From contig JBBSVU010000014.1 of NCBI GenBank assembly GCA_038046645.1, positions 1,512-65,511 of the forward strand: a stretch of DNA of 64,000 nt. The letters run 5' to 3'. The notes beneath the pieces are model-generated. The model saw nothing but the letters and a program-made list of their open reading frames with translations, did not search any database and was not told where the DNA came from. How positions within the stretch are numbered: the first letter of the stretch is position 1; every line of letters begins with the position of its first letter. This stretch comes from an archaeon (GTDB lineage: Archaea; Iainarchaeota; Iainarchaeia; Iainarchaeales; 0-14-0-20-34-12). The translations under genes were made by a program, and so were the position numbers. Below, in pieces: positions 1 to 64,000 of the stretch.

Positions 1-86
1 CATTTTTATCCTCCTCTCCATCTTTGCGCAATTTTGAAAAGTAGAAAAATCGCGCCTGATATGGGTATAGGAAAGGTTATTCTTAT

Positions 87-128
87 TTTAAAGATTGCCT
101 TTGAGGGTTTAAAGATTGCCTTTGAGGG
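87..128. repeat. perfect 21-nt tandem duplication (TTTAAAGATTGCCTTTGAGGG x2)
   Basis: Copies at 87-107 and 108-128 are identical, in the intergenic region downstream of the M20 peptidase gene. Confidence 0.8.
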
Positions 129-205
129 AAAATAAATCAGTTCTGATGTCAATAATGTTTTTCCGAAAATTCCAAAATCAAGAGAGTTTTTCCGAAATTC
201 TTAAA

Positions 206-1453
206 TCAAGAAAATTTTTCTGAAAAGCCAAAGGCAGCAAGCAAAATTATCTTGGTTAAATCAACAAGCTGCTTAACTTCAATGGATTCATTGTTCTTGT
301 GCGCCTGATTGTTGCCAGCACCAAAGCCTATTGAAGATATGCCTGCGTGCGCCAATCTCCTTGTGTCTGTTCCGCCTGAAAGAGCTATGTGTTTTATTTT
401 TTTGCCTGTGATTTTTTTTGCTGAATCTGAAAGTATCCCTAAAAAATCATTGTCTGCAGAAGACAAAAAAGGCAGTTCATCCATAAGCACTGCTACTTTA
501 AACCTAGATTTTTTAGATTTTCTTTGAACATTTAAAATCAATTTTTTTATGCTATTGATAATTTCCTTGGAATTCTGCCCTGGCAGGTATCTTACATCAA
601 GCGTAAATTCGCAAGAATCAGGAACAACATTTGTGGCAGACCCCCCTTTAATTGTCCCAACATTAAATGTGGGCTTTGAGAATAGTTTTTGCCTTGTATG
701 CTTAAACTTCAACTTTTGCAGTTCGCAAATTAAATAAGATGCATTAGTGATTGCATTTATGCCTTCAAATGGCCTGCTTGCGTGCGCGGATTTTCCAAAA
801 GAGGTTATTCTCAGCCTTAAGATTCCCTTCTCGCCAAGGCTTACTGCCTTCAATTCATGGCCTGTATCAAGAACAACTGCATAATCAGGCGTTATGAGAT
901 TATTGTCAATAAGATACTGCATGCCATTTTTTGAGCCATGCTCTTCATCAGCAGTAATTGCCAATGAAACCTTGCAGTTTAATTTTTTCTCAAATTTTTT
1001 AAGCAGGATAAATGAAAGGATTGCAGAAGCTGCCGGCCCTTTATCATCATCAACCCCCCTGCCATAAAATCTGCCGTTTTTTTCAGCAAGCACAAATGGA
1101 TTTGTTTTCCATAACTTTAAATCAGCAGGAACTGTATCTGAATGGGCAGCAAATAATAATTCTTTCCGGCCTTTCCCGATTGTCGCAACAATATTCGCGC
1201 GGTTTTTTGATTTAGAGAGAGTTCTGTATTTTATCTTGTGTTTCCTGAAAATATTTGCCACATTGTTGGCAAGCAGGGTTTCATTGCCTGGTGGATTTAC
1301 TGTATTTGCTGAAACAAGTGTTTTTAGGATTTCTTTAAGCTTGCATTTGTTATTGTTTACTAAATTAATAACATCTTTTTCTTCAACCATAGGTTGAATA
1401 AGGTGAAAAAATTTAAAAATAGGCAATCTCGCATTTTTGGCCGGCATAGGCAC
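206..1453 (-). CDS. M20-family metallopeptidase (ArgE/DapE/acetylornithine deacetylase-like)
   Basis: 415-aa ORF with M20 metal-ligand motifs HSDTVPA, GRGVDDDKGP, ADEEHGS and a C-terminal GGTD. Confidence 0.85.
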   Translation of the reverse strand: MPMPAKNARLPIFKFFHLIQPMVEEKDVINLVNNNKCKLKEILKTLVSANTVNPPGNETLLANNVANIFRKHKIKYRTLSKSKNRANIVATIGKGRKELLFAAHSDTVPADLKLWKTNPFVLAEKNGRFYGRGVDDDKGPAASAILSFILLKKFEKKLNCKVSLAITADEEHGSKNGMQYLIDNNLITPDYAVVLDTGHELKAVSLGEKGILRLRITSFGKSAHASRPFEGINAITNASYLICELQKLKFKHTRQKLFSKPTFNVGTIKGGSATNVVPDSCEFTLDVRYLPGQNSKEIINSIKKLILNVQRKSKKSRFKVAVLMDELPFLSSADNDFLGILSDSAKKITGKKIKHIALSGGTDTRRLAHAGISSIGFGAGNNQAHKNNESIEVKQLVDLTKIILLAAFGFSEKFS

Positions 1454-1505
1454 AAGCGCAATGATTTTAAAAGTAACAGTGTATTAAAAAGTTAGAGGGG
1501 GAAAT

Positions 1506-2747
1506 ATGGAAAACATCAAAAAAACACACGGGAAAAAAACTAAGAAAGAATCAAAAATTTTTAAATTCAGCTTAAAGGATAAAAACACTCAATTTCTGCT
1601 TGTTGGCATTTTTATCATTGCGGTACTTGCAGTATTTGGCATAATAATTATGCAAACTAACCAATCGCCTGCGCCGGAAAAAACAGCGCAACAAACTGAA
1701 GAAGCAGCAAAGTTATTACTAACAGAAATAACATTGGATGATTGCAAAAAAAACAAATGCTTCTCACTTTCAAGCCTTGAGGAAGCAATAAAGAACACTG
1801 ACCTAAATGCAAAATATGAAACAAAAACTGTTCTGTATGATACTGAGGAAGGAAAAGCCCTTGTTAAAAAATATAATCTAACGAAATTGCCTACTTTGGT
1901 AATTAGTGGGGATTTGGATAAGGCTAAAGAATTAGAGTCGCAATGGTTAGCAGCAAATTTAGGGACAAAGGAAAGTGACAATTCATTAATTTTGAGAAAT
2001 ATCCCGAATGTAAGTTATGATATTGAGAAAAACAAATATTTGGGGCAGGTAAAAATGATTACTCTGAGTTTTAATGAATGCAAGGAATGTGCCCCTACTC
2101 CTAAACCAGAAAACTTTTCACAATTAGTTCCTCCTGTAACAATAATTGAGAATAAAAAAATAGATGCAACAACAGATGAAGGAAAAGAACTGATGCAGAA
2201 ATACAGCATTACTGCTGTTCCAACAATAATCCTTTCAAAAGAGATTGCAGAATATGAAACAATACTGCCAACTATGGGTGAGTTAGGGACAACTGAAAGC
2301 GATGGTTCTTTTGTGTTCAGGGAATCTGGATTGAATCCATTGTATTTCAGCCTAACCGAACAAAGATTAGTTGGATATGTGAAAGCATTTTACCTTATTG
2401 ATTCAAACTGCACAGCATGCCCCAGTCCTACAGACTTAAATGAGGCATTGAATACTGCTTTAGGATTTAAGATTGTTGAAAATAAATATGCAGACATAAA
2501 AGACCCAACAAACCTTAACACTGCCTTAAGCTGGGGCGTTACAAAAGTGCCTGCGGTTGTTTATGTCGGGGATGTAAATGCCTATTTTGTAGTGAAAAAG
2601 CTTTGGGATAAGCTAGGAATAGTGAAGGATGAGAAATATATCCTTACTAACCTTGATTTCCTGACAGGGATACAGTATGAGGATATTACTACATTGCCTA
2701 AGCAAACAGAGGTAAATGTTGGTGAATTAGTAGTAAATACCCAATAG
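1506..2747 (+). CDS. membrane-anchored protein with three tandem thioredoxin-fold-like repeats
   Basis: N-terminal TM (LLVGIFIIAVLAVFGIIIM). Three ~100-aa internal repeats each carry a Cys pair (CKKNKC, CKEC, CTAC) and a Trx-like cis-Pro strand motif (LTKLPTLVI, ITAVPTIIL, VTKVPAVVYV). GAGGGGG lies upstream of the ATG. Confidence 0.6.
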   Translation: MENIKKTHGKKTKKESKIFKFSLKDKNTQFLLVGIFIIAVLAVFGIIIMQTNQSPAPEKTAQQTEEAAKLLLTEITLDDCKKNKCFSLSSLEEAIKNTDLNAKYETKTVLYDTEEGKALVKKYNLTKLPTLVISGDLDKAKELESQWLAANLGTKESDNSLILRNIPNVSYDIEKNKYLGQVKMITLSFNECKECAPTPKPENFSQLVPPVTIIENKKIDATTDEGKELMQKYSITAVPTIILSKEIAEYETILPTMGELGTTESDGSFVFRESGLNPLYFSLTEQRLVGYVKAFYLIDSNCTACPSPTDLNEALNTALGFKIVENKYADIKDPTNLNTALSWGVTKVPAVVYVGDVNAYFVVKKLWDKLGIVKDEKYILTNLDFLTGIQYEDITTLPKQTEVNVGELVVNTQ

Positions 2748-2761
2748 TTAAGAGTAATGAG

Positions 2762-2796
2762 AATAAGGCGATTTCGCCTTATTTCCTTCATTTTTT
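2762..2796 (+). terminator. hairpin plus T-tract downstream of 1506..2747
   Basis: AATAAGGCG-ATTT-CGCCTTATT stem-loop at 2762-2783, followed by TTTTTT at 2791-2796. Confidence 0.45.
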
Positions 2797-2870
2797 GCGG
2801 TTATAAGCTATTTTAACCAAATTTATCCAGTAGGATTGCTTTTTAAACTTTTTAGAGTTAATAAGTAAGT

Positions 2871-3110
2871 ATGGAATTGAAGATTGATAGCAATCTAAGC
2901 AACATATTATTGGCAATAGCAGTACTTTATATCTTATTTATTACAGATGCCCTTGGCAAAATTGGAATACTGCTTAACGGAATAACCCATTCAACATTTC
3001 AGGGAGTAGATGCAATGCTTATTCTTTTTTTGGTAATTACGGCGTTATTAATTTATTATTCAAGTTCTAAAAGCAAAAAAGCTTCACATGAAGAGCACCA
3101 TGAGCATTAA
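2871..3110 (+). CDS. small 2-TM membrane protein with His-rich C-terminus (HEEHHEH)
   Basis: 79-aa ORF with two hydrophobic segments. No recognisable family. Confidence 0.35.
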   Translation: MELKIDSNLSNILLAIAVLYILFITDALGKIGILLNGITHSTFQGVDAMLILFLVITALLIYYSSSKSKKASHEEHHEH

Positions 3111-3189
3111 AAATGTTTATCGGAAATCGCAAGGTTAATAACTAATTCATTGGATTTAAAAAATGTTAGACTTCTTTGTATTTTAACAT

Positions 3190-4395
3190 ATGAACACAGA
3201 AAAAATCAGGCAGGATTTTGAAATATTGAAAAAAGGAATTATCTATTTTGACAATGCCTGCATGACCTTAAGGCCTAATCAAGTTATTGAGGAAATTTCC
3301 CGCTATTATAAAGAATTTCCATCATGCTCTGGAAGGTCAAACCATCAATTAGCGATAAAGGCAACAGAAGAATATGAAAGCGCGCGTGATAAGATAAGGC
3401 ATTTCATAAATGCAAAATCAGCTGATGAGATAATTCACACAAAGAACACTACTGAAGCAATTAATATTGTTGTAAATTCATTCCCTTTTGAGCAGGGAAA
3501 AGCAACCGTTTCAAGCGACAGGGAACATAACTCTAATCTGATTCCTTGGCAGTTTCTAGAAAAAGAAAAAGGCATTAAGCATGTGATTGTTGAATCAGAT
3601 GCAAATGAAGAATTCTCACTAAAGAATTTTGAAAATGCACTGCAGAACAACAATGTACAGATGGTTGCAATTCAGCATACAAGCAATATTGACGGATATA
3701 TTTTGCCGATTGAGAAAATAATCAAATTAGCTCATGATTTCAATGCTTATGTTTTTGTTGATGCAGCACAGGGTGCACCACATTCAAAGATAGATGTCAG
3801 GAAATTAGATGTTGATTTTTTGGCATTTTCAGGGCATAAGGCTTGTGGCCCATCTGGAACAGGCTGTTTATACGGCAAAAAAGAATTGCTGGACAAGATG
3901 CAACCTTTCATGTCAGGAGGGCATACTGCTTACAACTCAACATACACGACAGCAGAATTTGAGAAAGCACCGGCAAAATTTGAGGCAGGATTGCAGGATG
4001 TTGCAGGAATGTTAGGCTTTGGAAAAGCCTGTGAATATCTTGAAAAAATAGGCATGCAAAATATAGAAGAGCATGAAAGAAAACTGAACAAAATAATTAC
4101 TGAAAGATTGTCTGAGATTAAAGGCTTGAATATTATCGGGGTAAAAGACTGGAAGAAAAAATGCGGGATTACAAGTTTCAATGTAAATGGAATGGACATA
4201 TTTGATATTGCTATTTTGCTTGACAACACAAAGAAGATTGCGATAAGGGCGGGGATGCATTGTGCGCATTCATGGTTTAACAAACGCGGATTGAAAGGTT
4301 CGGCGAGAGCTTCTTTATATTTCTACAATACTGAAGAAGAAGCAAAGATATTCTGTGATGAATTGCGGGAGATAGTTAAAACCTTGGGCAAATAA
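3190..4395 (+). CDS. sufS: cysteine desulfurase, SufS/CsdA-like class V aminotransferase
   Basis: PLP-lysine motif FSGHKACGPSGTGCLYG and catalytic-Cys motif RAGMHCA, with HTSN and DAAQ motifs. 401 aa. Confidence 0.8.
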   Translation: MNTEKIRQDFEILKKGIIYFDNACMTLRPNQVIEEISRYYKEFPSCSGRSNHQLAIKATEEYESARDKIRHFINAKSADEIIHTKNTTEAINIVVNSFPFEQGKATVSSDREHNSNLIPWQFLEKEKGIKHVIVESDANEEFSLKNFENALQNNNVQMVAIQHTSNIDGYILPIEKIIKLAHDFNAYVFVDAAQGAPHSKIDVRKLDVDFLAFSGHKACGPSGTGCLYGKKELLDKMQPFMSGGHTAYNSTYTTAEFEKAPAKFEAGLQDVAGMLGFGKACEYLEKIGMQNIEEHERKLNKIITERLSEIKGLNIIGVKDWKKKCGITSFNVNGMDIFDIAILLDNTKKIAIRAGMHCAHSWFNKRGLKGSARASLYFYNTEEEAKIFCDELREIVKTLGK

Positions 4396-4404
4396 TAAAA
4401 AAAT

Positions 4405-5541
4405 TCATTCAGCAATCAGAACAGTAACCGGGTCTAATTTTGAAGCAACATATGCTGGATAAATGCCTGAAATCAAACCAATAATAATCGCAAAGAATAT
4501 TGCCTGACCTATTAAAGAAGGCGTAATTAGGATAGTAACCTTGAAGGCTGCTGAGATTGAATTTGAAGCAGCATACCCTAACAGGATGCCTGTAATTGAA
4601 CCTATTAAGGAAATCATTGCTGACTCCATCAGAATCATTTTTACTATGTCAGATGATGACCAGCCTGTTGCTTTTAATGTTCCTATTTCTTTAAAGCGTT
4701 CTGTAACGCTCATAAGCATTGTGTTAAGGATAGCAATGCCTGCAACAAGCACAGCAATGCTTGCAATGATAAGAACCAATAATCTTAATGTATCCAAGAT
4801 GCCAGCCAATTGATTTGAAAAAGAGCTGGCAGAAACAGCTTTTAATTTCTCGCCAAATTTGAAATTTATCAATTTAGATGTTTCCTTGTCTTTTGTTGGG
4901 TCAATTAATTCAATAGTATACTGCCCAACCATTTCATTGGAATAATCATTTAGCTCAATCAAGTCATCCAATTGCATAAGGATTGAAGAATTTAAAAGTG
5001 AAGAACCTGTTTCGTATATGCCTATTATTTCAAACTTCTTGCCATTAACCTCAAGGTTATTTCCCACAAATTTATTCAATTTATCCATAAGTTCCATTCC
5101 AACTATAACCTTGCCATTGTCAGAACTGTTTATTGAACGGCCTTGTATTATCTTGCCACCATAGCCTGCTGCTGTGTTAATTTTCTTTTTGGAATAATCT
5201 GAGCCAATAAGCATGGTTGAGCCAAATCCGAAACTTATAGATTTTCCCTCAATATTTTTGGCCATAGCCATCTTTGTCGGGACAACAGTCTTTACATTTG
5301 GCAAAGCCCCTAATTTTGACTCATAACTTTTATCTATCTCTGAAAATAATGGCCCCATTGCCCCTTTTTGGTAAACAGTAATGCCCTGCATCTGGCTTAT
5401 TGCTCCCTGTATCTCAAATGATAAGCCATCAATAAGTGAAACCAATGCAATTACTGAGGCTATTCCCAATGCTATGCCTAAAATGCATAATGCTGTCCTT
5501 AACTTGTGCCTAAAAAGATTCAGAAATGCAATTTTTAGCAT
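4405..5541 (-). CDS. FtsX/MacB-like ABC transporter permease
   Basis: N-terminus MLKIAFLNLFRHKLRT, a large extracytoplasmic domain and a C-terminal FtsX 3-TM bundle (ERFKEIGTLKATGWS). The track ORF extends to 5559; the internal Met at 5541 fits the family N-terminus. No ATPase partner is adjacent. Confidence 0.8.
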   Translation of the reverse strand: MLKIAFLNLFRHKLRTALCILGIALGIASVIALVSLIDGLSFEIQGAISQMQGITVYQKGAMGPLFSEIDKSYESKLGALPNVKTVVPTKMAMAKNIEGKSISFGFGSTMLIGSDYSKKKINTAAGYGGKIIQGRSINSSDNGKVIVGMELMDKLNKFVGNNLEVNGKKFEIIGIYETGSSLLNSSILMQLDDLIELNDYSNEMVGQYTIELIDPTKDKETSKLINFKFGEKLKAVSASSFSNQLAGILDTLRLLVLIIASIAVLVAGIAILNTMLMSVTERFKEIGTLKATGWSSSDIVKMILMESAMISLIGSITGILLGYAASNSISAAFKVTILITPSLIGQAIFFAIIIGLISGIYPAYVASKLDPVTVLIAE

Positions 5542-5665
5542 AAAACCACAGAGATGCAAAAGATAAATTAACGCTCGTGCAATAACATTATTAAACTATC
5601 CTTTTTAATTATATAATTAAAGCTCTGTTTCTTAAAAATGTTTAAAATAAGGGGTAGGTGTTATA

Positions 5666-6724
5666 ATGGCTAAGGAAGTAAAAAATGAAGAAGTAAAAAA
5701 TGAAAAAAAATTCACAATAACTCCGATGGTTGGGATGCTATTGACAGTAATGCTTATTGTAGGAATTTTGCTGGGTGTTTGGTTAGGATTTACCTTAAAA
5801 CCAGCAGATGCAGGAACACAAACAAATCAAGATGACAAAACAAATGCTACGACAGTAAGCGAGGCAGATGTTAAGGATAAGGTCACAAAATACCTGAATG
5901 ATAATCTGCTAGAGGTTCAGGGAGTAACAGGCAGCATCAGTGAACTTGAAAAGATAGGAAATTCTTTATATAAATTAACTGTTGATATAAAAGAAAACGG
6001 TAAAACAACACAACAGGCACAGGTATATGCTACAGCAAATGCTGAAGAGATAATTATTGGGAGCTTAAATATATTGAAAACATCAGAACCTTTGCCAAAA
6101 CAAGATGAACCAATAGATCAAGTAGATACACAACCACAAGAATTGCCAAAAACTGATAAACCAGCTGCAGACTTATATATCTTCTCTTACTGTCCTGCTG
6201 GTTCAGCTGCATTGGATTCTTTTGCAAAGGCAGCAGAGGTGCTTGCAGATTCTGCTGATATAAAAGTAAAGTTCTTCAGCAACATGCATGGTGCCCACGA
6301 ACTTCAGCAGAACAAGATACAGGAATGCATTCAGGTTGTTGACAAAACCAACTACTGGAAATACGCGCAAAAGTTTGCATCAGATATTTACCCGTACTGC
6401 GGCAGCAAAAAAAGCGTTGATTGCGACAAGAATGAATCGATAAAACTAATGGATTCGCTTGGAATAAACTCAACCAATGTGTTTGACTGTGTTGAGAAAC
6501 AAGGAGAATTATTATACCAAGCAGACACTGAGGATGCAATCGCGCTGCAATTGCAATATTCACCTTCAGTCGTTGTCAATGGAGTTTATTTCGGCAATGC
6601 TGACAGGTCGCCTGAAGGATTAAAAACACTCATCTGCAGCGCATTCAACACTGCACCAACTGTTTGTAACACAACGCTAGGCGCAGATGCTGCATCAGCT
6701 AATGGCGGATGTGGGGCATCTTAA
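5666..6724 (+). CDS. membrane-anchored secreted protein with C-terminal DsbA-like thioredoxin-fold domain (CPAG in place of CxxC)
   Basis: N-terminal TM, a Pro/Gln/Asp-rich linker, then IFSYCPAGSAAL...HGAHELQQNKIQEC and several further Cys. The fold call comes from motif layout only. Confidence 0.45.
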   Translation: MAKEVKNEEVKNEKKFTITPMVGMLLTVMLIVGILLGVWLGFTLKPADAGTQTNQDDKTNATTVSEADVKDKVTKYLNDNLLEVQGVTGSISELEKIGNSLYKLTVDIKENGKTTQQAQVYATANAEEIIIGSLNILKTSEPLPKQDEPIDQVDTQPQELPKTDKPAADLYIFSYCPAGSAALDSFAKAAEVLADSADIKVKFFSNMHGAHELQQNKIQECIQVVDKTNYWKYAQKFASDIYPYCGSKKSVDCDKNESIKLMDSLGINSTNVFDCVEKQGELLYQADTEDAIALQLQYSPSVVVNGVYFGNADRSPEGLKTLICSAFNTAPTVCNTTLGADAASANGGCGAS

Positions 6725-6734
6725 GGTGAAAAAA

Positions 6735-6968
6735 ATGGCTAAAGTATTAGTGTATTCAACACCAACATGCCCTTTTTGCGAGCTTGTTAAAAAGTTCCTA
6801 AAAGAAAATAATGTAAAATATACGGAGATAAACGTTGCCAAGGATAAGGAAAAAATCAAAGAAATGATTACAAAAAGCGGGCAGACAAGTTTGCCTGTTG
6901 TTGACATAAACGGCAAGATTATCCTTGGTTTTAACAAAATTGAGATGAAAAAAGCCCTCAATCTTTAG
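6735..6968 (+). CDS. glutaredoxin/NrdH-like small redoxin (CPFC)
   Basis: MAKVLVYSTPTCPFCELVKKFL...SLPVVDINGKIILGF. ATG at 6735 inside the longer track ORF (6687), preceded by AAGGTGA. Confidence 0.85.
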   Translation: MAKVLVYSTPTCPFCELVKKFLKENNVKYTEINVAKDKEKIKEMITKSGQTSLPVVDINGKIILGFNKIEMKKALNL

Positions 6969-6988
6969 GGCTTTATTTTTTCTTTTTT
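6951..6988 (+). terminator. hairpin plus T-tract after the glutaredoxin gene
   Basis: AAAGCCCT-caatcttt-AGGGCTTT followed by ATTTTTTCTTTTTT. Confidence 0.45.
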
Positions 6989-7105
6989 AATATACTGCTG
7001 ATTTTTAAGGTATTAACGTAATTTTAGCAATTAAGCGCAAGCCAGAAAATATATAAATCAGATTGCAGTTAATCTATTGAAGAATGCGATTTTGGTGGTG
7101 ATTAG

Positions 7106-7879
7106 GTGATTTCATTAAGCAAGACAGGAATCGATGGCCTAGACAAGGCGTTGAACGGGGGGATACCTGAAAGCAATATTGTAATAGTATCAGGCGGGGC
7201 AGGAACAGGTAAATCTACCTTATGCCTGCAATACATACTTAATGGTGCTGCAAAATATGGTGAAAAAAGCCTTTATATCAGCACAGAGCAAACAAGGGAA
7301 GAATTGCTAAAACAAGGAGAATCTTTTGGTTGGGATATTGAAAAACTGGAAAAATTAGGCAGGATAAAGATAGTGCATTTTGATATTACTACACACAGGG
7401 ATTTTGTAAAAAGCATTGATGATGTTGTAAGAGAATTTAAACCAAAAAGAATTGCTATTGACTCATTAACAACATTAACTGATGCCTTATTAATAAGCGA
7501 TATTTCAGAACAGACTGCATTCAGTTTAGCGCAGATTGCCGAAACTGTTACGCCAATACCAAGGACAGAACAAGTGATTGCAAAAACAATTCTTTACCAA
7601 CTGATGAAAAATTTAAGGGAGTATAAAATTACCACACTTTTAACCTCTGAACTGTATGAAGATACAAACAGACTAAGTGCTGATGGAGTCAGCGAATTCA
7701 TTGCTGATGGCGTGATACTGATGTTCTTTATTGGAATCGCAGGATCTGACTCAAGAACATTGAGAATAAGAAAGATGAGATATTGTGAGCACTTAAAAAG
7801 TTATTTGCCTTATGAAATAAAAAATAATGAAGGCATAGTGGTAAATACTGAAGAATCCATGGATGTTTTAATGAAGTGA
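7106..7879 (+). CDS. single-domain KaiC/RecA-superfamily ATPase
   Basis: GIDGLDKALNGGIP, Walker A GGAGTGKST, Walker B RIAIDSLT. GTG start preceded by GGTGGTGA. Confidence 0.8.
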   Translation: MISLSKTGIDGLDKALNGGIPESNIVIVSGGAGTGKSTLCLQYILNGAAKYGEKSLYISTEQTREELLKQGESFGWDIEKLEKLGRIKIVHFDITTHRDFVKSIDDVVREFKPKRIAIDSLTTLTDALLISDISEQTAFSLAQIAETVTPIPRTEQVIAKTILYQLMKNLREYKITTLLTSELYEDTNRLSADGVSEFIADGVILMFFIGIAGSDSRTLRIRKMRYCEHLKSYLPYEIKNNEGIVVNTEESMDVLMK

Positions 7880-7923
7880 CGCTCCAAGGGTGAAGCCCAT
7901 GGCGTCTTTATGCTAGTGGTAAT

Positions 7924-8583
7924 ATGTATACGTTGCTTTCTAAACTTTTATTAACAGGAAAATTAAAATTTGAGCAGGGCAAGATAGTTGCATTTGATGA
8001 ACCATTCGCCCTTGTTCCAATGGTATCCTTAAAGAAAATAACTGAGGATGCAATGGCAAGGGGTCAGCAGGGCATTCAGGATTTATACATGGAAGGATGG
8101 CTTTACGGCTTGGCGGTGACAAAAAACCTCATAAAACTTTTTAACCTGAAAAAATTTGAGGAACGGTACAAGATTGCAATGGATATTATTGGAGTTATTG
8201 GCTTTGGGGATTACCAAACCCTGAGCTTCAAAAGGGCAGACCACGCAAAATTCAGGGTAATAGGTAATCCGTTTGCAAAATTATACTATCCTTCAAAAGG
8301 CCTGAAAATATGCCATTATATAAGGGGAATGGAAGCTGGTGGCGGTACATTAGTACATGAGGCAATAATGAATAACATTGAATTTGAATGCGCCTCTGAA
8401 ACTGGAAATGATTGCATACATGCAAACCTTGCATTGCATAGGCTTGCCGAGGTTGACAAAAGCCTAAGGGAAAGCCAGCTTGATTTGAACTATCTGATGC
8501 CGAAGCAGGCAAAAATCCTTGAAACCTATGGCTATAACCCAAAAGAATTTGGCATAGATTTGAATAACATCCCAAAATTGTGA
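7924..8583 (+). CDS. hypothetical protein with V4R-like C-terminal region
   Basis: ICHYIRGMEAGGGTLV...IEFECASETGNDCIHANL resembles the V4R (4-vinyl reductase) small-molecule-binding motif. Weak, from memory of the motif. Confidence 0.4.
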   Translation: MYTLLSKLLLTGKLKFEQGKIVAFDEPFALVPMVSLKKITEDAMARGQQGIQDLYMEGWLYGLAVTKNLIKLFNLKKFEERYKIAMDIIGVIGFGDYQTLSFKRADHAKFRVIGNPFAKLYYPSKGLKICHYIRGMEAGGGTLVHEAIMNNIEFECASETGNDCIHANLALHRLAEVDKSLRESQLDLNYLMPKQAKILETYGYNPKEFGIDLNNIPKL

Positions 8584-8587
8584 TAAA

Positions 8588-9460
8588 ATGGAAAGGGAGA
8601 TTGCAAAATTCGGCTATAACAAAGGTAAGCTGTTTGCACTTCTGGAACTTGGAAGGCCGTGGAATGCTGGAATTTTAGGGTTGTTTGCAATTATCGGCTT
8701 TCTGCTTGTAAAAAATGCAATTGAAATAAATGTAATATATGCTTTTTTCAGTTTTGTATTTCTCTACATGGCAGGCACAACAGTAAATGATATTTTTGGT
8801 TTAGAAACAGATAAAATAAACATTTCCGTAAGGCCGCTGCCTTCCGGGCGGGTTACATTAAAGGAAGCCTGGGCATACAGCATATTCTTCTATGCCTTGG
8901 GGCTGTCAGTATCTTATTTTGTTGGATTTTATTTTATGTTTTGGGCGCTCGCATTCTGCGTATTGAGTTTCCTGTATTCAATGAAGCCTATTTCACTGGA
9001 TTCCAAATGGTATTCAAAAAGCTTAGTTTTAGCGATTGTTACAGTATTTGTGCCTTTTAGCGGCGGTGCATCCATAATAAGCGGAAAAATAATCCAAGAA
9101 ATGGCAATAAATTATATAGGATTAGCAATGTCGGCATTCTTTCTTTTTATAGCAACAACAAATGACTTGAAGGATATGAAAGGGGATGCAGAAACTGGCA
9201 AGAAAACACTTGCCTTGCTGCTTGGTGAAAAAAAGACTATGCAAATAAGTGCATTCGGGTTAAGCATTTTTTTCCTGCTTACAAACTACATGCTGCTTAA
9301 TTACATAAAATACAGCCTAGCATTCATGGCCTTCTGCGTTATTATCTGGGCTATTTTAATAAGAAGATATTTTATTACTGAAAATAACGAGATGAAGTTT
9401 ACAAAAGCAAGGTTTACTGTGCTGGCATATGTCCTTGGGTTAATAGCCATGTTACTGTAA
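8588..9460 (+). CDS. UbiA-family prenyltransferase (DGGGP-synthase-like)
   Basis: Polytopic membrane protein with Asp-rich motifs NDIFGLETDKIN and NDLKDMKGDAETGKKT. Confidence 0.8.
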   Translation: MEREIAKFGYNKGKLFALLELGRPWNAGILGLFAIIGFLLVKNAIEINVIYAFFSFVFLYMAGTTVNDIFGLETDKINISVRPLPSGRVTLKEAWAYSIFFYALGLSVSYFVGFYFMFWALAFCVLSFLYSMKPISLDSKWYSKSLVLAIVTVFVPFSGGASIISGKIIQEMAINYIGLAMSAFFLFIATTNDLKDMKGDAETGKKTLALLLGEKKTMQISAFGLSIFFLLTNYMLLNYIKYSLAFMAFCVIIWAILIRRYFITENNEMKFTKARFTVLAYVLGLIAMLL

Positions 9461-9575
9461 TAACGTCTAAGAACCCACGCCTAAAGGTTGTTGATTTCTC
9501 GCTCCATTAAACTGCCTAACCTAAAGATTCGACTTTGATACTTAATAAAGGTCGGGTTATATTTACAAACATACT

Positions 9576-9585
9576 TTTTAAAATA
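9576..9585 (+). promoter_or_regulatory. TATA-box-like element for a leaderless GGR transcript
   Basis: TTTTAAAATA is centred ~27 nt upstream of the ATG at 9609. Confidence 0.4.
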
Positions 9586-9608
9586 AAGAACGATATAGGA
9601 TATAGTAT

Positions 9609-10655
9609 ATGGCAGAACTAATATCGCCTTCCTTAATTAAGGTAGGCTATGATGTAATTATAGCAGGGGTTGGCCCTGCTGGCTGCACACTTGCTGAAAA
9701 CCTTTCATCAAAATATAGGGTACTTATTGCAGATTATAGGTCATTGCCAAGGGAAAAACCATGCGGCGGCATGCTTGTTAGGGAAGCAAAAGAATTTGTG
9801 GACAAGAAAAAAATGCCTGCAGACATATTTGCTGGGCCAAAATACCTTGACATAAAGTATATGGACTGGAATAATGGCACTGAAACCTTAATTAAAAAAG
9901 GATTTTACAATATACACAGGGAAAAATTTGATGCCTGGCTTTTTCAGTCAATAAAAGCAAACAATGTGAACATAAGCGCAAATACTAAGCTAATTGATTA
10001 TTACCCAACAAAAAAGAAGAATTATGTTGTTGCAATTTTTTCTAGCGACGGTGAAATAAAAGGTGCGGTATGCAAATATCTTATAGGTTGTGATGGTGCA
10101 CTTTCCACAGTAAGAAACAAATTGACAAACACAAAAGTGCCGTACTACATAGCAATGCAGGAACTAATAGATAAAAAATTATGTGATGATGCTTATTTTA
10201 TCTTTGACAATTCAATAACTGATTTTTATTGCTGGGCAATACCAAAGGATGACAAAACATTAATCGGGGCAGCTATTCCACCGGAATCAGCAAGGGAAAG
10301 GTTTGAATTATTCAAAAATAAACTTTCAAAAAGAATGGGATGTACAAGTTTAAATGGCAGATTAAGCTCTGCACTTCTTTCAAGGCCAAACTCCATAAGG
10401 CAAACCTTTTTAGGTGATAAAAATGTTATGCTTGCTGGAGAAGCAGCTGGCTTGATAAGCCCAAGCAGTGGTGAAGGCATAAGCTTTGCGCAATACAGCG
10501 GATTTTATTGCGCTGAAGCAATAAATAAAGAGTATGAAAATGCACTTCCCTATTATAAGGAAAAATGCAAGCCATTGATTGAAAGGATTAGGGCAAAACT
10601 TAGAAAATCAGAAGCATTAAAAAATGTTGGAAAGCGACCTTATTTGTTAAAATAG
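9609..10655 (+). CDS. geranylgeranyl reductase-family FAD-dependent oxidoreductase
   Basis: FAD fingerprint DVIIAGVGPAGC, KPCGGML and GCDGALSTVR. Lies next to the UbiA prenyltransferase. Confidence 0.8.
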   Translation: MAELISPSLIKVGYDVIIAGVGPAGCTLAENLSSKYRVLIADYRSLPREKPCGGMLVREAKEFVDKKKMPADIFAGPKYLDIKYMDWNNGTETLIKKGFYNIHREKFDAWLFQSIKANNVNISANTKLIDYYPTKKKNYVVAIFSSDGEIKGAVCKYLIGCDGALSTVRNKLTNTKVPYYIAMQELIDKKLCDDAYFIFDNSITDFYCWAIPKDDKTLIGAAIPPESARERFELFKNKLSKRMGCTSLNGRLSSALLSRPNSIRQTFLGDKNVMLAGEAAGLISPSSGEGISFAQYSGFYCAEAINKEYENALPYYKEKCKPLIERIRAKLRKSEALKNVGKRPYLLK

Positions 10656-10711
10656 TTTGAATCTCTCATCAACAGAACATTAGTTATGGTTTTTCGGGCA
10701 AAATGCTAACC

Positions 10712-10921
10712 TTATTTTAAATGCCTTTGCCATTCAATCTTGTTCCATATCCTTTCATGGGCATAATAAAGCACAGTAGCCACTAAGGTAAAGGCTATTG
10801 TGATAAACGATGTTTCAAAAAGGTTGCCAGTATAAAACCATGATATGCCCGCTAGGGCTAAAGAAGCGAGCACTCGGTAAGTAATCGACTTGACCAAAGA
10901 ACGCTTGAATGAATCTTCCAT
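10712..10921 (-). CDS. DUF2061 family small membrane protein (paralog 1)
   Basis: KRSLVKSITYRVLASL...VLYYAHERIWNKIEW matches the DUF2061 signature as I recall it. Confidence 0.75.
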   Translation of the reverse strand: MEDSFKRSLVKSITYRVLASLALAGISWFYTGNLFETSFITIAFTLVATVLYYAHERIWNKIEWQRHLK

Positions 10922-11084
10922 AATTTCACGGCTTTTGAAAAATATATATGTAATAAAAGCACTGAATCTATATTAATATATCCCCAAAAATACGATTATT
11001 GACGTTATTTTATGCCTGCTAAAACCAAACCAATTAAAAGACTTGCTCCCTAATTTAGTATTCAAAATTAATGAGAGGGTTTTA

Positions 11085-11324
11085 ATGGCAAAAACTATGG
11101 TAATATTGGAAAAATTCAAATGTATTGGCTGCGGTACTTGTGCAGCACTATGCCCAGATTTTTGGGAGCTTGAAGATATGAAAGCAAAACTAAAAGGAAG
11201 CAAATTAAAAAATATTCCTGAAGGAGAGGTTGAAACGCTTGAAAAAGACTTGACTGATGATCAGGTAAAATGCAATAAGGATTGCGAACAAAATTGCCCT
11301 GTTGCATGCATAATAATAAAATAA
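11085..11324 (+). CDS. ferredoxin (single-cluster type)
   Basis: CIGCGTCAALCP motif plus a distal CEQNCPVAC. ATG at 11085 inside track ORF 11043. Confidence 0.8.
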   Translation: MAKTMVILEKFKCIGCGTCAALCPDFWELEDMKAKLKGSKLKNIPEGEVETLEKDLTDDQVKCNKDCEQNCPVACIIIK

Positions 11325-11377
11325 ACTCTTTTAAAGAAGCAGGGCTTTTAAGCCTTGCTGCAAATGTTTTGGTTAAT

Positions 11378-11674
11378 ATGGTTGATGAAAAATCGGTAAT
11401 GGATTCACTAAGGAATGTTTATGACCCTGAACTGGGCATAAACATTGTTGACCTTGGTTTTATTTATAAGATCGAAATAAATGAAGGCAGGGTAAATGTA
11501 AGAATGACATTTACAAGCCCACATTGCCCGTTAAGTGGAATGATAACTGACCAGGTAAAAGAAGCGGCCATAAAAGTTAACGGCGTTAAAGAAGTGAATG
11601 TTGAGCTTGTTTTTGATCCTCCTTGGAACCCAAGCATGATGAATTCTGAGATTAGAAAACAATTAGGGGTGTAA
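11378..11674 (+). CDS. DUF59/MIP18-family Fe-S assembly protein (SufT/PaaD-like)
   Basis: LRNVYDPELGINIVDLGFIY...TFTSPHCPLSGMI...DPPWNP. ATG at 11378 inside track ORF 11282. Confidence 0.8.
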   Translation: MVDEKSVMDSLRNVYDPELGINIVDLGFIYKIEINEGRVNVRMTFTSPHCPLSGMITDQVKEAAIKVNGVKEVNVELVFDPPWNPSMMNSEIRKQLGV

Positions 11675-11676
11675 TT

Positions 11677-12057
11677 ATGAATATTGGTTTGGGAATTGGA
11701 ATTATTATTGCGGTGATAATTATTGTAATTTCGGGTTTTGCAGTAATGGAAATGATTAAGCCTAAAGTAAGCAATGAAAAATTAGCTGAATTTGCGAAAT
11801 GCTTAACTGAAAAAGGCGCCAAGATGTATGGTGCTTACTGGTGCATGCACTGCAAAAGCCAAAAAGAAGAATTTGGGGATGCTTTCCAGTACATAAACTA
11901 TGTTGAATGTGATTTAGGCGGAGGAAAAACAGCACAGGAATGCATTGAAAAAGGCATAGATGGCTATCCTAAATGGATAATCAATGAAAAAAAGTATGAT
12001 GGCAAGCAGACCTTCCAGGAATTAGCACAGGCAAGCGGCTGTGAATTAAAACAATAG
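11677..12057 (+). CDS. membrane-anchored thioredoxin-like protein of the VKOR-associated type (CMHC)
   Basis: One N-terminal TM, then GAKMYGAYWCMHCKSQKEEFG...YVEC...GIDGYPKWII...LAQASG. This is the motif set of the Trx-like domain fused to bacterial VKOR homologs. Confidence 0.8.
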   Translation: MNIGLGIGIIIAVIIIVISGFAVMEMIKPKVSNEKLAEFAKCLTEKGAKMYGAYWCMHCKSQKEEFGDAFQYINYVECDLGGGKTAQECIEKGIDGYPKWIINEKKYDGKQTFQELAQASGCELKQ

Positions 12058-12085
12058 AATTTAAATAATTCAAAAAAGTTCGAAT

Positions 12086-12295
12086 CTATTTTGGGTGCCT
12101 TTGCCATCCTGTTTTATTCCATATGCGTTCATGAATATAATAAATTACAATAGCCACAATAGTAAAAACAACTGTAATAAGAGAAGTTTCAAACAGATTC
12201 CTTGTGAAAAACCAGGATATTATGGCTAAAGCCAATGATGCAAGTATTCTGTAGGTAATTGCTTTTACCAGAGAGCGTTTATGTGAATCTTTCAT
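12086..12295 (-). CDS. DUF2061 family small membrane protein (paralog 2)
   Basis: MKDSHKRSLVKAITYRILASL...IYYIHERIWNKTGW is collinear with 10712..10921. The Met at 12295 aligns with the paralog's start (track ORF begins at 12310). Confidence 0.75.
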   Translation of the reverse strand: MKDSHKRSLVKAITYRILASLALAIISWFFTRNLFETSLITVVFTIVAIVIYYIHERIWNKTGWQRHPK

Positions 12296-12343
12296 AAATA
12301 TTTTCCACACTTGCTTGATTAAAATAAAATATAAAAAGAAGAA

Positions 12344-12415
12344 TTACTTCTTCTTTTTCTTGCCTTTCTTTGCTTTTGGCTTCTTTTTAACTTCACCGCA
12401 ACAACAACATGGCAT
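12344..12415 (-). CDS. 23-aa micro-ORF MPCCCCGEVKKKPKAKKGKKKKK (not in the ORF track)
   Basis: ATG at 12415 preceded by GGAGGT with 7-nt spacing. Lies between two co-oriented genes (12525..13190 and 12086..12295). Four consecutive Cys followed by a poly-Lys tail. Confidence 0.4.
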   Translation of the reverse strand: MPCCCCGEVKKKPKAKKGKKKKK

Positions 12416-12524
12416 AAAATTACCTCCAAAAATTAAGATATACTAGATTAGTTTTATGGTTATTTAAATATATAGTTACAAAAATGCAAAAAAAATTGAG
12501 TTATTTGCAAAACTGCGAGATAAG

Positions 12525-13190
12525 TTATTGTTTATTTTCCAAAACAAATTGTTTTAATGTTTCGGCAGACATTTCACCGCAAACAGCTTTTTTTGTTTTC
12601 ATTGAATAGAATGCCGGAACACCCAAAAGGCCGCAATCTCGCGTAATGTCATCAGCATGCAAAGACATTATCTGCTGATTTTTTTCATCATGCCATATCT
12701 CTCGCTTATCAAAAACATAACCTGTTTCTTTTTCCACTTCCAAAACAATAGGGGCCATTTTTTTGCAGTGCGGACATTCTGCCCCATAAAACTCTACAAA
12801 TGCAGCATTAATATCACATACTATTACATCTCCTTGCAACTTCTGCACTGTTGAAATAGGGCAATTTTCCGGGTGCTGCGGGTCACATGTGCCAAATACT
12901 ATTAAATTGTAAGCACCTATTGCGGTGTAAACAGAACTGGCAATCATCAAAACTAGCAAAATCCAAGATAAAATTTCAAAATGTTCGTTTACAAAATGCG
13001 CTAATCCTTTATGCCTCTTGAATATATGCGCAGTAACACTTGCCCTTATTTTTTTATCCAATGATGAATCGCACGGCTTAAACATAAGCCTTTTCGTAAC
13101 GCATCCAAAGGATTCCTTGGCCAGTTTTCTGTATTTAACAGAAAAAATTCCAAGAATTGCAAAAACAAAAAATGCAATAATACAAATCAT
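12525..13190 (-). CDS. 2-TM membrane protein with C-terminal thioredoxin domain (CPHC) and extra Cys pairs
   Basis: TM1 at the N-terminus, a basic loop with C-x9-C (CVTKRLMFKPC), TM2, C-x7-C (CDPQHPENC), then the Trx domain FVEFYGAECPHCKKMAP...GVPAFY. Confidence 0.6.
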   Translation of the reverse strand: MICIIAFFVFAILGIFSVKYRKLAKESFGCVTKRLMFKPCDSSLDKKIRASVTAHIFKRHKGLAHFVNEHFEILSWILLVLMIASSVYTAIGAYNLIVFGTCDPQHPENCPISTVQKLQGDVIVCDINAAFVEFYGAECPHCKKMAPIVLEVEKETGYVFDKREIWHDEKNQQIMSLHADDITRDCGLLGVPAFYSMKTKKAVCGEMSAETLKQFVLENKQ

Positions 13191-13244
13191 GTTCTCAACC
13201 TAACAATATTCAATTAATTTAATATACCAATCACTTTTTTTAAA

Positions 13245-13314
13245 ACAATTTTCTCTTTCTTCTTTGAATAAAATATTTATTCTTTCTCTTTCGCAAAGAG
13301 AAAGAAAAAAGATT
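13245..13314. repeat. degenerate half-copy of the polypurine/polypyrimidine hairpin element, abutting the tRNA-Leu 3' end
   Basis: TTTTCTCTTTCTTCTTTGA...then a 12-bp hairpin TTCTTTCTCTTT-CGC-AAAGAGAAAGAA (13280-13306), 8 nt from the tRNA discriminator base. Confidence 0.45.
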
Positions 13315-13398
13315 TGCAGGAGACAGGATTCGAACCTGCGAAGGCACTAAGCCACCAGATCTTGAGTCTGGTCCCGTTGGCCGCTTGGGTACTCCTGC
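13315..13398 (-). tRNA. tRNA-Leu(CAA), no intron
   Basis: Acceptor GCAGGAG/CTCCTGC, anticodon loop CTCAAGA, long variable arm TGGCTTAGTGCCTTC, T arm GCAGG-TTCGAAT-CCTGT, discriminator A. Confidence 0.95.
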
Positions 13399-13446
13399 AA
13401 TAGATAAAACTGTTAATGGAATTAATTATAAATCTTAGTCTTACCT
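13399..13446 (-). promoter_or_regulatory. ~48-nt promoter-like block directly upstream of tRNA-Leu (copy 1)
   Basis: Minus strand reads AGGTAAGACTAAGATTTATAATTAATTCCATTAACAGTTTTATCTATT, then the tRNA 5' end. Contains the TATA-like GATTTATAA. About 85% identical to 13961-14007. Confidence 0.45.
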
Positions 13447-13456
13447 GTGATTAAAC

Positions 13457-13948
13457 CTAAGAATATTTTGCAATATGTTCAAGGCGTGGCTTAGCTAACC
13501 TTATGTAATCATTCACTCTTAAAGCCATTGAACGGTCCAAGCGTGCTGCATTGAAGAATATTTCATCGTTCTTCAATAATAAAGGATCAACAATTAATTC
13601 CATCTCAGGATTAAAAGAAAATGGAAGAACTGTGCCAACAACGCTACCCGATAATTTTTCTGCAATTTCTGGATTAGCAAAAGATATGTATGTGCCTTGG
13701 AATAATTCCTTAACAACATTTAAATCAATTTTAGCATCACCAGGGATAACCCCCAAAACATGCTTTGTTACTTTCTTTCCAATCTTAACCATAATAACAA
13801 TGCATTTGGCTGCCTGTGAAACCTTATTGCCACGCATTGGGCTGACAATTTCAGTCCGCCCTTCTGGTGGATGGTCAATCAGCCTGTATTCTGCTTTATT
13901 TTTATCAAGAAATTCAATGAGCTGCGTGTAGGTATTGTTTTCAGTCAT
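13457..13948 (-). CDS. YbaK/ProX-type aminoacyl-tRNA deacylase domain protein
   Basis: 163 aa. Layout KCIVIMVK...HVLGVIPGDAKIDLNVVKE...SGSVVGTVLPFSF is typical of YbaK/EbsC editing domains. Confidence 0.6.
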   Translation of the reverse strand: MTENNTYTQLIEFLDKNKAEYRLIDHPPEGRTEIVSPMRGNKVSQAAKCIVIMVKIGKKVTKHVLGVIPGDAKIDLNVVKELFQGTYISFANPEIAEKLSGSVVGTVLPFSFNPEMELIVDPLLLKNDEIFFNAARLDRSMALRVNDYIRLAKPRLEHIAKYS

Positions 13949-13960
13949 AAAAATCTAATT

Positions 13961-14007
13961 AATAGATAAAACTATTAAAGTAATTGATATAAATCTTAGT
14001 CTTACCT
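13961..14007 (-). promoter_or_regulatory. promoter-like block, copy 2 (upstream of the YbaK-like gene)
   Basis: Minus strand reads AGGTAAGACTAAGATTTATATCAATTACTTTAATAGTTTTATCTATT, 12 nt before the ATG at 13948. Overlaps the stop codon of the upstream gene. Confidence 0.45.
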
Positions 14008-14538
14008 TGGCCTTATTGCTCTTCTTCTAACAGGTTTTAAATGGATAAAAAAATCTGGAAATTGGCTTCGATCCAATTCTCCTTGGGTTCTGCTAACAAA
14101 CCGGGAATTAGGCAGCTTAGCTGTATTTCTATCCACGACATGCTGCATTACTCTTTGCATATTGCCAAGCATTCCACTCCATTTAACTGTGTTAGTTCCA
14201 TTTCTTCTAGCAAAACCTATCGCATGGTTGTGCAATGCGTTTGCAATTCCCCGGTTCCAGAATTTTTCCTTGACATTTGTTCTAAAAATAACAAGCTCTT
14301 GTTGTTTAGGGCGGTAAGGCTTTAAGGAAAGCATACCAATTGCTTCCCTGCTTTTAAAATCACGGGCAACAATATAGGAAAATCCTCTTTCTAAATCTGT
14401 TTGAATTGATCTTTTGAACCAATCAAGTTTTCTTCTTGGAATCATCCGCGATTCTTTGAAGGTTGTTGCAAGTTCTTCAACTAGTTCTTCCTTCTCTTCA
14501 ACACGTTGTGCATCAACAAATTCAAAAGATAATTTCAT
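14002..14538 (-). CDS. GNAT-like acetyltransferase-fold protein with Arg-rich C-terminus
   Basis: FRTNVKEKFWNRGIANALHNHAIGFARRNG resembles GNAT motif A. Tail is KPVRRRAIRPR. Weak family call. Confidence 0.5.
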   Translation of the reverse strand: MKLSFEFVDAQRVEEKEELVEELATTFKESRMIPRRKLDWFKRSIQTDLERGFSYIVARDFKSREAIGMLSLKPYRPKQQELVIFRTNVKEKFWNRGIANALHNHAIGFARRNGTNTVKWSGMLGNMQRVMQHVVDRNTAKLPNSRFVSRTQGELDRSQFPDFFIHLKPVRRRAIRPR

Positions 14539-14545
14539 AAAAATC

Positions 14546-15499
14546 TTAGTTTCTTACAATGTGCGTTCCTGCATTTCCTTCCACTGCTTGCATTAATTTA
14601 TCAATTGAAGTAATTATAACTTGTTTTCCGCCTTTTTCAAGGAAATCAACTGCTGCTTCAATCTTTGGACCCATGCTTCCAGCAGGGAAATGCCCTTGCT
14701 TCAAATAATCCTTTGCTTCGTTCAACGTAATTTTATCTAATTGTTTTTGTTGAGGAGTATTAAAATTTAAGCAAACTTTTTCCACCCCTGTCAAAATAAT
14801 TAGTTGATCCGCTTTAATTTGGGAGGCTAAAAGTGCAGAAGCCCTATCCTTGTCAACAACACCGTCAATGCCTTCTAATCTTCCATCTTTTTCATAATAA
14901 ACAGGCATTCCTCCCCCGCCGCAAACAACAGGAATAATGTTTGAATCGACCAATTTTTTTATTGTTTCTTTTTCAACAATATCTTTTGGAATTGGGCTTG
15001 GGACTACTCTTCTAAAACCTCTGCCAGAATCCTCAATAAAAACCATTTTTTCGGTATTCTCTTTTGATTTAATTTTCTCAACCTGCTCTTTTGTGTAAAA
15101 TGGGCCAATTGGTTTTGACGGATTTATTACATTAAGGTCATTTTTATCACAAACAACCTGGGTAAGCAAGCATACAACCTTTCTTTTAATTCCTTGCTGC
15201 TTCAATTTGTTCTGCAAGGTTTGTTCAATCATATAGCCTATCTCGCCTTCAGATTCCGCTACTGCTACACCTAATGGAATGTAATATGCCTTATCCAGTG
15301 CTGCTTCAGTCCTGATCATTATATTTCCAACCTGGGGGCCATTTCCGTGTGTAATTGCCAATTTGTAGCCTTTTTTAATCAAAGGAATAATTCCTTCAGC
15401 AGCTGCCCTTGTGTTTGCAAACTGCTCATACACTGTACCGTACTGACCTTTCCTAATCAGGGCATTTCCGCCCAATGCTAAAACTATTTTAGTATTCAT
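14546..15499 (-). CDS. arcC: carbamate kinase
   Basis: IVLALGGNALIRKGQ, ITHGNGPQVGN, VVCGGGGMPV. 317 aa, full length. Confidence 0.9.
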   Translation of the reverse strand: MNTKIVLALGGNALIRKGQYGTVYEQFANTRAAAEGIIPLIKKGYKLAITHGNGPQVGNIMIRTEAALDKAYYIPLGVAVAESEGEIGYMIEQTLQNKLKQQGIKRKVVCLLTQVVCDKNDLNVINPSKPIGPFYTKEQVEKIKSKENTEKMVFIEDSGRGFRRVVPSPIPKDIVEKETIKKLVDSNIIPVVCGGGGMPVYYEKDGRLEGIDGVVDKDRASALLASQIKADQLIILTGVEKVCLNFNTPQQKQLDKITLNEAKDYLKQGHFPAGSMGPKIEAAVDFLEKGGKQVIITSIDKLMQAVEGNAGTHIVRN

Positions 15500-15500
15500 G

Positions 15501-15700
15501 CCAATCCTTTTCTTTTTTAGAAAAAAAGAAAAGTCTTAGGCCTATTCCAAAAGAAAAAACTGAAATAGTTAGCTTTTCTTTTCTTTCTTTTGATATGCTA
15601 CATTTCCAAATAAAATTCCTATGGAATTTTATTGGACCAGTAAAATTCTACGAATTTTACTTGGTTCTTTCTTTTCTTTGCGAAAGAAAAGAAAGAAAAG
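15501..15700 (+). repeat. full-length extragenic copy of the hairpin element (copy C) with two inserted short hairpins
   Basis: CCAATCC-[TTTTCTTTTTTAGAAAAAAAGAAAA]-GTCTTAGG, then CCAAAAGAAAAAAC...TTTTCTTTTCTTTCTTTTGA. Short hairpins at 15608-15633 and 15640-15660. Then CTTTCTTTTCTTT-GCG-AAAGAAAAGAAAG (15667-15695). Confidence 0.7.
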
Positions 15701-15706
15701 GTGCAA

Positions 15707-15924
15707 CGCTGGGGGCGAGATTTGAACTCGCGCGGGCTTGCGCCCAACAGCTAGCTGCCATTTTGTTCTGCCAAAAGAAAAACAGGAACTATTTATTAAT
15801 TATGAATACATTGAATTAAATTAGTTCTCTTTTCTTTTGGCAACCTACATTTTCTTTTCTCTTTTTAAGAGAAAAGAAAAGGCGGTAGCAGGCTGTCGCC
15901 TTAACCGGACTGGGCCACCCCAGC
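15707..15924 (-). tRNA. tRNA-Ser(GCU) with 133-nt intron at the canonical 37/38 position
   Basis: 5' exon 15886-15924, 3' exon 15707-15752. Acceptor GCTGGGG/CCCCAGC, anticodon loop CTGCTA|A, variable arm TGGGCGCAAGCCCGC, T arm GCGAG-TTCAAAT-CTCGC, discriminator G. Loop CUGC pairs with intron-3' GCAG (BHB-like). Confidence 0.9.
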
Positions 15925-15962
15925 TTTTTGATACTAAAAAAGGTTGCTTAATCTTTAAAATG

Positions 15963-16640
15963 CTATTTATCTTGAGAAATTAGGCTTTGAAGGCTTTCCC
16001 TTGGCAGCACAATGCCTGTTTTCATTCCTTCCCTGACCCTTACTAATTTCCTATCCTTTAAAGAAAATACCCTAGAAAAAGGTTCTATTGGCAATACTAT
16101 GGTTCCTCTTTTATGAGCGGTCTTTCTTGCTTCATTATCAAATCTAATTGTAACTTTATCTTCACCAACTGAAACTGCATGTCCCCTGTATCTTTTCCCA
16201 TTTAAGTTAGCCTCTACTCTTTGGTTAGGATTTACTTCAAAAAACCTGGCATACCTTAATTCAGGCTTTCTATTGCATAGATCAACAAGCTCTTCAATAT
16301 TCCTTACTGAAAAATGTTCTGGCCTAAGCTCAGAAGGTTTCATTAAATCCGAAAATCTTCTTAATAATTTTGTGAAATTTCCGCCATTAAGCAAAAGTGC
16401 CCTATTGGCATTTGAAAGCAATCTTCTTGCACTAAATTTACTTAAATCAGGTATTACGGCACATAATTCATCTGCGCGTTTTTTAGGAAGAAGCCTAAGC
16501 TTTTCATCAGGGGCAATCTTGGTAGGCATAACAGTTCCCTTTCTTAATAAAGATATTCTTGAAAACCTTCGTGTAGCCCATTTGCTTGCTCTGGTTAATC
16601 TGGGTTTTGAGGGTTTTTTAATCACCGGTTTTGCAGGCAT
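15963..16640 (-). CDS. hypothetical protein, Arg/Lys-rich N-terminus
   Basis: 225-aa ORF with no recognisable motif. Its Arg-rich composition differs from the Lys/Glu/Ile-rich neighbours. Confidence 0.5.
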   Translation of the reverse strand: MPAKPVIKKPSKPRLTRASKWATRRFSRISLLRKGTVMPTKIAPDEKLRLLPKKRADELCAVIPDLSKFSARRLLSNANRALLLNGGNFTKLLRRFSDLMKPSELRPEHFSVRNIEELVDLCNRKPELRYARFFEVNPNQRVEANLNGKRYRGHAVSVGEDKVTIRFDNEARKTAHKRGTIVLPIEPFSRVFSLKDRKLVRVREGMKTGIVLPRESLQSLISQDK

Positions 16641-16713
16641 ATTACTAATGATAATTAAAAGGATATATAATTACTGCTGCTTTTCACAGGTATTTTAAGA
16701 ATTAGCTAAAAGA

Positions 16714-17682
16714 TTAAACCGCAAGCTCGGCAAGCGGGTATGCAGGGATCTTAAATTTGTGGACAATTGAATGCGCCAATTCTTTTGCATAGCCATGCGT
16801 TGTTAAAACTAATTTTGGCTTTGATTCTTCAATATAATGCATCAATTGATTGAAATCTGCATGGTCGGACAAGGGAAAAATGCGGTCATATGGGCCGTGG
16901 TAAGACCAGCCTGTTGCTTTTGCTGCTGCAATTTTTTTCCTAGAGGAAAAATGCAATGCCTGCAAGAGGCTAGCGGTAACATAATGTGGTGGCAGGATTA
17001 AAATTTGGGAATCATTCAAATTATGTGCTAACTTAATATAATTTCCGAGTTTAATGCCGTGATTTTCATAAATCTTGTTGGTAGAATAAATTGAATCATA
17101 AACCAAAGGGGAAATGCCCAAATGTTTATTTACAAAAGCAGTTAATTCCTGTGCTTTTCCTATTTGATAGCCTGCCAAAATTACCAACTTATTCTCATGC
17201 AGTCTTCTTTTTATCCAAGATTCCATTTCAGCATATGTTTCTTCCCTTTTGGGAAATGAAAAATGCGGCAGCCCAAAGGTTGATTCTGTGATTAAAACAT
17301 CCGCTTGTTTTATTTCTGCTGGTTTTTCAATAATTGACTGCTCTAATTTGAAATCCGATGTGCAAACTATGCGGTTATCATCATTAATTATTAATTGGAA
17401 AGAACCCAAAACATGACCTGCGCTTGAGAATTCAAATTCAACATCGCCAACTTCATATTTCTTGTCAAATTCAACTATTTTTGGGTTAAACTGCTTGCCA
17501 CTTTGCTTAATCAAATCTGCTGTTTCTTTTGTGGTGAAAATGTTCTTGCAGCCATTTATGTAAACATGGTCATTGTGGGCATGTGAGATAATTGAATATT
17601 CTGCCTTGTGCTTTGCACTTGCATCCAAAACAGCAAAATTTTCATCTTTGATAAATATGCCTTTTTTTTCAAATATTCTCAT
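16714..17682 (-). CDS. metallo-beta-lactamase-fold (beta-CASP-like) nuclease
   Basis: HAHNDH (HxHxDH), a later SDHAD and HG motifs. At 322 aa its size resembles the short MBL exonucleases. Confidence 0.7.
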   Translation of the reverse strand: MRIFEKKGIFIKDENFAVLDASAKHKAEYSIISHAHNDHVYINGCKNIFTTKETADLIKQSGKQFNPKIVEFDKKYEVGDVEFEFSSAGHVLGSFQLIINDDNRIVCTSDFKLEQSIIEKPAEIKQADVLITESTFGLPHFSFPKREETYAEMESWIKRRLHENKLVILAGYQIGKAQELTAFVNKHLGISPLVYDSIYSTNKIYENHGIKLGNYIKLAHNLNDSQILILPPHYVTASLLQALHFSSRKKIAAAKATGWSYHGPYDRIFPLSDHADFNQLMHYIEESKPKLVLTTHGYAKELAHSIVHKFKIPAYPLAELAV

Positions 17683-17788
17683 AATGACCAGTGGAAGGAA
17701 ATTAAACTATATTATTAGGTTAAGCAGATATAAAAGGATTGCTGGCCGGCAAAAGGATTTTAAGCAAATAACACTTATATTTTCACAG

Positions 17789-18865
17789 ATGGACGCTTTA
17801 ATAAATATCAGAAGAGCTTCTCAGTCACTTGATTTGCTTGATGGTGCAATAAGAAACAAAGGCTGGGCTGATTTAAATAGAGAACAATTAGTTGAAGAGC
17901 TGAAAAAAGTAGAGGCTGAATGTTCAAGGTTTTCAGACGAACTGAAGAAAGCAGTTGAGAAAACAAAGGAACATGGTTCTATTGACCATATTAATCTTGA
18001 TGAGTATTTCAAGGAATTAAACAAAACGCTCGAAATCCTGAAAAGGAATATTGAAATGGAAGAAAAAGTAACAGAAACTACAAAATTCCATATTGCAAAT
18101 GTGTATGAAAAAGAATCTATTCCTGAGCTTTACAATGAATTGCAGCAAAGGATGTTTTCCGTTCTTTTGAAAGGCCGCTTTATTCTTGAAAGATTAGAGA
18201 TAGCTGCGCAAAAGCATGATAACTCACAGCTTGAGAAAAAGCCTTTGGCAAGAAGATTGCTTGATACTTTGGAAGAGAAGGATAATGAATTAAATAAAGT
18301 AAGAGAGGAATATGAACAATTACGGGTAAAGAGTTTTTTAGGATTGGTAAAGGAAAGGACTGTTGCAGAGCTCGAATCCACATTAAATGAAAATAACGCA
18401 GAGCTTGAGAGAAGGATTGCTGATTTTGACAATAGGTACAGGATGATAATACAAAAGGTAATAATGATACAAAAAGAATTGATACATCTAAGCAGGGATA
18501 AAAATGTGATGGAACATTTGCTTTCAAAATATATGAGAAATAGCCGAGAGGTAATCCTAGAATTGAAAAAAGAGCGGGATTACGCAAACAAAGTCCTGAT
18601 GGAAATTGAGAATGACACCTCAAAAATAAGGGAGAAATACATGTCCAATCTTTTGAATATAGATAAGGAAAAGATTGCCATAAAGGAAGAGGTTGGGCAA
18701 AACTATGAACAAAGGATAAATGTGTTAAGGCAAAGACTAATTGAAAAGGATGAATTGATTGAGCATTTAAGGAAGATTGCAACAAGAAAGGAAAAGGCAG
18801 AAATAAAGGTTAATGCAAAAGAAGAAATAAAAACAAACGCCCTGAAGAAAACAAAAAAGAAATAA
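17789..18865 (+). CDS. coiled-coil protein, unknown function
   Basis: Heptad-rich E/K/L sequence throughout. The ATG at 17789 avoids the overlap with 16714..17682 that the track start (17573) would create. ATATAAAAGG lies ~55 nt upstream. Confidence 0.6.
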   Translation: MDALINIRRASQSLDLLDGAIRNKGWADLNREQLVEELKKVEAECSRFSDELKKAVEKTKEHGSIDHINLDEYFKELNKTLEILKRNIEMEEKVTETTKFHIANVYEKESIPELYNELQQRMFSVLLKGRFILERLEIAAQKHDNSQLEKKPLARRLLDTLEEKDNELNKVREEYEQLRVKSFLGLVKERTVAELESTLNENNAELERRIADFDNRYRMIIQKVIMIQKELIHLSRDKNVMEHLLSKYMRNSREVILELKKERDYANKVLMEIENDTSKIREKYMSNLLNIDKEKIAIKEEVGQNYEQRINVLRQRLIEKDELIEHLRKIATRKEKAEIKVNAKEEIKTNALKKTKKK

Positions 18866-18944
18866 CAGAAAAAAGCGCACTGCCTAATTCGGATTATTAT
18901 TAATGGCAATAATATTAAAATTCGACTTTTATTTTTTTAATAAT

Positions 18945-19412
18945 TCATTTAAAGGGGGCATAACTGCCAAATTCTTGTTCATCCTCTTTTGAAGAATATT
19001 GGGGAGAAAAACTTTCCGGTTTTTTTATAAACCTTAAAATATAATTAGCCCATTTTACTGCCAAGGAATTTTTCTCTTCATTTAATTCTGCTGAATCAGA
19101 AATTTCTTCCAGCTCGGATTCCTTAACTGCTTTGATAATCGGTTTTTTTAATTCAAGCTCCAAATCAATAAGCTTGGTTAAAAGGATTGAAATATCGGAT
19201 GTTTCCTTGGGATAGAGAACAAAGACAAAAACAATGTCTGATTTTACTGCATTCTGCTGTATTTTTAATGGAATGTCTAATCTTGAGGCAGCATAATCCA
19301 CTGTGCATTTTATGTCAAGGATTTCCTGCTTCAGTTTTTTAGCAACATCAGGTAGGATGTTTACAATTGTTTCTGAATCACAAATCAAATATACTTTAGT
19401 CATAGTTCCCAC
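18945..19412 (-). CDS. hypothetical protein
   Basis: 155-aa ORF. Only a vague layout resemblance to the archaeal riboflavin synthase fold (see rejected list). Confidence 0.5.
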   Translation of the reverse strand: MGTMTKVYLICDSETIVNILPDVAKKLKQEILDIKCTVDYAASRLDIPLKIQQNAVKSDIVFVFVLYPKETSDISILLTKLIDLELELKKPIIKAVKESELEEISDSAELNEEKNSLAVKWANYILRFIKKPESFSPQYSSKEDEQEFGSYAPFK

Positions 19413-19448
19413 ATAAATGGCTTTTTCTTTTATAATTGGATAAAAAAG

Positions 19449-19456
19449 TATATAAA
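19449..19456 (+). promoter_or_regulatory. TATA-box-like element upstream of 19485
   Basis: TATATAAA is centred ~32 nt upstream of the ATG, implying a near-leaderless transcript. Confidence 0.4.
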
Positions 19457-19484
19457 AGGATAATCAATTTACTATATTGGCAAT

Positions 19485-20960
19485 ATGAACGAGTTTTCAG
19501 CTATAGAAACCGAAGAGTACCAGGAAGAAAGCCCTTTAGACAAGCTAAAGGAAAATTTACCGGCAATTATTGGGCTTATTGTACTTTTGATTATGGGCTA
19601 TTTTGCGTATAATTATTTTATAGGCAGCAATGTTGATGCCTCTTTTTCAATAAAAGACATATCTGGGAATAATCTTACGAATAACTCATTAAGAATAAGC
19701 GATTCTGCAAACAAAGAGGTATTCAAAGCAAGCGGCAAAAGCATATATGAAGTGAAATTAAAAACCGGTGAATATAAAATAGCTGTTTCAAGCTCAGATT
19801 TTCCTCTTTATGCTGACACGATTACTGTGGATCAAGAAAATGCAAGCTTTGATGTTGTATTGAAAAAGCAGTACAAGCTTGAGTTAGCATTAAATGTGCA
19901 GAACAGCAAGCTGATTAAGGGCATGGATAATGAGATAGAAGCAATAGTGACAAATAAGGGTGAAGAGGATATTTCTGGACTAGCCTTAACTATAAGTGCA
20001 AGCAATGCCGGTGTTGCAATTGAATCACCAAAAGATATTTTGGCTGTTGCCGGGAACCAGACAAAGATAAAAGCAATTGTTAAAATACAGCAAACAATAA
20101 AAATAAGCCCCGAAGAAAAAAATGCTGGCATAACTTTAACAATAAAAGTGAATGGCACAAACATCTCAAAGGAAATAAAAGGGATTTTCATTGCTGATAA
20201 GCCTGTTTTAGATATTGAACCGGTAAATTTCAAGATTTCATTAAATGCAAATGAAACAAAAACACAGGAGATAAAATTGCTGAATAAAAGCACATCTGCT
20301 ATCCCTGGCATTACCCTGGAAATACTTCTTGATGATACTTCTGCAAATTTGATTGATGATGTTGTTAATTGGGTGTATTTTACTAGCCCTGGAAAAACAT
20401 CAGACATACAGGAATTGCTGCCGGAAAGCCAGCAGAGGTCAAAAACCATTACTGTGAATATTCCAAAGCAGGCAAAGATTGAAACCATCAATGGGAGGAT
20501 AAAAATAAGCACAGCAAAAGAGATAGGGATTGAAAAAGAAATTCCCTTTACTATAGAAATAAAAAAAGGCGTTGAGGTAAAGCTTAATGCTGAATTTGAG
20601 GTTGATGTTTTTAACCTGTCTTTTGACGGCAATAAATATCCCTCACAGACAAAAAAAATCAATGTAACAAACCAGAGCGATGTGGATATTGAAACCCCAA
20701 TAAGCTTCAATGTTTCAAACAAGGGTGACTGCACAGAAGAGTGGTTTAAGTTTGAATCAGGCAACAACATAAAGAGCCTGAAGAAAGGTGAAAAGAACAG
20801 CAATCTGTATTATACGATATCTGCCCCTAAAGAAATTAATGAGCTTGAGAATAGCGATGACAAAAAAATGTTCTGCAAGATAACAATGTCTTTCAAGGAT
20901 CCAATAGACGAGAAGACTGAAGTGCAGGAATACACCATATTTATAAATGCCGGCAGCTAA
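19485..20960 (+). CDS. membrane-anchored extracellular beta-rich (CARDB/Ig-like repeat) surface protein
   Basis: N-terminal TM (IIGLIVLLIMGYFAY), then repeated beta-strand-rich modules with N-x-S/T sequons (NKGEEDISGLALTI...). Confidence 0.6.
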   Translation: MNEFSAIETEEYQEESPLDKLKENLPAIIGLIVLLIMGYFAYNYFIGSNVDASFSIKDISGNNLTNNSLRISDSANKEVFKASGKSIYEVKLKTGEYKIAVSSSDFPLYADTITVDQENASFDVVLKKQYKLELALNVQNSKLIKGMDNEIEAIVTNKGEEDISGLALTISASNAGVAIESPKDILAVAGNQTKIKAIVKIQQTIKISPEEKNAGITLTIKVNGTNISKEIKGIFIADKPVLDIEPVNFKISLNANETKTQEIKLLNKSTSAIPGITLEILLDDTSANLIDDVVNWVYFTSPGKTSDIQELLPESQQRSKTITVNIPKQAKIETINGRIKISTAKEIGIEKEIPFTIEIKKGVEVKLNAEFEVDVFNLSFDGNKYPSQTKKINVTNQSDVDIETPISFNVSNKGDCTEEWFKFESGNNIKSLKKGEKNSNLYYTISAPKEINELENSDDKKMFCKITMSFKDPIDEKTEVQEYTIFINAGS

Positions 20961-21017
20961 AACAGCTATTTTTAAAATTTTGGGCTGCTTATTAGGTAGA
21001 GTAAATAGGAGCAAAAA

Positions 21018-21241
21018 GGACCCGTAGCTCAGTCTGGAATCAGAGCAATTCCCTCCTAAACCAAGCCTTTTTCTTTTAGGAAAAGAAAAAGGCTAGGCAT
21101 TATCCAAAAAGAAAACTAATAAATTATACTTAAACAGTTCTTTTTCTTTTGGGGTAACCCTAGACCTTTTCTTTTTCTTTTTAAGAAAAAGAAAAGGGTT
21201 GGGCAAGGAAGAGGTCCTGGGTTCGAATCCCAGCGGGTCCG
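21018..21241 (+). tRNA. tRNA-Arg(CCU) with 147-nt intron at the canonical 37/38 position
   Basis: 5' exon 21018-21058, 3' exon 21206-21241. Acceptor GGACCCG/CGGGTCC, D arm GCTC..GAGC, anticodon loop CTCCTA|A, T arm CTGGG-TTCGAAT-CCCAG, discriminator G. One A.G mismatch at 27:43. Confidence 0.9.
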
Positions 21242-21302
21242 TTATAAATTAAGGCAAAACAAGCCAAGTAATCCTTTTTAAGAGATTCACAAGAACTTAA
21301 TT

Positions 21303-22736
21303 ATGCTAATAAAACGCTCTTTGCCAATAGTACTTTTCATAAATTTATTCTACTTAATCTGGGTTTTTCCTTACCTTAATGGGATAGCCGGCATTATTTT
21401 TTATGTTGCAGAATTAGGGTTTTTCTCATTGCTTCTCGTTTTCGGCTTCTGCCATTGGGAAGGCAAACATGTATTTGAAACAGGCATTAAAGCAAAGGGA
21501 ACTGTTGATGTTTTTATTACCTGCTTAAATGAGCCTGTTGCAATGATTGAAAAAACACTGAAAGCCTCTGTCAATATAGATTATGGCCATAAGAAAGTGT
21601 TTTTGTTGGATGATGGAAACAGAAATGAACTTAAAAAACTGGCTGAAAAATATGCAGCAATTTATTTGGCAAGGGAAAGGCACATTAATGAAAAAGCAGG
21701 CAACCTTAACAACGGATTAATGAACAGCGATTCTGAATTTATTTTTACGCTTGATGCTGACCAGGTTCCTGACAAAGAGGTTCTTAAAAAAACACTAGGT
21801 TATTTTACAAAGAGCGAAAAAATTGCTTTTGTTACAACCAGGCAAAGATTTGATGTGCACAAGCAAGACTTTAACAAAGACCATATGTTCTATGAACATA
21901 TGCAAACAGGAAAAAATGCAGATGCTTGTTCAATAAGCTGCGGCAGCGGGGTTATTTACAGGAGAAGTGCCTTGGAGAAAATAGGCGGCTTTAAAACATG
22001 GAACCTTGTAGAGGATGTGTATACGTCATTTGAACTGCACAGGCATGGATTTACCAGCCTTTACATAAACAAGGCATATACGACAGGGCTGGCGCCACAA
22101 GACCTGAAAAATATATACAAACAAAGGGGCACTTGGGCTGTTGATTCATTAAGGCTTCTTTTCAAGAAAAATCCTTTATTTGCAAAAGGGCTGTCTTTCA
22201 ACCAGAGGATACACTATTTTGAAATAGGTTACATATATTTGGTAGCGGGGGTATTTTTTCCAATTCTTTTTTGCCTGCCGATTGTTTCATTATTGACAAA
22301 TGTACCGCTACTTTTTGTTGGCGTAGAATTTATATTCATAAGATTGTTAGGCCTGCTTTCAATTGTCTGGTTTTACTCAAGGCTTAATGAAGGTAGCGAA
22401 GGGACAAGGTTTTGGACAGGATTATGGCCGATATTTTCCACAGCAGCCCTTTTGGCAGCAGTACCGGGAAAAATCAAATATAGGGTTACCAGCAAGGCTG
22501 AAACAAGCAAAAGACGGATTAAATTAATTCTGCCGCAACTTACTATTTTGAGTTTAGGAATAATCTCGATATACTTTAATGTTTATGCATATGGCCTAAG
22601 CAATAATACGCTAGCAAATTCTTTATGGGTATTTGTTGTTGCCTGGTGGATGTGGCCTGTGATTGTAAAGGGTTTTTCCTCTAAATTTATTCATACCCCA
22701 ACCTTGCATACACAGATTGAGGGGGAATACACTTAA
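21303..22736 (+). CDS. processive family-2 glycosyltransferase (cellulose/chitin-synthase-like)
   Basis: Cytoplasmic GT2 domain between TM bundles, with LDDGN, LDADQVP, EDVYTS and the QRGTWA (QxxRW-type) motif. Confidence 0.85.
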   Translation: MLIKRSLPIVLFINLFYLIWVFPYLNGIAGIIFYVAELGFFSLLLVFGFCHWEGKHVFETGIKAKGTVDVFITCLNEPVAMIEKTLKASVNIDYGHKKVFLLDDGNRNELKKLAEKYAAIYLARERHINEKAGNLNNGLMNSDSEFIFTLDADQVPDKEVLKKTLGYFTKSEKIAFVTTRQRFDVHKQDFNKDHMFYEHMQTGKNADACSISCGSGVIYRRSALEKIGGFKTWNLVEDVYTSFELHRHGFTSLYINKAYTTGLAPQDLKNIYKQRGTWAVDSLRLLFKKNPLFAKGLSFNQRIHYFEIGYIYLVAGVFFPILFCLPIVSLLTNVPLLFVGVEFIFIRLLGLLSIVWFYSRLNEGSEGTRFWTGLWPIFSTAALLAAVPGKIKYRVTSKAETSKRRIKLILPQLTILSLGIISIYFNVYAYGLSNNTLANSLWVFVVAWWMWPVIVKGFSSKFIHTPTLHTQIEGEYT

Positions 22737-22916
22737 TAAAGTTAAAACAGTTAAGTTAGAGATTAATAAGCAATTACTAAATTGAAGCATATTCTTGAAA
22801 AATGCTGCTTAGCAAAATCCTTTATTTAACAGCATTGGGATTCTGCTTTAGGCAATTTGCGGCAAAGTCTAACGCATGCTTTGTGCGCTTGAATCGGTGT
22901 TCTTTAGGTATCGGAT

Positions 22917-23426
22917 TTAGGATTTGAACAGCTCAAATAACACATTTTTGTCTTTCGTGTAGAAATAAATTAGTAAGATAAGGGTCAGGAAAACAATCAA
23001 AAGGTCAAGGGCATTCATAAGGAAATAATTTTTTAGGCTTAGGATATCTCCAAGGTAAAGATTTCCGAATGGGTAGATAAAATTGAATGCCCAATCGCTT
23101 GTAATAAGGTCCACGAGTGAATGCATCAAAAAACCAAGGAAGAAAACAAAAACTCCCGCAAAATAATTGAATTTTATTTTTTTCTTTTTGCAGTAAAGCC
23201 AAAAAATTGCTGAAAAGAAAATGCCAAACAACAATCCGTAAATTGGCGGGTGCAGCCATTCGTGGTGTATTTTCCTGTAAAGGTCAAAATCACCAAGCAA
23301 AAGGGGATAACCATCAATATCGGGGGCTAAACCACCTAAAAATGCCAATCTTAAAACGTTTTTATCTTTGGAGAAATACCGTAATCCCAAATAGGAAATT
23401 AATCCATGAATAAGTGTAAAAGGCAT
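22917..23426 (-). CDS. YdjM/DUF457-like membrane-bound metal-dependent hydrolase
   Basis: N-terminal MPFTLIHGLISY, His-containing TM segments, 169 aa. Confidence 0.5.
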   Translation of the reverse strand: MPFTLIHGLISYLGLRYFSKDKNVLRLAFLGGLAPDIDGYPLLLGDFDLYRKIHHEWLHPPIYGLLFGIFFSAIFWLYCKKKKIKFNYFAGVFVFFLGFLMHSLVDLITSDWAFNFIYPFGNLYLGDILSLKNYFLMNALDLLIVFLTLILLIYFYTKDKNVLFELFKS

Positions 23427-23509
23427 TTTATCACAGCATACATACTGTTTATCAAATTAAGCGTAATATTAGATAATATTATTTCAATAATATAAAGTAG
23501 GTTGGTACT

Positions 23510-24346
23510 ATGATAAAGCCCTCAAAATTGAATTTTGGCACCTCAGGAATTCCATTAAGGACAGAAAACCCAAGCACAGAAAACGGAATCATAAAGGTGC
23601 ATGAATTGGGGTTAGATGCTATGGAATTAGAATTTGTACGAAATGTAAATATTAATGAAAATAAAGCACCTGAAATAAAAAAAATTGCTGAAAAGGAAAA
23701 TGTAATATTAACCTGCCATGGGCAGTATTATGTAAACCTGAATGCAGAAATAGAGGAAAAGATCGAGGCAAGCAAAAATAGGATAATGCATGCTGCTAAA
23801 ATTGCTTATTTGTGCGGTGCTTACAGCGTCTGTTTCCATGCTGCTTACTATATGAAACAAGAGCCAAAATTGGTTTATGATAAAGTTAAAGAAGCCCTTA
23901 AAGATGTCACAAAGAAACTAAAGGATAAGGGCTATGATATTTGGGTAAGACCTGAAACAACAGGCAAAAGGGCACAGTTTGGCACGCTTGAAGAGATTTT
24001 AAAATTAAGCCAGGAAATTGAAAATGTGATGCCTTGCATTGATTTTTCACATCTGCACGCAAGAAATAAGGCTAATAATACACATGAAGAATTCAATGAT
24101 TTATTAAGCATGGTTGAAAAAGCATTAGGAAGGGAAGGCCTAAATAATATGCACATTCATCTTTCAGGAATTAATTATGGGGATAAGGGCGAAAAGAATC
24201 ATTTGAATCTCAGGGAATCTGATATGAATTATGCTGATTTGTTAAATGTATTTAGGGCATTTAAAATAAAGGGAGTAATAATTGGGGAAAGCCCTAATGT
24301 TGAGGTAGATGCACTTTTCCTGAAAAAAGAGTTTGAGAAAATATAA
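23510..24346 (+). CDS. AP-endonuclease-2/xylose-isomerase-like TIM-barrel protein (endonuclease IV-like)
   Basis: CHGQYYVNL, FHAAYY, RPETTGK, IDFSHLHAR and HIHLSG spacing resembles the Endo IV metal-ligand pattern. Confidence 0.6.
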   Translation: MIKPSKLNFGTSGIPLRTENPSTENGIIKVHELGLDAMELEFVRNVNINENKAPEIKKIAEKENVILTCHGQYYVNLNAEIEEKIEASKNRIMHAAKIAYLCGAYSVCFHAAYYMKQEPKLVYDKVKEALKDVTKKLKDKGYDIWVRPETTGKRAQFGTLEEILKLSQEIENVMPCIDFSHLHARNKANNTHEEFNDLLSMVEKALGREGLNNMHIHLSGINYGDKGEKNHLNLRESDMNYADLLNVFRAFKIKGVIIGESPNVEVDALFLKKEFEKI

Positions 24347-24384
24347 TAAAAAAGCAATTTGAAAATATAGAAATATAACTGCAT

Positions 24385-24963
24385 CTAAAAAACTAATTTG
24401 GAAAGATAAAGGAATAAATAACAAGATAATGGCACACTCAGGTTATCTTCAATTGGCAATATTTCTACAATTGTGCACAGGAAGGTTACCAAAAAAGCCA
24501 TTCCGATATTCTGCGGATATAAGGTAGCTAAGAAGATAAATGCAATCAAGAAAAAGAACATTGTGCCTTCATAGGTCTTATTGTTTGGCAATTTATACCT
24601 GCCAAGTTTTCTGCCTATTATTGTGGCAAAGCCGTCTGCATAAGTCAAAAGGCATAAAGAAGCGATAAGCATTCTTTTCTGCCCTAGCAAGGAATCAATT
24701 AAAAACAAAATGAAAATGCTTAATACATATAACAGCATAGCCCTTCCTGGTGTTTCTTTTTCATGCTGCCGCTGCATCTTTCCGAGAAACAAAAGGATAA
24801 TCGGATGATCCCTAAGGCCTTTTTCTGAAATATAAAAACCGATAACTAAAAGAATCAGGGATAAGATTGCTAAGATATAAGAGGGGATAAAAAGCGCTGA
24901 AACTATAAAAAGTGTTCCAAAAAAGATGTGGAAAACCTTTCTCCTAAGCTCAATCATAAGCAC
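24385..24963 (-). CDS. CTP-dependent polyprenol/dolichol kinase or CdsA-family cytidylyltransferase
   Basis: Polytopic protein with ADGFATIIGRKLGRYKLPNNKTYEGT, the CTP_transf_1/dolichol-kinase signature. Confidence 0.6.
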   Translation of the reverse strand: MLMIELRRKVFHIFFGTLFIVSALFIPSYILAILSLILLVIGFYISEKGLRDHPIILLFLGKMQRQHEKETPGRAMLLYVLSIFILFLIDSLLGQKRMLIASLCLLTYADGFATIIGRKLGRYKLPNNKTYEGTMFFFLIAFIFLATLYPQNIGMAFLVTFLCTIVEILPIEDNLSVPLSCYLFLYLSKLVF

Positions 24964-24968
24964 CTAAA

Positions 24969-25649
24969 TCATAATTTTTTCAGGACATAGAACATATGGT
25001 CTTTTTCAAATGGTTCAAGGCTGATGCGTTCTATTATCTTAAAATATTTTTTTAATTCAACATCTTGGACATCAAAAATATTTTTTACATTGGTTGTTGA
25101 GGATATGCTTTTCGCCTTCAATGCAAGCAATGCAAAGCCATTTTGCTTCAAAAATACTTCAGCATTTTTCCTCAGAATATCAACCTGATTTTTCTGGGAA
25201 ACGTCCTGGAAAATAATGTCAAATTTCATGTTTTCCAAATCAGAAGCATAAGTATCTGGCTGATTTGCATCTGCTATCCTTGGGATTATATTCAACCTTT
25301 GCTCACATATCCTCAATAATTTTCTCATTGTTTTCTCGCTAATATCAATTCCTACAATTAAACCATCTTTACCCACAATATCAGAAATGTGGGAAGCGGT
25401 AGTTCCTTCAGCAATCCCTAAATACAAAACAGTCGAGGCATTAGTTATTGGGACATTTTTCAGGTTCTTTTTTATTGCCGCAGCCAACTTGCTCCTGAAT
25501 GGAATCCACTCCCTGTACTCAGAACCTTTATCATTCAGAAGGCGCTCACCATAAACACTTTGCCCCTGCACTAAATTTTTAGTGCAGATCCTGCCATTTA
25601 TTAAAAAAATGCCTTGGAATAACTGCTTAAAACCTGACATAATAATCAA
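24969..25649 (-). CDS. flpA: fibrillarin-like rRNA/tRNA 2'-O-methyltransferase
   Basis: SVYGERL...EYREWIPFRSKLAAAI...VLYLGIAEGTTASHISDIV. Adjacent to nop5. Confidence 0.9.
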   Translation of the reverse strand: MIIMSGFKQLFQGIFLINGRICTKNLVQGQSVYGERLLNDKGSEYREWIPFRSKLAAAIKKNLKNVPITNASTVLYLGIAEGTTASHISDIVGKDGLIVGIDISEKTMRKLLRICEQRLNIIPRIADANQPDTYASDLENMKFDIIFQDVSQKNQVDILRKNAEVFLKQNGFALLALKAKSISSTTNVKNIFDVQDVELKKYFKIIERISLEPFEKDHMFYVLKKL

Positions 25650-25665
25650 ATAGCGTAAGTATCAA

Positions 25666-26460
25666 CTATAAATTTTTTGTTTTCTCGGCAAGATCTTTTT
25701 CAAGCTCTTCTGAAATATCCCGCTTTCCAAAATAATCGACCTTTAATGCCAAGGATAATTTTGAAGCCAAAATCCTTGCAACCTTTCCTTTGTGATCAGG
25801 CCTAGATTTCTTCACCAAAGGATGTTGATATAATAAGCCGTATTTTGGAGGCTTACTACCTGTTTTAAGGTGCTGAAATAATGCTTTTTCTGCACCCAAT
25901 ATTTGTATTGTGGAAGCAGGCATCTTAATTAAACGATTTAATGAACCTGCAATTGCAAGCATTTTAGCCCCTATCAAAGTTCCTGCCAGCTTTGAAAAGT
26001 TAGGCAATAAATTTTTCATTTCGGTGTCAATATATGCTGCTTCAGCATCTCTCTCTCCTTTCAAACTCAAACCTAATTTGCATAATGCCTGAATTCTTGC
26101 CAAATCTGCAGCTTGCATCACTGAGCCTATGCTTTCTTTAGCTAATTTCTCAAGCTTTTTTGCTGCATCAGCATTCTTGTAAATCGAAGAAATATTTTCT
26201 GCTGCAAAATTTTCCCTTAGCCCTATCTCTCCTACTAACCTCAAATACATATCATTTGAATTTACGTCTTTTTCAAGTTCTGGGAAATGCATTGCATACC
26301 ATTCACTTATCTGCTCGAAAAGAAGATTGAAGACTTCGTCCAATTGGTCTAATGCGCTTACTGCACGAATAATGTGGTTATCCCTTCTTTCATATGTTTC
26401 TTTTACCTTAGTCTTTGTATCTGCAATAAACTTTGACCGCAATTTTTCCAAATTAGCCAT
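25666..26460 (-). CDS. nop5: Nop5 (Nop56/58) C/D-box RNP protein, lacking the N-terminal domain
   Basis: The NOSIC-like EWYAMHFPEL motif sits at residue ~53, followed by the Nop domain (GAEKALFQHLKTGSKPPKYGLLYQHP). At 264 aa there is no room for the ~110-aa fibrillarin-binding NTD. Confidence 0.85.
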   Translation of the reverse strand: MANLEKLRSKFIADTKTKVKETYERRDNHIIRAVSALDQLDEVFNLLFEQISEWYAMHFPELEKDVNSNDMYLRLVGEIGLRENFAAENISSIYKNADAAKKLEKLAKESIGSVMQAADLARIQALCKLGLSLKGERDAEAAYIDTEMKNLLPNFSKLAGTLIGAKMLAIAGSLNRLIKMPASTIQILGAEKALFQHLKTGSKPPKYGLLYQHPLVKKSRPDHKGKVARILASKLSLALKVDYFGKRDISEELEKDLAEKTKNL

Positions 26461-26473
26461 TTAAAATCACGCA

Positions 26474-26716
26474 TTAAACATTAATTGAAATTAATTCAAT
26501 TTTTCGACTTGGCAACTCTTCCCTATGTTTTTCCATACTTTCAAGATATGCTTCTATGGCTTCTTTTATATTAACAATTGCTTCTTTTTTTGTTTTCCCA
26601 TCAGAAATGCAACCAGGCAAATCTAAACATTCTGCTACAAAAATACCTTCTTCATCCTTTGAAATTAAAACATTGAAAGACATAACTTTACCATTAACTA
26701 TATCAGTAATACCCAT
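26474..26716 (-). CDS. hicB: HicB-family antitoxin
   Basis: FVAECLDLPGCISDGKTKKEAIVNIKEAIEAYLES. Starts 1 nt after the hicA stop. Confidence 0.75.
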   Translation of the reverse strand: MGITDIVNGKVMSFNVLISKDEEGIFVAECLDLPGCISDGKTKKEAIVNIKEAIEAYLESMEKHREELPSRKIELISINV

Positions 26717-26717
26717 T

Positions 26718-26945
26718 TTAAATCTTCTCCAAGAGCTTTAACAAATCCTCTGATTTCAAATTGGCCTGCCTAAGAATAGCTTTTAATGTGCCTTTAGCAA
26801 TATTCTTCCTAACTGGCACTACCAACCTACAAATGCCTTCTTTAATCAAAATCAGATGGCTTCCTTTTTGATGATCGATTTTATAATCAATCAAACAAAG
26901 TACCTTACACAAATCTTTAGATGATATGACTGGTAACTTCACCAT
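26718..26945 (-). CDS. hicA: HicA-family mRNA interferase toxin
   Basis: MVKLPVISSKDLCKVL...HQKGSHLIL...VPVRKNIAKGTLKAILRQANL. The Met at 26945 fits the family N-terminus (track start is 26966). Confidence 0.75.
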   Translation of the reverse strand: MVKLPVISSKDLCKVLCLIDYKIDHQKGSHLILIKEGICRLVVPVRKNIAKGTLKAILRQANLKSEDLLKLLEKI

Positions 26946-27044
26946 CTCACCAACTCTCTTTAGCAAAAATAATAAAGATGCACAATATTAAAAAGCCTAT
27001 TCAAGGTACTTAGTATATTACTAATAAACCAAGAAGTTGATTTT

Positions 27045-28538
27045 ATGACTCATGACGATATTACAAATCTAGCACTAAGAAGGATGCTTTATTTTCCAAC
27101 AGCAGAAATATATGGGGGATTAGCAGGCTTCTGGGATTTCGGGCCAATAGGCCAGAGGATAAGGAGAAAAATAGTTGAATTCTGGAGAAAAGAACTTGTT
27201 GAAAGAGAGGGTTTTGTTGAAATCTCTGGTTCACAGATTCTGCCAGAAGCGGCATTTAAAGCTTCAGGGCACCTTGACAATTTTAATGACCCGATTGTGC
27301 AGTGCAACAAATGCAAATCATTATTTAGGGCAGATAATTTAATTGCAGACCATACTAAAGAAATAATTCCTGAATCAATGTCAACACAGGAATTAGGGAA
27401 TTTGATTAAGAAGCACCAGATTAAATGCACAAAATGCAAAAGCAATGATTTTAGCGAAGTGAAAAAATTCAACATGATGATTAAAGTAGATGTTGGTGCA
27501 ACAGGCGAAAATGTTGGTTATTTAAGGCCTGAAACCTGCCAGAATATTTTCCTGGATTTTACGCGCGTATTTAAGGCTGCAAGGGAAACATTGCCTCTTG
27601 GAATTGCACAGGTTGGCTCTTCATTCAGGAATGAAATTGCACCAAGAAACACATTGTTGAGGGAGCGAGAATTAGGGCAAATGGAAATTGAAATTTTCTT
27701 TGATTTGGATAAAATAAATGAGATTGAAAACTGGGATTCGGTTGAAAAGTATAAATTAAATTTGTTGAGATTGGAAAAAAAAGAAATTGAAAAAACTTCT
27801 TGCAGCGAAGCATTTGAGAAAAAAATTGTTTCAGGGAAAGTAATCGCATATTACCTTGCCAAGGTGCAAAAATTGTATGAAAAATATGGGTTTAAGATTG
27901 AAAATATGCGATTCAGGGAATTGGATAATGATGAAAGGGCATTTTATGCAAAAGAAACCTGGGATTTTGAAGTGCAAACAAGTTTGGGCTGGGTTGAGAT
28001 TATTGCCTGCAATTACCGCACTGATTATGACTTAAAAGGGCACTCAAAAGGAAGCAAGCAGGATTTATCTGTAAGCATTGAAGGCAAGAGAATAATGCCA
28101 CATGTGTTTGAAATCTCTGCTGGTGTTGACAGGACATTGTATGCAATGCTGGATGCTTCATATAGGCAAGAGAAAAGAGGCTCTGAGGAAAGGATTTATC
28201 TTGATTTGCCAACAGCAGTAAGCCCTTACACTGTTGCTGTTTTCCCATTGGTGAAAAAGGACGGGCTGCTTGAAAAGGGAAAAGAAATTTTAGAATTAAT
28301 TGAAGATTATGGCTTTGATGCTATTTTTGATGAGAAAGCAAGCATAGGCAGGAGATACGCAAGGGTAGATGAGATAGGGGTAAAATATGCAATCACAATT
28401 GATTATGATTCAATGAAGGATAACACTGTTACATTAAGGGAAAGAACCTCGATGGAACAGAAAAGAATCAAAATTAATAATTTAGCAGAATTGCTCTGGA
28501 AACTTTCTTTGAATAAAATAGAATTCAAAGAGGTGTAA
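27045..28538 (+). CDS. glyS: glycine--tRNA ligase (archaeal/eukaryotic alpha2 type)
   Basis: GFWDFGPIG, RPETCQNIF, FRNEIAPRNTLLRERELGQMEIE, EISAGVDR. 497 aa. Confidence 0.95.
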   Translation: MTHDDITNLALRRMLYFPTAEIYGGLAGFWDFGPIGQRIRRKIVEFWRKELVEREGFVEISGSQILPEAAFKASGHLDNFNDPIVQCNKCKSLFRADNLIADHTKEIIPESMSTQELGNLIKKHQIKCTKCKSNDFSEVKKFNMMIKVDVGATGENVGYLRPETCQNIFLDFTRVFKAARETLPLGIAQVGSSFRNEIAPRNTLLRERELGQMEIEIFFDLDKINEIENWDSVEKYKLNLLRLEKKEIEKTSCSEAFEKKIVSGKVIAYYLAKVQKLYEKYGFKIENMRFRELDNDERAFYAKETWDFEVQTSLGWVEIIACNYRTDYDLKGHSKGSKQDLSVSIEGKRIMPHVFEISAGVDRTLYAMLDASYRQEKRGSEERIYLDLPTAVSPYTVAVFPLVKKDGLLEKGKEILELIEDYGFDAIFDEKASIGRRYARVDEIGVKYAITIDYDSMKDNTVTLRERTSMEQKRIKINNLAELLWKLSLNKIEFKEV

Positions 28539-28540
28539 GC

Positions 28541-29608
28541 TTGACACCAAATAAAAGGCCTGGAAATGCTAAACCAAAAAACCATAACAGGTTAAAAGCC
28601 TGGAAAGCCAAACTAACAAGACCGCAAAAAGGACAGAAATATCGGCTTCCAGAACTAGAAAGAAAATTAAGGATAGCTGCTGATTTTTATAACCCTTCAA
28701 TTGTTGCCACTAAAAGATTTATTAATGAATTAAACAGGATGCACCAAATAGGGCATGTTGACCCAAGGGCATGCAGCAGGATGTTTAAGAACATTAGGAA
28801 ATTTAAAAATGATTGGATAATAAGACAGGCAGGGGTATGGCAAGCTTTGGGCGAACAATATCAAAATCATCCATTATTCAGGTCATTTAATCCTGAATCA
28901 GCATCCGCAGCAAGTCACAACCAACAAGATACACTTTCAACCGCAGGTACACAAATAGGTGTTGCTGGTGAAAAAATCCCCCGACCGTTATCAGGCAAAC
29001 CTGTAAAATCAGTGAGGATAAATAGATTGAAACAGGTAACGCTTGCACTAAAATCTTTACGGTTGTTTTTACATGTGCAGATTGCACACCAAAGGATTTT
29101 TTCAGGGAAAGTCTTTTTCAGGAATGCGGTGCTTTCGGATGTTTTGGAAGAAACTATGCGATCTGCGTTTGCAAAATTCAGGATAAAAACAAATATAAAA
29201 GCAAAGTCTAGATTGATTGTAAAGACAGATCCTTATGTTCTTGGTTTAACTATAGAAAATATCCTTACAAATGCGGCAAAAGCTGTAGAACCTACTTATG
29301 ATGAAGTAATGCACAGGGCAGATGGCCAAGCAACTGAAGCAAGACAGGGCGAAATAAATATTACAATAGGCAAAAACAGCAGAGGAAAGGCATACTTAAG
29401 CATAAGGGATAATGGATCTGGAATAGATAAAGAAAAATTAGGCCAAGTTGTTAATGGCATGGTTTATGGCTGGGAAGGCAAGCAAACAATAAGCGGCGGG
29501 GTAGGAATGCCACTTGTAAGCAGGGCATTGCATCTGCTTGGAAATGTAAAATTAAGTGCAGAAAGTGAAGTAGGAAAATTCACTGAATTTACGCTTACGT
29601 TTGACTGA
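28541..29608 (+). CDS. histidine-kinase-type GHKL ATPase domain protein with basic N-terminal region
   Basis: N box LTIENILTNAAKA, G1 IRDNGSGIDKEKL, G2 SGGVGMPLVSRAL. No TM and no clear H box. TTG start 2 nt after the glyS stop, with GAGGTG upstream. Confidence 0.65.
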   Translation: MTPNKRPGNAKPKNHNRLKAWKAKLTRPQKGQKYRLPELERKLRIAADFYNPSIVATKRFINELNRMHQIGHVDPRACSRMFKNIRKFKNDWIIRQAGVWQALGEQYQNHPLFRSFNPESASAASHNQQDTLSTAGTQIGVAGEKIPRPLSGKPVKSVRINRLKQVTLALKSLRLFLHVQIAHQRIFSGKVFFRNAVLSDVLEETMRSAFAKFRIKTNIKAKSRLIVKTDPYVLGLTIENILTNAAKAVEPTYDEVMHRADGQATEARQGEINITIGKNSRGKAYLSIRDNGSGIDKEKLGQVVNGMVYGWEGKQTISGGVGMPLVSRALHLLGNVKLSAESEVGKFTEFTLTFD

Positions 29609-29657
29609 TTGAATATCTTTTTATTACTGTTCAACAACATGTTTTGTAACAATGCTG

Positions 29658-29729
29658 GCCCCAATAGCTCAATGGCAGAGCATCACTTTCGTAAAGTGGG
29701 GGTTGAGGGTTCAACTCCCTCTTGGGGCT
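29658..29729 (+). tRNA. tRNA-Thr(CGU), no intron
   Basis: Acceptor GCCCCAA/TTGGGGC, D arm GCTC..GAGC, anticodon loop TTCGTAA, T arm GAGGG-TTCAACT-CCCTC, discriminator T. 72 nt. Confidence 0.95.
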
Positions 29730-29735
29730 AAAATA

Positions 29736-30407
29736 TTAAACCGTTTTCAGCAATTGCGGCAAGGCCTTTGCTTCTGCTTTTCTTAATAATTCTTGGAATG
29801 CCCTTCTATTCATTCCGCAACTTTGGGCTAACTCTTCCAGAGTAATATTTCTAGGCCAGGAATAATATCCTTTTTCCAGCGCTACTTTAATTGCCTGCGA
29901 TTGTTTTTCAGTTAATTGATAGGGCTTTTTATCCGGCTCAAATTTGTCAATGCTGAATACTTTCACTTCACCAACATCTTTTAATTCATCAACAGTCCTT
30001 GCAACTGCTTTTGGATTTGTGGTTAAAATATCAAATATTTCAAGGCCGCCCTTTTGTACGACCGGGGAAATGTAAAAGCTTTTCTCCTTTGCCACTACCC
30101 CATAAGTTGAGCTAGGGCTTTTAAAAATCATTAGGATAATTGCAAAATTCCCCACTTTTTTAAAAACATGCAATTCCTTTATTCTTGGCTCTTTTTTCAA
30201 TGCTGAAAGGAATTCATCCAGTTCTTTAGGGGAGGGGGCTTTTACCTGCCAGGATATTTTTACATATTCTGCATTCTTTGTCTTTTTGACAGTAAGAGGA
30301 TTGCTCAATTCTTTCATTTCAATATCAGGATATTTCCCTTGGAAATCCGAGCTAAAGCATCCTTGGTGATAAACACCAAATTTAGCTTCCTTGAGCTTTA
30401 TAGGCAT
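29736..30407 (-). CDS. HTH_10 (bacterio-opsin-activator-type) transcription regulator
   Basis: C-terminal LTEKQSQAIKVALEKGYYSWPRNITLEELAQSCGMNRRAFQELLRKAEAKAL. The N-terminus MPIKLKEAKFGVYHQGC is typical of the family. The track start (30446) would lie inside the IS right end. Confidence 0.75.
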   Translation of the reverse strand: MPIKLKEAKFGVYHQGCFSSDFQGKYPDIEMKELSNPLTVKKTKNAEYVKISWQVKAPSPKELDEFLSALKKEPRIKELHVFKKVGNFAIILMIFKSPSSTYGVVAKEKSFYISPVVQKGGLEIFDILTTNPKAVARTVDELKDVGEVKVFSIDKFEPDKKPYQLTEKQSQAIKVALEKGYYSWPRNITLEELAQSCGMNRRAFQELLRKAEAKALPQLLKTV

Positions 30408-30430
30408 AAGAATTAATAGTGTTTTTGTTA

Positions 30431-30600
30431 GTGACATCCTCCACACTGTGGCTTCCTAATTCATTGGCTGCTTAATAGCAGCCTCCAAAGGCATACAGGT
30501 CTTGTCCAGACCCAATTTTAATATATTCAATGCTGCATTGTAGTCCCTATCTATTTCAAGGCCACATGCACATTTATGTATTCTTTCATATAATGGTTTT
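30431..30600 (-). ncRNA. putative TnpB omega/reRNA region (position inferred)
   Basis: Established knowledge: TnpB guide RNAs overlap the tnpB 3' end and terminate at the IS right end. Here the RE boundary is only 25 nt past the stop codon. No structure was verified. Confidence 0.3.
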
Positions 30601-31589
30601 TTAACTATTGTTCCGCACTTGTAACACTTGCTTGTTGTGTCCCTTGGGTTTACTTTTACAAATGAAATACCAGCGCTCTCAGCCTTGTACTTTAGCATTT
30701 GTAGAAAGTTACTCCAAGAAGCATCCATTATGTTTCTTGCTGTGTACGATTCTTTTATTATATTTCTCACATCAAGGTCTTCTGCAGCTACAAAATCATA
30801 GTTGTTTACATATTTTCTAGATAGCTTATGCAGGAAATCATTCCTTTGGTTGCAGATTGTTTCATGCACGTTAGCTACTTTTATTTTTTGCTTTGTTCTG
30901 TTGTTTGAGCCTTTCTTCTTTTTGAAAAGTTTTCTCTGCTCTGTTGCTAACCTTTTCAGTGATTTATTAAGAAACATGGGATGATCAATATGATTGCCAT
31001 CGGAGTCATAAATGAAGTTTATTGTTCCTAAGTCAAGGCCTATTGATTTGTTTGTCTTTACTCTTGGTTTTTCTTTCATGTTATGGATGCATAATAAAGC
31101 AAACCATTTTCCTGAACATTCTTTTTTTATCTGCACCTGTTTTATTTCTCCATTTATTATTCTGTGGGTTCTTATGGAAAGAGAACCTATCTTTGACAAA
31201 TGTAGTTTGTTATATTTCTTATTTTTTATTTCAAGAACAAAGCCTGACTGGTTATAGGTAAAGGTTTTGAACCAGTCTTTTCCTTTGAATCTCAAACAAC
31301 CTATGTTCTTTCCATTTTTCTTTAGCCTTGACAATGCCCTTAGGTTTGAGAATAATCTGTAACATTCATACTGCAGTGTTTTGGAATATATTTCATTCAG
31401 TTCTGGATATTGTTCTTTTAGCTTAGGTATTGCTGCTTGTATTTCTGATTGGTTTATTTCTTTTTGTTTGTTTAATATTTCAAGCAGTTTGTTGTATGTA
31501 AAACGGCATTTATCCAGAACAAAAAACAGTTTTTGTTCTTGTTCCTTTGATGGATACATCCTGAATTTGTATGTAAGCAGCATGAACAA
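30456..31589 (-). CDS. tnpB: TnpB (IS200/IS605 OrfB) RNA-guided endonuclease, catalytic residues intact
   Basis: N-terminus LLTYKFRMYPSKEQEQKL; RuvC-I GLDLGTINF; RuvC-II FVAAEDLDV; Zn finger CYKCG...HKCACG; RuvC-III DRDYNAALNI. Confidence 0.9.
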   Translation of the reverse strand: MFMLLTYKFRMYPSKEQEQKLFFVLDKCRFTYNKLLEILNKQKEINQSEIQAAIPKLKEQYPELNEIYSKTLQYECYRLFSNLRALSRLKKNGKNIGCLRFKGKDWFKTFTYNQSGFVLEIKNKKYNKLHLSKIGSLSIRTHRIINGEIKQVQIKKECSGKWFALLCIHNMKEKPRVKTNKSIGLDLGTINFIYDSDGNHIDHPMFLNKSLKRLATEQRKLFKKKKGSNNRTKQKIKVANVHETICNQRNDFLHKLSRKYVNNYDFVAAEDLDVRNIIKESYTARNIMDASWSNFLQMLKYKAESAGISFVKVNPRDTTSKCYKCGTIVKKPLYERIHKCACGLEIDRDYNAALNILKLGLDKTCMPLEAAIKQPMN

Positions 31590-31716
31590 ATAAAAGCTTT
31601 TTGGGCTTTATAAAGGATTGGAGAGAGTAGATTTCCTGTGAACTCTACTCGCTTTCATCTACATCTTGAAAGATGCAGATTTCCCGCTCACACGGTTAAA
31701 AAGCCTTCTTCCCACC

Positions 31717-31791
31717 TTCTCTTTTCTTTCTTTTCTTTGGGATAAACCCTAGACTTTTCTTTTCTTTCGCAAAGAAAAGAAAAGGCTTGGG
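31717..31791 (+). repeat. half-copy (arm' + hairpin) of the hairpin element (copy D)
   Basis: TTCTCTTTTCTTTCTTTTCTTTGG-GATAAACCCTAGAC-[TTTTCTTTTCTTT-CGC-AAAGAAAAGAAAA]-GGCTTGGG. Collinear with the 3' third of the tRNA-Arg intron. Confidence 0.65.
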
Positions 31792-31794
31792 AAA

Positions 31795-31808
31795 GTGACA
31801 TATGTCAC
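31795..31808. promoter_or_regulatory. perfect 14-bp palindrome GTGACATATGTCAC upstream of the radical-SAM operon promoter
   Basis: The palindrome sits ~13 nt upstream of the TATA-like TTTAAAAC (31821-31828). The operon ATG is at 31862. Confidence 0.35.
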
Positions 31809-31861
31809 TAAATGTTCTTATTTAAAACAAACATAATTTACTTAGTAACTTGATAACGTGA

Positions 31862-32242
31862 ATGACTATGTTCATAGAATTTCTATATAGTATTATGACC
31901 CTGAATATTGGCTGGTTTGTGGAATTGTTTGCAAATAATATACTTCTGGCAGTTATGGTTCTCACTGCATTTGCAATATTCTACCAATTCAAGATGAAGA
32001 ACGCCATATTTGCCACTGCCCTTATTTTTATACAAATATGGGTAATTGATGAAACATTAAGCATGCTTGGCGCAGTTATGTTTGTCGGAAGCTTCCTGCT
32101 CATATACTATATCTGTAAGATGGGGGTATGGATTGCTGCAGATGAAGACCCAAAATTAAAAAAGCATTTAATTCCGATAAATGAAGCTGCATGGATGATT
32201 CCTTTGCTTGTATACAACCTGTTCAGGATGGGGATAATATGA
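31862..32242 (+). CDS. small polytopic membrane protein (about 4 TM), unknown function
   Basis: 126-aa hydrophobic ORF. Its stop overlaps the next start (ATGA at 32239-32242). Confidence 0.5.
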   Translation: MTMFIEFLYSIMTLNIGWFVELFANNILLAVMVLTAFAIFYQFKMKNAIFATALIFIQIWVIDETLSMLGAVMFVGSFLLIYYICKMGVWIAADEDPKLKKHLIPINEAAWMIPLLVYNLFRMGII

Positions 32243-32415
32243 GCATACTCTCAAGGATGATTGGAAGTTTAGTGCTTGCTATCTTGGCATTTGCGCTACT
32301 AAGCTCTCTGTACAACAATGGTGCTACAATGATTCACGAAGAATTATTTTCTGCCACAGGCATAGGGATATTATTTTTCTTCATGTGGATTGAATGGGAA
32401 TTCTTAAGGTTGTGA
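32239..32415 (+). CDS. 58-aa 2-TM membrane protein
   Basis: MSILSRMIGSLVLAILAFALL...GIGILFFFMWIEWEF. ATG at 32239 inside track ORF 32191, translationally coupled to the upstream gene. Confidence 0.45.
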   Translation: MSILSRMIGSLVLAILAFALLSSLYNNGATMIHEELFSATGIGILFFFMWIEWEFLRL

Positions 32416-32424
32416 TGTGAAAAT

Positions 32425-33525
32425 ATGAATTATAATTTTGACAATAAAGTGCATGCATGGGGTTATTTTTCAGAGGAATATTTGCAGCAGAATAAGGAAA
32501 AATTATTGACATTAGATATTGATTTTGGGGCAAATTGTTCATTAAACTGCCCACACTGCTTCAGGAGAAAAAATAAAGTTGATGAAATAGGAAAAACGCT
32601 TCTTACTTCAGGGGAAATCCTTGAAATATTAAAACAAGGCAAGGAATTAGGGTTGGAGTCTGTTAAATTTTTAGGTGCAGGTGAACCGTTTGAAGAACCG
32701 CAATTTATAGATTTTTTAGAAGAATTGCAGAAACTAAATATTAAAGCAAGCATTTTTACAAAAGGGCATGTATTAGGGGATAATAATCTTGCAAGAAAAT
32801 ATTTTTCACATAAGGGAATCAATTCTGCATTGGATTTATGCGAAAGAATAAAGGCATTGGATGCAAGCATTTTGCTTGGCTTTAATTCAATTAGCGCAAG
32901 CATACAGGACAGAATGGTTGGAAATATTCAGGGTTACACAGCAAAAAGGAATAAGGCTTTGGAGAATTTAATTAAATCAGGGTTCAATAAGGAAAAACCA
33001 ACAAGATTAGCCTTGATTCTTGCGCCACTAACAAAAGAAAATTATGATGAGGCATTTTGGATGTATATTTTTGCAAGAAGCATTAATGCACTCCCATTTA
33101 TTACTACCCCAATGGTAAGCGGAAGATGCTCAAATAATGAATATTTGGAAAGAATTAAAGTAAATGAAGAAGAACTTATTGAACTGTACGTAAAGATTAA
33201 CAAGTATAATATTGAACAGGGTTTGCAAACATTAGCGCAGTTGAAAAAAGAGGGAATTTCAATTTATGCAGGCGTACATCCCTGCAACCAAATAGCATGC
33301 GGAATGTACCTTACATTAAATGGCACTGTTTTAAGATGCCCAGGAGATGATGTAACTGTTTTTGGGAATGTAAAGGAAAAAAGCCTTAAAGAAATTTGGG
33401 AAAATTCTGAGAATTTTAAAAGAACAGGCACATTTAACTGCGGCTGCCCGCCAAAAGAGGGCATTACCTTGCCAAAAAATCTGCAAAGCGAAGTTTTGAA
33501 AAGATTGGAAAAAGAATTTGGATGA
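32425..33525 (+). CDS. radical SAM enzyme with Cys-rich C-terminal (SPASM/twitch-like) region
   Basis: CSLNCPHCF (Cx3Cx2C), GAGEPF (GGEP-like), and a C-terminal C-x4-C-x12-C-x33-C-x-C (HPCNQIACG...LRCPG...FNCGCP). Confidence 0.85.
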   Translation: MNYNFDNKVHAWGYFSEEYLQQNKEKLLTLDIDFGANCSLNCPHCFRRKNKVDEIGKTLLTSGEILEILKQGKELGLESVKFLGAGEPFEEPQFIDFLEELQKLNIKASIFTKGHVLGDNNLARKYFSHKGINSALDLCERIKALDASILLGFNSISASIQDRMVGNIQGYTAKRNKALENLIKSGFNKEKPTRLALILAPLTKENYDEAFWMYIFARSINALPFITTPMVSGRCSNNEYLERIKVNEEELIELYVKINKYNIEQGLQTLAQLKKEGISIYAGVHPCNQIACGMYLTLNGTVLRCPGDDVTVFGNVKEKSLKEIWENSENFKRTGTFNCGCPPKEGITLPKNLQSEVLKRLEKEFG

Positions 33526-33529
33526 GAAA

Positions 33530-34558
33530 ATGGTTAAATCAAATATTTCACAAAAAGAAGAGCAGATATTAAAATCAATAAATGTGAATTCTGACAATGA
33601 CCCTAAAAAACCAGAATACCCACCTTGGAACCCGAGATTTCCTACTACCCCGACGTACAAGATAAAAATTCCAGGCTTTAATGAAGTGCTTCTGAAGGAT
33701 GAGAGCAAGAATCCTACTGGAACGCATAAGGGAAGGTTAGCATGGGAAATTGTATGCTGGTACAAATCATTTTTGGAAGCAAAAAAATTAGGGGCAATAA
33801 ATACTGAATTGCCGCAATTTTCAGTAATAAGCTCGGGAAATTCTGCCTATGCGCTTGCTTATTTCCTGCAAAAATTTGACCTGCCAAAGCCAAAAATATT
33901 GATAGACATAAATACTAAAAAAAGCATTATTGATTTTTTAAGGAAACAATATTGTGAGTTATATTTTACTGATTTATCAAGAAAAGCACTTGAATCTAGG
34001 GAAATACTTGCATTGACTGAAAACAGAAATGGCTTTGACATTACCTCAAATAATGCATTAGAGCCTGCATCTATTTTTTATGACTGGATGTCATTTGAAA
34101 TAATAAATAACGCGCCAAATTATGTGCTATTGCCTTTTGGCTCTGGCGATTTATTCACAAATATATGCAATTGCATAAAGAAACAGATAGTAGCGAATAA
34201 AAAAGATCCAAGATTGATGGTAGATATAAACAAGCTGAGGACATGCAACATTATTGGCGCTACAGTAAATATTCCAACAACTAAAGCAGATAAATTATAT
34301 TCTCCGCATTTGCCTTTTGTTCATTTTGATGAACATTGGCTTGCATTCTACAAAAAATTCGGTTATATTGGTGAATCATCTGGAGTTTCAATTGTAAGTG
34401 AAGAACACTTGGAAGAGGCAATTGATATGGCAAAACAGCTTGGCGTGGAATGTGAACCTTCAGGGATTGCTGGATTGGCTTATTTGTTACAGAACAAGCA
34501 AAGATTGCCAAAGAATAAAAGAATTTTAATAGTAAGCACTGGGAAAGGTGTAATATAA
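33530..34558 (+). CDS. fold-type II PLP-dependent enzyme (threonine synthase/cysteine synthase superfamily)
   Basis: LKDESKNPTGTHKGR (PLP-Lys motif; family consensus is ..E..NPTGSFKDR), SSGNSA, LPFGSGD. ATG at 33530, 4 nt after the rSAM stop. The alternative TTG at 33518 overlaps it by 8 nt. Confidence 0.75.
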   Translation: MVKSNISQKEEQILKSINVNSDNDPKKPEYPPWNPRFPTTPTYKIKIPGFNEVLLKDESKNPTGTHKGRLAWEIVCWYKSFLEAKKLGAINTELPQFSVISSGNSAYALAYFLQKFDLPKPKILIDINTKKSIIDFLRKQYCELYFTDLSRKALESREILALTENRNGFDITSNNALEPASIFYDWMSFEIINNAPNYVLLPFGSGDLFTNICNCIKKQIVANKKDPRLMVDINKLRTCNIIGATVNIPTTKADKLYSPHLPFVHFDEHWLAFYKKFGYIGESSGVSIVSEEHLEEAIDMAKQLGVECEPSGIAGLAYLLQNKQRLPKNKRILIVSTGKGVI

Positions 34559-34605
34559 CCTATTCTGCTATTGCAGATACTTTATTTGACACTTGACGAA
34601 ACGTA

Positions 34606-34613
34606 TTTAAATA
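34606..34613 (+). promoter_or_regulatory. TATA box for a leaderless XRE-regulator transcript
   Basis: TTTAAATA is centred ~24 nt upstream of the ATG at 34634. Confidence 0.45.
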
Positions 34614-34633
34614 AGTATTCTCAGAAATAACAT

Positions 34634-35347
34634 ATGCTTGAGAAATTACCTTCAACAATTGCTGGTGAAATATCACTAAGCAAAGACCCTGGAGGCAGCA
34701 TAAAGAAATGGAGAGAAATCTTTAGCATCACCCAGACTGATTTGGCCAAAGAATTGAAGATAAGCCCTTCAACAATAAGCGATTATGAGGGGGGGAGAAG
34801 AAAGAACCCTGGCATCAATGTAGTAAGCAGATTTGTAAATACAATTATCGAGATTGATAGAAAAAGGGGCGGCAAGATAATTAAACAGTTAGAAAAAGAT
34901 TTTGAGCCAAGCTTTGATGCATTTGAAATACATGAATTTTTAAAAGCTTTAAAAGGGGCTGATTTCCTGCAACTTATTAATGGAATTTGCTTGGCAAATG
35001 AATCTAAACTGCAGGAAATAAACATTTATGGATATACAATAATTGACTCATTAAAAGTAATCATAAAAGTGCCTGTGCATGAGTATATGCATCTTTACGG
35101 AAAAACACCGGAAAGAGCCTTAATATTTGAGCAGGTTGAAACCGGAAGAAGCCCGCTAATTGCGGTAAAAATCAGCAAGTTTAGCACAAACATGAATCCT
35201 GCAATTATTGTATTGCACACTCCGAAAAAGCCGGAAGAGATAGATGCTGTTGCAATAAAAATTGCTGAAAGCGAAAAAATTCCTTTAATCATAACTGCAA
35301 AACCTCTTGCGGACATTGTCAAGGACTTGCAGAAATTCGAAACATAA
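34634..35347 (+). CDS. XRE-family HTH regulator with C-terminal uncharacterised domain (archaeal COG1395-like)
   Basis: FSITQTDLAKELKISPSTISDYEGGRRKNPG HTH_3 motif, followed by a ~160-aa C-terminal domain. Confidence 0.75.
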   Translation: MLEKLPSTIAGEISLSKDPGGSIKKWREIFSITQTDLAKELKISPSTISDYEGGRRKNPGINVVSRFVNTIIEIDRKRGGKIIKQLEKDFEPSFDAFEIHEFLKALKGADFLQLINGICLANESKLQEINIYGYTIIDSLKVIIKVPVHEYMHLYGKTPERALIFEQVETGRSPLIAVKISKFSTNMNPAIIVLHTPKKPEEIDAVAIKIAESEKIPLIITAKPLADIVKDLQKFET

Positions 35348-35528
35348 CCAAGCCTTTCTTTTCCATTTCAAGCGAAGCTTGAAAGGACCTATAAAACCTA
35401 AGGTTTTATGTGGTCTTTGCGAAAGAAAAGAAAGTCTAGGTATTACAAGTAAAATTCTATTGGAATTTTACTGTACACTAAAATCCTTTGGATTTTAGTC
35501 GTATCCAAAGAAAAGAAACTATTTTTTT
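35348..35528 (+). mobile_element. 181-nt hairpin-element copy (copy E) flanked by a perfect 16-bp direct repeat
   Basis: GAAATTCGAAACATAA occurs at 35332-35347 and 35529-35544. The element is CCAAGCC-hairpin-GTCTAGG-TATTA..TATCC-AAAGAAAAGAAAC, with four inserted short hairpins (35366-35384, 35391-35409, 35449-35471, 35477-35499). Confidence 0.7.
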
Positions 35529-35580
35529 GAAATTCGAAACATAAATAAGAATATTGCACTAATGATAGGTAAGGGAAAGC

Positions 35581-35994
35581 ATGGTTGGCAGATATCAATT
35601 TGCACTTGCGGAAGACAGGCAGGCAATAGACAGGTTAACACAGGACAGCGTCATTGAATATATGTCATCTACGTACCCAAATGCAAAGGTTGCAGCTATT
35701 TTAGAAGGAGACAAAATTGTTGGGAAAATGATATTTCAAATACGGGAAGCTATGCGCATCGAGTATATTGAAGCAAACAAGGAAGCCACAAAAGATTTTG
35801 TTGCCAAATATGGCAGAACCCTTGCTGAAGAGATTGTTGCCCAATGCATAAAAAAATATGGGGTAAAAAAAATTAAATGGTTTAAACTGCAGCCAGACGG
35901 AGACACGGCAATTAGACGGGCAGCAGAAAAAGGATATGTACGAAATTTGGGGGGGCTGAGGCAGAGATCGCAAATTTCCCAGAACCAATATTAG
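35581..35994 (+). CDS. hypothetical protein (possibly GNAT-like fold), Arg-rich tail
   Basis: 137-aa ORF with AAGGGAAAG upstream. Weak similarity in layout to 14002..14538. Confidence 0.45.
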   Translation: MVGRYQFALAEDRQAIDRLTQDSVIEYMSSTYPNAKVAAILEGDKIVGKMIFQIREAMRIEYIEANKEATKDFVAKYGRTLAEEIVAQCIKKYGVKKIKWFKLQPDGDTAIRRAAEKGYVRNLGGLRQRSQISQNQY

Positions 35995-36101
35995 CAACGA
36001 GCAGGCAAAGATTAAGAAAGTCAGCAAGAAGATCTGCACAAAGAAGCTTTGTTAGGCGAATAAAATCAAGGACAATGAGAAATCCAAGAAGAAGTTTATA
36101 G

Positions 36102-36812
36102 TTAATCCCTTGGTTCTTCATCAAATCTTACGCAAGCAGTTAATCTCTTTATTTCCTGGCCTTCTTTCAGACCCATTAAAGTATTGGAAGTGCTCATTCT
36201 TCCTTCAAATTCTTCTTTTAATTCCCTAGCTGCTTGAAATACAACTTTCTTTGAGCCGATATAATAATCAAAACCATTTGGCAGGGATATTCTCTTGATG
36301 ATCTTTGCCAGAGGATTGTCCTTTTGCCTTTTTAAAAATGAATCAACAAGCCTTTTTGCTTTTTCAATCTGATTAGGGTTATCCGACCTTACCTGCAGGA
36401 TTCCTTCAAAATAACCGCCCGCTATTCTTGAGCAGTCAGGGCAGTTTGTTTTTGCCAATTTCAACTCAAGGTCTTTTTCAATTGCAACCGGCAGCCCCTT
36501 GAAAATGCCTTTTACTGAAATATTTGCAGATAAAACATTCTCTTTCTTTGGTGTAAATTTTATTTTGAAATTTGCCTTTCTTAGCTCTTCCATCTTCAAT
36601 TTGTCAAGCAAATAGTCTGCTATCTCTTCAGTATTTTCATATTTCAGCCATTCATTTTTCAGCTTAATGCGATTGCATTTTTTGCAAAAATCGATTTCAA
36701 ATTTATCAGGGATAACAAGCATCTTATGGTCCTGCAGATAACAATCTTTGCAGAATCCTTCAACGAAAGGGCCGTCAGTTGAACCACATTTAGGGCAAAA
36801 TCGTTCTAACAT
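36102..36812 (-). CDS. NMD3-family (60S subunit export/biogenesis) homolog
   Basis: N-terminal Cys clusters CPKCG...CKDC...FCKKCNR, typical of the NMD3 N-domain. The Met at 36812 is preferred over the track start at 36863. Confidence 0.6.
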   Translation of the reverse strand: MLERFCPKCGSTDGPFVEGFCKDCYLQDHKMLVIPDKFEIDFCKKCNRIKLKNEWLKYENTEEIADYLLDKLKMEELRKANFKIKFTPKKENVLSANISVKGIFKGLPVAIEKDLELKLAKTNCPDCSRIAGGYFEGILQVRSDNPNQIEKAKRLVDSFLKRQKDNPLAKIIKRISLPNGFDYYIGSKKVVFQAARELKEEFEGRMSTSNTLMGLKEGQEIKRLTACVRFDEEPRD

Positions 36813-36873
36813 AAAAATCAATGGCAATACCAAAAAACAAATACTCTTGCAAATAATTAACAAAAGTGGATTA

Positions 36874-38139
36874 TTATAATTTAATTGTTTTTCCTGCTTC
36901 TGGCGTTATTGTTTCAATTCCTAATTCTTCCTTAATTGCTGCTGCAAATGGATCCATAGTTTGTGGATCGCCATGCACTAAAAGGATTTTTTCCGGATTC
37001 CATTTTTTGTAGCATTTTAGCATGCTTTCGCGGTCTGCATGCGCTGAAAAATCGAATTTTTTAACCTCTGCGTTAACCCTTATTTCCTCTCCTTTAAGGC
37101 CTATCGTACCTTTATCAATTAACTGCCTACCTGGAGTCTTATCAACTTGATAACCTGTTAAATAAACACTTGATTTTGGATCGTTATGCATGCGCTTTAG
37201 GTAATAAAGTGCAGGGCCTCCTGCTAACATGCCTGCGCTGCTTACAATCACACAAGGATTCTTCAGAAGCTTGGCTCTTTGCCTTTCATTCTGGACAAAA
37301 ACACAATTCTGCATTGCTTTTTTTAATGTTCTAGGATCTTTAAGATATTCACTGTGTGCTAAAGTAATGTTAAATATTTTTTGGCCCATGCCATCCAAAT
37401 AAATGTCAGCATTTACGTTATAACTATATAATATTTCTATCAATTCTTGGGATCTGCTAACTGCAAATGCTGGCACTAAAGCAATTCCTTTCCTATCAAG
37501 TGTTTCATTTATTGCATCAACAAATTCCTTTTCAGTTTGCTCCCTTGGCGGATGCACTGACGTACCGTATGTTGATTCACTAATAACATAATCTGCGTCT
37601 AGGTTTGTATCTGCCCCAGCTAACATCCGAGTTTCCATCGGGTTAAAATCCCCGGTATATAGCAAACTTCTATTTTTATGGGTCAATTTCACCATGGATG
37701 AGCCAATAATATGGCCAGCATCATACAATTCCATAGAGATGTTTTTTGTGATATTCAAATGCCTTTTGTATAATGCTGGAAAGGTAAATGTTTTTGTGTG
37801 TTCAATTTCTGCTTTTGAATATTTTATTTCTTTACTTTCAATATCAGCTATCTTCAATGCATCATGCCACAATACTTCAGCTATTGCTAGTGTTGGCTGG
37901 GTCATGTAACATAAAGTATTGCCTGTAACGAATAAATGCGGCAAATAACCTGAATGGTCTAAATGCGCATGGCTGATTACAATTGCGTTCAGGTTTGTTT
38001 TCACAGGCAAAGGATATGTTGTCCTATTGGGCTCAATCTTGGCACCATAGTCAAGCAGAATTTTATCGCCTGCATCCACAACAAATGCGCTTCGCCCTAC
38101 TTCCCTGCATGCCCCTAACCCTTCAATCTTAAAAACCAT
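36874..38139 (-). CDS. beta-CASP ribonuclease, aCPSF2-type (no KH domains)
   Basis: ISHAHLDHSGYLP, DAGHIIGS, ESTYG, PAFAVSRSQE, FSAHAD, LVHGD. 421 aa. Confidence 0.85.
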   Translation of the reverse strand: MVFKIEGLGACREVGRSAFVVDAGDKILLDYGAKIEPNRTTYPLPVKTNLNAIVISHAHLDHSGYLPHLFVTGNTLCYMTQPTLAIAEVLWHDALKIADIESKEIKYSKAEIEHTKTFTFPALYKRHLNITKNISMELYDAGHIIGSSMVKLTHKNRSLLYTGDFNPMETRMLAGADTNLDADYVISESTYGTSVHPPREQTEKEFVDAINETLDRKGIALVPAFAVSRSQELIEILYSYNVNADIYLDGMGQKIFNITLAHSEYLKDPRTLKKAMQNCVFVQNERQRAKLLKNPCVIVSSAGMLAGGPALYYLKRMHNDPKSSVYLTGYQVDKTPGRQLIDKGTIGLKGEEIRVNAEVKKFDFSAHADRESMLKCYKKWNPEKILLVHGDPQTMDPFAAAIKEELGIETITPEAGKTIKL

Positions 38140-38312
38140 ATAATCTACTCAAATAGTTTACAATATCTAATATGCCTATAATATATTGATAAATCTATTG
38201 ATTTTGAAGTAAATGTTTTTTAAAGAGGAATTTATTTCAGGATAAGGCAAGTTTGAAGTAAATGCTAAGTCAAAATAATACATATTTTAATTAGTTATTC
38301 ACTATTTGGGTT

Positions 38313-39821
38313 ATGCAAATTCAAAGGATATTGCCCTTATTATTTTTACTTTTATTTTTGGGCATGGCTTCTGCGGCGCTTTCCTACGATTTGAATCTTT
38401 TGGAGGATAATGCCGAGGTAAACATGCAGATTGAACTGATAAGCACAAAGGCAGCAAATGTATTCCAAGGAAGTATGCAAATTCCGGAGAATGCAAAAAT
38501 AACCAGAATAAAAGACAGCAGCGGGAATATAAGCGAATTTTCATTAGAAAAAGGAGATTTAACATTCAAGACAAATTACAGCATTGCAAAGGAAAAGGAA
38601 ATTGTTGACATTAAGATGATATGGCCTAATATCATAGATAAAAATTATTATGGCCTAAATTGTTCAAAACTCTCATTTTCTGGAATAAAAGATATTGAAA
38701 CAACAGTCAATATTGAAGGAAATAAAATACTATCATTTGAAGCTTCTGCAGGATTTAACACATATTATTCGGAAAACAAAATTACTGTTAAAGGAATTGG
38801 CCCTGTAAACATCTACTTATGCTACTCAGATAAAGGGCTTTATTTCAAGCATTATGTTTTGTTCGGGGAAACAATAAACTTAAGCGAAACTGAAGATTAT
38901 TTTGACATAATTCCTTTGGTGCTAGGAATCATGCCTGCTTTTTCAAGGTTCCCTATTGTGATTATGGAAGATGCTCACTATAATATTGAGATAAATGAGT
39001 ACAGCCAAGGAACACACATGCCTGGCGGAGTCTTAATTATAAAAAAATCCTTGTTTGAGGATAAACAAGGGAAAACAAATGAGGGAATTATCACAACAAT
39101 ACATGAAACAGTGCATTCCTTCAATGCTCTTGCTTTGGGATGGAATAATACGCAGGCAAGCTTTTTTGATGAAGGCATAGCTAAGCTGATTGAATCAATA
39201 GCATTGGAAAGGGCTGAAGCATATGACGCCAAATTATTTTATGGTGAGGTAAAATATGCTGAAGGCAACAAACTGTTTACCTTATTGCCTAAAGGAGAGG
39301 TTGAAGACCTTCTTGATTATTATTTAAACAACCGAACATTTATGGTTGAATGGAATCCATCAAATGTGAATAATCGGGCATTTGGCTATGCATATGGCGA
39401 GTTATATGCAAAAAAATATGTGATGGATTATGGAATAACTAAATTGCAAAAAGCCTACCGTGAATTTGTTGAGATAAATGAAAGCATAACTTCTGAAGGC
39501 AAGGCATATGATAAGATAAATGTGGTTTTGGGGGCAACGGAACAGCCATGTTATACGAAATCTTTGCAAGAGCTAAAGGATTGTTTAAATACTGTAAATG
39601 CGTACCATATTATGGTGCCTAATCAAACTCAGGTATTAATTGTTGGACAGCAGGAACTGAAAGGCACTAAGGAAACCAGCATAACCGAGATAAAGGATAT
39701 GCAAAAACAAAAGATAATTGACATTTATTATGAATTGAAAAAAAGGTTCAATTCATTATTTGAAAAAATAATGCTAGCTTGGAAAAGCCAGATAAAAAAT
39801 GTTGCAGAGGGAGATGTATGA
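38313..39821 (+). CDS. secreted gluzincin (M1-like) zinc metallopeptidase
   Basis: Signal peptide LPLLFLLLFLGMASA. HETVH followed by exactly 18 residues and then E (FFDEG), i.e. HExxH-X18-E. Confidence 0.7.
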   Translation: MQIQRILPLLFLLLFLGMASAALSYDLNLLEDNAEVNMQIELISTKAANVFQGSMQIPENAKITRIKDSSGNISEFSLEKGDLTFKTNYSIAKEKEIVDIKMIWPNIIDKNYYGLNCSKLSFSGIKDIETTVNIEGNKILSFEASAGFNTYYSENKITVKGIGPVNIYLCYSDKGLYFKHYVLFGETINLSETEDYFDIIPLVLGIMPAFSRFPIVIMEDAHYNIEINEYSQGTHMPGGVLIIKKSLFEDKQGKTNEGIITTIHETVHSFNALALGWNNTQASFFDEGIAKLIESIALERAEAYDAKLFYGEVKYAEGNKLFTLLPKGEVEDLLDYYLNNRTFMVEWNPSNVNNRAFGYAYGELYAKKYVMDYGITKLQKAYREFVEINESITSEGKAYDKINVVLGATEQPCYTKSLQELKDCLNTVNAYHIMVPNQTQVLIVGQQELKGTKETSITEIKDMQKQKIIDIYYELKKRFNSLFEKIMLAWKSQIKNVAEGDV

Positions 39822-40228
39822 AGAATATTATTTATTGTGAAAAAGATATTGGAGGTGTAATGCCTGGCAGCGATGCAATAATTTTTGCAAGGCCGATAAA
39901 GGCAAAAGCCTTATTGAAATTGCTAAAAAAATGCAGGCATTTAAGCAAGGTCTGCGCAAGCAAATCATGCGAGCAAAGGCTTTCATCAAAGGTGAAGAAA
40001 ATTCTTTCAGAGAAAGGCATTTCAATACATAAAGAAAGCCATAGGGGTAGGGCAATTGAAATAGATATGGCCGATATCAAAAAAATAGCTGAATTAAGGA
40101 AGGATTACAGGCCTTTAAGGGAGATAGAAAGAATATTGGGGGTGCCAAAGAGCACAATACATTACCTTGAAAGGCACTCAAAAAAGGAAAAAATAAAGAA
40201 AGGCAATAAAGTAATTTATTTGAAATAA
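39818..40228 (+). CDS. small HTH DNA-binding protein
   Basis: C-terminal LREIERILGVPKSTIHYLERH (resolvase/Hin-like HTH). ATG at 39818 overlaps the protease stop (ATGA). Confidence 0.5.
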   Translation: MKNIIYCEKDIGGVMPGSDAIIFARPIKAKALLKLLKKCRHLSKVCASKSCEQRLSSKVKKILSEKGISIHKESHRGRAIEIDMADIKKIAELRKDYRPLREIERILGVPKSTIHYLERHSKKEKIKKGNKVIYLK

Positions 40229-40239
40229 GGACAGATAAA

Positions 40240-41799
40240 ATGAGAGAATACCTCTGCAATTTTAATTCCAAGCAACTAAGCAGTGAAATATTTGATTACC
40301 TAATTATTGGCAATGGTTTGGCCGGGCTTGTTTGCGCATATTATATCTCAAAAAATTCTGACAAAAACATTGCCATAATTACCAAAGAGATAAAGGAAAG
40401 GTCAAACAGCATGAATGCCCAAGGAGGGATAGCTGTTGCTTTAGGCAAAAATGATTCCTGGAAAAAACACCTTAAGGACACAATAGACTGCGGCTCTGGT
40501 TTGACTAATAAAAAAATAGCCACAATTCTCGTAAAAAATGCAATAAAAGATATTAAAGAAATGATTGAATTAGGGTTAGAGTTTGATTCTGATGAAAATG
40601 GATTAGAATTTGGCAAGGAAGGCATGCATTCAACAAACAGGATATTGCACATTAACGGGGATGCAACTGGTGCAGGCTTGGTAAAATTCATGGAAAAGCT
40701 TGTTTCAGGGCAGAAAAATATTCACTTATTCAAAAAAACTTATGCAATTGATGTGCTTGCTGAAAAGAATAGGGCTTTTGGGATTCTGGCAGAAACAAAG
40801 GATGAAGGGAGAAGAATCTTTTATTCGGACAACATTGTTTTTGCATCCGGTGGATATGGGGCTATTTTTAAAAACACGACAAACCCTAAAAATGCACTTG
40901 GTGACGGGATTGCGATGGCATATAGGGCGAATGCATCAATATCTGACATGGAATTTGTGCAATTCCACCCAACAACACTGAAAACAGAAGACAGAAATTA
41001 TCTCATATCAGAAGCGGTGAGAGGCGAAGGCGCATTGCTTGTGAATGAAAACAACGAAAGATTTATGCTAAAGGAAAGCAAATTAGGAGAATTAAGCGGC
41101 AGAGACATTGTAAGCCGTGCAGTATTTAACCAAATGCAACAAGGCCATATTCCATATCTTGATTGCACATCTTTAGATAAGGGATTCTTCAAAGAAAGGT
41201 TTCCTTCAATATTTAATTTTTTGGAAGAACAGAATATTGACCCTTCAAAAGATTTGATAAAAATAGAGCCTGCAGCGCATTACTGCATTGGCGGAATTAA
41301 GGTAAATGAAAAAGGTTTAACATCCGTCAAAAATCTTTATGCATGCGGTGAATGCTCCTGTACCGGAGTTCACGGAGCAAACAGATTAGCAAGCAATTCC
41401 CTGCTCAGTGCAATTGTTTTTGGCAAAATTGTTGGACAAACCATTGCTAAAAAAAAATCAACCACGAAAAGGATTGGAATAACATATAATAAAAAGAAAT
41501 ATTCTAAAGACGGCCAATATGAAAACAAGATAAGTGCAGTTAGGGAATTAATGTGGAACAATGTTGGGATAGTGAGGAATGCTGCTGGGTTAAAGAAAGC
41601 AATAGCAGGAATCAAAAAAATTGGAAAAAACCTTGGTGCTGAGGATTCTGTCAGCTATTTCAAAACAAGGAATATGGTTACAGCAGCGGAATTAACTGCT
41701 GAAATGGCTCTTTCAAGGGAAGAGAGCCGGGGAGTGCATTACAGGAGTGATTTTCCAAAGGAATCAAAGAAATGGATAAAACATCAGAAAGTGCAATAA
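40240..41799 (+). CDS. nadB: L-aspartate oxidase
   Basis: IIGNGLAGL, NAQGGIAVAL, FVQFHPT, RGEGALL, LYACGE, HGANRLASNSL. Confidence 0.9.
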   Translation: MREYLCNFNSKQLSSEIFDYLIIGNGLAGLVCAYYISKNSDKNIAIITKEIKERSNSMNAQGGIAVALGKNDSWKKHLKDTIDCGSGLTNKKIATILVKNAIKDIKEMIELGLEFDSDENGLEFGKEGMHSTNRILHINGDATGAGLVKFMEKLVSGQKNIHLFKKTYAIDVLAEKNRAFGILAETKDEGRRIFYSDNIVFASGGYGAIFKNTTNPKNALGDGIAMAYRANASISDMEFVQFHPTTLKTEDRNYLISEAVRGEGALLVNENNERFMLKESKLGELSGRDIVSRAVFNQMQQGHIPYLDCTSLDKGFFKERFPSIFNFLEEQNIDPSKDLIKIEPAAHYCIGGIKVNEKGLTSVKNLYACGECSCTGVHGANRLASNSLLSAIVFGKIVGQTIAKKKSTTKRIGITYNKKKYSKDGQYENKISAVRELMWNNVGIVRNAAGLKKAIAGIKKIGKNLGAEDSVSYFKTRNMVTAAELTAEMALSREESRGVHYRSDFPKESKKWIKHQKVQ

Positions 41800-41858
41800 A
41801 AACCTAATTGCTCGTATTGTACTATATCCAATAAATACCCTATCATCCGAATTTATTT

Positions 41859-42764
41859 ATGCAAACAAAAGAAATGCAGGCTGAAATTTTAAGGCTTAAG
41901 AAGGAAAAAAATGTCATTATTTTGGCGCATAATTACCAGATAGCTGAAATACAGGATATTGCTGATTTTGTTGGGGATTCTTTAGAGTTAGCATTTGCTG
42001 CACAGAAAACAGATGCAAATTTGATTATTTTCTGCGGCGTTGATTTTATGGCGGAGATTGCCAAAATAGTGAACCCTGCCAAGAAAGTTTTATGGCCCAA
42101 TAAAAAGGCAAACTGCCCGATGGCTGCAATGTTAAAAGTAGAAGATATTATTGAAGCAAAAAGAAAATACCCTAATGCAAAGGTTGTTCTTTATGTGAAT
42201 TGTTCTGCCGAATCTAAAGAATTAGCAGATTGTTGTTGCACATCAGCAAATGCAGTGAAAATTGTTAATGAAATGGATTCGGATATTGTGCTTTTTGGGC
42301 CAGACAAGAATTTGGCAGAATATGTGGCAGAACAAACCGGCAAAAAGATAATTCCTATTCCGGCAAATGGTTTCTGTTCAACACATCAATTTATTACAAA
42401 AGTAGAAATTGAAATAATGAAGGAAAAATATCCTAATGCAAAGGTAATTGCGCACCCTGAATGCACAAAAGAGGTAAGGGATGCAGCAGATTACATTGCA
42501 AGCACATCTGGAATGATAAGGGTTGCAAAAGAATCTGATGCAAAAGAGTTTATTGTTGCTACTGAGAATGGGCTATTGCACAGGTTAAGGAAAGATATTC
42601 CGAATAAGAAATTTTATCCGGCAAGTGAAACTGCTATCTGCGGAGCAATGAAACAGGTTAAGTTAGAAGATGTTTATAATTCATTAAAGAATATGGAATT
42701 TGAAGTGAAATTAAATGAAGAATTGGTGAAAAAAGCCTTCAAGCCACTTGATTGCATGTTATAG
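41859..42764 (+). CDS. nadA: quinolinate synthase
   Basis: ILAHNYQ, FCGVDFMAE, CPMA, YVNCSAE, HPEC. 301 aa. Confidence 0.9.
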   Translation: MQTKEMQAEILRLKKEKNVIILAHNYQIAEIQDIADFVGDSLELAFAAQKTDANLIIFCGVDFMAEIAKIVNPAKKVLWPNKKANCPMAAMLKVEDIIEAKRKYPNAKVVLYVNCSAESKELADCCCTSANAVKIVNEMDSDIVLFGPDKNLAEYVAEQTGKKIIPIPANGFCSTHQFITKVEIEIMKEKYPNAKVIAHPECTKEVRDAADYIASTSGMIRVAKESDAKEFIVATENGLLHRLRKDIPNKKFYPASETAICGAMKQVKLEDVYNSLKNMEFEVKLNEELVKKAFKPLDCML

Positions 42765-42903
42765 TAAAGGACATAAATATTTGGCTATAATATAATCCTT
42801 TACTACAACTTAAAGCAAGCTTTAAGTGTACAATTAAATCCTTTGGATTTAATTTGTATCTAGCAAAAGACAATAAAAGTCTCAAAATTAAAGTCTTTTG
42901 CTA
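42764..42903. repeat. array of four short perfect hairpins in the nadA-nadC spacer
   Basis: GTAAAGGA..TCCTTTAC (42764-42803); ACTTAAAGC-AA-GCTTTAAGT (42808-42827); AATTAAATCC-TTT-GGATTTAATT (42832-42854); TAGCAAAAGAC..GTCTTTTGCTA (42861-42903). Confidence 0.65.
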
Positions 42904-42946
42904 TAAAGATAACAAAAATGCAGAATAAGAAGTGAAAAGTGATTAT

Positions 42947-43777
42947 ATGTTAACAAAAGAAATGGGGAAAAAACTGATTGAAATTCTTAAAGAGGATATT
43001 GGAAAGCGGGATGTTACCTCTGCTTTAGTTCCTGAAAAAACCTGCAAAGCAGTCATTAAAATTAATGAAAACTCAGTGATTGCAGGCATTGAAGAAGTTA
43101 CTTTATTATTTAAAACAAAAAGCTGCAAGGCAAAAGCATTTGTTAAAGATGGGCAATTTGCGAAAAAAAGAAAAATAATTATGGAAATTGAAGGCAAAAA
43201 CAGAAATATTCTGGAAACTGAAAGAACTGCATTAAATATTTTGGGAAGAATGTCGGGAGTAGCAAATATTTGCAATGATGCAAAGAAAATTGTCCCGAAG
43301 TTTAATGGAGAATTTGCATTAACAAGGAAAACAATGCCTGGCTTTAATTTGTTTGACAAAAAAGCAGCAAAAATTGCAGGAATAAATCCTCACAGGATTA
43401 ATTTGAATGATATGATTTTGATAAAGGAGAATCATCTGGACTTTTTTAAAACAGTAACTGATGCTTTGGTTAAAGCAAAAGAAAATGCAAATGGAAGGAA
43501 GATTGAAATTGAGGTAAAGAACCTAAAAGAAGCTTTTGAAGCTGCAAAATTAAAACCAGATAGAATTATGCTTGATAATTTTAATTTGAAAAATGCAAAA
43601 AAAACAATTAAAGAATTAAGAAAAATTTATGCTGGAGAAATAGAAATTTCCGGCGGGATAAACCTCAAGAATCTGAAGGGATATGCGAGACTTCAGCCTG
43701 ATTTGATTTCTTTGGGTCTGCTCACAAAGAAAGCTAATACAGTGGATTTCTCACTAGATATTAAAAAAATTAATTAG
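42947..43777 (+). CDS. nadC: nicotinate-nucleotide (quinolinate) phosphoribosyltransferase
   Basis: TERTALNILGRMSG, TRKT.PG, HR..L.D..LIKENH, IEVE, MLDN. ATG at 42947 (GTG at 42932 also possible). Confidence 0.9.
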   Translation: MLTKEMGKKLIEILKEDIGKRDVTSALVPEKTCKAVIKINENSVIAGIEEVTLLFKTKSCKAKAFVKDGQFAKKRKIIMEIEGKNRNILETERTALNILGRMSGVANICNDAKKIVPKFNGEFALTRKTMPGFNLFDKKAAKIAGINPHRINLNDMILIKENHLDFFKTVTDALVKAKENANGRKIEIEVKNLKEAFEAAKLKPDRIMLDNFNLKNAKKTIKELRKIYAGEIEISGGINLKNLKGYARLQPDLISLGLLTKKANTVDFSLDIKKIN

Positions 43778-43805
43778 TAAAAATTTTGTATTAATATTAC
43801 AAGAA

Positions 43806-43946
43806 TTAATTGGGTAGATTTTCCCCTAGTTTCTGGTTATGCATATAACCACAAGAAGGGCAGACCCATTGCTGATAGGTTTCATCATTTATTACCTGGG
43901 TTAAGCCTTCAACAGACATTTTTGCTTTGCATCTTGGGCAATTCAT
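43806..43946 (-). CDS. 46-aa zinc-ribbon protein (not in the ORF track)
   Basis: MNCPRCKAKMSVEGLTQVINDETYQQWVCPSCGYMHNQKLGENLPN. The ATG overlaps the purD stop (ATGA at 43943-43946). Confidence 0.5.
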   Translation of the reverse strand: MNCPRCKAKMSVEGLTQVINDETYQQWVCPSCGYMHNQKLGENLPN

Positions 43947-45256
43947 TTTTTAGCCTCTTTTTCTTTTTTTTGTTTCTGCAATTTAATCAAATCAATTGCC
44001 TTTTTCCCTATATCTGTACGGTACATCATCTTCTCAAACCTTACTTTTTCAACTGCAACATATGCTCTTTTTATTGATTGTTCAATATCTGCCCCTAAAG
44101 CTGTAACACTTAAAACTCTGCCACCATTAGTAACAACAGCATTTCCTTGCTTTTTAGTGCCTGCATGGAATACCTGGGTATTAGGCACTTTTGCAGCTAA
44201 ATCTAAACCGCTTATGGGAATTCCTTTTTCATAATTCCCAGGATAGCCACCCGATGCTAAAACAACTGCTGTGCAGGCATTTGGTGAAATATCAATTTTT
44301 GTTTTATTAAGGTTGCCATTTATGGTTGCCTGAAATAATTCAACTAAATCAGAATTTACCCTTGGGACAATTGCCTGTGTTTCCGGGTCGCCAAACCTGC
44401 AATTATATTCTAACAGCTTTGGATCTCCATTATTAATCATTAAGCCTGCATATAACACTCCTTTATATTCTATGCCTTCTGCAATTAAAGCATCAATTGT
44501 TTTCTGGATTATTTCAGCATCAACCTTCTGCCTTACCTTTTCAGTAAAAACTGGTGCAGGTGAATAAGCTCCCATCCCTCCGGTGTTCGGCCCAGAATCA
44601 TTGTCAAAAACCCTTTTATGGTCCTGTGCAGAAGGGAATGCCAAAAAGTTCTGCCCATCACATAAAACTAAATAGGAAACTTCTTCCCCGATTAATTTTT
44701 CTTCGATTACAATTTTATTTCCGGCTTTACCAAATTCATTATCAACCAAACATTGTTTGATTGCAGCATGTGCATGTTCCTTAGTATCTGCAATTATTAC
44801 CCCTTTCCCTGCTGCTAATCCATCTGCTTTTACGACAAGAGGGCCTTTTATTGAATCAACATAATCTAAAGCTTCATCATAATCATCAAATTCTTCAAAA
44901 GCAGGCCCTGGAATGTCATATTTTTTGCATAATGCCCTTGTAAATGCCTTGCTCCCTTCCAGCTGCGCACCTTTTTTTGTCGGGCCAAAACAGACAAGCC
45001 CTTTTTTATTAAACTCATCTACAATTCCTTCAACCAAAGGAGCCTCAGGCCCAACAATTGTCAAATCAATTTTTTTATCTGAAGCAAAATCTGCCAATTT
45101 TTTTATATCTTCAGAACCGATATCCAAATTCTCAGCTAACTGCAAAGTGCCTGCATTCCCTGGGGCGCAATAAATTTTTTTCACCAATTTGCTTTGTGCA
45201 ATCTTCCAAACAAGTGCATGCTCCCTACCGCCAGAACCAACAACAAGAATCTTCAA
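43943..45256 (-). CDS. purD: phosphoribosylamine--glycine ligase
   Basis: MKILVVGSGGREHAL, ATP-grasp motifs, GPNTGGMGAYSP, EYNCRFGDPE. Has a KE-rich C-terminal tail. Confidence 0.95.
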   Translation of the reverse strand: MKILVVGSGGREHALVWKIAQSKLVKKIYCAPGNAGTLQLAENLDIGSEDIKKLADFASDKKIDLTIVGPEAPLVEGIVDEFNKKGLVCFGPTKKGAQLEGSKAFTRALCKKYDIPGPAFEEFDDYDEALDYVDSIKGPLVVKADGLAAGKGVIIADTKEHAHAAIKQCLVDNEFGKAGNKIVIEEKLIGEEVSYLVLCDGQNFLAFPSAQDHKRVFDNDSGPNTGGMGAYSPAPVFTEKVRQKVDAEIIQKTIDALIAEGIEYKGVLYAGLMINNGDPKLLEYNCRFGDPETQAIVPRVNSDLVELFQATINGNLNKTKIDISPNACTAVVLASGGYPGNYEKGIPISGLDLAAKVPNTQVFHAGTKKQGNAVVTNGGRVLSVTALGADIEQSIKRAYVAVEKVRFEKMMYRTDIGKKAIDLIKLQKQKKEKEAKK

Positions 45257-45321
45257 ATTTATCCCCTAAAATCATTGATATTAAACATATTTAACTATTT
45301 TGTGGGTCATATTTTGTTAAT

Positions 45322-45990
45322 ATGATTAAGGCAGTAATCTTCGATTTGGACAATACACTAATTGACTTCATGAAAATGAAAAAAATGGCATCAGAAGCGG
45401 CTGTTTCTGCAATGATAGATGTTGGCTTAGATATGGAAGAGGATAAGGCAATTGAAAGGCTATTTGGGATGTATGAAGAACACGGATTTGAGGATCAGAC
45501 AATACTTGATAAATTCATTAAAGAGAACAATAAGGGAAACCTTGATTATAAGATGCTGGCAGCGGCTGTTGCTGCCTACAGAAAGGTAAAATCAGGCTAT
45601 TTAACGCCATATCCGCATGTGCAGAAAGTGCTGATTAAATTAAAGGAAAAAGGCATAAAATTAGGGATAGTTTCTGATGCCCCGATAAAGCAGGCATGGT
45701 TAAGGCTGGCAGAATTAAGGTTGATGGATTTCTTTGATGTTGTTATTGCAGTTGGGGGAACTGGCTTTGAAAAACCAAATAAAGCACCATTTGAAAAAGC
45801 CTTAAATGAATTAAAGGTAAAGGCTGAAGAAATTTTGTTTGTTGGGGACAACCCTGCAAGGGATATTGCCGGGGCAAAAAGAATGGGAATGAGAACTGCC
45901 TTAGCTAAATATGGACAGGTAAAAAAGAAAGGCTCAAAGGCAGACTATGTTTTGAATGATATTAAAGATTTGCTAAAAATTTTGGAGTAA
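45322..45990 (+). CDS. HAD-superfamily phosphatase
   Basis: Motif I VIFDLDNTL, motif II VSDAP, motif III/IV KPNKAP...VGDNPARDI. Confidence 0.75.
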   Translation: MIKAVIFDLDNTLIDFMKMKKMASEAAVSAMIDVGLDMEEDKAIERLFGMYEEHGFEDQTILDKFIKENNKGNLDYKMLAAAVAAYRKVKSGYLTPYPHVQKVLIKLKEKGIKLGIVSDAPIKQAWLRLAELRLMDFFDVVIAVGGTGFEKPNKAPFEKALNELKVKAEEILFVGDNPARDIAGAKRMGMRTALAKYGQVKKKGSKADYVLNDIKDLLKILE

Positions 45991-45996
45991 GGTCCT

Positions 45997-46233
45997 ATGC
46001 TAAGAAGATATATAAAAAGGCCTGGTGTGGTTCATGGCCGGCCGAAAGGAAAAGGAATTGGAAGAGGCAATAGGGGAAAAAGTTTACAAATAAAGTTGCT
46101 TCTCAAAAATACAAAATTAACAGAAGCGGATATTGCTAAACAAGCAAGATGCTCACGTGAAATGGTGCGGCTAGTAAAGGAATCAGTAATGCCTTGGCGA
46201 ATAAATTATGGCAGAAAGGGAACTAGGGGCTAA
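45997..46233 (+). CDS. small basic HTH protein
   Basis: 78 aa with an Arg/Gly/Lys-rich N-terminus, then LTEADIAKQARCSREMVRLV, an HTH-like segment. Confidence 0.45.
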   Translation: MLRRYIKRPGVVHGRPKGKGIGRGNRGKSLQIKLLLKNTKLTEADIAKQARCSREMVRLVKESVMPWRINYGRKGTRG

Positions 46234-46238
46234 TTTAA

Positions 46239-47135
46239 TTAATTTGTTGAATAACTCGAAGTAAGCTTTGCTTCAGTACCTGGATTATGCTCGGTTTGCA
46301 ATCGTTGTTTAAACTCTGATCTTTTACCAGTAACAAACGCTCTCTCGAATCTTGTGTTAAGGATAAGCCTTCCTTTTTCTGTCTTTCGTATAAATACTGA
46401 GTCATCTGTTACCCTTACTTCAAGCCAAGGCCTTCTTAAAAGCCTTTCAAGAACACTTGGGCCTAAGGATACAGGGCTGCCATTTAGCACTATTTCGCCA
46501 ATTTTTATTGCCTGTAAAACTCCATCTTTTCTTAATGAATTAACCATATTTTCTATTGCTTTTAATTTGTCCGTCATATATGCTAGGCTAAAATCTGAAA
46601 CAACAATATCATAAAAATTTTCTGGCAACCTTTCAGTTACTAAATCCAAAGCCCTTACATTATTGCGTAGATTTGCTACCACATCAACCCCATGATATTC
46701 AATCTTTTTTCTAATTGGGTTTTCATACTTATCAGCACCATGAATTTCTTGCAATTCAATTTTTGTTTTTAATTGAAATCCTAACTCGCCAGTACCCGCG
46801 CCAGCATCTAAAACCCTAACTTTATTTCTTGGGCATCCATTAATCAGATCTTCAACTGAGGGTAATTTAAAATCCCTAAAATCGTGATTATAATCAACTA
46901 ACCCTCTGCTGCGGTTATATCCTGCTGCTAACCCTCTTCCTCCATCTATTTTTTCATGTATTAAGCGAGCTACTGTGGGAGTAACCTGATCTAAAGAAAG
47001 CTTAGCAAGCCTGCTTCTTCTAATTGAAGAAGATTTTTTTGCATTTGCTTTAAATCTCCTTAAAGTTTCAAGCTCTTGGGATAAGGTAGGGGTTCTTCTT
47101 CCCTTATATCTTCTTCCAACAAATACTGCAGGCAT
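46239..47135 (-). CDS. class I SAM-dependent methyltransferase with Arg-rich N-terminal extension
   Basis: Motif I VLDAGAGTGELG and post-I acidic HGVDV. No substrate-domain clue. Confidence 0.7.
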   Translation of the reverse strand: MPAVFVGRRYKGRRTPTLSQELETLRRFKANAKKSSSIRRSRLAKLSLDQVTPTVARLIHEKIDGGRGLAAGYNRSRGLVDYNHDFRDFKLPSVEDLINGCPRNKVRVLDAGAGTGELGFQLKTKIELQEIHGADKYENPIRKKIEYHGVDVVANLRNNVRALDLVTERLPENFYDIVVSDFSLAYMTDKLKAIENMVNSLRKDGVLQAIKIGEIVLNGSPVSLGPSVLERLLRRPWLEVRVTDDSVFIRKTEKGRLILNTRFERAFVTGKRSEFKQRLQTEHNPGTEAKLTSSYSTN

Positions 47136-47316
47136 ACTATCCTTTGTGAAGAACTAGATTAAAAAACGTATTTAAGTAGACATTAGAGGAAGAGATTCCA
47201 CTACTTTTTTCTTGGTGTTAGAAGTGCTTCCCTCAGACTGGAAAAGACAACAAAAAGAAATAAGTGCACCAAGCACTACGAAAAGGAAATCTGTATTGGC
47301 CATGCTTGGCAAATTA

Positions 47317-47368
47317 TTTAACCGTGTGAGCGAGAAATCTACATCTTTTAGGCTGTGGAGGATGTCAC
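47317..47368 (+). mobile_element. 52-nt derivative of the IS200/IS605 element: left end and right end directly abutted (PATE/MITE-like)
   Basis: TTTAACCGTGTGAGCGAGAAATCTACATC (27/29 identical to the IS left end) + TTTTAGGC + TGTGGAGGATGTCAC (15/15 identical to the IS right end). Confidence 0.65.
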
Positions 47369-47461
47369 ATGAACTTAATTATGAAACTTAATTACTTTTT
47401 AATCTTCGACAGAATGTCGAACATCTATTAATATATTCCTTCAAACCATCAAATTATTCAT

Positions 47462-48736
47462 TTATTGATACTTATTCGACACTCTGGACAATTTCATCGG
47501 GCATAAATCAGCACACATTGTGCAGGAATCTAAAGAAGATTTTTTGCTGCAATAAATTTCTTGGGCTTTTTCACCATCAAGCAAAAGCTCAAACTGTTTT
47601 TTCCAATTTAAATCAAACCTTGCTTTTGAAACCTCATTATCTCTCTTCGCTAAATGTGGAAATCGTGTCAAATTAACTGCATGTGCAGCTATTTTTGTTG
47701 CAACAGTTCCTGCCCTTACATCCTCCTTGTTTGGCAAACCTAAGTGTTCTGAAGGGGTTACATAGCAGAGAAAATCCGCGCCATGCATTGCGGCTATTGC
47801 ACCGCCGATTGCTGCAGTGATATGGTCATAGCCTGCCCCTAAGTCTGTAACAAGAGGGCCTAAAACATAAAATGGGGCGTTATGGCAATATTTCTTTTCC
47901 ATATGCATTTGTTTTGCAATTTGGTTGATTGGAACATGCCCTGGGCCTTCAACAATGCATTGCACATTACTCTTGCGGGCAATTTTCACTAATTTCCCTA
48001 ATGTTTTTAATTCCGCAATTTGAAAATAATCGCCAGCATCATTTAAAGAGCCCGGCCTTAAAGCGTCACCTAAACTTAAAACAACATCCAATTCATTTGC
48101 TGTATCCAAAATTGTTTGGAAATTGGAATAAAGAGGATTTTCCTTGTTGTTGTGGAGCATCCATTGATATAACAAAGCGCCACCCCTGCTTACTATTCCA
48201 GCCAAACGGCCTTTCTTTGAATATTTTTCTGCAACATTTTTTGTAATGCCTGCATGAACTGTAATAAAATCAATGCCTAATTTCATGTGTGAAATAAAAA
48301 CATCAATAATTTCATCTTCAGTTGCATCTAAAAATGATTTTTTCTGGCAGATGTCATAAATAGGAACTGTACCTAAAGGAACAGGAATTTTCTCCAGCAG
48401 ATTTGAGCGCATTTCTTTTAAATTGCCTGCTGTGCTTAGGTCCATTATTGTATCTGAGCCATATTTCACGGCAATCTTGGCTTTTTCAAATTCTTCTTCT
48501 GCATTATTAAATGCTTTTGATGTCCCAATGTTTGCATTTATTTTTACAGAAACTAAAGAACCTATGGCAATTGGCTCTATTTTATGTTTGATATTTTTTG
48601 TAATGACTGTATGGCCTTTTGCAACTGATTTCATTAATTTTTTTGGATCAATTTGTTCTGCGGTTGCTGCTGCTTTAATTTCATCAGTAATTTTCCCTTT
48701 TTTTGCAGAAAAGATTTGTGTTGACATAAAAATCAA
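47462..48736 (-). CDS. thiC: phosphomethylpyrimidine synthase
   Basis: Radical-SAM ThiC family: VEGPGHVP, GPLVTD, C-terminal CTMCADLCPMK. Start could be the Met at 48727. Confidence 0.95.
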   Translation of the reverse strand: MIFMSTQIFSAKKGKITDEIKAAATAEQIDPKKLMKSVAKGHTVITKNIKHKIEPIAIGSLVSVKINANIGTSKAFNNAEEEFEKAKIAVKYGSDTIMDLSTAGNLKEMRSNLLEKIPVPLGTVPIYDICQKKSFLDATEDEIIDVFISHMKLGIDFITVHAGITKNVAEKYSKKGRLAGIVSRGGALLYQWMLHNNKENPLYSNFQTILDTANELDVVLSLGDALRPGSLNDAGDYFQIAELKTLGKLVKIARKSNVQCIVEGPGHVPINQIAKQMHMEKKYCHNAPFYVLGPLVTDLGAGYDHITAAIGGAIAAMHGADFLCYVTPSEHLGLPNKEDVRAGTVATKIAAHAVNLTRFPHLAKRDNEVSKARFDLNWKKQFELLLDGEKAQEIYCSKKSSLDSCTMCADLCPMKLSRVSNKYQ

Positions 48737-48879
48737 TAGGTTAAATATCTCTTATTTGGAAAATAATTCAAGCAATAAAAGGAATATAAATCCAACGAAT
48801 TTTGCAAAAAATTCATTGACTGTCAAAAACTGCTTACTTTTTTTAGGCATTTAATTAGCATTTTTGACATAGAACTCAA

Positions 48880-49947
48880 CTATTTTGCTAATTTATCGGC
48901 TTTTGCCAAAATCAAGCGAGCGGATTTTTCTGGATTAGGTACATTGCAAACTGCTTTAACAACCGCAATTCTCTTTGCTCCGGATTTAAATGCAATATGC
49001 ATTGTCTCAAGGTTCAGGCCGCCAATAGCAACAAATGGCTTGTTTTTGGTTTTTGCATATTTTATTAAAGATGGACCTACAGGTTTGTAAGGCACTGTGT
49101 TTGTATTAAAGATTGGCCCGACACTGAAATAATCAGGATTTTCCTTCAAGGCAGAATCCACTTGTTTTTTTGAATGCGTACTTTTTCCCATAACAAATTC
49201 ATTCCCTAAAATTGCCCTTGCATCTTTTACTGAAAGATCATCCTGCCCTAAATGAACGCCGTCTGCACCTATTGCAAATGCAAGATCAGCGCGGTCATCA
49301 ATTATTAAAATAGCATTGAATTTTTTAGTAAGCAAAAGCAGTTGCTTGCCAATTTTGAGAATTTCTTTGTCACTAAGGGTTTTTGCCCTTAGCTGGATAA
49401 TTCTGATGCCTGCTTTAAGAAGTGATTTTACTAAAGGAATATATTTTTTGGAATCTTTCAGGGTTAAAACAGCATAAATCTTTGAATTATTGAAAATTTT
49501 CATCCTTTGGGATTTTTTATAAAGGATAAAGAAATCTGTTTGAATTTTATAATTATAAAAGCGCAGGGATTTGAAGGATTTGGCTGCACTTATTGAATAA
49601 ATCTTCGAGAGTTCTTCAAGAACGCGCAAGGATTCTTGCATGCGCGAGAAATTTGCAAGCAAAAGTTCATCAAAATTCTTATTAAATTCCTCTTTTTGCA
49701 GAATGTTTGAACCGACATCATTTCCTTTTGCCCTTGAAATAGCTAAATCTGTGCGATTTAATGCTAATGATTTAAGTGTTTTTATAATTTCGTGCCTGTT
49801 TTTCTTCAAGCGAGAATTTAATTCCTTATTTTGAAGGGCAAACCTGCAGACATCCTCAATAAACCTTAAGCCTTCAAGCGCGCGGTCAATGTTTGCATCA
49901 ATAATATTCAGTGTTTTTGAATCAATTACTGAGTTCATAAATATCAA
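48880..49947 (-). CDS. thiE: thiamine-phosphate synthase with ~150-aa N-terminal extension
   Basis: C-terminal TMP-TENI domain (IIQLRAKTL, IIDDRADLAFAIGADGVHLGQDD, VAIGGL). The N-terminal domain has no function I can assign. Confidence 0.85.
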   Translation of the reverse strand: MIFMNSVIDSKTLNIIDANIDRALEGLRFIEDVCRFALQNKELNSRLKKNRHEIIKTLKSLALNRTDLAISRAKGNDVGSNILQKEEFNKNFDELLLANFSRMQESLRVLEELSKIYSISAAKSFKSLRFYNYKIQTDFFILYKKSQRMKIFNNSKIYAVLTLKDSKKYIPLVKSLLKAGIRIIQLRAKTLSDKEILKIGKQLLLLTKKFNAILIIDDRADLAFAIGADGVHLGQDDLSVKDARAILGNEFVMGKSTHSKKQVDSALKENPDYFSVGPIFNTNTVPYKPVGPSLIKYAKTKNKPFVAIGGLNLETMHIAFKSGAKRIAVVKAVCNVPNPEKSARLILAKADKLAK

Positions 49948-49948
49948 A

Positions 49949-50965
49949 TCAAGAAGTATCGCAGGGGTATTCCTTAAACTCTATTTTTTTCCCTTTTGCA
50001 AGCCTTTTTTTTATAAGCTCCAAACAGCTTGATCTTACATCTTCAAGATTTCCATTGCATTCAAATGCTGCTGCCCCTGAATGCCCTCCGCCCCTGCCTG
50101 AAAATCTTTTCTGCAAAGGTTCTATGACATCATGCACCAAATCAAAGGATTCTTTCTGCTGAATCGGGATATTTGCCCTTGCAGAAAGAACAAGCTCGGT
50201 TTTTGAAATCTCTGAGAATACAATTGAAACATCCGCTCCGATTTTAATGAAAAGCTGCGCAATATCCGCACTGAAAGAACCTATATGGCTGAAAACAATG
50301 ATATACTCATTTACCCTGAAAATACTCAAACGGCACATTGCTTTCAAGCGCGCAATTTTTTCGCTGTAATGGTGTTCCAATGACAGCAGATTCAGCATTT
50401 CAGAATAACTTTTCTCGGATTTTGAAAGCAGTTCATAAACATCGATAAATGTTTCCTTATCTGCATGATAAAAATTGCCTGAATCTGTAATTATCCCGCA
50501 AAGAAGCAATTGTGCAACATTTTTATCATACGAAATCTTGTTGGCATTAAAAATATTGAAAAGTATTGTAGATGTTGAGATAGCATCAGCATCAATAAAT
50601 GCATTTGCTCTGGGAACAATCTCTTTTGAATATTCATGATGGTCAATAATAAATTTTTCAGCCTTGGAATTTGCAAAAGAATCAGATAGGCTGCCAAGCA
50701 TATCCAAAGAATTCAAATCAAGCAGGATTATTTTATCAAAAGCTGACAAATCAGGGTTAATTAAGTAGGGAATGGAATAAAGTTTTGCAAGGTTTTTTGC
50801 TTCACTATTTATGCTATCCGGTATGCCTATGGAAACATCGCATTTGTCTTTAAGAATAAGATATAAGGAGGCTGATGAAGACAATGCATCAACATCAGCA
50901 GACCTATGGATTAATAAAAGAACTTTTTTACCATATATTGAAGAGAATGGAAATTTTAGGTTCAT
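49949..50965 (-). CDS. DHH/DHHA1 phosphoesterase (NrnA/RecJ-like)
   Basis: HRSADVDALSS, IIDHHEY (DHH), GGGHSGAAAF (DHHA1 GGGH). Confidence 0.8.
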   Translation of the reverse strand: MNLKFPFSSIYGKKVLLLIHRSADVDALSSSASLYLILKDKCDVSIGIPDSINSEAKNLAKLYSIPYLINPDLSAFDKIILLDLNSLDMLGSLSDSFANSKAEKFIIDHHEYSKEIVPRANAFIDADAISTSTILFNIFNANKISYDKNVAQLLLCGIITDSGNFYHADKETFIDVYELLSKSEKSYSEMLNLLSLEHHYSEKIARLKAMCRLSIFRVNEYIIVFSHIGSFSADIAQLFIKIGADVSIVFSEISKTELVLSARANIPIQQKESFDLVHDVIEPLQKRFSGRGGGHSGAAAFECNGNLEDVRSSCLELIKKRLAKGKKIEFKEYPCDTS

Positions 50966-50994
50966 TTTATTCCCCTAAATAATGCAACAAAGCA

Positions 50995-51375
50995 TTATTT
51001 TCTCTTTTTTGTTTCCTTTGCTTCTTTTACTTCTTTTGCTGGAGCTTTTTGGGCTTCTCCTTCAATCTCTGCCCTTAATTTATTCAATCGCTCGAGCAAA
51101 GCATCTTCCTGTTTTTGCAGGGTTGTGACCCTTAAATTAAATTTTTCTGATACTTCATCCAATTCCGTCTTTACTAGGTCAACATCTTTCAATACTAATA
51201 TATTTCCAACTGCTTTATACACTTTTTTCTCTTTTGTTTCTTTCAATTCTTTCAATGCTTCACTTATTGCAAAAGCTTGTGCCTGAATCTGCTGCTTCTG
51301 CCCCGAAATCATCATTAATTGCTCTCTGCTTTTTCTAAAATCAACTACCTTTTGCTGCATTGCTGCTTCATCCAT
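50995..51375 (-). CDS. pfdB: prefoldin beta subunit
   Basis: Two coiled-coil arms around KVYKAVGNILV. Sits in the exosome-superoperon context. Confidence 0.8.
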   Translation of the reverse strand: MDEAAMQQKVVDFRKSREQLMMISGQKQQIQAQAFAISEALKELKETKEKKVYKAVGNILVLKDVDLVKTELDEVSEKFNLRVTTLQKQEDALLERLNKLRAEIEGEAQKAPAKEVKEAKETKKRK

Positions 51376-51387
51376 AAAAAAACCTCC

Positions 51388-51630
51388 TTATTCTAAAGTT
51401 TTCAAATTATCTATAAGCATTATGCTTTTCAAATAAAAATTAATTGCTGCCCTTATTGCGGTCAAATCATCAGCCCTAATTTTTATTGAAAGCCCATTAT
51501 TGTTCAGGCCTATTTTTGATTTAGACCTGAACTGGTTATAATCATTATCTACTTGCAATAACTTCGCAACATTAGTTGCAAAATTTTTGTCCTCAAAGAA
51601 AAGTTTAACTGAAAGATTAAACATATTCAT
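51388..51630 (-). CDS. KEOPS subunit Pcc1-like
   Basis: 80 aa with ADDLTAIRAAINFYLKSI, which resembles the Pcc1 C-terminal helix. Conserved neighbourhood with pfdB, rpoP and eL43. Confidence 0.55.
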   Translation of the reverse strand: MNMFNLSVKLFFEDKNFATNVAKLLQVDNDYNQFRSKSKIGLNNNGLSIKIRADDLTAIRAAINFYLKSIMLIDNLKTLE

Positions 51631-51758
51631 CTTGCGACAAGATTTTTAGCTATTGGGGCTCTTTGTTTTAACAATACTTTGCCTGCGCAATTTGGGCAGC
51701 GTATCATTGGTTTTGGAATCTCATCCAAAAGCTTTCCACAAGACATGCATTTATACAT
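51627..51758 (-). CDS. rpoP: DNA-directed RNA polymerase subunit P (Rpo12/RpoP), not in the ORF track
   Basis: MYKCMSCGKLLDEIPKPMIRCPNCAGKVLLKQRAPIAKNLVAR is a CxxC...CxxC zinc ribbon. Its start overlaps the eL43 3' end, and its stop overlaps the Pcc1 start (ATGA). Confidence 0.75.
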   Translation of the reverse strand: MYKCMSCGKLLDEIPKPMIRCPNCAGKVLLKQRAPIAKNLVAR

Positions 51759-52281
51759 CAGAATCATCTCCTACTTCTTCTGCAGATTCATCCCCGGTTT
51801 CTTCTGCAGATTCATCCCCGGTTTCTTCTGCAGATTCATCTTCACCAAGGCCTTCCTCTACCTTGTCTGCAAGCACATCAGATTTTTCTTCTGTTTTCTT
51901 TGATTTCTGTTTCTTGTGCTGTTTTTTTGGTTTTTCCTCTTCTTGGGAAATTTCCTCTCCTTCATCTTCAGCAACTTCCTTAATCTCAAGGAGTTCCTTC
52001 ATCAAAGGCAAGAATTGCTTCTGCTGAACCATCTTTGTGATTATTTGCCCTGCGTTTGTTACTGGGGAATATGCTCCACCAGTAAATTTTGCCCCGCATT
52101 TTCTGCATTTAAACAAACCTGAAGCTAGTCTTTTAACCTTAAACTGCTCACATTTTGGGCATTTGTGTTTCTTCCTTTGTATGGTTTCAACATCAACCAA
52201 TCGCTGCCTGATCTTTGTACCATATCTGCTGCCGAAACGCCCTGCCATCTTTACCTTTTTAGTGCTACCCACGTTCTTCAC
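51751..52281 (-). CDS. rpl37ae: ribosomal protein eL43 (L37Ae) with ~85-aa acidic repeat-containing C-terminal extension
   Basis: GSTKKVKMAGRFGSRYG...CPKC...CRKCGAKFTGGAY core (~90 aa), then a K/E-rich segment and GDESAEET x3. Confidence 0.9.
   Translation of the reverse strand: MKNVGSTKKVKMAGRFGSRYGTKIRQRLVDVETIQRKKHKCPKCEQFKVKRLASGLFKCRKCGAKFTGGAYSPVTNAGQIITKMVQQKQFLPLMKELLEIKEVAEDEGEEISQEEEKPKKQHKKQKSKKTEEKSDVLADKVEEGLGEDESAEETGDESAEETGDESAEEVGDDSDV
51772..51845. repeat. 24-nt tandem repeat (about 3 copies) encoding the GDESAEET units of the eL43 tail
   Basis: TTCTTCTGCAGATTCATCCCCGGT is repeated at 51775-51798 and 51799-51822, with a partial third copy. Confidence 0.75.
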
Positions 52282-53066
52282 CTCAAAAGCTTTCTAAGTT
52301 CATTTCCTTTTTCAATTGAAATGTCCGCAATGTGCTTTACTTCATCCTTAGTAAAGGAAGACACGCCCCCTTTTTGGATTGCACATATTGTTCCATCCTC
52401 CAATGTTGCCATTGAAAATCTAGCTGACATAGCCTTTTCTTCAACCAAGGAGGTATCTACGACAATTACATTGCCTATCTTTGCACAGGTTGTCAATAGA
52501 GGCATTGTTTGTACATCAAGATTGCCAAAATATTCACCTGATACTATTTTATCATCTTTAAATTTTGGTATCCTTGTATTCATCAACGCGCCTAATGCTG
52601 CCAAGGAACCAGCATCAAACAGATTGCCATCATCATTCCCAATATAGATATCAATGAAAACAACCCAAACCTTTTCCCCTGCTCTAATGCACAAAGCTTT
52701 TGAGTCAAGGCATTTTCCTTCCCTTATGCCCCGGTCAATTACTCTAGCTAATTCAGTAGATTCTTTAGATGGGGGGCCTGCTTCAAAACTTGGGGATGCC
52801 AATGGCATAAATTCTGCCAAAACAGAGATTGTGCCTTCATCAGGCATGTCAGGATACGGCAAGCCTGGAACCATTTTTACACCGGCATAAACAACTGTCT
52901 CTCCCATAGTAACTTTGCAGGAACCATCTGCATTTTGAAATAAGCCTTGCTCTATTTTAATATTTCTGTATTGTAAAAAATCACGGTCATCAATTCTTTT
53001 ATTTTCACGTATCTTTGCCAATACCTTTTCTTTTTTAAGTTCCCATAACGCGTTATCTGCATCCAT
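52278..53066 (-). CDS. rrp42: exosome complex component Rrp42
   Basis: RNase PH-like inactive subunit downstream of rrp41. Its stop overlaps the eL43 start (ATGA). Confidence 0.9.
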   Translation of the reverse strand: MDADNALWELKKEKVLAKIRENKRIDDRDFLQYRNIKIEQGLFQNADGSCKVTMGETVVYAGVKMVPGLPYPDMPDEGTISVLAEFMPLASPSFEAGPPSKESTELARVIDRGIREGKCLDSKALCIRAGEKVWVVFIDIYIGNDDGNLFDAGSLAALGALMNTRIPKFKDDKIVSGEYFGNLDVQTMPLLTTCAKIGNVIVVDTSLVEEKAMSARFSMATLEDGTICAIQKGGVSSFTKDEVKHIADISIEKGNELRKLLR

Positions 53067-53801
53067 TTAACTCACACTCTCGTCATTCTGCTTGAATTTT
53101 CCTTTCAAAGCATCCTTTTGGAATTCATAAACCCTTTTACAGCTTTTAATTCCTAATTCAACTAATTCATCAAATTCTGTTTTTGTAATCTCGCCATCCA
53201 TCTGCTGCAATACTATTTCTTCCGTATTCGGCAATATTGCAAAAGCCATGTCAACTGCATCTGGCGCATCCTCCTCCTCTTTTGTCAAGTCAGTAATTAA
53301 TGTTCCACCTGCCCTCCCAATTGCTACTGATGACACAAGATCAACCATAGGTATGCCTGCGTCTGCCAAAGCAACTGATGCTGCAGTCAAAGCTGCTACC
53401 CTTGTGCCAGCATTGCTGTCCATCACATAGGTAAAAACATCTATTTTTGTGTTTGGAAATCTGTTAACAAGCAATGCTTTTTCCAATGCATTACTGCCAA
53501 CCATAGAGATTTCCATATCTCGCCTAGCTGGTTTAGGATTTCTCCTTTCTGGCACAGAGAATGATGCCATCCTATAAACAAAATTCACGATTGCCTTTGT
53601 AGGATCCTGAATGTGCTGAGGAAGAGCTTCCCTCGGCCCATATACCCCGACAAGTATTTTGTTTCTTCCCCATTCTATGTAGCAAGAACCCTCTGCCCTT
53701 GTTATAACAGAAGGGGTTATTTTTATCGGCCTTATTTCATCAACCTTTCTTCCATCCAATCTCAGGCCGTCATCGTTCACATATATTAAGTCTTCATCCA
53801 T
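53067..53801 (-). CDS. rrp41: exosome complex exonuclease Rrp41
   Basis: RLDGRKVDEIRPIKI, AEGSCYIEWGRNKILVGVYGPRE, and an RNase PH phosphate-binding region. Confidence 0.9.
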   Translation of the reverse strand: MDEDLIYVNDDGLRLDGRKVDEIRPIKITPSVITRAEGSCYIEWGRNKILVGVYGPREALPQHIQDPTKAIVNFVYRMASFSVPERRNPKPARRDMEISMVGSNALEKALLVNRFPNTKIDVFTYVMDSNAGTRVAALTAASVALADAGIPMVDLVSSVAIGRAGGTLITDLTKEEEDAPDAVDMAFAILPNTEEIVLQQMDGEITKTEFDELVELGIKSCKRVYEFQKDALKGKFKQNDESVS

Positions 53802-53823
53802 ATATTCACCTTTTGTTCAAAAA

Positions 53824-54837
53824 TTAAAACTCCTCTCTTGGCTTTCTTCTAAACCCTCTTGAATCATCTCTTCCAAAGCCTCTTGGCCTACTGTCTCCAA
53901 AGTCACTTCTCGGTCTGTCTCCAAAGTCACTTCTTGGGGCTCTCGGTCTGTCTCCAAAGTCACTTCTCGGTCTGTCTCCAAAGTCACTTCTTGGGGCTCT
54001 TGGCCTACTATCTTCAAAGTCTCTTCTTGGTCTATCTCCAAAGTCTCTTCTTGGGCCTCTATGAAATCCACCTTCTCTTCTTGGCCCAAAGCTCCTATCG
54101 CCAAATGGCCTTCGATTTCCAAATGACCTTCTTGGGCCTCTCCTGAAATCCCTTTCACCATAGCCCTCATCTGAACTCATATCAAACATCTCGGATTCTG
54201 GATGTTCTGAAGTATCTTTTAATTCTGCCTTCTGGTCAAGATAGGCTTTCATGCGGTCAGTCAAGCTGCTTAAATGCGCCTCATCATTTATTTTTTCTAC
54301 TGCTTCTCTTAGAAGTTTGACTGCTTGGTCAGAACCCTTAACCCATATTCGGCCGTTTTTTCCAACAACCATCTGGACGCCGGTGCCAGTAGTAAGCACT
54401 TCAAGCATACTGCCATTTTTTCCAATAATTCTAGGAACCTTTACCGGGCTTGTAGTAATTAAATCCCCACCCAAAAATGGTTTTATATCCTCAAGCTCAA
54501 CCTGGTTCACTTCATTTACACTAATTATTTTTGCCATAACCATTGCGCCTTTATTTAATTTTTTTCTTACTCCCTCTTTTCTGAAAAAAGCCGGGCTGAA
54601 TGAATTTATATTTATAGAATAACCTGCAAAGGATTCATCTCCAATTAATCCAACAATGACATCGCCTTCCTTAGGCATATATTTGCCTTGCAAAGGTATT
54701 ACCCTGGCAATATCTGATTCGGATTCTGCTATTCCCAATGCCTCAGAATATATTTTTCCTTCCCTTTGGTAGACATTTTCCCCTGCTTTCTTTCTTTCTT
54801 CAGTAACTAATTCTCCTGGTACTACAATACGTTTCAT
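53824..54837 (-). CDS. rrp4: exosome RNA-binding subunit Rrp4 with ~100-aa Arg/Asp/Phe/Gly-rich repeat tail
   Basis: N-terminal, S1 and KH domains (VPRIIGKNGSM), then tail repeats RPR(AP)RSDFGD. Confidence 0.9.
   Translation of the reverse strand: MKRIVVPGELVTEERKKAGENVYQREGKIYSEALGIAESESDIARVIPLQGKYMPKEGDVIVGLIGDESFAGYSININSFSPAFFRKEGVRKKLNKGAMVMAKIISVNEVNQVELEDIKPFLGGDLITTSPVKVPRIIGKNGSMLEVLTTGTGVQMVVGKNGRIWVKGSDQAVKLLREAVEKINDEAHLSSLTDRMKAYLDQKAELKDTSEHPESEMFDMSSDEGYGERDFRRGPRRSFGNRRPFGDRSFGPRREGGFHRGPRRDFGDRPRRDFEDSRPRAPRSDFGDRPRSDFGDRPRAPRSDFGDRPRSDFGDSRPRGFGRDDSRGFRRKPREEF
53892..54057. repeat. tandem 24/33-nt repeats (57-nt higher-order unit x2 plus degenerate copies) in the rrp4 3' region
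   Basis: GTCTCCAAAGTCACTTCTCGGTCT alternates with GTCTCCAAAGTCACTTCTTGGGGCTCTCGGTCT. Confidence 0.8.
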
Positions 54838-54898
54838 AAAATCACATCATCAATTTTAAAAATAACATTTTAATTAAATTTATTTGCAAACCCAAAAA

Positions 54899-55594
54899 TC
54901 ATTTTTCTATGAACCTTATGTTTGCGGTTCCTTGCGTAAACTTATTCATCTCGCCAATTATATCATTCTTTAATCCTGCAGGGATTTCAACCACTGCGAT
55001 AAATGAGCCGTCTGGCTGCCATTCATGTTTTTTGATAACATACCTATGCAAAAAGGATTGCCCTTTTCCAGCATAGGCTGCAGGCAGCATTATTGCTACC
55101 TCCAGATTTTCTATGGATATCGGAATTATTTTTTTTATCTCCTTAAGTATTAATGGTATTTGTTCCTGCACAGGCTTGAATATGTCAACAGTAATCCTTG
55201 CTTCAGCCATTGCATTCTCAATCCTTTGTGGCGGGTTTGGCGCTTTTGTTTGGGGATTCATTGAATGCCTTGCAAAGTAAGCAATAATTTCCTGCGTTTT
55301 CTTTTCCTTCAGTGCCCGTCTCTGGTCGGTTGTTAATTGCACCTCTCCCTTAGTAATAATAATTTTTGAAATTTCCCCCAAATCTTCTGTCTTGAAAGTG
55401 GATTTTATTGTTTCGGGCGATTGTTCTTCGCCTTTGTTTGCATCTTTGAAAACCCTGTCAATTGCCATCAGGTCATTTATTGGAATGTCCTTGCCGGATT
55501 TCACATCAGTGGCTAGATTCGGGTCTACTAAAATCTCAAATTTGTGCCCTGCTAAACTATATCTCGCAATTACAGCTTTCTCTAAAGAAACCAT
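54899..55594 (-). CDS. SBDS/Sdo1-family ribosome maturation protein
   Basis: ARYSLAGHKFEILVDP...; 231 aa; superoperon position between rrp4 and psmA. Confidence 0.9.
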   Translation of the reverse strand: MVSLEKAVIARYSLAGHKFEILVDPNLATDVKSGKDIPINDLMAIDRVFKDANKGEEQSPETIKSTFKTEDLGEISKIIITKGEVQLTTDQRRALKEKKTQEIIAYFARHSMNPQTKAPNPPQRIENAMAEARITVDIFKPVQEQIPLILKEIKKIIPISIENLEVAIMLPAAYAGKGQSFLHRYVIKKHEWQPDGSFIAVVEIPAGLKNDIIGEMNKFTQGTANIRFIEK

Positions 55595-55614
55595 GTTAAT
55601 CCTTGAATTGTTTT

Positions 55615-56334
55615 TTAAAGGTAGGCTTGCAGTTTATCAGAAGGAATCATCTCAAATGGCTTGCCTTCTTCAATGAATGCAAAGCAGACATTGTTTACAT
55701 CAAACTGCCTCTTCTCATAAGAAGTAGCATTTATAATCTTCAATGCCAACTTGATTGCTTTTTCCAAAGTTATGCCTGCTTTATATTCCTTCTCAAGCAT
55801 CTCCATTGCTTTTTTCTTGCCTTGGCCAATCGCTACAGCGTTATATTCAGCCAATGCACCAGCAGGCTCTGTTTCAAACAGTTGTGCCTTGCCAGCATAT
55901 ATCCCGCCAATAATCAAGCTAATGCCAAACGGCCTCATGCCTGCATATTGGGTAAATAATTGATTTACAGATGCAATTTCTTTCACCAAAGCATCTACCT
56001 GAATCTTTTCATCATAAAGCATGCGATTTTCCTGGCATTTTTGCCTAGCTATTTTTACCAATCGCCTTGCATCGCCTACCAAGCCTGAACTCACAGCACC
56101 AATATGTTCATCAACCTTGAATAATTTTTCAATTGAGGGTGCAATAACTAACGAACTCACAATGTTTTTATCTGCAGCCAATAACACACCTTTATTGTAA
56201 ACAAGCCCTACTCCTAAAGTTCCTTGTTCAACAATCTTTGAGGCATACTCTACTTGGTATAATCTCCCTTTTGGGGAAAACATTGTTGCTACACGGTCAT
56301 AGCCGCTTGTCTTTGCGTCAGAATCAGGATACAA
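55615..56334 (-). CDS. psmA: proteasome subunit alpha
   Basis: YDRVATMFSPKGRLYQVEYA, GTLGVGL, and the rest of the alpha-subunit fold motifs. Confidence 0.95.
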   Translation of the reverse strand: MYPDSDAKTSGYDRVATMFSPKGRLYQVEYASKIVEQGTLGVGLVYNKGVLLAADKNIVSSLVIAPSIEKLFKVDEHIGAVSSGLVGDARRLVKIARQKCQENRMLYDEKIQVDALVKEIASVNQLFTQYAGMRPFGISLIIGGIYAGKAQLFETEPAGALAEYNAVAIGQGKKKAMEMLEKEYKAGITLEKAIKLALKIINATSYEKRQFDVNNVCFAFIEEGKPFEMIPSDKLQAYL

Positions 56335-56462
56335 AATCCCACCTCTATTTCAATCAATTAATAATATAAATATAATAAGCTCTAATTACTAAAAGTAAAA
56401 CATAAGCTATATAAACAGTATGCTGGCGGCTGTTTTCAATATGGCAATAGGATATAGCTTGA

Positions 56463-56810
56463 TTAGCCTGTTTTCAGGCTTTTTATGGTTCCGCTTGTTT
56501 TTAACAGCCTTACTGAAACCTTAATGTTATTTACATGACTTAACAATACCAAACCTGCTTTTAAGGTCTGCAATGAATCCCTTGAACATCTTAGAATTCC
56601 TAAGCCTGATTCAGGATCATACAGCACAAGGGAAAAATGCATTTCTGCAAAATGCAAGCTGCCTAACAAAGAAAGCAGATGGCCTATCAATGAATAATTA
56701 ACATCCCTCTGCGAAAACTTATTTTCAGAAACTATTTGAAATTTCAGATAGCGCTTCTTGATGCGCCAACTTGCCGGCAATGCCTTTGTTGATTTTTTCT
56801 GAACCTGCAT
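56463..56810 (-). CDS. RNase P protein component 2 (Pop5/Rnp2)
   Basis: LPASWRIKKRYLKFQIVSE...GILRCSRDSL...TSGTIKSL matches the Pop5 pattern. Superoperon context. Confidence 0.7.
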   Translation of the reverse strand: MQVQKKSTKALPASWRIKKRYLKFQIVSENKFSQRDVNYSLIGHLLSLLGSLHFAEMHFSLVLYDPESGLGILRCSRDSLQTLKAGLVLLSHVNNIKVSVRLLKTSGTIKSLKTG

Positions 56811-56861
56811 AACTGAAGAATAAGCAGAATAGGTTAAAAACGGTTCTCACAATTCTTTTTT

Positions 56862-57668
56862 ATGAACCTTTTTCTGAAGATGCTGATTTTGTTTGTAATA
56901 ACGCAATTGCTCGGGCTGTATATTGCAAATGCATTCCTTCAGGAAAATATAAAAACCACAATCATAAATGACAACCCTAATGATATATGGAATGCAATTG
57001 GATTGATAAGCTATATACTAATTTTTACTGGAATATTCCTGCTTGTGATGAAATTTTCAAAAACCGGAAAAATACTCTCACTGATGGAAAAGGTTGTTGT
57101 GTTTTCAACAACAAGCATTTTTGTTTATCTTTTTGTGCCTGAACTTTCCTTTTTGTTTGCAATTTTATTTTTAGCATTAAGGATTCTGCTGCCTGAAAGC
57201 ATTATGCTAAGGAATATTTCTGCAATCATTTCATCTGCTGTTGTAGGCAGCTTGATTGGCGTTTCATTAAACATTATTCCGGTAATTGTTTTTGTTGCTG
57301 CATTATCTATCTACGATATCATAGCTGTTTTCTTTACAAAACACATGGTTGCAATGGCTGAAACATTGAAGGAGAAAAACCTTGCATTGGCCTTTGCTAT
57401 TCCAACCAAAGAACACAATTATTTGATAGGCACTGGCGATTTGGTTATTCCGCTTGTTTTTGTTGTATCTGCAATGAGTTCTTTTTTTGCAGAAACTGCA
57501 GATAAATTTTTGTCAAATGTTTTAGGGTTAATTATTCTGGTTATGTCCCTGCTGGGAATAGGCATTACCTTATGGATTACTAAAAATAAAAAGATGGCAA
57601 TGCCTGCCCTGCCTTTGCAATGCTTGTTTATGATAATTGCCTGGTTTGTTTTTAATTTCTTCTTCTGA
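56862..57668 (+). CDS. presenilin/signal-peptide-peptidase homolog (A22 intramembrane aspartyl protease)
   Basis: All three signature motifs in order: YD (SIYDIIAVF), GxGD (LIGTGDLVIP), PAL (AMPALPL). About 9 TM. Confidence 0.8.
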   Translation: MNLFLKMLILFVITQLLGLYIANAFLQENIKTTIINDNPNDIWNAIGLISYILIFTGIFLLVMKFSKTGKILSLMEKVVVFSTTSIFVYLFVPELSFLFAILFLALRILLPESIMLRNISAIISSAVVGSLIGVSLNIIPVIVFVAALSIYDIIAVFFTKHMVAMAETLKEKNLALAFAIPTKEHNYLIGTGDLVIPLVFVVSAMSSFFAETADKFLSNVLGLIILVMSLLGIGITLWITKNKKMAMPALPLQCLFMIIAWFVFNFFF

Positions 57669-57710
57669 AAAAAATAGGAATAACAACCGGTTGGCTATGC
57701 TGCATAAAGA

Positions 57711-58292
57711 TTAGAATCCAAAAATTGACCTGATTGCACTAATTGAATAATAGCCGGCATACAGAATTATTATTGCACGAATTGATTTCCCTAAATAGCA
57801 AAAAGCGAAAAACTTTTTGTAATCATACTTCAGGATGCCTGCAGCTAACCCTACAATGTCCATGGGAAATGGCGTGAAAGAGCCTAAAAAAATAATTATC
57901 CCACCATGTTTATTTATTCTTTTTTTTGCCTCACTAAGCATGGAAAATTCCCGCTTGTTTATTTGTTCAAGGCTTTCTGTGCCATAGTATCCGACAACAT
58001 AGCTTGTTGATTCGCCGATTGTTGATGCTATGCCTAAAAGCAGGCCCAAAAGCAATGGCGTTAAAAGCCCGAGATTGAAAAAATCTATCTGGGCTGAAAG
58101 GAAAATTAAAATATCAACAGGCACTGGAAACATTATTGTTGCATTGCCAATAACTGTTGCAACAAACAGCCCTGCAACCCCATAATTCAGGACAAGGTCA
58201 TGCACAATCTTTGGGTTATTAATAAAAATATAAATAATTGCCAAAATTGCAAGGATTGCTGCAACAGCTATAACCAAAGTCTTTTTTTCCAT
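57711..58292 (-). CDS. DedA/VTT-domain membrane protein
   Basis: YGVAGLFVATVIGNATIMFPVPVDIL and a later G-rich re-entrant motif. Confidence 0.65.
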   Translation of the reverse strand: MEKKTLVIAVAAILAILAIIYIFINNPKIVHDLVLNYGVAGLFVATVIGNATIMFPVPVDILIFLSAQIDFFNLGLLTPLLLGLLLGIASTIGESTSYVVGYYGTESLEQINKREFSMLSEAKKRINKHGGIIIFLGSFTPFPMDIVGLAAGILKYDYKKFFAFCYLGKSIRAIIILYAGYYSISAIRSIFGF

Positions 58293-58427
58293 CCATCCCC
58301 CTACGTTAATTAAGTAAGCATTTTGGGAATATAATACTTGCGTTCTTTGCCAGATGGCTAAAAATGCCCGGGTTTAGATTTAAAAAATAACCTTTATATT
58401 ATAATAGTGTCGAATTAAGGGGATTTT

Positions 58428-58826
58428 ATGGAATATGAAGAAATGCTTGATAGTATCTACAAAAAAATGCCTGAAAAAACACTGTTGAAAGAAAGGTTTG
58501 AGCTGCCATTAGTAAATTCAATTATACAGGGAAGCAAAACAATTGTGCATAATTTCGATAAAATACTAAAGGCAATAAGAAGGGATGAGATTTCAATATT
58601 GAAGTATCTGACAAAGGAGCTTGCAACAGCCGCAACAATATCTGAGGGAAAACTTATATTGAAAGGAAAATTCAGCAGCGAACAATTGCAAAGGGTCATA
58701 ACTGAGTATACTAATAGGCACGTTTTATGCAAAGAATGCAAAAGGCCTGACACTAAGGTCATAGAAAGCAAAGGGGTAAAAATGCTGAAATGCGAGGCAT
58801 GCGGTGCAGTATCCCCGGTAGCCTAA
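58428..58826 (+). CDS. translation initiation factor aIF2 beta
   Basis: C-terminal zinc knuckle CKECKRPDT...LKCEACGA, with the central helical domain. Confidence 0.9.
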   Translation: MEYEEMLDSIYKKMPEKTLLKERFELPLVNSIIQGSKTIVHNFDKILKAIRRDEISILKYLTKELATAATISEGKLILKGKFSSEQLQRVITEYTNRHVLCKECKRPDTKVIESKGVKMLKCEACGAVSPVA

Positions 58827-58872
58827 GGATTGCAAGATATTGTGAAGCTTCACAGAAGCTTCAGTAAAATAG

Positions 58873-59172
58873 GTGAAAAAAATAATCCATAAAATTCATA
58901 AAAAGGAAGGGTTTGAAATATTTGCTGCTTGCGATAAAGAACTTATTGGGCAAACAATCAGTGATGAATCCTATTCGGTCAAGGTAAGCGAATTTTTTTA
59001 TGGAACTGAAGCAATAACTGAAAAGGCTTTGGAAAAGGCACTTAAGGAAGCAACAAATGCCAATCTTATTGGTGAAAAAGTAGTAAAAATTGCGCTTAAA
59101 TCAGGCTTAATCAAGGAAAAGAACATAATAAAAATTGGTTCTACCCCTCATGTTCAAATATACCGCATATGA
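58873..59172 (+). CDS. DUF424-family protein
   Basis: KIHKKEGFEIFAACDKELIGQ...VKVSEFFYG pattern. GTG start. Confidence 0.55.
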   Translation: MKKIIHKIHKKEGFEIFAACDKELIGQTISDESYSVKVSEFFYGTEAITEKALEKALKEATNANLIGEKVVKIALKSGLIKEKNIIKIGSTPHVQIYRI

Positions 59173-59178
59173 TTATAT

Positions 59179-59523
59179 ATGAATAGAAAACAAAATCATT
59201 CAAGTAATGGGCAAGCAACAGAAGGGTACATAAAACTGCCAAAAACAAAAGAATTTGAAATGTTTGCCATTGTGACAAAAATGGAGGGCGCAAACCATTT
59301 AAGGGCAAAATGCGCTGATGGCATTGAAAGGCTGTGCAGAATCACGGGGAAGATGAAGAAAACAGTCTGGATACGAGAGGGAGATTTAATCTTGATAAAG
59401 GTATGGGATTACCAGCCAAGCAAAGCAGATATTATTTGGAGATATTTAGGGCCGCAAAGGCATGCACTTGAAAGGAAAGGTCATCTGAACTGGCTTACAA
59501 ACCCGGAAACAATTCAAAAATAA
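59179..59523 (+). CDS. translation initiation factor aIF1A
   Basis: S1-like OB fold: FAIVTKMEGANHLRAKCADGIERLCRITGKMKK.VWIREGDLILI. Confidence 0.9.
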   Translation: MNRKQNHSSNGQATEGYIKLPKTKEFEMFAIVTKMEGANHLRAKCADGIERLCRITGKMKKTVWIREGDLILIKVWDYQPSKADIIWRYLGPQRHALERKGHLNWLTNPETIQK

Positions 59524-59564
59524 TATTTAAATAAATTTAAATCAAATTTAAGCATTCTATTTTT

Positions 59565-60314
59565 ATGCAGGAAGAAAATATCCGAAAATTATTCAAGGAA
59601 GAAAACCTAAGGAAGACAGTAAACCTGGTTTTTGACAATGAAACAATACTAGCTGTCCACGAGCTTTCTGAGAAAGGATATATTGAAACAATTGAAAATA
59701 TTATAAGTCCGGGAAAGGAAGCATTTGTTTTTATTGCAAAAGATTCTTCAGGAAAAGGAAGGGCAATTAAAGTTTACAAAAAAACCCCGAGCTTTAAAAA
59801 AATGGAAACTTATATTTCCGGGGATTTGAGATTTGAAAAAATTAAAAAAGGGCCTGAACTGATTTATGAATGGACCCGCAAGGAATTCAAAAACCTAACA
59901 AGGTTAAGCAAGGCAGGGATTGCTGTTCCAAAACCATTTGCATTCAAAAAAAATGTGCTTGTAATGGAATTGATTGAAGAAAACGGTGAACCCTGCAAAA
60001 AGCTAAAAGAAAATCCAATTAAAGACAAGGAAAATTTTTACATTAAGCTTGTTGAATACATAGCAAAGATGGTAAATGAGGCTAAATTGATACATGCTGA
60101 CTTATCTGAATACAACATGCTAAACAGAAATGATTTACCTGTGATAATTGATTGCGGGCAAGCAGTTTTAACAAGCCACCCAAATGCACAGGAATTGTTT
60201 GAAAGGGATATTAAAAATCTGGCAAATTATTTTACAAAACAGGGATTAAACAAGAGTTTTGAGGAAATGTATCAAGATATAAAGAAATTTGAGTTAAAAA
60301 AAGATAGTTCATAA
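59565..60314 (+). CDS. RIO-type serine protein kinase
   Basis: ISPGKEAFVF, AIKVYK, catalytic HADLSEYNML, metal-binding IIDCGQAV. Confidence 0.9.
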   Translation: MQEENIRKLFKEENLRKTVNLVFDNETILAVHELSEKGYIETIENIISPGKEAFVFIAKDSSGKGRAIKVYKKTPSFKKMETYISGDLRFEKIKKGPELIYEWTRKEFKNLTRLSKAGIAVPKPFAFKKNVLVMELIEENGEPCKKLKENPIKDKENFYIKLVEYIAKMVNEAKLIHADLSEYNMLNRNDLPVIIDCGQAVLTSHPNAQELFERDIKNLANYFTKQGLNKSFEEMYQDIKKFELKKDSS

Positions 60315-60474
60315 AACCAAAAACTGCGGAATTAAGCCATAATTAGGCATAATTTGGCATTATGGCAATAATATATAAATATATATTAATAATATATTTA
60401 TAGTAGGAGACCTAAACAATTTAATTAAAATTGTCTCTTACTATATTGAAAACTACTTTGGAAATTGTGTAAAA

Positions 60475-61008
60475 ATGTTTGATGAAGAACAGATTAACAT
60501 ACCTAAAGACAGGATCGCTGCTTTGATCGGAAAAAATGGAAGTACAAGAAAACAGATTGAAGAAATGACTAAAAGCAAATTGAATATTGACAGTAAAACT
60601 GGCGAAGTAGTTATAGAAAATGATGACGTATATATGCTCCATAAAACTGACGAAATTGTAAAAGCAATTGCCAGAGGTTTTTCACCTGAAAAGGCACTGC
60701 TGCTTTTAAATGATGAATTTTACATAGAAATCTTGCATTTGAAGGAAATTGTGGGCAAGAGTGAGAAGGAAATAAAAACAAAGAAAGCAAGGGTAATTGG
60801 AAGGCAGGGATCAATAAGGGCAGAGATTGAAGAAAAGACAAATACATATATTTCTGTTTATGGAAATACAATTGGAATAATTGGCGAGATTAACGGAATT
60901 GAACTCGCGAAGGAAGCGGTTGAAATGTTATTAAAAGGCGCAAAGATTGAAAGCATGAAAATATACCTTGACAAAAGGATTGCAAAAAAAGGTGAATTTA
61001 AATTATAA
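60475..61008 (+). CDS. two-KH-domain RNA-binding protein (Dim2/Pno1-like)
   Basis: IGKNGSTRKQIE and IGRQGSIRAEIE, two GxxG KH motifs. Confidence 0.75.
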   Translation: MFDEEQINIPKDRIAALIGKNGSTRKQIEEMTKSKLNIDSKTGEVVIENDDVYMLHKTDEIVKAIARGFSPEKALLLLNDEFYIEILHLKEIVGKSEKEIKTKKARVIGRQGSIRAEIEEKTNTYISVYGNTIGIIGEINGIELAKEAVEMLLKGAKIESMKIYLDKRIAKKGEFKL

Positions 61009-61128
61009 TTGCAGTTTAAATTAAAAATTATTGAACAGCAGAATTAAATTAAAAAGTATTGGAGATTAAAAATTATTTTGTTTTATAAAAAATATTGATT
61101 TTTTAATTTCGTAAAGAAATCGGGTGGT

Positions 61129-62982
61129 ATGTTGGCAGGGAAAGCAGAGAAACCAAAGGAAGAAAAGTTAGAAAAGGTTCAGAAAGCTGAAAAATTAGAA
61201 GATATGCAAGGGGCAGAAGAAGCACAAGAAACCGAAGAGAATAACGGAAAAATTATTAGCGCGGAAACCCTTAGCAAGGAATTTAAGGAGCATTCTGTTG
61301 CTGAATTCTTCAAGAAGAACAGGCAGATGCTAGGCCTTTATGGAAAAATCAGGACATTGACCACAATTGTTCATGAATATGTAACTAATTCTTTGGATGC
61401 AAGTGAGGAAGCAAATATCCTGCCAGACATTGAGGTAAAGGTTGAAGAATTGGGCGAAGAATACTATGTTGTTTCTGTCCAGGACAATGGCCCTGGATTA
61501 ACTAAAGAAACTGTTGGAAAAGCATTAGGGCAATTGTTGGCAGGGACAAAATTCCATAGAATGGTGCAGATGAGGGGACAGCAAGGGATAGGCGCTTCGG
61601 GCTGTACTATGCTAAGCCAGATGACAACAGGAAAGCCAACAAAGGTAATCACTGGAACAGGAAACGGAAAAACATATTCACTTGAAATTAGCATTGATAC
61701 AAAGGAGAATAGGCCTAAGATTTCTAATTTAAAAGAAATGCTTAAACAGTTTAGGGGAGTAGCGATTCAGGCCAAATTCAAAGGAGTATTATACAAAGAA
61801 TCAGATCAAGGTGTTTTGGAATATTTAAGGAGAACAGCAATTGCAAACCCGCATGCGCAAATTAAATTCAGGGATCCTAAAGGAATTTTGACAACATTTC
61901 ACAGAAGCGTAAATAAAATTCCAAAAAGGCCTACTGAAATGAAACCTCATCCATTGGGGGTAACGATTGATGATATTTTATCATGGTCAAAAACAACTGA
62001 TGCAAGAAAAACAAACAGCTTTTTGAAAAAAGCGTTTGACAGGGTTGGGGACACATCAATTGATAAAATACAACAGAATGTCCGCTTTGATCTTAATAAA
62101 GATCCTAAACAGTTAAGCTGGGAAGAAGCAGAACAGATTATTCATTCATTTAAACAGGTAAATTTCACTGCCCCGTCAACAGAAGGATTATGCCCTATTG
62201 GTGAAGAACATATTAAAAAATCACTTGAGAATGTGGTAAAACCAGAAATTGTTTACACACTTACAAGAAAGCCAACGGTTTATTCTGGTGGGTTTCCCTT
62301 CCAGGTTGAAGTTGCAATAGCTTATGGGGGGGATGCAGGCCGTGTTGTAAATGAAACTACTCCTAAAGAAGGGGAAGTGCAGGAAAGAAGAGTAGAAATA
62401 ATGAGGTATTCAAACAGAGCGCCATTAATGTTTGATGCAGGCACTTGTGCAATCACAAAAGCTGTGCAAAGCATTGACTGGAAGAGATATGCAATGGGGG
62501 ATATAAACAATGCACCAATTTCAATCTTCGTAAACTTTATTTCAGTCCATGTACCTTACACTGGTGCTGGAAAAACATCTATTGCTGATGAAGAAGAGGT
62601 AATGGAAGAATTAAGATTGGCGTTAATGCAGGTTGGAAGAAAAACCGCCAGATACATCATAAAGAAAGAAAAGGAAAAAATCAAGCAGGAGAAGAAACGT
62701 GTATTTATGAAATATGCAATTGAAGTTGCAAAGGCTGTTGGGGAATTAACAAAGAAAGATCCTGCAAAAATTGAGAAGAAACTGCTTGACATAGTAATAA
62801 AGAGATTGAAACTAGAGGAAGAGCAGGAGAAGAAAGAGGAAGAAGCCCTTGAAGAGGAAGATGATGAAAAATTAGAGAAAGAACTTGATAAATTGGTGAA
62901 AAAGAAGGAAGCTGAGGAAAAGAAGGTTAAGGGCGGAAAAAAGAAATCTAAAAAAGCGACTGAGGAGAGTGATGAGGAATGA
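61129..62982 (+). CDS. top6B: DNA topoisomerase VI subunit B with Lys/Glu-rich C-terminal extension
   Basis: GHKL motifs EYVTNSLDA, DNGPGL, GQQGIGAS, plus the transducer domain. The last ~110 aa are KE-rich. Confidence 0.9.
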   Translation: MLAGKAEKPKEEKLEKVQKAEKLEDMQGAEEAQETEENNGKIISAETLSKEFKEHSVAEFFKKNRQMLGLYGKIRTLTTIVHEYVTNSLDASEEANILPDIEVKVEELGEEYYVVSVQDNGPGLTKETVGKALGQLLAGTKFHRMVQMRGQQGIGASGCTMLSQMTTGKPTKVITGTGNGKTYSLEISIDTKENRPKISNLKEMLKQFRGVAIQAKFKGVLYKESDQGVLEYLRRTAIANPHAQIKFRDPKGILTTFHRSVNKIPKRPTEMKPHPLGVTIDDILSWSKTTDARKTNSFLKKAFDRVGDTSIDKIQQNVRFDLNKDPKQLSWEEAEQIIHSFKQVNFTAPSTEGLCPIGEEHIKKSLENVVKPEIVYTLTRKPTVYSGGFPFQVEVAIAYGGDAGRVVNETTPKEGEVQERRVEIMRYSNRAPLMFDAGTCAITKAVQSIDWKRYAMGDINNAPISIFVNFISVHVPYTGAGKTSIADEEEVMEELRLALMQVGRKTARYIIKKEKEKIKQEKKRVFMKYAIEVAKAVGELTKKDPAKIEKKLLDIVIKRLKLEEEQEKKEEEALEEEDDEKLEKELDKLVKKKEAEEKKVKGGKKKSKKATEESDEE

Positions 62983-64000
62983 AAGCAGATCAAAAGGATT
63001 CACACGTAATAGATAAGCTTAAGGAAATGGGAAAAACTGTTTTTGAGCAGATTGAAAAAGGAGAACACCCGAGCATTGAATTACCCATACGAAGCTTGAA
63101 CAATATTTACTTTGACCAGAAAAGCCAGACAATTAAAATGGGTGATAAAACATCGCAAAGATTATTCCTCAATATAGCGCACACCAGAAAATTCATGCAG
63201 ACTACTTTAATTGCAAATGAACTGAAAAAAGTAATTGACCAAAAAGCAAACATATCTATTCGTGATCTTTACTATGCATTGAAACATACTATTGCTGGAA
63301 CAGAAGAAAACACCTTAGAAAATCAGTCGGAAAGTGACCCAATAATTGAGGACATTGAATGTTCACTAAATCTTTTAAGGGAAGAATTACATTTAGCTGC
63401 CTCTACAAAAGGAGTAATTTCTGGAAGAATGAAGGTTAAGGATGGAAAAGATACTATTGATTTGACAAAGATGGGCTCTGGCGGTTGGGGCATTCCCTCA
63501 AATGTTGAACCTGACAGGATTGAAATAAAGGATGTGGATGCAGACTATGTCTTGTTCATCGAGAAAGATGCTGTCTGGAAAAGATTTAACGAAGATAAAT
63601 TCTGGGACCATGGGAAGTGCCTTATTCTTACAGGAAGAGGGCAGCCATCAAGGGCTGAAAGAAGGCTTGCACAAAGGTTGAATAAAGAATTTAAACTGCC
63701 AGTATATGCATTAATGGATGCTGATCCTTGGGGTATGTACATTTATTCTGTAATAAAGCAAGGAAGTATTTCACTTTCATACAGTGAAGAGAAACTTGCT
63801 ACACCGCAGACAAAATACATTGGCTTGACAATTAAGGATGTTGAAACTTACAAGATTCCAAAAGAGGTAACAATTAAACTGAACCATTTGGATGCCAAGA
63901 GATTAGATGAAATGGCAAGCTATGAATGGTTCAAGAAGAAGGAATGGCAGGAAGAATTCAAAAGAATGAAGGAAAAAGCCATCAAACTTGAATTGGAAGC
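62979..64000 (+). CDS. top6A: DNA topoisomerase VI subunit A (Spo11 family), 3'-truncated by the window end
   Basis: ATG overlaps the top6B stop (ATGA). Active-site region SIRDLYYALKH. Toprim region FIEKDAVW...LTGRGQPSRA...DADPWG. The frame is open to position 64000. Confidence 0.9.
   Translation, partial: MKADQKDSHVIDKLKEMGKTVFEQIEKGEHPSIELPIRSLNNIYFDQKSQTIKMGDKTSQRLFLNIAHTRKFMQTTLIANELKKVIDQKANISIRDLYYALKHTIAGTEENTLENQSESDPIIEDIECSLNLLREELHLAASTKGVISGRMKVKDGKDTIDLTKMGSGGWGIPSNVEPDRIEIKDVDADYVLFIEKDAVWKRFNEDKFWDHGKCLILTGRGQPSRAERRLAQRLNKEFKLPVYALMDADPWGMYIYSVIKQGSISLSYSEEKLATPQTKYIGLTIKDVETYKIPKEVTIKLNHLDAKRLDEMASYEWFKKKEWQEEFKRMKEKAIKLELE

Follow-up and report, generated by a model that had tools for sequence, protein, structure and literature searches.

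The window analyzed here, i.e., the whole stretch of 64,000 nucleotides, belongs to a small DPANN archaeon with a genome size of 1.17 Mb and a completeness of 89%; its closest homologs carry the name Candidatus Diapherotrites. The redox genes studied are arranged in two units. On the plus strand, a ferredoxin gene is followed by a DUF59/SufT gene and by a gene for a membrane-anchored VKOR-type thioredoxin-like protein (vTrx). On the minus strand, the gene for a 221-aa protein is followed by a CCCC micro-ORF and by the second of two DUF2061 paralogs, DUF2061b (Table 1). The first unit, ferredoxin–DUF59–Trx (CMHC), is flanked on both sides by opposite-strand DUF2061 genes, and all these open reading frames lie where an earlier note on this DNA had placed them. 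As part of the explanation that we tentatively prefer, both units may belong to one extracytoplasmic thiol-disulfide toolkit.

Table 1. Positions of the genes and protein regions discussed (numbered from the first letter of the window)
Feature	Positions	Strand	Basis
p413, TM-anchored, several Trx-like regions, CxxC-type motifs	1506..2747	+	weak Thioredoxin_2/_3/_8 matches
SufS-type cysteine desulfurase	3190..4395	+	TIGR01979 sufS, E 5e-126
p352, TM-anchored exported Cys-containing protein	5666..6724	+	TM anchor; Cys content; homologs flank module gene elsewhere
Glutaredoxin	6720-6968		
DUF2061 paralog a, small 2-TM membrane protein	10712..10921	-	PF09834, E 5e-12; paralogs a and b score 46.5 and 46.2 bits (cut-off 23.1)
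Small ferredoxin, single 4Fe-4S-cluster family, first gene of plus-strand unit	11085..11324	+	Fer4_15 E 8e-9, Fer4_13 E 5e-6
DUF59/FeS_assembly_P (SufT-like) protein	11384..11674	+	PF01883, E 2.9e-23, 82.4 bits (cut-off 23.5)
vTrx, TM-anchored VKOR-type Trx-like protein, 126 aa, CMHC, six conserved Cys	11677..12057	+	E 2.7e-24 to 3KP8
DUF2061 paralog b	12086..12310	-	PF09834, E 6e-12; same orientation as micro-ORF and module-Trx gene
Micro-ORF MPCCCCGEVKKKPKAKKGKKKKK	12344..12415	-	between module-Trx gene and DUF2061b; GGAGGT 7 nt upstream
221-aa protein, module and Trx domain	12525..13190	-	open reading frame at these positions
N-terminal 2-TM five-cysteine module, residues 1-112 of 221-aa protein	12855..13190	-	profile alignment
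Linker and C-terminal Trx domain (CPHC) of 221-aa protein	12525..12854	-	PF00085; predicted extracytoplasmic

In the plus-strand unit, the DUF59 stop codon lies 2 nt before the vTrx start, and a Shine-Dalgarno-like GGGGTG motif precedes the vTrx ATG. The genomes G008 and G178 likewise have DUF59 next to vTrx. The ferredoxin scores 36.5 bits against a profile cut-off of 22.4. In the minus-strand unit, the micro-ORF and its Shine-Dalgarno motif are conserved in G008. The two DUF2061 genes share 75% protein identity and 72% DNA identity over 211 nt, the latter in the coding part only; both are on the minus strand, and no repeated DNA flanks them. In a relative, three unrelated genes separate the closest DUF2061a homolog from the UbiA-GGR pair, at a distance of ~1.7 kb, and no redox genes accompany it. 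The DUF2061 "frame", which the earlier note had pointed out, is a local duplication and incidental to the redox genes.

The VKOR-type thioredoxin-like protein and the known disulfide enzymes

The 126-aa vTrx aligns over its residues 40–125 with the Trx-like domain of the Synechococcus VKOR (3KP8) and matches residues 189–280 of 3KP9/4NV2 with an E value of 7.5e-24. By sequence, it is truly homologous to the Trx-like domain of this VKOR-Trx protein, as had been proposed from its motifs. It has the CMHC motif, and the family conserves C42, C78, C89, and C122. We found 51 stand-alone vTrx homologs, whose source names suggest DPANN archaea and Patescibacteria and many of which have basic or lipobox leaders. 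A VKOR gene sits directly beside the vTrx homolog in 10 of the 10 relatives that have both (nine of genus g73, family f32, plus G083), indicating that vTrx is an orphan of the canonical pair and not a new kind of Trx. A VKOR linked to these genes in relatives had been named as an argument against a system of non-canonical composition, and this argument holds in part, since for vTrx such linkage exists. Here, vTrx is neither fused to nor next to a VKOR.

That neither VKOR nor DsbB is encoded in the window holds for the whole assembly, in which PF07884 (VKOR), PF02600 (DsbB), and PF02683 (CcdA/DsbD) gave no match at E ≤ 1 and MauE (PF07291) gave a chance-level match only (E 0.22, in a 656-aa frame on another contig). 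VKOR and DsbB are also absent from G008 (same genus) and from G009 (same family, 94% complete), and DsbB was found in 0 of the 215 genomes of the phylum. We considered whether a canonical VKOR (or DsbB/MauE) is hidden in the unassembled ~11% of the genome and partners vTrx as usual, for which the incomplete assembly and the VKOR–vTrx neighborhood in the f32 relatives and G083 would speak. We regard this as highly improbable: VKOR is the immediate neighbor of vTrx in those relatives, whereas in this genome the sequence on either side of vTrx is in the assembly and carries DUF59 and DUF2061, and the absences from G008, G009, and, for DsbB, from the whole phylum point in the same direction.

Disulfides are apparently made outside this cell, because its exported proteins are biased to even cysteine counts: 68 of the 95 cysteine-containing predicted exported proteins (72%) have an even number, versus 290 of 626 cytoplasmic ones (46%; p=5e-6). 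DPANN archaea display cysteine-rich surface proteins. Almost no genome of the phylum has DsbB or VKOR, and for this gap in disulfide formation the membrane part of the 221-aa protein is a concrete candidate.

The five-cysteine membrane module and its CPHC domain

Residues 1–112 of the 221-aa protein form a module with a first transmembrane helix (TM1, residues 2–18, including C3), a basic cytoplasmic loop (residues 19–70) carrying C30-x9-C40, and a second helix (TM2, residues 71–100) followed by an external C102-x7-C110. These two spaced pairs and the CPHC motif had been described before; C3 is additional. In the AlphaFold2 model, helices span residues 2–16, 21–35, 43–59, 61–69, and 71–99. The module has no match in Pfam, NCBIfam, or PDB, by sequence or by fold. 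It has 72 close homologs, and a profile search gave 341 clusters; about 300 clusters carry the module, and its position is N-terminal in every case. The defining features are this N-terminal position, two TM helices, and C3, C30-x9-C40, and C102-x(5–9)-C110 in register; the window protein spans all 114 profile positions (E 7.5e-52) with all five cysteines present. On these sequence features, the 221-aa protein is a member of an unannotated family defined by a two-TM, five-cysteine N-terminal module, and the view that it is non-canonical stands, with its multi-cysteine membrane part being a conserved module repeatedly fused to exported DsbA/Trx domains.

The sidedness given above is predicted from charge. 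The module loop averages 12.5 K+R versus 3.6 D+E, and the 50 aa past TM2 average 2.2 versus 5.8; 57% of the tails after TM2 have N-x-S/T sequons. C3 is placed at the outer end of TM1; intramembrane cysteines are lacking in the module, as are CxxC and CXC motifs. Small or polar helix residues are conserved as well (G14, S17, S75, S85, Y88, and N95).

The C-terminal domain is of thioredoxin fold by profile, by predicted structure, and by its CxxC motif (CPHC). PF00085 scores 24.1 bits (cut-off 23.5), the best PDB sequence matches are PDI a-type domains, and the model (pLDDT 95–98) finds classical thioredoxins in Foldseek with a TM-score of ~0.6 on the target over ~94 columns. The same CPHC domain occurs behind a lipoprotein-type leader in P0065. 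The topology statistics and the homologs with signal or lipoprotein leaders support an extracytoplasmic location of the Trx domains, in agreement with the earlier suggestion that they are exported.

Among 148 representatives, the module is fused to Thioredoxin_4/DSBA in 84 (57%), and the rest are Trx-CPHC fusions or stand-alone modules, the genes of which are often flanked by separate Trx/DsbA-like genes. Such repeated fusion to exported DsbA/Trx domains is the pattern that would be expected of a redox partner. Within the DsbA fusions, pairwise identity is 47% for the module versus 28% for the DsbA part; TM1 identity in module-Trx fusions is 66%, compared with 21% for the simple vTrx anchor; and the positions of C3, C30, C40, C102, and C110 are invariant or >90% conserved (35–148 homologs). 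Given this conservation, the module is, as far as sequences can tell, more than a plain anchor.

It may still be asked whether the module is only a conserved anchor or oligomerization element, whose external disulfide is structural and whose cytoplasmic loop binds Zn or Fe-S or is regulatory, while Trx/DsbA is oxidized nonenzymatically or by small molecules such as environmental polysulfide or oxygen. Two helices without intramembrane cysteine offer no obvious relay path, DsbA is oxidized by polysulfide alone (PMC11921322), and 63 of the 139 genomes with DsbA-type proteins have neither module nor VKOR, so that oxidation free of a membrane partner may be normal in the phylum. For the same count of 63, the module is no universal DsbA partner. 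We judge this alternative somewhat unlikely, as the identities above and five invariant cysteines lying on both membrane faces are more than an anchor would call for.

The module occurs in 86 of the 215 genomes of the phylum (40%) and VKOR in 13 of 215, and no genome has both, an exclusivity that rests on about three VKOR lineages. The earlier proposal that the two-TM protein is a partner of the exported Trx domains keeps its general part, as the pattern fits a redox partner, and loses its specific link to vTrx. The module is present in 11 of the 23 VKOR-less genomes with vTrx, compared with a 43% base rate, and vTrx has no conserved neighbor in other genomes; outside this genus there is no specific phyletic or positional tie between module and vTrx. 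The most plausible client of the module is the CPHC domain to which it is fused.

Linkage to SufS and possible mechanisms

SufS, a type II cysteine desulfurase, is the strongest genetic association of the module gene. The two genes adjoin in at least 26 of the 86 module genomes, in 11 of 20 families, and on 3 of the 3 examined contigs that seem, from source name or metagenome origin, to lie outside the phylum (named as other DPANN groups). The order and orientation of the pair vary among genomes. SufS is nearly ubiquitous in the phylum (160 of 215 genomes), and 26 of the 27 module-adjacent SufS proteins fall in one 54-row clade (SH-aLRT 99), the same clade to which the SufS of the window belongs. 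Please note that in the window SufS is not adjacent to the module gene; it lies 8.1 kb away on the opposite strand. If the module were only structural, the SufS adjacency would have to be co-regulation or inherited order, which is at odds with a linkage that survives rearrangements, runs across contigs named as different DPANN groups, and involves one SufS paralog only. The SufS gene at 3190–4395 had been missed in the earlier note.

The thioredoxin-fold proteins that had been noticed at 1.5–7 kb are real in the case of p413 and the glutaredoxin. p413 has weak Pfam/NCBIfam matches in at least two Trx-like regions and three CxxC/Cx4C motifs (read by eye), and its homologs adjoin the module at loci L024, L026, and L031. 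p352 has no significant family match and no PDB match; its homologs adjoin the module at L001/L002, L005, L010, and L023.

Tentatively, then, our best explanation is that the module is a new membrane redox partner for its fused exported Trx/DsbA domain, linked to SufS and likely oxidative, a redox role suggested by the fusions and the gene context. The external CPHC domain would exchange disulfides with exported proteins, the external cysteines of the module (C102/C110 together with C3, which sits where TM1 meets the outside) would recycle CPHC in cis, and the cytoplasmic pair C30/C40 may couple this external chemistry to a cytoplasmic partner, for which the gene linkage suggests the SufS-type desulfurase. 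The direction would most likely be oxidative, i.e., the module would be a functional stand-in for DsbB/VKOR, and judged by sequence the family is the best candidate for the missing membrane disulfide enzyme in this archaeon. We know of no thiol-disulfide relay mechanism that carries electrons between C30/C40 and the external cysteines. The module also has only two helices and no intramembrane cysteine, an observation that speaks against a redox relay.

If the direction is instead reductive or isomerizing, the module would be a minimal CcdA/DsbD analog that supplies the exported Trx/DsbA with reducing power drawn from cytoplasmic glutaredoxin, thioredoxin, or ferredoxin; its task would be disulfide repair or shuffling, or the reduction of oxidized surface proteins. 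A cytoplasmic cysteine pair together with an external set would suit this, as would the absence of CcdA/DsbD, the glutaredoxin gene in the neighborhood (directly beside the module at L015), and the ferredoxin, which is nearby here and adjoins the SufS–module pair at L001. An oxidative-stress context is seen for vTrx in G168, where it stands in the string rubrerythrin-desulfoferrodoxin-Ogg-vTrx, headed by a CCCC/Lys-rich micro-ORF similar to the one in the window. We nevertheless consider a reductive module unlikely. The fused domains are DsbA-type or Trx-CPHC and not of the TlpA/ResA/CcmG type usual in reductive pathways, and the CPHC dipeptide is an oxidizing one; the SufS linkage is left unexplained; the absence of module–VKOR overlap suits an oxidase analog better; and the module has no intramembrane cysteines of the sort that CcdA uses.

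In another possible reading, a thiophilic species, either a soft metal or sulfane sulfur/persulfide, would cross the membrane by ligand exchange among the exported CxxC domain, the external cysteine triad, and the cytoplasmic pair, with SufS as its donor or acceptor. A precedent is the movement of Hg(II) by small Mer transporters of two or three TM helices, which rely on paired cysteines and on a CxxC partner that is exported (PMC5715351). The persulfide-carrying nature of SufS, the cysteines on both faces, and the conserved small or polar helix residues would fit. This we hold to be distinctly unlikely, since the module has no vicinal or intramembrane cysteine pair as Mer transporters do, no metal genes lie beside it in the loci examined, and no Mer family match was found.

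Returning to the preferred role as an oxidative partner, the source of oxidizing equivalents may be sulfur itself. In the absence of oxygen, sulfane sulfur oxidizes both DsbA and Trx, and it rescues E. coli with dsbB deleted (PMC11921322). SufS would take zero-valent sulfur from cysteine, and this sulfur, or a C30/C40 disulfide made by it, would be the terminal two-electron acceptor for external oxidative folding; it would reach the external cysteines through the two-helix module or along it and then pass to the fused Trx/DsbA site, with H2S being released. SufS and the module would together make disulfides independently of quinone and oxygen. We rate this chain as a long shot, because there is no evident path across the membrane. 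If true, it would explain disulfide-rich surface proteins in fermentative, quinone-less DPANN cells in anoxic water; to our knowledge, DPANN genomes lack quinones.

Comparison with known systems

The 221-aa protein shares with VKOR proteins that have a fused or adjacent Trx-like or DsbA partner (also MdbA-VKOR of Actinobacteria) the logic of a membrane part with an exported CxxC Trx fold. VKOR is a four-helix bundle with CxxC in the last helix and a cysteine pair in an outer loop, whereas the module has two helices and no membrane CxxC; it shows no sequence or fold similarity to VKOR and no evident quinone site, it has two conserved cysteines on the cytoplasmic side, and it is genetically partnered with a cysteine desulfurase. 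The 221-aa protein itself was rejected as a VKOR (no PF07884 match, two TM helices only, one cysteine pair cytoplasmic).

As in DsbB-DsbA of E. coli, BdbC-BdbD of B. subtilis, and the MauE pathway, a recent proposal (bioRxiv 10.64898/2026.03.05.709764), a membrane protein would keep an exported DsbA-type oxidoreductase oxidized, and the module is most often fused to domains of DsbA type. Both DsbB and MauE have multiple helices, are linked to quinone, and carry all active cysteines on the outer side; the module is unrelated to them in sequence. MauE was rejected as an identity for the module, which has no CXC active site.

CcdA/DsbD likewise involves cysteines on both membrane sides and is connected to an exported domain of Trx fold, but CcdA has six helices, two intramembrane cysteines, and alternating access, in contrast to the two helices of the module, which has no PF02683 match. 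MerT/MerF/MerE with MerP resemble the module set in being very small (2–3 TM) and in having cysteine pairs, a CxxC protein that is exported, and an enzyme in the cytoplasm that bears cysteines; with these they pass a thiophilic species through the membrane. Inside TM1, Mer proteins carry a vicinal cysteine pair, whereas the module has the single C3 at the outer end of this helix, and neither sequence similarity nor mer genes nearby connect the two. SufS with SufE, SufU, or CsdE shares with our pair a desulfurase gene beside a small cysteine-bearing partner; unlike SufE, SufU, and TusA, to which it has no sequence likeness, the partner in this case is integral to the membrane and bears a redox domain that is exported, and persulfide transfer to it is hypothetical. 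The module is widespread, strongly conserved, and unannotated, with SufS as a specific genetic partner, and in present annotation practice such proteins are named just "thioredoxin family" or "DsbA family", with the membrane half ignored.

Gene content and the DUF2061 frame

The window (G+C about 35%) belongs to contig C14 of a 25-contig, 1.17-Mb assembly with an estimated completeness of 89%, and the nearest homologs of the genes studied here carry the source names Candidatus Diapherotrites, Micrarchaeota, and Nanoarchaeia, which makes the host a DPANN archaeon. Every ORF listed in the earlier note is present where it was placed, and the assignments are confirmed by Pfam. The genes for ferredoxin, DUF59, DUF2061, and vTrx (the 126-aa, membrane-anchored, VKOR-type thioredoxin) are ordinary members of known families. 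Two nucleotides separate the DUF59 stop codon from the vTrx start, which is preceded by GGGGTG.

Coordinates of the features discussed, in the window and in related genomes
Feature	Sequence	Position	Strand	Basis
Protein with several thioredoxin-like regions	window	1506-2747
SufS-type cysteine desulfurase	window	3190-4395	+
Exported Cys protein	window	5666-6724
Glutaredoxin	window	6720-6968
UbiA, GGR-type reductase, DUF2061	window	8588-10921
DUF2061	window	10712-10921	-	Pfam
Single-cluster ferredoxin	window	11085-11324	+	Pfam
DUF59/FeS_assembly_P	window	11384-11674	+	Pfam
126-aa TM-anchored Trx, CMHC (vTrx)	window	11677-12057	+	Pfam
DUF2061 (second)	window	12086-12310	-	Pfam
M-P-CCCC/poly-Lys micro-ORF	window	12344-12415	-
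221-aa protein, Trx domain with CPHC	window	12525-13190	-	Pfam
Second vTrx-like gene	host genome, C6	63190-63666	-
M-P-CCCC/poly-Lys micro-ORF	L009	1002-1070	-
M-P-CCCC/poly-Lys micro-ORF	L048	5318-5389	-
UbiA, GGR-type reductase, DUF2061	L143	574-4504
vTrx domain in surface protein	L054	2404-3575
vTrx domain in surface protein	L055	1644-2990
vTrx domain in surface protein	L056	3095-4393
DUF59/FeS_assembly_P gene and vTrx gene	G178, L051	2730-3443
Module-DsbA fusion genes in tandem, glutaredoxin gene	G150, L015	925-2838
Second SufS paralog and DsbA pair	G095, C40	11299-19196
Second SufS paralog and DsbA pair	G097, C51	11773-18284
Second SufS paralog and DsbA pair	G100, C43	27003-33732

The two DUF2061 genes share 72% DNA identity, which is confined to the coding part; because the flanks are not repeated, the pair was rejected as the ends of a mobile element. 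Membership of DUF2061 in the redox system was rejected as well, because its linkage to redox genes is seen only in the host genus. The frame that the earlier note had drawn around the redox genes is incidental. A relative (locus L143) has its DUF2061 about 1.7 kb beyond a UbiA-GGR pair; three unrelated genes intervene, and the redox genes (Fd-DUF59-vTrx) are absent. The three genes, UbiA prenyltransferase, GGR-type FAD reductase, and DUF2061, lie within a few kb in both the window and L143, which suggests that the Fd-DUF59-vTrx genes were inserted beside a duplicated DUF2061 in the host genus. One distant DUF2061 homolog bears the source name adenylylsulfate kinase.

The gap from the 221-aa gene to the second DUF2061 gene contains a 23-codon micro-ORF (MPCCCCGEVKKKPKAKKGKKKKK) with a strong GGAGGT motif upstream; its product is M-P-CCCC followed by a poly-Lys tail, and it is kept in the genus mate. 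A similar micro-ORF (MGGDCCCCGAEKKPVKKPVKKEK) heads a rubrerythrin-desulfoferrodoxin-Ogg-96-aa-vTrx string in G168, a genome of a different family. The promoter/terminator scan gave chance-level matches only; please note that its consensus is bacterial and unsuited to an archaeon.

Disulfide signature and the orphan vTrx

An even-Cys bias of exported proteins is a comparative-genomics signature for inferring oxidative folding. In a simple ORF set that spans 90% of the genome, the Cys count is even in 68 of the 95 (72%) Cys-containing proteins predicted to be exported or N-terminally anchored, versus 290 of the 626 (46%) cytoplasmic proteins (Fisher p = 5e-6); an oxidative pathway is therefore needed in the host, although no known generator is encoded. 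The host genome (89% complete) has no VKOR, DsbB, or DsbD_TM match at E ≤ 1, and MauE gave a chance-level match only, so that the absence of VKOR and DsbB noticed earlier in the window extends to the whole host assembly. The genus mate (G008) and a family mate (G009, 94% complete) are also without VKOR and DsbB; DsbB was found in none of the phylum's 215 species genomes, and VKOR scores above its cut-off in 13 of them.

The VKOR-type assignment of vTrx holds by sequence, with matches to 3KP8, which is the Trx-like domain of Synechococcus VKOR on its own (E 2.7e-24), and to the full-length VKOR-Trx fusion 3KP9/4NV2 over residues 189-280 (7.5e-24). Its stand-alone homologs (n = 51, about 120-135 aa) have source names of DPANN archaea and Patescibacteria, and as many of them start with basic N-termini or lipobox-like leaders, the family is taken as exported. 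Where relatives have VKOR, the vTrx gene directly adjoins it (e.g., G188, G191, G179, G195, G083), and the window vTrx is therefore an orphan of the canonical pair. The earlier note had held that a canonical VKOR conserved beside these genes would speak against a non-canonical system; such linkage exists in relatives but not in the host genome. No conserved partner stands beside vTrx in 20 loci of VKOR-less genomes.

A second vTrx-like gene of the host (contig C6) was rejected as a redox partner because its active site is degenerate, with WSKHT replacing CxxC; this paralog has probably lost its redox activity. In other genomes the vTrx domain stands at the N-terminus of surface proteins of 390-450 aa, or at the C-terminus of anchored proteins of about 280 aa whose site, CGYT, has one Cys (loci L054-L060). 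A DUF59/FeS_assembly_P gene divergent to an adjoining vTrx gene occurs in a second family of the phylum (G178), echoing the DUF59-vTrx coupling of the window.

A two-helix, five-cysteine membrane module

Homologs of the 221-aa protein (72 at E ≤ 1e-3) have the first 112 or so residues in common, i.e., two TM helices and five Cys (C3, C30, C40, C102, and C110), hereafter the module; the remainder varies. The module is followed by a CPHC-bearing Trx domain (about 220 aa), by a DsbA-type domain (PF13462/PF01323; about 300 aa), or by a short tail, often with a mini-domain of about 10 Cys or a third helix (about 130-170 aa), and its five Cys are invariant or nearly so in all alignments. Searched against 1.8 billion representatives, its profile matched 341 clusters at the 50% identity level (E ≤ 1e-3), with the module N-terminal in every match and a DsbA-type domain in 84 of the 148 best matches. 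No Pfam model covers it (scattered noise only at E ≤ 1), NCBIfam gave no match, and neither its profile against PDB sequences nor a module-only AlphaFold2 model against the PDB (Foldseek) gave any match at E ≤ 10; Foldseek with the full 221-aa model matched the Trx domain only. No paper found in a full-text literature search describes the module. The module-Trx protein adds a new form to the arrangement in which a membrane partner is combined with an exported oxidoreductase.

AlphaFold2, with a mean pLDDT of 86 when the full protein was modelled and of 74 when only the module was, predicts TM1 (2-16), three amphipathic helices (21-35, 43-59, 61-69), a long TM2 (71-99), and the Trx fold. Across 203 full modules the inter-helix loop has K+R 12.5 versus D+E 3.6, the 50 residues after TM2 have K+R 2.2 versus D+E 5.8, and 57% of the tails contain N-x-S/T sequons; in one homolog (P0065) a lipoprotein-type leader takes the place of the module in front of the same Trx domain. 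From these sequence statistics and homology, C3, C102, C110, and the CPHC domain are predicted to be outside and C30 and C40 cytoplasmic. Pairwise identity is 47% for the module in DsbA fusions and 28% for the DsbA domain of the same proteins, 66% for TM1 and 62% for the Trx domain in Trx fusions, and 21% for the simple TM anchor and 55% for the domain of the vTrx family. On sequence grounds the module is not a plain anchor; a role as structural anchor or sensor is a less likely alternative.

Many stand-alone modules (e.g., P0049, P0057, P0128, P0129, P0160, P0201) end in a recurring C-terminal mini-domain of about 40 residues and about 10 Cys, with a pattern like CGSEHC..GC.C......C..PD...C.GNC.C....C; others terminate in a third TM helix.

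Within the phylum the module is found in 86/215 genomes and 40/79 genera, mostly stand-alone or DsbA-fused, the Trx-fused form being confined to the host genus. None of the 13 VKOR genomes has it (about 5 expected; Fisher p = 0.002); as these represent only some three VKOR lineages, the exclusivity is no more than suggestive. Of the 139 genomes with DsbA-type domains, 64 have the module, 12 have VKOR, and 63 have neither of the two; no candidate partner is commoner than the module, but it is not universal. It accompanies vTrx in 11 of 23 VKOR-less vTrx genomes, versus a base rate of 43%, and vTrx is not enriched in module genomes. G150 has two module-DsbA fusion genes in tandem followed by a glutaredoxin gene, and in G114 a CGYT-type vTrx-domain gene comes directly after a stand-alone module gene.

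Linkage to SufS and a proposed relay

Adjacency within the phylum was assessed by comparing module coordinates with those of homologs of the window SufS (TIGR01979, E 5e-126). In at least 26 genomes, covering 11 of the 20 module-bearing families, the module and SufS genes adjoin each other directly or nearly so, mostly as co-oriented genes 20-150 bp apart; module-SufS, SufS-module, and convergent arrangements all occur. Twenty-six of the 27 module-adjacent copies in a SufS tree of 85 sequences form one clade (SH-aLRT 99) that also holds the window SufS, and in 11 genomes with two SufS paralogs it is always a copy of this clade that adjoins the module. Outside the phylum set, an Aminotran_5 gene of about 400 aa adjoins the module gene or is one gene away in all three contigs examined, which are other DPANN groups by source names or metagenome origin. 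SufS is near-ubiquitous (160/215 genomes), so co-occurrence alone is uninformative; the only two module genomes without any desulfurase are both incomplete assemblies. In the window, 8.1 kb lie between SufS and the module gene, and the genes for the protein with thioredoxin-like regions, the exported Cys protein, and glutaredoxin, between and around them, are homologs of recurrent module neighbours elsewhere; the "redox island" is therefore a loosened form of a neighbourhood that is tight elsewhere.

The most economical reading is that the module would be redox-active and would act in the membrane as the partner of exported Trx/DsbA domains, in cis in the 221-aa protein, with its cytoplasmic side possibly coupled to SufS. 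On chemical grounds sulfane sulfur is plausible as the oxidant: polysulfide oxidizes DsbA and Trx under anaerobic conditions, and it rescues E. coli that lacks dsbB (PMC11921322). The module has two helices only and no intramembrane Cys, which counts against the proposed relay. To our knowledge, no thiol relay is able to cross a membrane with two helices and without intramembrane Cys. Small Cys-bearing Mer transporters need no more than 2-3 helices to pass thiophilic ligands (PMC5715351), but the TM1 Cys pair that defines these transporters is lacking in the module. A reductive conduit and a ligand relay are less likely alternatives. We give low odds to a SufS-driven third route of disulfide generation. 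The recently proposed MauE pathway is a sign that missing steps of disulfide pathways continue to be discovered.

A full-text literature search found no SufS-DsbA link described. In family f13 two non-fused DsbA-type genes in tandem are consistently found some 5 kb away from a second SufS paralog, whose clade is never module-adjacent, so that both SufS lineages are found near exported oxidoreductase genes.

Follow-up and report, generated by a model that had tools for sequence, protein, structure and literature searches.

Modular palindromic repeats with variable internal modules are known from the extragenic DNA of enterobacteria (REP/BIME) and pneumococci (BOX, with the arrangement boxA-(boxB)n-boxC). 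They are found at gene ends and inside operons, are transcribed within mRNAs, and are able to change mRNA stability. The REPs have a dedicated transposase, RAYT. A different kind of structured element is the triple helix at the 3′ end of MALAT1 and MEN-beta, which lies beside the tRNA-like mascRNA. Here, the cut by RNase P/Z leaves an end that is protected by the compact structure. The tRNA introns of archaea are generally regarded as a separate class whose mode of gain is an open question; transposed tRNA introns of Thermoproteales are reportedly the subject of a study by Fujishima et al. that appeared in 2010 in Mol Biol Evol. The repeats closest in layout to those described below are bacterial. 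BoxC, PIT elements, and TMECO are intrastrand-triplex repeats and represent ITxF class II and class IV motifs (PMC4666352). Literature searches gave no account of comparable repeats in DPANN or any other archaea.

The spacer between tRNA-Ser(GCU) and arcC

The window analysed here is a stretch of 64,000 nt (contig C14, positions 1512-65511) from an assembly of Candidatus Diapherotrites (DPANN) with a size of 1.17 Mb, 25 contigs, and a G+C content of about 35% (G000). The host is a tiny groundwater archaeon. For comparison, we used the sister metagenome-assembled genome Candidatus Diapherotrites archaeon CG08_land_8_20_14_0_20_34_12 (G001), in which tRNA-Ser, spacer, and arcC are arranged alike.

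Both genes that border the spacer are located on the minus strand. The tRNA-Ser(GCU) gene (15707-15924) was placed with ARAGORN (introns allowed), a T-arm/acceptor scan, and by inspection of the sequence. It carries an intron of 133 nt at the canonical 37/38 position (about 15753-15885). The arcC gene (14546-15499) encodes a carbamate-kinase-like protein (Pfam AA_kinase). The spacer, in the following also called the cassette, is bounded by the tRNA discriminator (15707) and the start codon of arcC (15499) and has a length of about 206 nt (15500-15706). A first-pass annotation of the window had described it as an extragenic copy of an intron-like element wedged between arcC and tRNA-Ser. The element is indeed outside the tRNA, but it starts 1 nt after the discriminator and is thus a 3′ trailer rather than a detached copy.

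The tRNA-Ser(GCU) is complete without the spacer element, which lies outside the tRNA and not, as an intron would, between joinable exon parts. The two spacer ends (CAGCG/TTGCACC and GGATTGG/CATGAAT, with the slash at the boundary) have no BHB-type complementarity when read by eye, and they are unpaired with each other in minimum-energy folds. Excision of the cassette from a tRNA-arcC transcript by the splicing endonuclease was considered and rejected because no such end pairing was seen and because the joined flanks would be biologically senseless. A search with Rfam 15 gave only chance-level matches in the region 15400-16000 (at most 21 bits compared with cut-offs of 60-100). At the gathering threshold, the only matches in the whole window were two intron-less tRNAs.

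Read on the minus strand, from the tRNA toward arcC, the spacer consists of two head-to-head units of a repeat family, one of each orientation type. All sequence features that had been listed for 15501-15700 were found in place. The first unit begins with the 5′ clamp TTGCACC (15700-15706), which spans the distance from the discriminator to hairpin 1. A pairing of GUUGCA with UGUAGC (15596-15601) encloses three hairpins in the minimum-energy fold. A closing stem of the 5′ flank with the TGTAGG linker was also considered as a covarying feature of the family; it fits some copies, fails in others, and is not claimed.

Hairpin 1 (Y1-CGC-R1, 15665-15697), which was recognized by the genome census and by unit typing, has a perfect pyrimidine/purine stem of 15 bp and is located 8-11 nt past the tRNA 3′ end. 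Its loop reads CGC on the minus strand and GCG on the plus strand, and the entire hairpin is unchanged in G001. With the hairpin first and the mirror tract downstream, the unit is of the trailer type. It is followed by two AT hairpins, which were delimited by an alignment of 11 copies. AT hairpin B (CCAAGTAAAATTC-GTA-GAATTTTACTGG, 15637-15664) is a standard insert module of the family with compensatory changes among the copies; its loop differs in G001. AT hairpin A (CCAATAAAATTCC-ATA-GGAATTTTATTTGG, 15606-15635) has loop changes in G001 and one change from C-G to U·G (minus strand). The linker AAATGTAGCATATC (15592-15605), a local variant of the family linker AAATGTAGGTTGC, leads to the purine tract R2 (AAAAGAAAGAAAAGAAAAG, 15573-15591; in the plus-strand reading, the partner tract extends to 15593). 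According to the mirror test described below, R2 is an exact mirror of the hairpin-1 arm R1 at 15/15 positions, and the gap to this third tract is 73 nt.

The central loop GCTAACTATTTCAG (15560-15572) is the same in G001 and recurs in the cassette of the atpK-atpE spacer on contig C20. The second unit starts with the pyrimidine tract Y2 (GTTTTTTCTTTTGG, or CCAAAAGAAAAAAC on the plus strand; 15547-15560), which mirrors the pyrimidine arm of hairpin 3 at 11/11 positions. In the folds, Y2 is also the pairing partner of R2, so that the inner tracts of the two head-to-head units base-pair. Two G·U pairs in this central stem on the minus strand correspond to C·A mismatches on the plus strand. The linker AATAGGCCTAAGA (15534-15546) is of the CCTAGA type known from leader-type units; on the plus strand, GTCTTAGG is found at 15533-15540. 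Hairpin 3 (15507-15533) has a pyrimidine/purine stem of 12 bp and belongs to a leader-type unit, with the mirror tract upstream (gap of 13-15 nt) and the hairpin beside the downstream gene. The 3′ clamp GATTGGC (15500-15506; plus-strand CCAATCC at 15501-15507) separates hairpin 3 from the arcC AUG by 7 nt, compared with 4-7 nt between leader hairpins and tRNA +1.

The folding of both strands was compared with 200 dinucleotide shuffles. The minus strand reaches -70 kcal/mol (range -67 to -70, z = -7.9) and the plus strand -62 kcal/mol (z = -5.3). None of the shuffles (0/200) folded as well.

Repeat family, mirror tracts, and placement

In the whole genome, we counted 97 purine/pyrimidine hairpins versus 7-12 in shuffled genomes, and a motif search gave 19 matches versus 5.4 expected. 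All 35 strong hairpins (arm of at least 12 nt, loops nearly all of 3 nt) have the pyrimidine arm first, and all 35 are non-coding. Inside tRNA genes or at most 320 nt away from them are 24 of the 35, and those flanking a tRNA are 5-11 nt from its ends. Both spacer hairpins (15 bp and 12 bp) have the stem of at least 12 bp and the 3-nt loop that define family hairpins in the census. The complete unit consists of a G/C clamp, a perfect pyrimidine-loop-purine hairpin (12-18 bp, 3-nt loop), a linker in which extra AT hairpins are optional, and a tract mirroring the hairpin arm. The loop sequences have no preference in either unit or sense orientation.

With the spacer as query, nhmmer and BLAST found the intron of tRNA-Ser(UGA) (E of about 1e-10 to 1e-22), copies on contig C6, and copies in G001. 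Further matches were the trailer of tRNA-Ser(GGA) on contig C17, introns of tRNA-Trp and tRNA-Arg, and several non-tRNA sites. The tRNA-Ser(UGA) gene, on contig C16, was miscalled as tRNA-Thr by ARAGORN. The part from hairpin 1 through the TGTAGG linker, including both AT hairpins, forms a collinear module of ~115 nt. Eleven copies of this module from G000 and G001 were aligned and have a mean column identity of 73%; nine of its base pairs have compensatory double changes, and almost none are broken. Besides the tRNA-Ser(UGA) intron (C16), at least nine other copies have the AT-hairpin pair. The earlier view that these two extra hairpins are absent from intron copies holds only for the two introns in the window and fails for the tRNA-Ser(UGA) intron. 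In the trailer of tRNA-Leu, AT hairpins are present in G001 and absent in G000.

Chance offers a simple reading of such tracts, namely A/T-rich low complexity with no common origin or order, as might be expected in a genome with 35% G+C where the tracts are as simple as (A3-4G)n and (T3-4C)n. The census and motif counts given above refute it, and it is further contradicted by the fold z-values of -5 to -8, the eleven collinear copies that share one module, and the exact mirror relation. We regard it as virtually impossible.

Members of the family are found in tRNA introns, 5′ leaders, and 3′ trailers, and beyond tRNA genes in a 5′ UTR downstream of a TATA box (G001, C35), directly after stop codons (G001, C59; G000, C3 and C20), and within the operon spacer between atpK and atpE. 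The proposal that the element is not only an intron is thus borne out. In addition, the hairpin-3 unit has relatives in six other families of the order. These include copies at the 5′ ends of introns in tRNA-Pro (G003) and tRNA-Ala (G023) and one right after a tRNA 3′ end (G031). Within the order, 108 of 196 genomes and 44 of 73 genera contain the core pattern TTTTCTTTT-N5-13-AAAAGAAAA, and a single genome has up to 38 copies of it. The control with reversed order was near zero in the 196 genomes.

To characterize the third tract, its mirror match to the hairpin arm was compared with the match as a direct repeat in 38 cases. The mirror match was better in 33 and the direct match in 2, and many of the mirror matches have no mismatch over 13-16 nt. 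Throughout the family, the third tract is set off by a gap of either 9-15 nt or 70-127 nt. Pyrimidine, purine, and (reverse) Hoogsteen domains are in register on one strand, which is the defining arrangement of ITxF class II/IV motifs, although the loops of the cassette exceed the short loops (1-6 or 0-10 nt) of published ITxF searches (definition in PMC4666352). Judged from sequence, the family layout matches the class II intrastrand triplex motif on one strand and class IV on the other, and the cassette may form a triplex.

Placement of the units follows a strict rule. In all 23 tRNA-associated units, the hairpin points toward the edge of the mature RNA or gene (4-11 nt) and the mirror tract away from it. 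Trailers and 5′ intron ends have the hairpin-then-tract type, and leaders and 3′ intron ends have the tract-then-hairpin type. Among trailer units, 9/10 have the hairpin followed by the mirror tract, the exception being hairpin 3 of the present spacer, which faces arcC. Among leader units, the mirror tract precedes the hairpin in 5/6, and the exception is really the trailer of an upstream tRNA-Arg. Unit 1 adjoins the 3′ end of tRNA-Ser as nine other trailers adjoin theirs. Five tRNA leader units share the order of pyrimidine tract, CCTAGA-type linker, hairpin, and 4-7 G-rich nucleotides; when the spacer is lined up with them, the arcC AUG takes the place of tRNA +1. The picture of a loosely dispersed repeat is not supported in view of such a rule (23/23). 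Judging by these positions, the repeat is best read as a mark of mature-RNA edges in general and not of introns alone.

Strand, conservation, and transcription

The element had been reported to run opposite to tRNA-Ser. However, an intron-like module order can be read on both strands of the cassette because it is quasi-palindromic. Several introns and the tRNA-Ser(CGA) trailer, for example, have a 5′ module equal to the plus-strand start CCAATCC-hairpin-GTCTTAGG-CCTATT-CCAAAAG. In semi-global alignments, the minus strand scores higher than the plus strand against the introns of tRNA-Arg(CCU) (95 vs 66), tRNA-Ser(UGA) (146 vs 74), and tRNA-Trp (95 vs 50) and against the trailer of tRNA-Ser(GGA) (107 vs 64), and the reported orientation is therefore not supported. 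With the four short introns of tRNA-Gly, tRNA-Pro, tRNA-Ser(GGA), and tRNA-Ser(GCU), the plus strand is slightly better. Fold energy and the G·U pairs in the central stem and in the sole G001 stem substitution favour the minus strand, which is the tRNA sense. In a wobble test of 97 hairpins near tRNAs, 15 G·U versus 17 A·C mismatches were counted on the tRNA sense strand, and no family-wide strand signal was found.

This lack of a G·U excess would be expected of an element that works in DNA. As H-DNA or a cruciform, the units would act on the double helix, either as a bidirectional transcription stop or insulator after the tRNA or as a part of the next gene's promoter, and the folding of RNA would not matter. 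H-DNA classically requires exact mirror repeats (PMC4666352), and the pyrimidine-first polarity, with its reversed control near zero in 196 genomes, puts the T-rich tract first on both strands. At the five tRNA leader units, the predicted promoter is located directly upstream of the mirror tract. The tract would be located downstream of the TATA box and upstream of the start site, both of which are predicted from spacing rules, and is perhaps untranscribed, which points to DNA. Purine-motif triplexes (A·A-U, G·G-C) are disfavoured for RNA, and the sense RNA of a trailer-type unit would need such a triplex, which counts against the RNA-level reading favoured below. On the other hand, the same hairpins with runs of T5-T6 are found within tRNA introns and in the operon spacer, where a terminator would be harmful, and the G·U pairs of the central stem and of the sole stem substitution exist on the minus strand alone. 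Bacterial intrastrand-triplex repeats, moreover, had no promoter or terminator activity when tested (PMC4666352). We consider a DNA-level element the main rival explanation, albeit an unlikely one.

The comparison with G001 bears on both function and mobility. The spacer is identical at 199/207 positions (96.1%) between G000 and G001, whereas arcC is identical at 83.9% of all positions and at 63.2% of third codon positions. Identity is 84.8% for tRNA exon 2 (with compensatory changes in the T-stem), 86% for the tRNA promoter/leader, and 71% for a nearby intergenic spacer. The binomial probability of at least 199/207 matches at the third-position rate is ~6e-30. Of nine differences in the spacer, six are in the 16 hairpin-loop nucleotides. 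The other three are the change from C-G to U·G (minus strand), a change in an internal loop, and one that breaks a Y2 pair. The linkers and the central loop are invariant. From these two orthologous sequences, the spacer is evidently under strong purifying selection, apparently as strong as at second codon positions. A metagenome scan for more spacer orthologues recovered the G001 sequence only.

Other loci of the family have changed considerably between G000 and G001. The tRNA-Ser(GCU) intron is rearranged: one of its modules is inverted at the opposite end, and the alignment has 106 gap columns and an identity of 60%. The tRNA-Ser(GGA) and tRNA-Leu trailers differ in AT-hairpin number, and the family's other trailers are not conserved. 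From sequence comparison, this module turnover shows a dynamic family. As the other trailers are unconserved, the strong constraint on the present spacer may reflect an arcC-specific role and not the role of the family.

Turnover of this kind might also indicate a selfish mobile repeat (MITE- or REP-like) without function, which has an insertion preference for tRNA edges and is tolerated there. The many dispersed copies, the variable number of modules, the presence or absence of AT hairpins in the tRNA-Leu trailer, and the tRNA-Ser intron rearranged between species fit this explanation. So do a 16-nt direct repeat flanking one copy (copy E) and a 17-nt duplication of a tRNA-Leu 3′ end in G001. 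The cassette itself, however, has neither a direct repeat, as a target-site duplication would leave, nor terminal inverted repeats at its ends (15500-15706). It is 96% identical compared with 63% at neutral sites, with six of nine changes in loops, and the unit architecture is maintained across families of the order together with the orientation rule (23/23). The orientation rule and purifying selection argue for a functional spacer module more than for a freely inserting repeat, and we consider the selfish origin without function very unlikely. In G001, the sole relative with the locus, the cassette is in place and there is no empty site. Distant arcC genes (from other genera of the order and from one 66%-identical relative) have unrelated upstream DNA without tRNA or cassette. 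As these loci also lack the tRNA, they are uninformative as empty sites.

Transcription of arcC was considered on the basis of promoter words. TATA-like hexamers have a sharp genome-wide peak at -30 from the ATG, so most mRNAs are predicted to be leaderless. The arcC gene has no TATA-like box at this canonical position, and the 120 nt before it are free of TATA-like words altogether. The closest A/T word begins at -24, a position with a count of zero across the genome. An arcC promoter inside the spacer was rejected for this reason and because GCTAACTATTT from the central loop does not recur as a promoter word in the genome. A TTTTAAAG box precedes the tRNA-Ser gene, and the genome codes for RNase Z as well as for the RNase P proteins Rpp29 and Pop5. 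The archaeal RNase P RNA model had no match in the assembly, probably owing to divergence or to the missing 11% of the genome; a life without RNase P was dropped as an explanation since Rpp29 and Pop5 are present. Taken together, the lack of a -30 box at arcC, the box of tRNA-Ser, and the encoded RNase Z/P proteins favour co-transcription of tRNA-Ser, spacer, and arcC. This suggests tRNA-mRNA co-transcription in an otherwise leaderless-mRNA genome.

An arcC-specific role could also mean that the spacer is a dedicated regulatory leader or small RNA of arcC which reuses family modules, has its own promoter inside the cassette (e.g., in the central loop), and controls translation initiation by hairpin 3. 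Compared with the family's other trailers, the conservation is exceptional, and the linkers and central loop do not vary. The end of hairpin 3 is 7 nt away from the AUG, and a weak AAGGA match to a ribosome-binding site lies partly within the hairpin. The distance from CTATTT to hairpin 3 would resemble the distance from the TATA box to the hairpin in tRNA leaders. The promoter evidence given above, that is, the last 120 nt without TATA-like words and the non-recurrent GCTAACTATTT, is contrary to such a leader, as are the unrelated upstream regions of distant arcC genes and the lack of matches to Rfam families. Hence, we assign this explanation only a slim chance.

We favour the reading of the spacer as a selected, co-transcribed trailer/5′-UTR cassette of an order-wide structured-repeat family, to which we give about an even chance. 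The cassette would be transcribed from the tRNA-Ser promoter as the 3′ trailer, and RNase Z would cleave after the discriminator. The arcC RNA would then begin with a very stable hairpin domain that serves as a self-folding, end-protecting 5′ UTR. Such a domain would leave tRNA folding undisturbed and would resist degradation. Perfect palindromes with co-varying arms can, however, also be produced by template switching at the DNA level, which speaks against the favoured reading.

A more far-reaching proposal, which we regard as doubtful, is that the triplex-type units are a punctuation system of Diapherotrites-related DPANN. Placed 4-11 nt from RNA boundaries, they would define or protect the ends made by RNase P, RNase Z, and the splicing endonuclease. 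The arcC mRNA would come from a tRNA-mRNA co-transcript and be matured to the leaderless or near-leaderless form preferred by the translation apparatus of this genome, and the tRNA introns would be spacer cassettes caught between tRNA halves.

Several large introns are built from a sequence that is found as well in tRNA leaders and trailers and in an mRNA leader, with constant polarity to the RNA edge. This may link the origin of introns to ordinary transcribed spacers. The cassette is also a concrete candidate, open to testing, for a structured archaeal element that marks or protects ends, and perhaps for a natural triplex of nucleic acids.

Comparison with described repeats and introns

REP/BIME and BOX: With these elements, the archaeal family has in common that modular palindromic repeats are located at gene ends and inside operons. 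They differ from it in being bacterial, in having no mirror third tract, and in being neither tied to tRNA exon edges nor present in introns.

MALAT1 and MEN-beta: In both cases, an element of the triple-helix type adjoins a tRNA-shaped processing signal, which we use as a working analogy only. The eukaryotic element is a U·A-U triplex with a genomically encoded A-rich 3′ end and has no homology to the cassette, by which protection of an end would be a predicted function.

Transposed introns of Thermoproteales: Related intron sequences in unrelated archaeal tRNA genes are reported there as well and imply the spread of intron sequence within a genome. The copies of Thermoproteales are bounded by BHB motifs and located inside tRNA genes, whereas the present cassette is outside the tRNA, and its family is also found in leaders, trailers, and mRNA spacers.

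BoxC, PIT elements, and TMECO: As in the archaeal family, these repeats carry a pyrimidine arm, a purine arm, and a third tract mirroring the purine arm on one strand, and the complementary strand has the pyrimidine-motif version (PMC4666352). They are likewise dispersed, intergenic, and conserved, with variable loops (PMC4666352). Whereas the bacterial repeats are G/C-rich, have stems of 6-15 nt and loops of 1-6 nt, and are not linked to particular genes (PMC4666352), the archaeal family has A/T-rich stems of 12-18 bp and a second loop of 9-15 nt, or of 70-120 nt with extra hairpins, and its triplex is a prediction. Unlike the bacterial repeats, it keeps a fixed distance and orientation to tRNA ends, splice sites, and gene ends.

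The tRNA-Ser(GCU) locus and tRNA-Leu(CAA) in the sister genome

The tRNA-Ser(GCU) gene was compared between the source genome, G000, and its sister, G001. Exon 1 is 100% identical in the two orthologues, whereas the intron is 133 nt long in G000 (window positions 15753-15885) and about 230 nt long in G001 (locus L012, about 2385-2615). The module made up of a hairpin, TGTAGG and a purine tract is located at the 5′ end of the intron in G000, but it is found at the 3′ end and inverted in G001. As both its position and its orientation differ, the intron has been rearranged while exon 1 has remained unchanged.

The neighboring fast-evolving Arg-rich gene (225 aa, window positions 15963-16640) has an orthologue in G001 with only 63% DNA identity. 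In G001, an additional paralogue is inserted upstream of this orthologue (L012, about 3400-4150; the compared region of the window is 16641-16713).

In the tRNA-Leu(CAA) gene of G001 (locus L034, contig C7 positions 3000-3600, minus strand), the 17-nt 3′ end, GAATCCTGTCCCGTGCA, is present a second time about 100 nt downstream, immediately ahead of the trailer hairpin, which is the unit following the tRNA 3′ end (L034 positions about 385-500). This duplication looks like an insertion footprint at the tRNA 3′ end. The gene also seems to contain an intron which is absent from the G000 copy.

tRNA gene calls and RNase P

ARAGORN labeled the gene at C16:81752-81997 as tRNA-Thr(UGU). This label was rejected because the arms and the anticodon loop CCTTGAG are those of tRNA-Ser(UGA) with a long intron. 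The intron-containing tRNA-Arg(CCU) at window positions 21018-21241 received no ARAGORN call at all.

Among the protein subunits of RNase P, both Rpp29 (C10:30729-30971) and Pop5 (C14:57983-58264, window positions 56472-56753) are encoded in G000. A search of the whole genome with RF00373, the model for archaeal RNase P RNA, gave no match; the RNA is either divergent or encoded in the part that the assembly lacks.

Hairpin units away from tRNAs and their promoter context

The spacer between two co-oriented genes at C20:8624-8979 (minus strand) holds a hairpin unit with the loop word GCTAACTATTT, as in the cassette between tRNA-Ser(GCU) and arcC. The unit begins 7 nt past the stop codon. The translated ends of the flanking genes, inspected by eye, suggest putative V-type ATPase subunits K and E. 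This case shows that the hairpin family is used within an operon. AT hairpins, the insert module of the family, also occur as solitary units, since ACAATTAAATCC-TTT-GGATTTAATTTGT is found without the purine/pyrimidine hairpin in both genomes (window positions 42821-42860 and 35466-35505; L035, 115-150).

Across the 576 upstream regions of the whole genome, TATA-like hexamers have a very sharp maximum at -30 from the ATG (48 vs. a background of about 5-10), which indicates that the mRNAs of G000 are mostly leaderless. In roughly one gene out of five, the upstream region instead contains a ribosome-binding match of the GGAGGTGA type, located at -15 to -6.

Directly ahead of hairpin units that do not adjoin tRNAs, a conserved box was repeatedly found. 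It is about 27 nt long, reads GGAGAGAGTAGATTTCC(C/T)(C/G)TGAACTC, and adjoins a TATA box of the TTTATAAA type (window positions 31607-31650; C6:8300-8345, C6:27690-27740, and C6:121510-121545; C17:26560-26610). Because the adjoining TATA box in the window lies at -30/-31 of the leftward gene, the conserved box may represent an upstream element of the promoter, or a non-coding transcript may begin there.

Follow-up and report, generated by a model that had tools for sequence, protein, structure and literature searches.

Identity of the tRNA-Ser(GCU) gene

In a small groundwater archaeon, a tRNA-Ser(GCU) gene is interrupted by 133 nt of polypyrimidine and polypurine hairpins, which raises the question of what this insert is and whether the gene that carries it is still working. 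The gene lies in the window (the whole 64,000-nt stretch of DNA analyzed, to which all positions refer), and the assembly comprises 1.17 Mb with a completeness of 89%. ARAGORN in intron mode places tRNA-Ser(gct) i(40,133) at exactly 15707–15924 on the minus strand. Exon 1 (15886–15924, minus strand) contains positions 1–37, ends with CUGCUA, and is identical in the congener G001. Exon 2 (15707–15752, minus strand) contains positions 38–73 with the discriminator G73 and without an encoded CCA. The joined exons, 85 nt in total, form the class II tRNA-Ser(gct) cloverleaf in the ARAGORN model, including a 7-bp acceptor stem and a long variable arm. The 133-nt intron (15753–15885, minus strand) is situated between positions 37 and 38, the canonical site. 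An earlier note, made from the sequence alone, had assembled a class II tRNA-Ser(GCU) from two exons around a canonical-position intron, and ARAGORN arrives at the same borders. Because of the intron, the gene is missed by default ARAGORN and by the Rfam tRNA model.

Either exon is found once in the 1.17-Mb assembly, and a search of this 89%-complete assembly for a second gene with a GCU anticodon, intron-less or other, returned none; 15707–15924 is the sole AGC/AGU (AGY) decoder of the assembly. The case that the earlier note had named against itself, namely a second intact intron-less tRNA-Ser(GCU) that would make this locus a pseudogene, does not occur here. AGT and AGC together account for 19.9 per 1000 codons in 539 long ORFs. 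Since AGY codons are common and are served by a single tRNA-Ser(GCU), the gene is taken as functional; its sequence is that of a functional-looking, single-copy gene. Upstream, an A/T-rich box, ATTTTAAAGATTA (15949–15961, minus strand), was recognized by reading the sequence 25–37 nt from the tRNA 5' end; it is identical in G001 and is likely an archaeal promoter. A scan for sigma-70 promoters and intrinsic terminators gave nothing above chance level. A 74-aa plus-strand ORF (15595–15819) was rejected as spurious, running antisense across exon 2 and the hairpins.

Architecture of the intron

The intron alone folds at −42.3 kcal/mol in RNAfold, compared with −20.3 ± 3.2 kcal/mol for shuffled sequences (z = −6.9; 0 of 200 shuffles as good), and the fold of the whole gene reaches z = −8.7 against shuffles. 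Two robust hairpins dominate the predicted structure. Hairpin 1 (15850–15880, minus strand) has a 14-bp stem, in which the pyrimidine (Y) arm UUUUCUUUUCUCUU (15867–15880) and the purine (R) arm AAGAGAAAAGAAAA (15850–15863) are connected by the loop AAA. Beneath it, a lower stem of ACCGC with GU-A-GGU extends to the 5' splice site. The 11-nt linker UGUAGGUUGCC (15839–15849, minus strand) follows, conserved in the repeat family described below, both in other copies of this genome and in other genomes. The third tract, R3 AAAAGAAAAGAGAA (15825–15838, minus strand), is by sequence reading an exact mirror, that is the reverse and not the complement, of the R arm AAGAGAAAAGAAAA. This mirror relation of the second purine tract to the purine arm of the hairpin, the most unusual feature of the intron, had been overlooked in the earlier note.

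Hairpin 2 is a long-range stem, UGCCAAAAGAAAAGA / UUUUUCUUUUGGCA, which closes on an AU-rich loop with a small inner stem (15783–15824, minus strand). Its 3' strand is the pyrimidine tract Y4 UUUUUCUUUUGGCA (15769–15782, minus strand), paired in the RNAfold prediction with UGCC plus R3. The last 16 nt form a host-specific tail GAACAAAAUGGCAGCU (15753–15768, minus strand), of which GCAG pairs with C32–C35 and CU joins A38 in the 3' bulge of the splicing motif. Both structural elements already proposed for the intron are recovered by the fold: the 12-bp hairpin is contained in the 14-bp hairpin 1, and the long-range stem around the AU-rich loop is reproduced. The view of the intron as a structured polypyrimidine/polypurine insert and not a spacer agrees with its z-score and its two hairpins.

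From its first nucleotide onward, the intron consists of a full copy of a repeat of about 70 nt, after which come an AU spacer, an inverted partner in truncated form and the 16-nt tail. The module of about 70 nt is 84–93% identical to copies elsewhere in the genome. In G001, the 3' end of the intron holds a complete inverted element, and Y4 aligns with its Y (outer) tract at 28 of 34 positions; Y4 looks like the remnant of such a truncated inverted partner. Rfam searches over 15400–16100, at gathering thresholds and at E ≤ 10, returned no family for the intron or flanks and chance miRNA-like matches to the hairpins. Reading of the 133 nt found no ORF and no box C/D, neither UGAUGA nor CUGA being present, and no C/D family of Rfam matched.

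Splicing motif and splicing enzymes

Around the exon borders, the anticodon stem pairs at 5 of 5 positions and C32–C35 (CUGC) pair with the intron GCAG at 4 of 4. The resulting 4-bp helix is flanked by 3-nt bulges, U36-A37-c1 (UA|c) on the 5' side and c-u-A38 (cu|A) on the 3' side, and the predicted splice sites fall after the second bulge nucleotide. Of the bulge-helix-bulge (BHB) geometry claimed earlier, the CUGC/GCAG helix and the 3-nt bulges UA|C and CU|A stand; what does not stand is the full geometry, the motif having a relaxed or weak form. The outer helix has 5 bp, and the inner helix h' consists of just C-G plus G.U, 2 bp in all. In the unconstrained best fold that RNAfold gives for the anticodon arm together with the intron, the stem, 3' bulge and central helix are retained; in addition, U36.G and A37-U lengthen the central helix, so that the 5' bulge is lost. 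The strict BHB is 7.2 kcal/mol worse (−45.4 versus −52.6 kcal/mol), with a probability of 0.46 for the central helix. The CUGC/GCAG core is also present in the orthologues of G003, G045 and G053, and 3 of its 4 pairs are present in G023.

The splicing endonuclease EndA is encoded by a single gene of 174 aa (PF01974 match). Its best match among solved structures is the α4 enzyme of M. jannaschii, 1a79 (E = 1e-32), and by sequence it is an α4-like enzyme; the adjoining 367-aa ORF was read as trpS. The ligase RtcB is encoded as well (PF01139 match). Against splicing of this intron, the strict BHB is not thermodynamically preferred, by about 7 kcal/mol, and classical α4 enzymes are described as strict (PMC5829648). 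However, α4-type EndAs of DPANN archaea with an L3 loop accompany more disrupted tRNA genes (PMC5829648), and for this reason the relaxed BHB is not regarded as disqualifying. EndA would cut the 133-nt intron at the BHB core formed by the anticodon stem, cuA, CUGC/GCAG and UAc, and RtcB would then ligate the exons. The two self-contained hairpins would simultaneously hold both strands of the splicing motif near each other.

A dispersed repeat with a mirror tract

The repeat unit comprises a pyrimidine/purine hairpin, a conserved linker, and then a purine tract that mirrors the purine arm of the hairpin. At least 33 copies are present in the genome, distributed over about 12 long tRNA introns, tRNA leaders, tRNA trailers and some gene ends. 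ARAGORN in intron mode finds long introns of 86–221 nt in about 12 tRNA genes; besides the present one, these include Pro GGG, Pro CGG, Trp, Gly UCC, Tyr, Asp, Ser GGA, Ser UGA, Ala UGC and Arg CCU. About 10 further long introns contain the same elements in the same order, namely pyrimidine arm, loop, purine arm, TAGG-containing linker and second purine tract, and the module begins 4–9 nt past the splice site. Two parts of the original description have to be narrowed here. The intron is long beside the median of 22–23 nt reported for intervening sequences of Asgard tRNA genes (bioRxiv 10.64898/2026.10.13.758758), but its length is ordinary in this genome; the structured insert is real, but it is not private to this tRNA, being a copy of a dispersed repeat that also occurs outside introns.

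Among 66 Y/R hairpin loci in the genome, 44 have a mirror tract match of at least 0.8. In 39 of the 66 loci, the downstream tract is closer to the mirrored purine arm than to a direct copy of it; in 7 it is less close, and in 20 the two matches tie (sign test, p = 9e-7). A similar bias exists outside this genome, with mirror over direct at 16:5 in loci of relatives fetched around tRNA-Ser genes and at 21:8 (p = 0.012) in 40 model matches from 30 other genomes. Furthermore, in an alignment of 36 copies of the family, compensatory double changes are found at 10 of the 11 predicted hairpin pairs. The mirror bias together with these compensatory changes means that the three tracts co-vary. We know of no replication mechanism that yields mirror repeats; copying alone is therefore insufficient to account for co-varying tracts. 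From the three co-varying tracts, we infer that selection probably acts on the fold of the repeat itself. The hairpin stems are almost purely Watson–Crick; a comparison split by orientation, directed at selection on the RNA level, had few non-Watson–Crick pairs to draw on and showed no excess of G.U over C.A.

In copies taken from 30 other genomes, the linker reads TGTARGTTGCC. A covariance model, R1, was built from the family alignment, with counts that go up to 33 copies per genome. Within the order (Iainarchaeota, DPANN), R1 matches 88 of 151 genomes, and 42 of 66 genera have a match. A census at the level of the phylum contributed no outgroup, all genomes drawn being members of this order. 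Searches of the literature on tRNA introns of DPANN, Diapherotrites or Iainarchaeum, and on such introns together with triplex, mirror-repeat or polypurine sequences, yielded no description of the repeat family.

No Y1 (HUH) transposase (PF01797) was matched at E ≤ 0.1 in the 89%-complete assembly, and the repeat copies have no consistent target-site duplication; both leave a route of movement for the repeat unsupported. The GCUA flanking the insert was considered as a target-site duplication and rejected, as it is absent from orthologues and accounted for by the BHB geometry.

Placement and polarity of the copies

Beside tRNA genes, the hairpin of the repeat lies 0–9 nt from the mature end and the third tract is distal. 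The sense orientation is found in 3' flanks and at the 5' ends of introns, the antisense orientation in 5' flanks and at the 3' ends of introns (Trp, Arg). The copies away from tRNA genes are intergenic, and several abut stop codons (sense) or start codons (antisense). Rfam identified no non-coding RNA adjoining the 15 copies that are not beside a tRNA.

Two further copies lie downstream of tRNA-Ser(GCU). The 3' trailer copy (15573–15701, minus strand) opens with a hairpin (15665–15701) that starts 5 nt past the tRNA 3' end, followed by AU hairpins at 15640–15660 and 15609–15633, then the linker AUGUAGCAUAUC and the mirror tract AAAAGAAAGAAAAGAAAAG. This trailer arrangement of tRNA-Ser(GCU) is also kept in G001. 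On the opposite strand, another copy (15507–15560, plus strand) has its hairpin at 15507–15533, 7 nt from the ATG (15499) of a 317-aa ORF (14546–15499, minus strand).

In the congener G001, a sense-orientation copy is situated inside the RNase P RNA gene. RNase P RNA itself was not found in the present assembly, which is best read as an assembly gap: of 31 genomes searched, 23 have the RNA, among them every one of the 16 with a completeness of 90% or more, and the congener has it too. A role of the hairpins as a substitute for RNase P processing was dropped on the same grounds.

Turnover of the intron among relatives

The orthologous tRNA-Ser(GCU) gene is intronless in at least 10 genomes of the order, and one orthologue has an intron of 20 nt. 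Others contain Y/R-hairpin introns of 61, 69, 72, 95 and 119 nt, and in a few, including that of G017, the intron is long and its hairpins are of another, GC-rich kind. One family (f27) includes both an intron-bearing and an intronless genome. In the case of G001, the intron has 239 nt next to the identical exon 1, and at its 5' end stands a module of another subtype, which has AU hairpins. The G001 homologue of the module described here is inverted and located at the intron 3' end, where 7 nt separate its hairpin from exon 2; the 31-nt hairpin that in G001 comes after the tract aligned with Y4 is missing from the present intron. The T stem has compensatory changes relative to G001, which show purifying selection. 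Judged from these comparisons, the module content turns over fast, even within a genus, and what stays constant is the exons and the BHB core.

Triplex-type features of the repeat

The order of the three tracts matches the signature expected of an intrastrand triplex, which would be class II (purine motif) on the sense strand and class IV (pyrimidine motif) on the complement. Two components of a class II fold are present: a Watson–Crick Y/R hairpin, with its 14-bp stem and covariation at 10 of 11 pairs in 36 copies, and an antiparallel identical third tract, which in this intron is an exact mirror. The third component, short loops, is absent; loop 2 is the 11-nt linker, partly paired as the lower stem, compared with connecting loops of 1–6 nt in ITxF (PMC4666352) and of 0–10 nt in Hoyne et al., as quoted in PMC4666352.

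Purine-motif triplexes reportedly do not arise in RNA and are driven by G.G-C triplets, an A-rich composition being weak (PMC4666352). The tracts of the present repeat are A-rich. In this intron, moreover, R3 is predicted by RNAfold to be Watson–Crick paired with Y4, which excludes the triplex in the intron RNA. No RNA triplex is therefore claimed, given the reported behavior of the purine motif in RNA, the A-rich tracts, the 11-nt linker and the R3:Y4 pairing. The fold of the repeat would most simply be one capable of an intrastrand triplex, for which single-stranded DNA would be the more plausible medium on known chemistry. More plausible than an RNA triplex is a fold adopted in single-stranded DNA, or a structure recognized by some factor.

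Origin and role of the insert

The observations are best accounted for by a working tRNA-Ser(GCU) gene whose intron, spliced by EndA and RtcB, is a tolerated site of a dispersed repeat with a selected fold, a reading to which we assign a probability of about 0.78. The tRNA intron would serve as a landing site that tolerates the repeat because splicing removes it. Against a passenger status of the repeat, the conservation of the linker across the order could equally mean a host function.

As a tentative extension, one that we hold possible but less probable than not, the hairpin and mirror tract may be a selected, triplex-forming boundary module of Iainarchaeota, marking the edges of tRNA exons, other stable RNAs and some genes. 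Such a module would have a role in transcription, in the protection of ends or in processing, and it would also seed and enlarge tRNA introns. If true, it would represent a type of structured nucleic-acid element as yet undescribed for archaea.

A rival proposal treats the repeat as a DNA-level boundary element: bordering highly transcribed units, its intrastrand triplex or H-DNA-like fold in single-stranded or supercoiled DNA would insulate, pause or terminate transcription, or protect the edges, and the intronic copy would be no passenger. Mirror symmetry is indeed the classical class II requirement and the complement has the class IV pyrimidine motif (PMC4666352), and the polarity is symmetrical on both gene flanks and at the starts and stops of protein genes, which suits DNA over transcript. 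The almost purely Watson–Crick stems, with G.U not exceeding C.A among few non-Watson–Crick pairs, and the linker conserved across the order are consistent with the same proposal. Nevertheless, a pyrimidine-rich terminator or insulator 5 nt into the intron would harm an essential tRNA, the A-rich tracts are a weak case of the purine motif, and the 11-nt linker exceeds the loop sizes in the motif definitions; we consider the proposal doubtful.

The intron hairpins could also be a functional RNA module, such as a protein-binding or stabilizing fold, a stable circular intron RNA, or a presenter of the splice sites. The uniform sense orientation of copies near intron 5' ends, the extension of the lower stem of hairpin 1 to the 5' splice site, and the high stability of the folds point in this direction, and the sense copy in the RNase P RNA gene of the congener could belong to the mature RNA. 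However, antisense copies occur next to protein genes and in leaders, many tRNA-Ser(GCU) orthologues work with no intron at all, and the module content varies even within the genus. Simultaneously, the module has neither an Rfam match nor a box C/D, and its stems, with few non-Watson–Crick pairs, lack a G.U bias. A role as functional RNA is accordingly judged unlikely.

It is highly improbable that the exons are separate half-transcripts joined in trans, as in the split tRNAs of Nanoarchaeum, exon 1 having its own 3' element, exon 2 its own upstream promoter in the AU-rich loop, and R3:Y4 bringing the halves together. The element at the intron 5' end does look just like a tRNA trailer element, elements at intron 3' ends elsewhere resemble leader elements, the AU-rich loop contains TATA-like runs, and R3:Y4 provides a 14-bp stem; but the exons are 133 nt apart on the same strand, for which a cis intron is simpler, and orthologues have a 20-nt intron or none. 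That the locus is a tRNA pseudogene disrupted by insertion of the repeat is barely credible, although a repeat copy opens the intron and the prediction favors another fold over the strict BHB, for this is the sole tRNA-Ser(GCU) where AGY codons are common, its exons are intact with compensatory T-stem changes versus G001, the BHB core is kept in orthologues, and about 12 other tRNAs of the genome share the same design.

Comparison with known systems

Canonical archaeal 37/38 BHB introns, such as those of Haloferax volcanii tRNA-Trp and the Methanocaldococcus jannaschii substrates, share with the present intron the position and the 4-bp helix between 3-nt bulges. Cleavage after the second bulge nucleotide is likewise predicted here, and an α4-like EndA and RtcB are encoded. 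In contrast, the present intron has 133 nt, an inner helix of 2 bp, and a dispersed repeat as its bulk; the box C/D guide of the tRNA-Trp intron has no counterpart in it. The position and core motif of the gene are ordinary for the BHB-intron class, its length and content unusual.

In Thermoproteales, transposed introns give unrelated tRNA genes of one genome very similar introns (Fujishima et al. 2010, as cited in PMC4090602). As far as the account in PMC4090602 goes, the present case is alike in that similar intron sequence extends across tRNA genes, implying spread at the DNA level after the tRNAs diverged. Near-identical sequence in genes of different isoacceptors is found here for the module and not for the whole intron. 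Compared with the Thermoproteales introns as presented there, the unit in this genome is a module that also occurs in leaders, trailers, gene ends and the RNase P RNA gene, with a fixed polarity, a three-tract design and a host-specific tail in each intron. The hosts differ as well in that account, DPANN with an α4-like EndA here and TACK with an (αβ)2 enzyme there.

The bacterial PIT, BoxC and TMECO elements (ITxF class II, PMC4666352) resemble the repeat in having a pyrimidine tract, a complementary purine tract and an antiparallel identical third tract. PIT elements similarly have the class IV motif on the complement and are dispersed, intergenic and repeated (PMC4666352). Unlike PIT elements, the present repeat is A-rich and not G-rich, has a conserved second loop of 11 nt, and resides in an archaeal host (PMC4666352). 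For the bacterial elements, no such tight tie to introns and the edges of tRNA exons is described (PMC4666352). REP/BIME repeats and MITEs are, like this family, short non-coding hairpin repeats at gene ends, in tens of copies and both orientations. However, the present family has no RAYT/Y1 transposase and no terminal inverted repeats with target duplications, and its mirror tract and exon-edge polarity rule are without counterpart there.

The locus is of interest chiefly for the repeat family and for the light that this family may shed on the growth of tRNA introns. For the gain and enlargement of archaeal tRNA introns, one lineage presents a concrete source of sequence, a hairpin repeat with fixed exon-edge polarity. 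The route by which introns arrive was left unresolved by the Thermoproteales work, to the extent covered in PMC4090602, and by the Asgard preprint (bioRxiv 10.64898/2026.10.13.758758). Within this order, the gene of a single tRNA may lack an intron or have one of up to 239 nt, and module swaps separate species of the same genus. The three co-varying tracts are, moreover, a rare natural case of a mirror repeat that is seemingly under selection, and with them the biological use of intrastrand triplex-type folds becomes testable with short oligonucleotides. Finally, since standard tRNA finders and Rfam miss genes of this kind, the tRNA sets of DPANN archaea are under-called.

Copies of the element associated with tRNA genes

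The intron site of tRNA-Ser(GCU) remains occupied in some relatives, with its content replaced. Introns of 70–100 nt are situated at the same site in the fetched loci L014 (positions 1514-1698; from G017, a relative in the same order), L011, and L030, and all are built of GC-rich hairpins unrelated to the pyrimidine/purine (Y/R) element. In the organism's own genome (G000), the tRNA gene at G000:C16:81751-81999 (+), labelled tRNA-Thr(tgt) by ARAGORN with an intron of 161 nt, reads as tRNA-Ser(UGA) from its exons, which contain a long variable arm. The copy of the element in its intron is of the variant form that includes two AU hairpins, as is the copy in the trailer of tRNA-Ser(GCU). A sense-oriented copy of the element is located 3 nt past the 3' end of tRNA-Leu(CAA), at positions 13276-13310 (-) of the window, with the R arm AAAGAGAAAGAATAAA and the mirror tract AAAGAAGAAAGAGAAAA.

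The element in the RNase P RNA gene

The RNase P RNA gene of the congener G001 (locus L165, positions 73-444; 372 nt, 120 bits) also carries the element. The copy (L165 134-200, corresponding to G001:C31:15383-15449) is complete, comprising the hairpin, the linker, and the mirror tract in the sense orientation, and forms a 65-nt insertion within one helix. Archaeal RNase P RNA (RF00373) was not found anywhere in the G000 assembly, and a BLAST search of the G001 gene against G000 matched the repeat and nothing else. This absence is probably an assembly gap, because the RNA is present in 16 of 16 relatives with a completeness of at least 90%.

Paired copies and RtcB

Two copies of the element in inverted orientation are situated between a 491-aa ORF and a 477-aa ORF (window 21066-21198, C14:22577-22709), adjoined by the T-arm-like sequence GGTTCGAATCC; no tRNA was called in this interval by ARAGORN, intron mode included, or by Rfam. 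Two identical copies are also located approximately 19 kb apart in inverted orientation at G000:C6:8277-8313 (-) and C6:27751-27787 (+), both with an additional tandem unit of linker and purine tract; this arrangement suggests that the sequence was duplicated recently or that a segment has been inverted.

The RtcB of G000 is encoded by a 622-aa open frame at G000:C10:44114-45811 (-), in locus L122. Its Pfam match falls into two pieces, corresponding to model positions 1-64 and 46-426, and the approximately 110 additional residues separating them may represent an insertion or a mini-intein.
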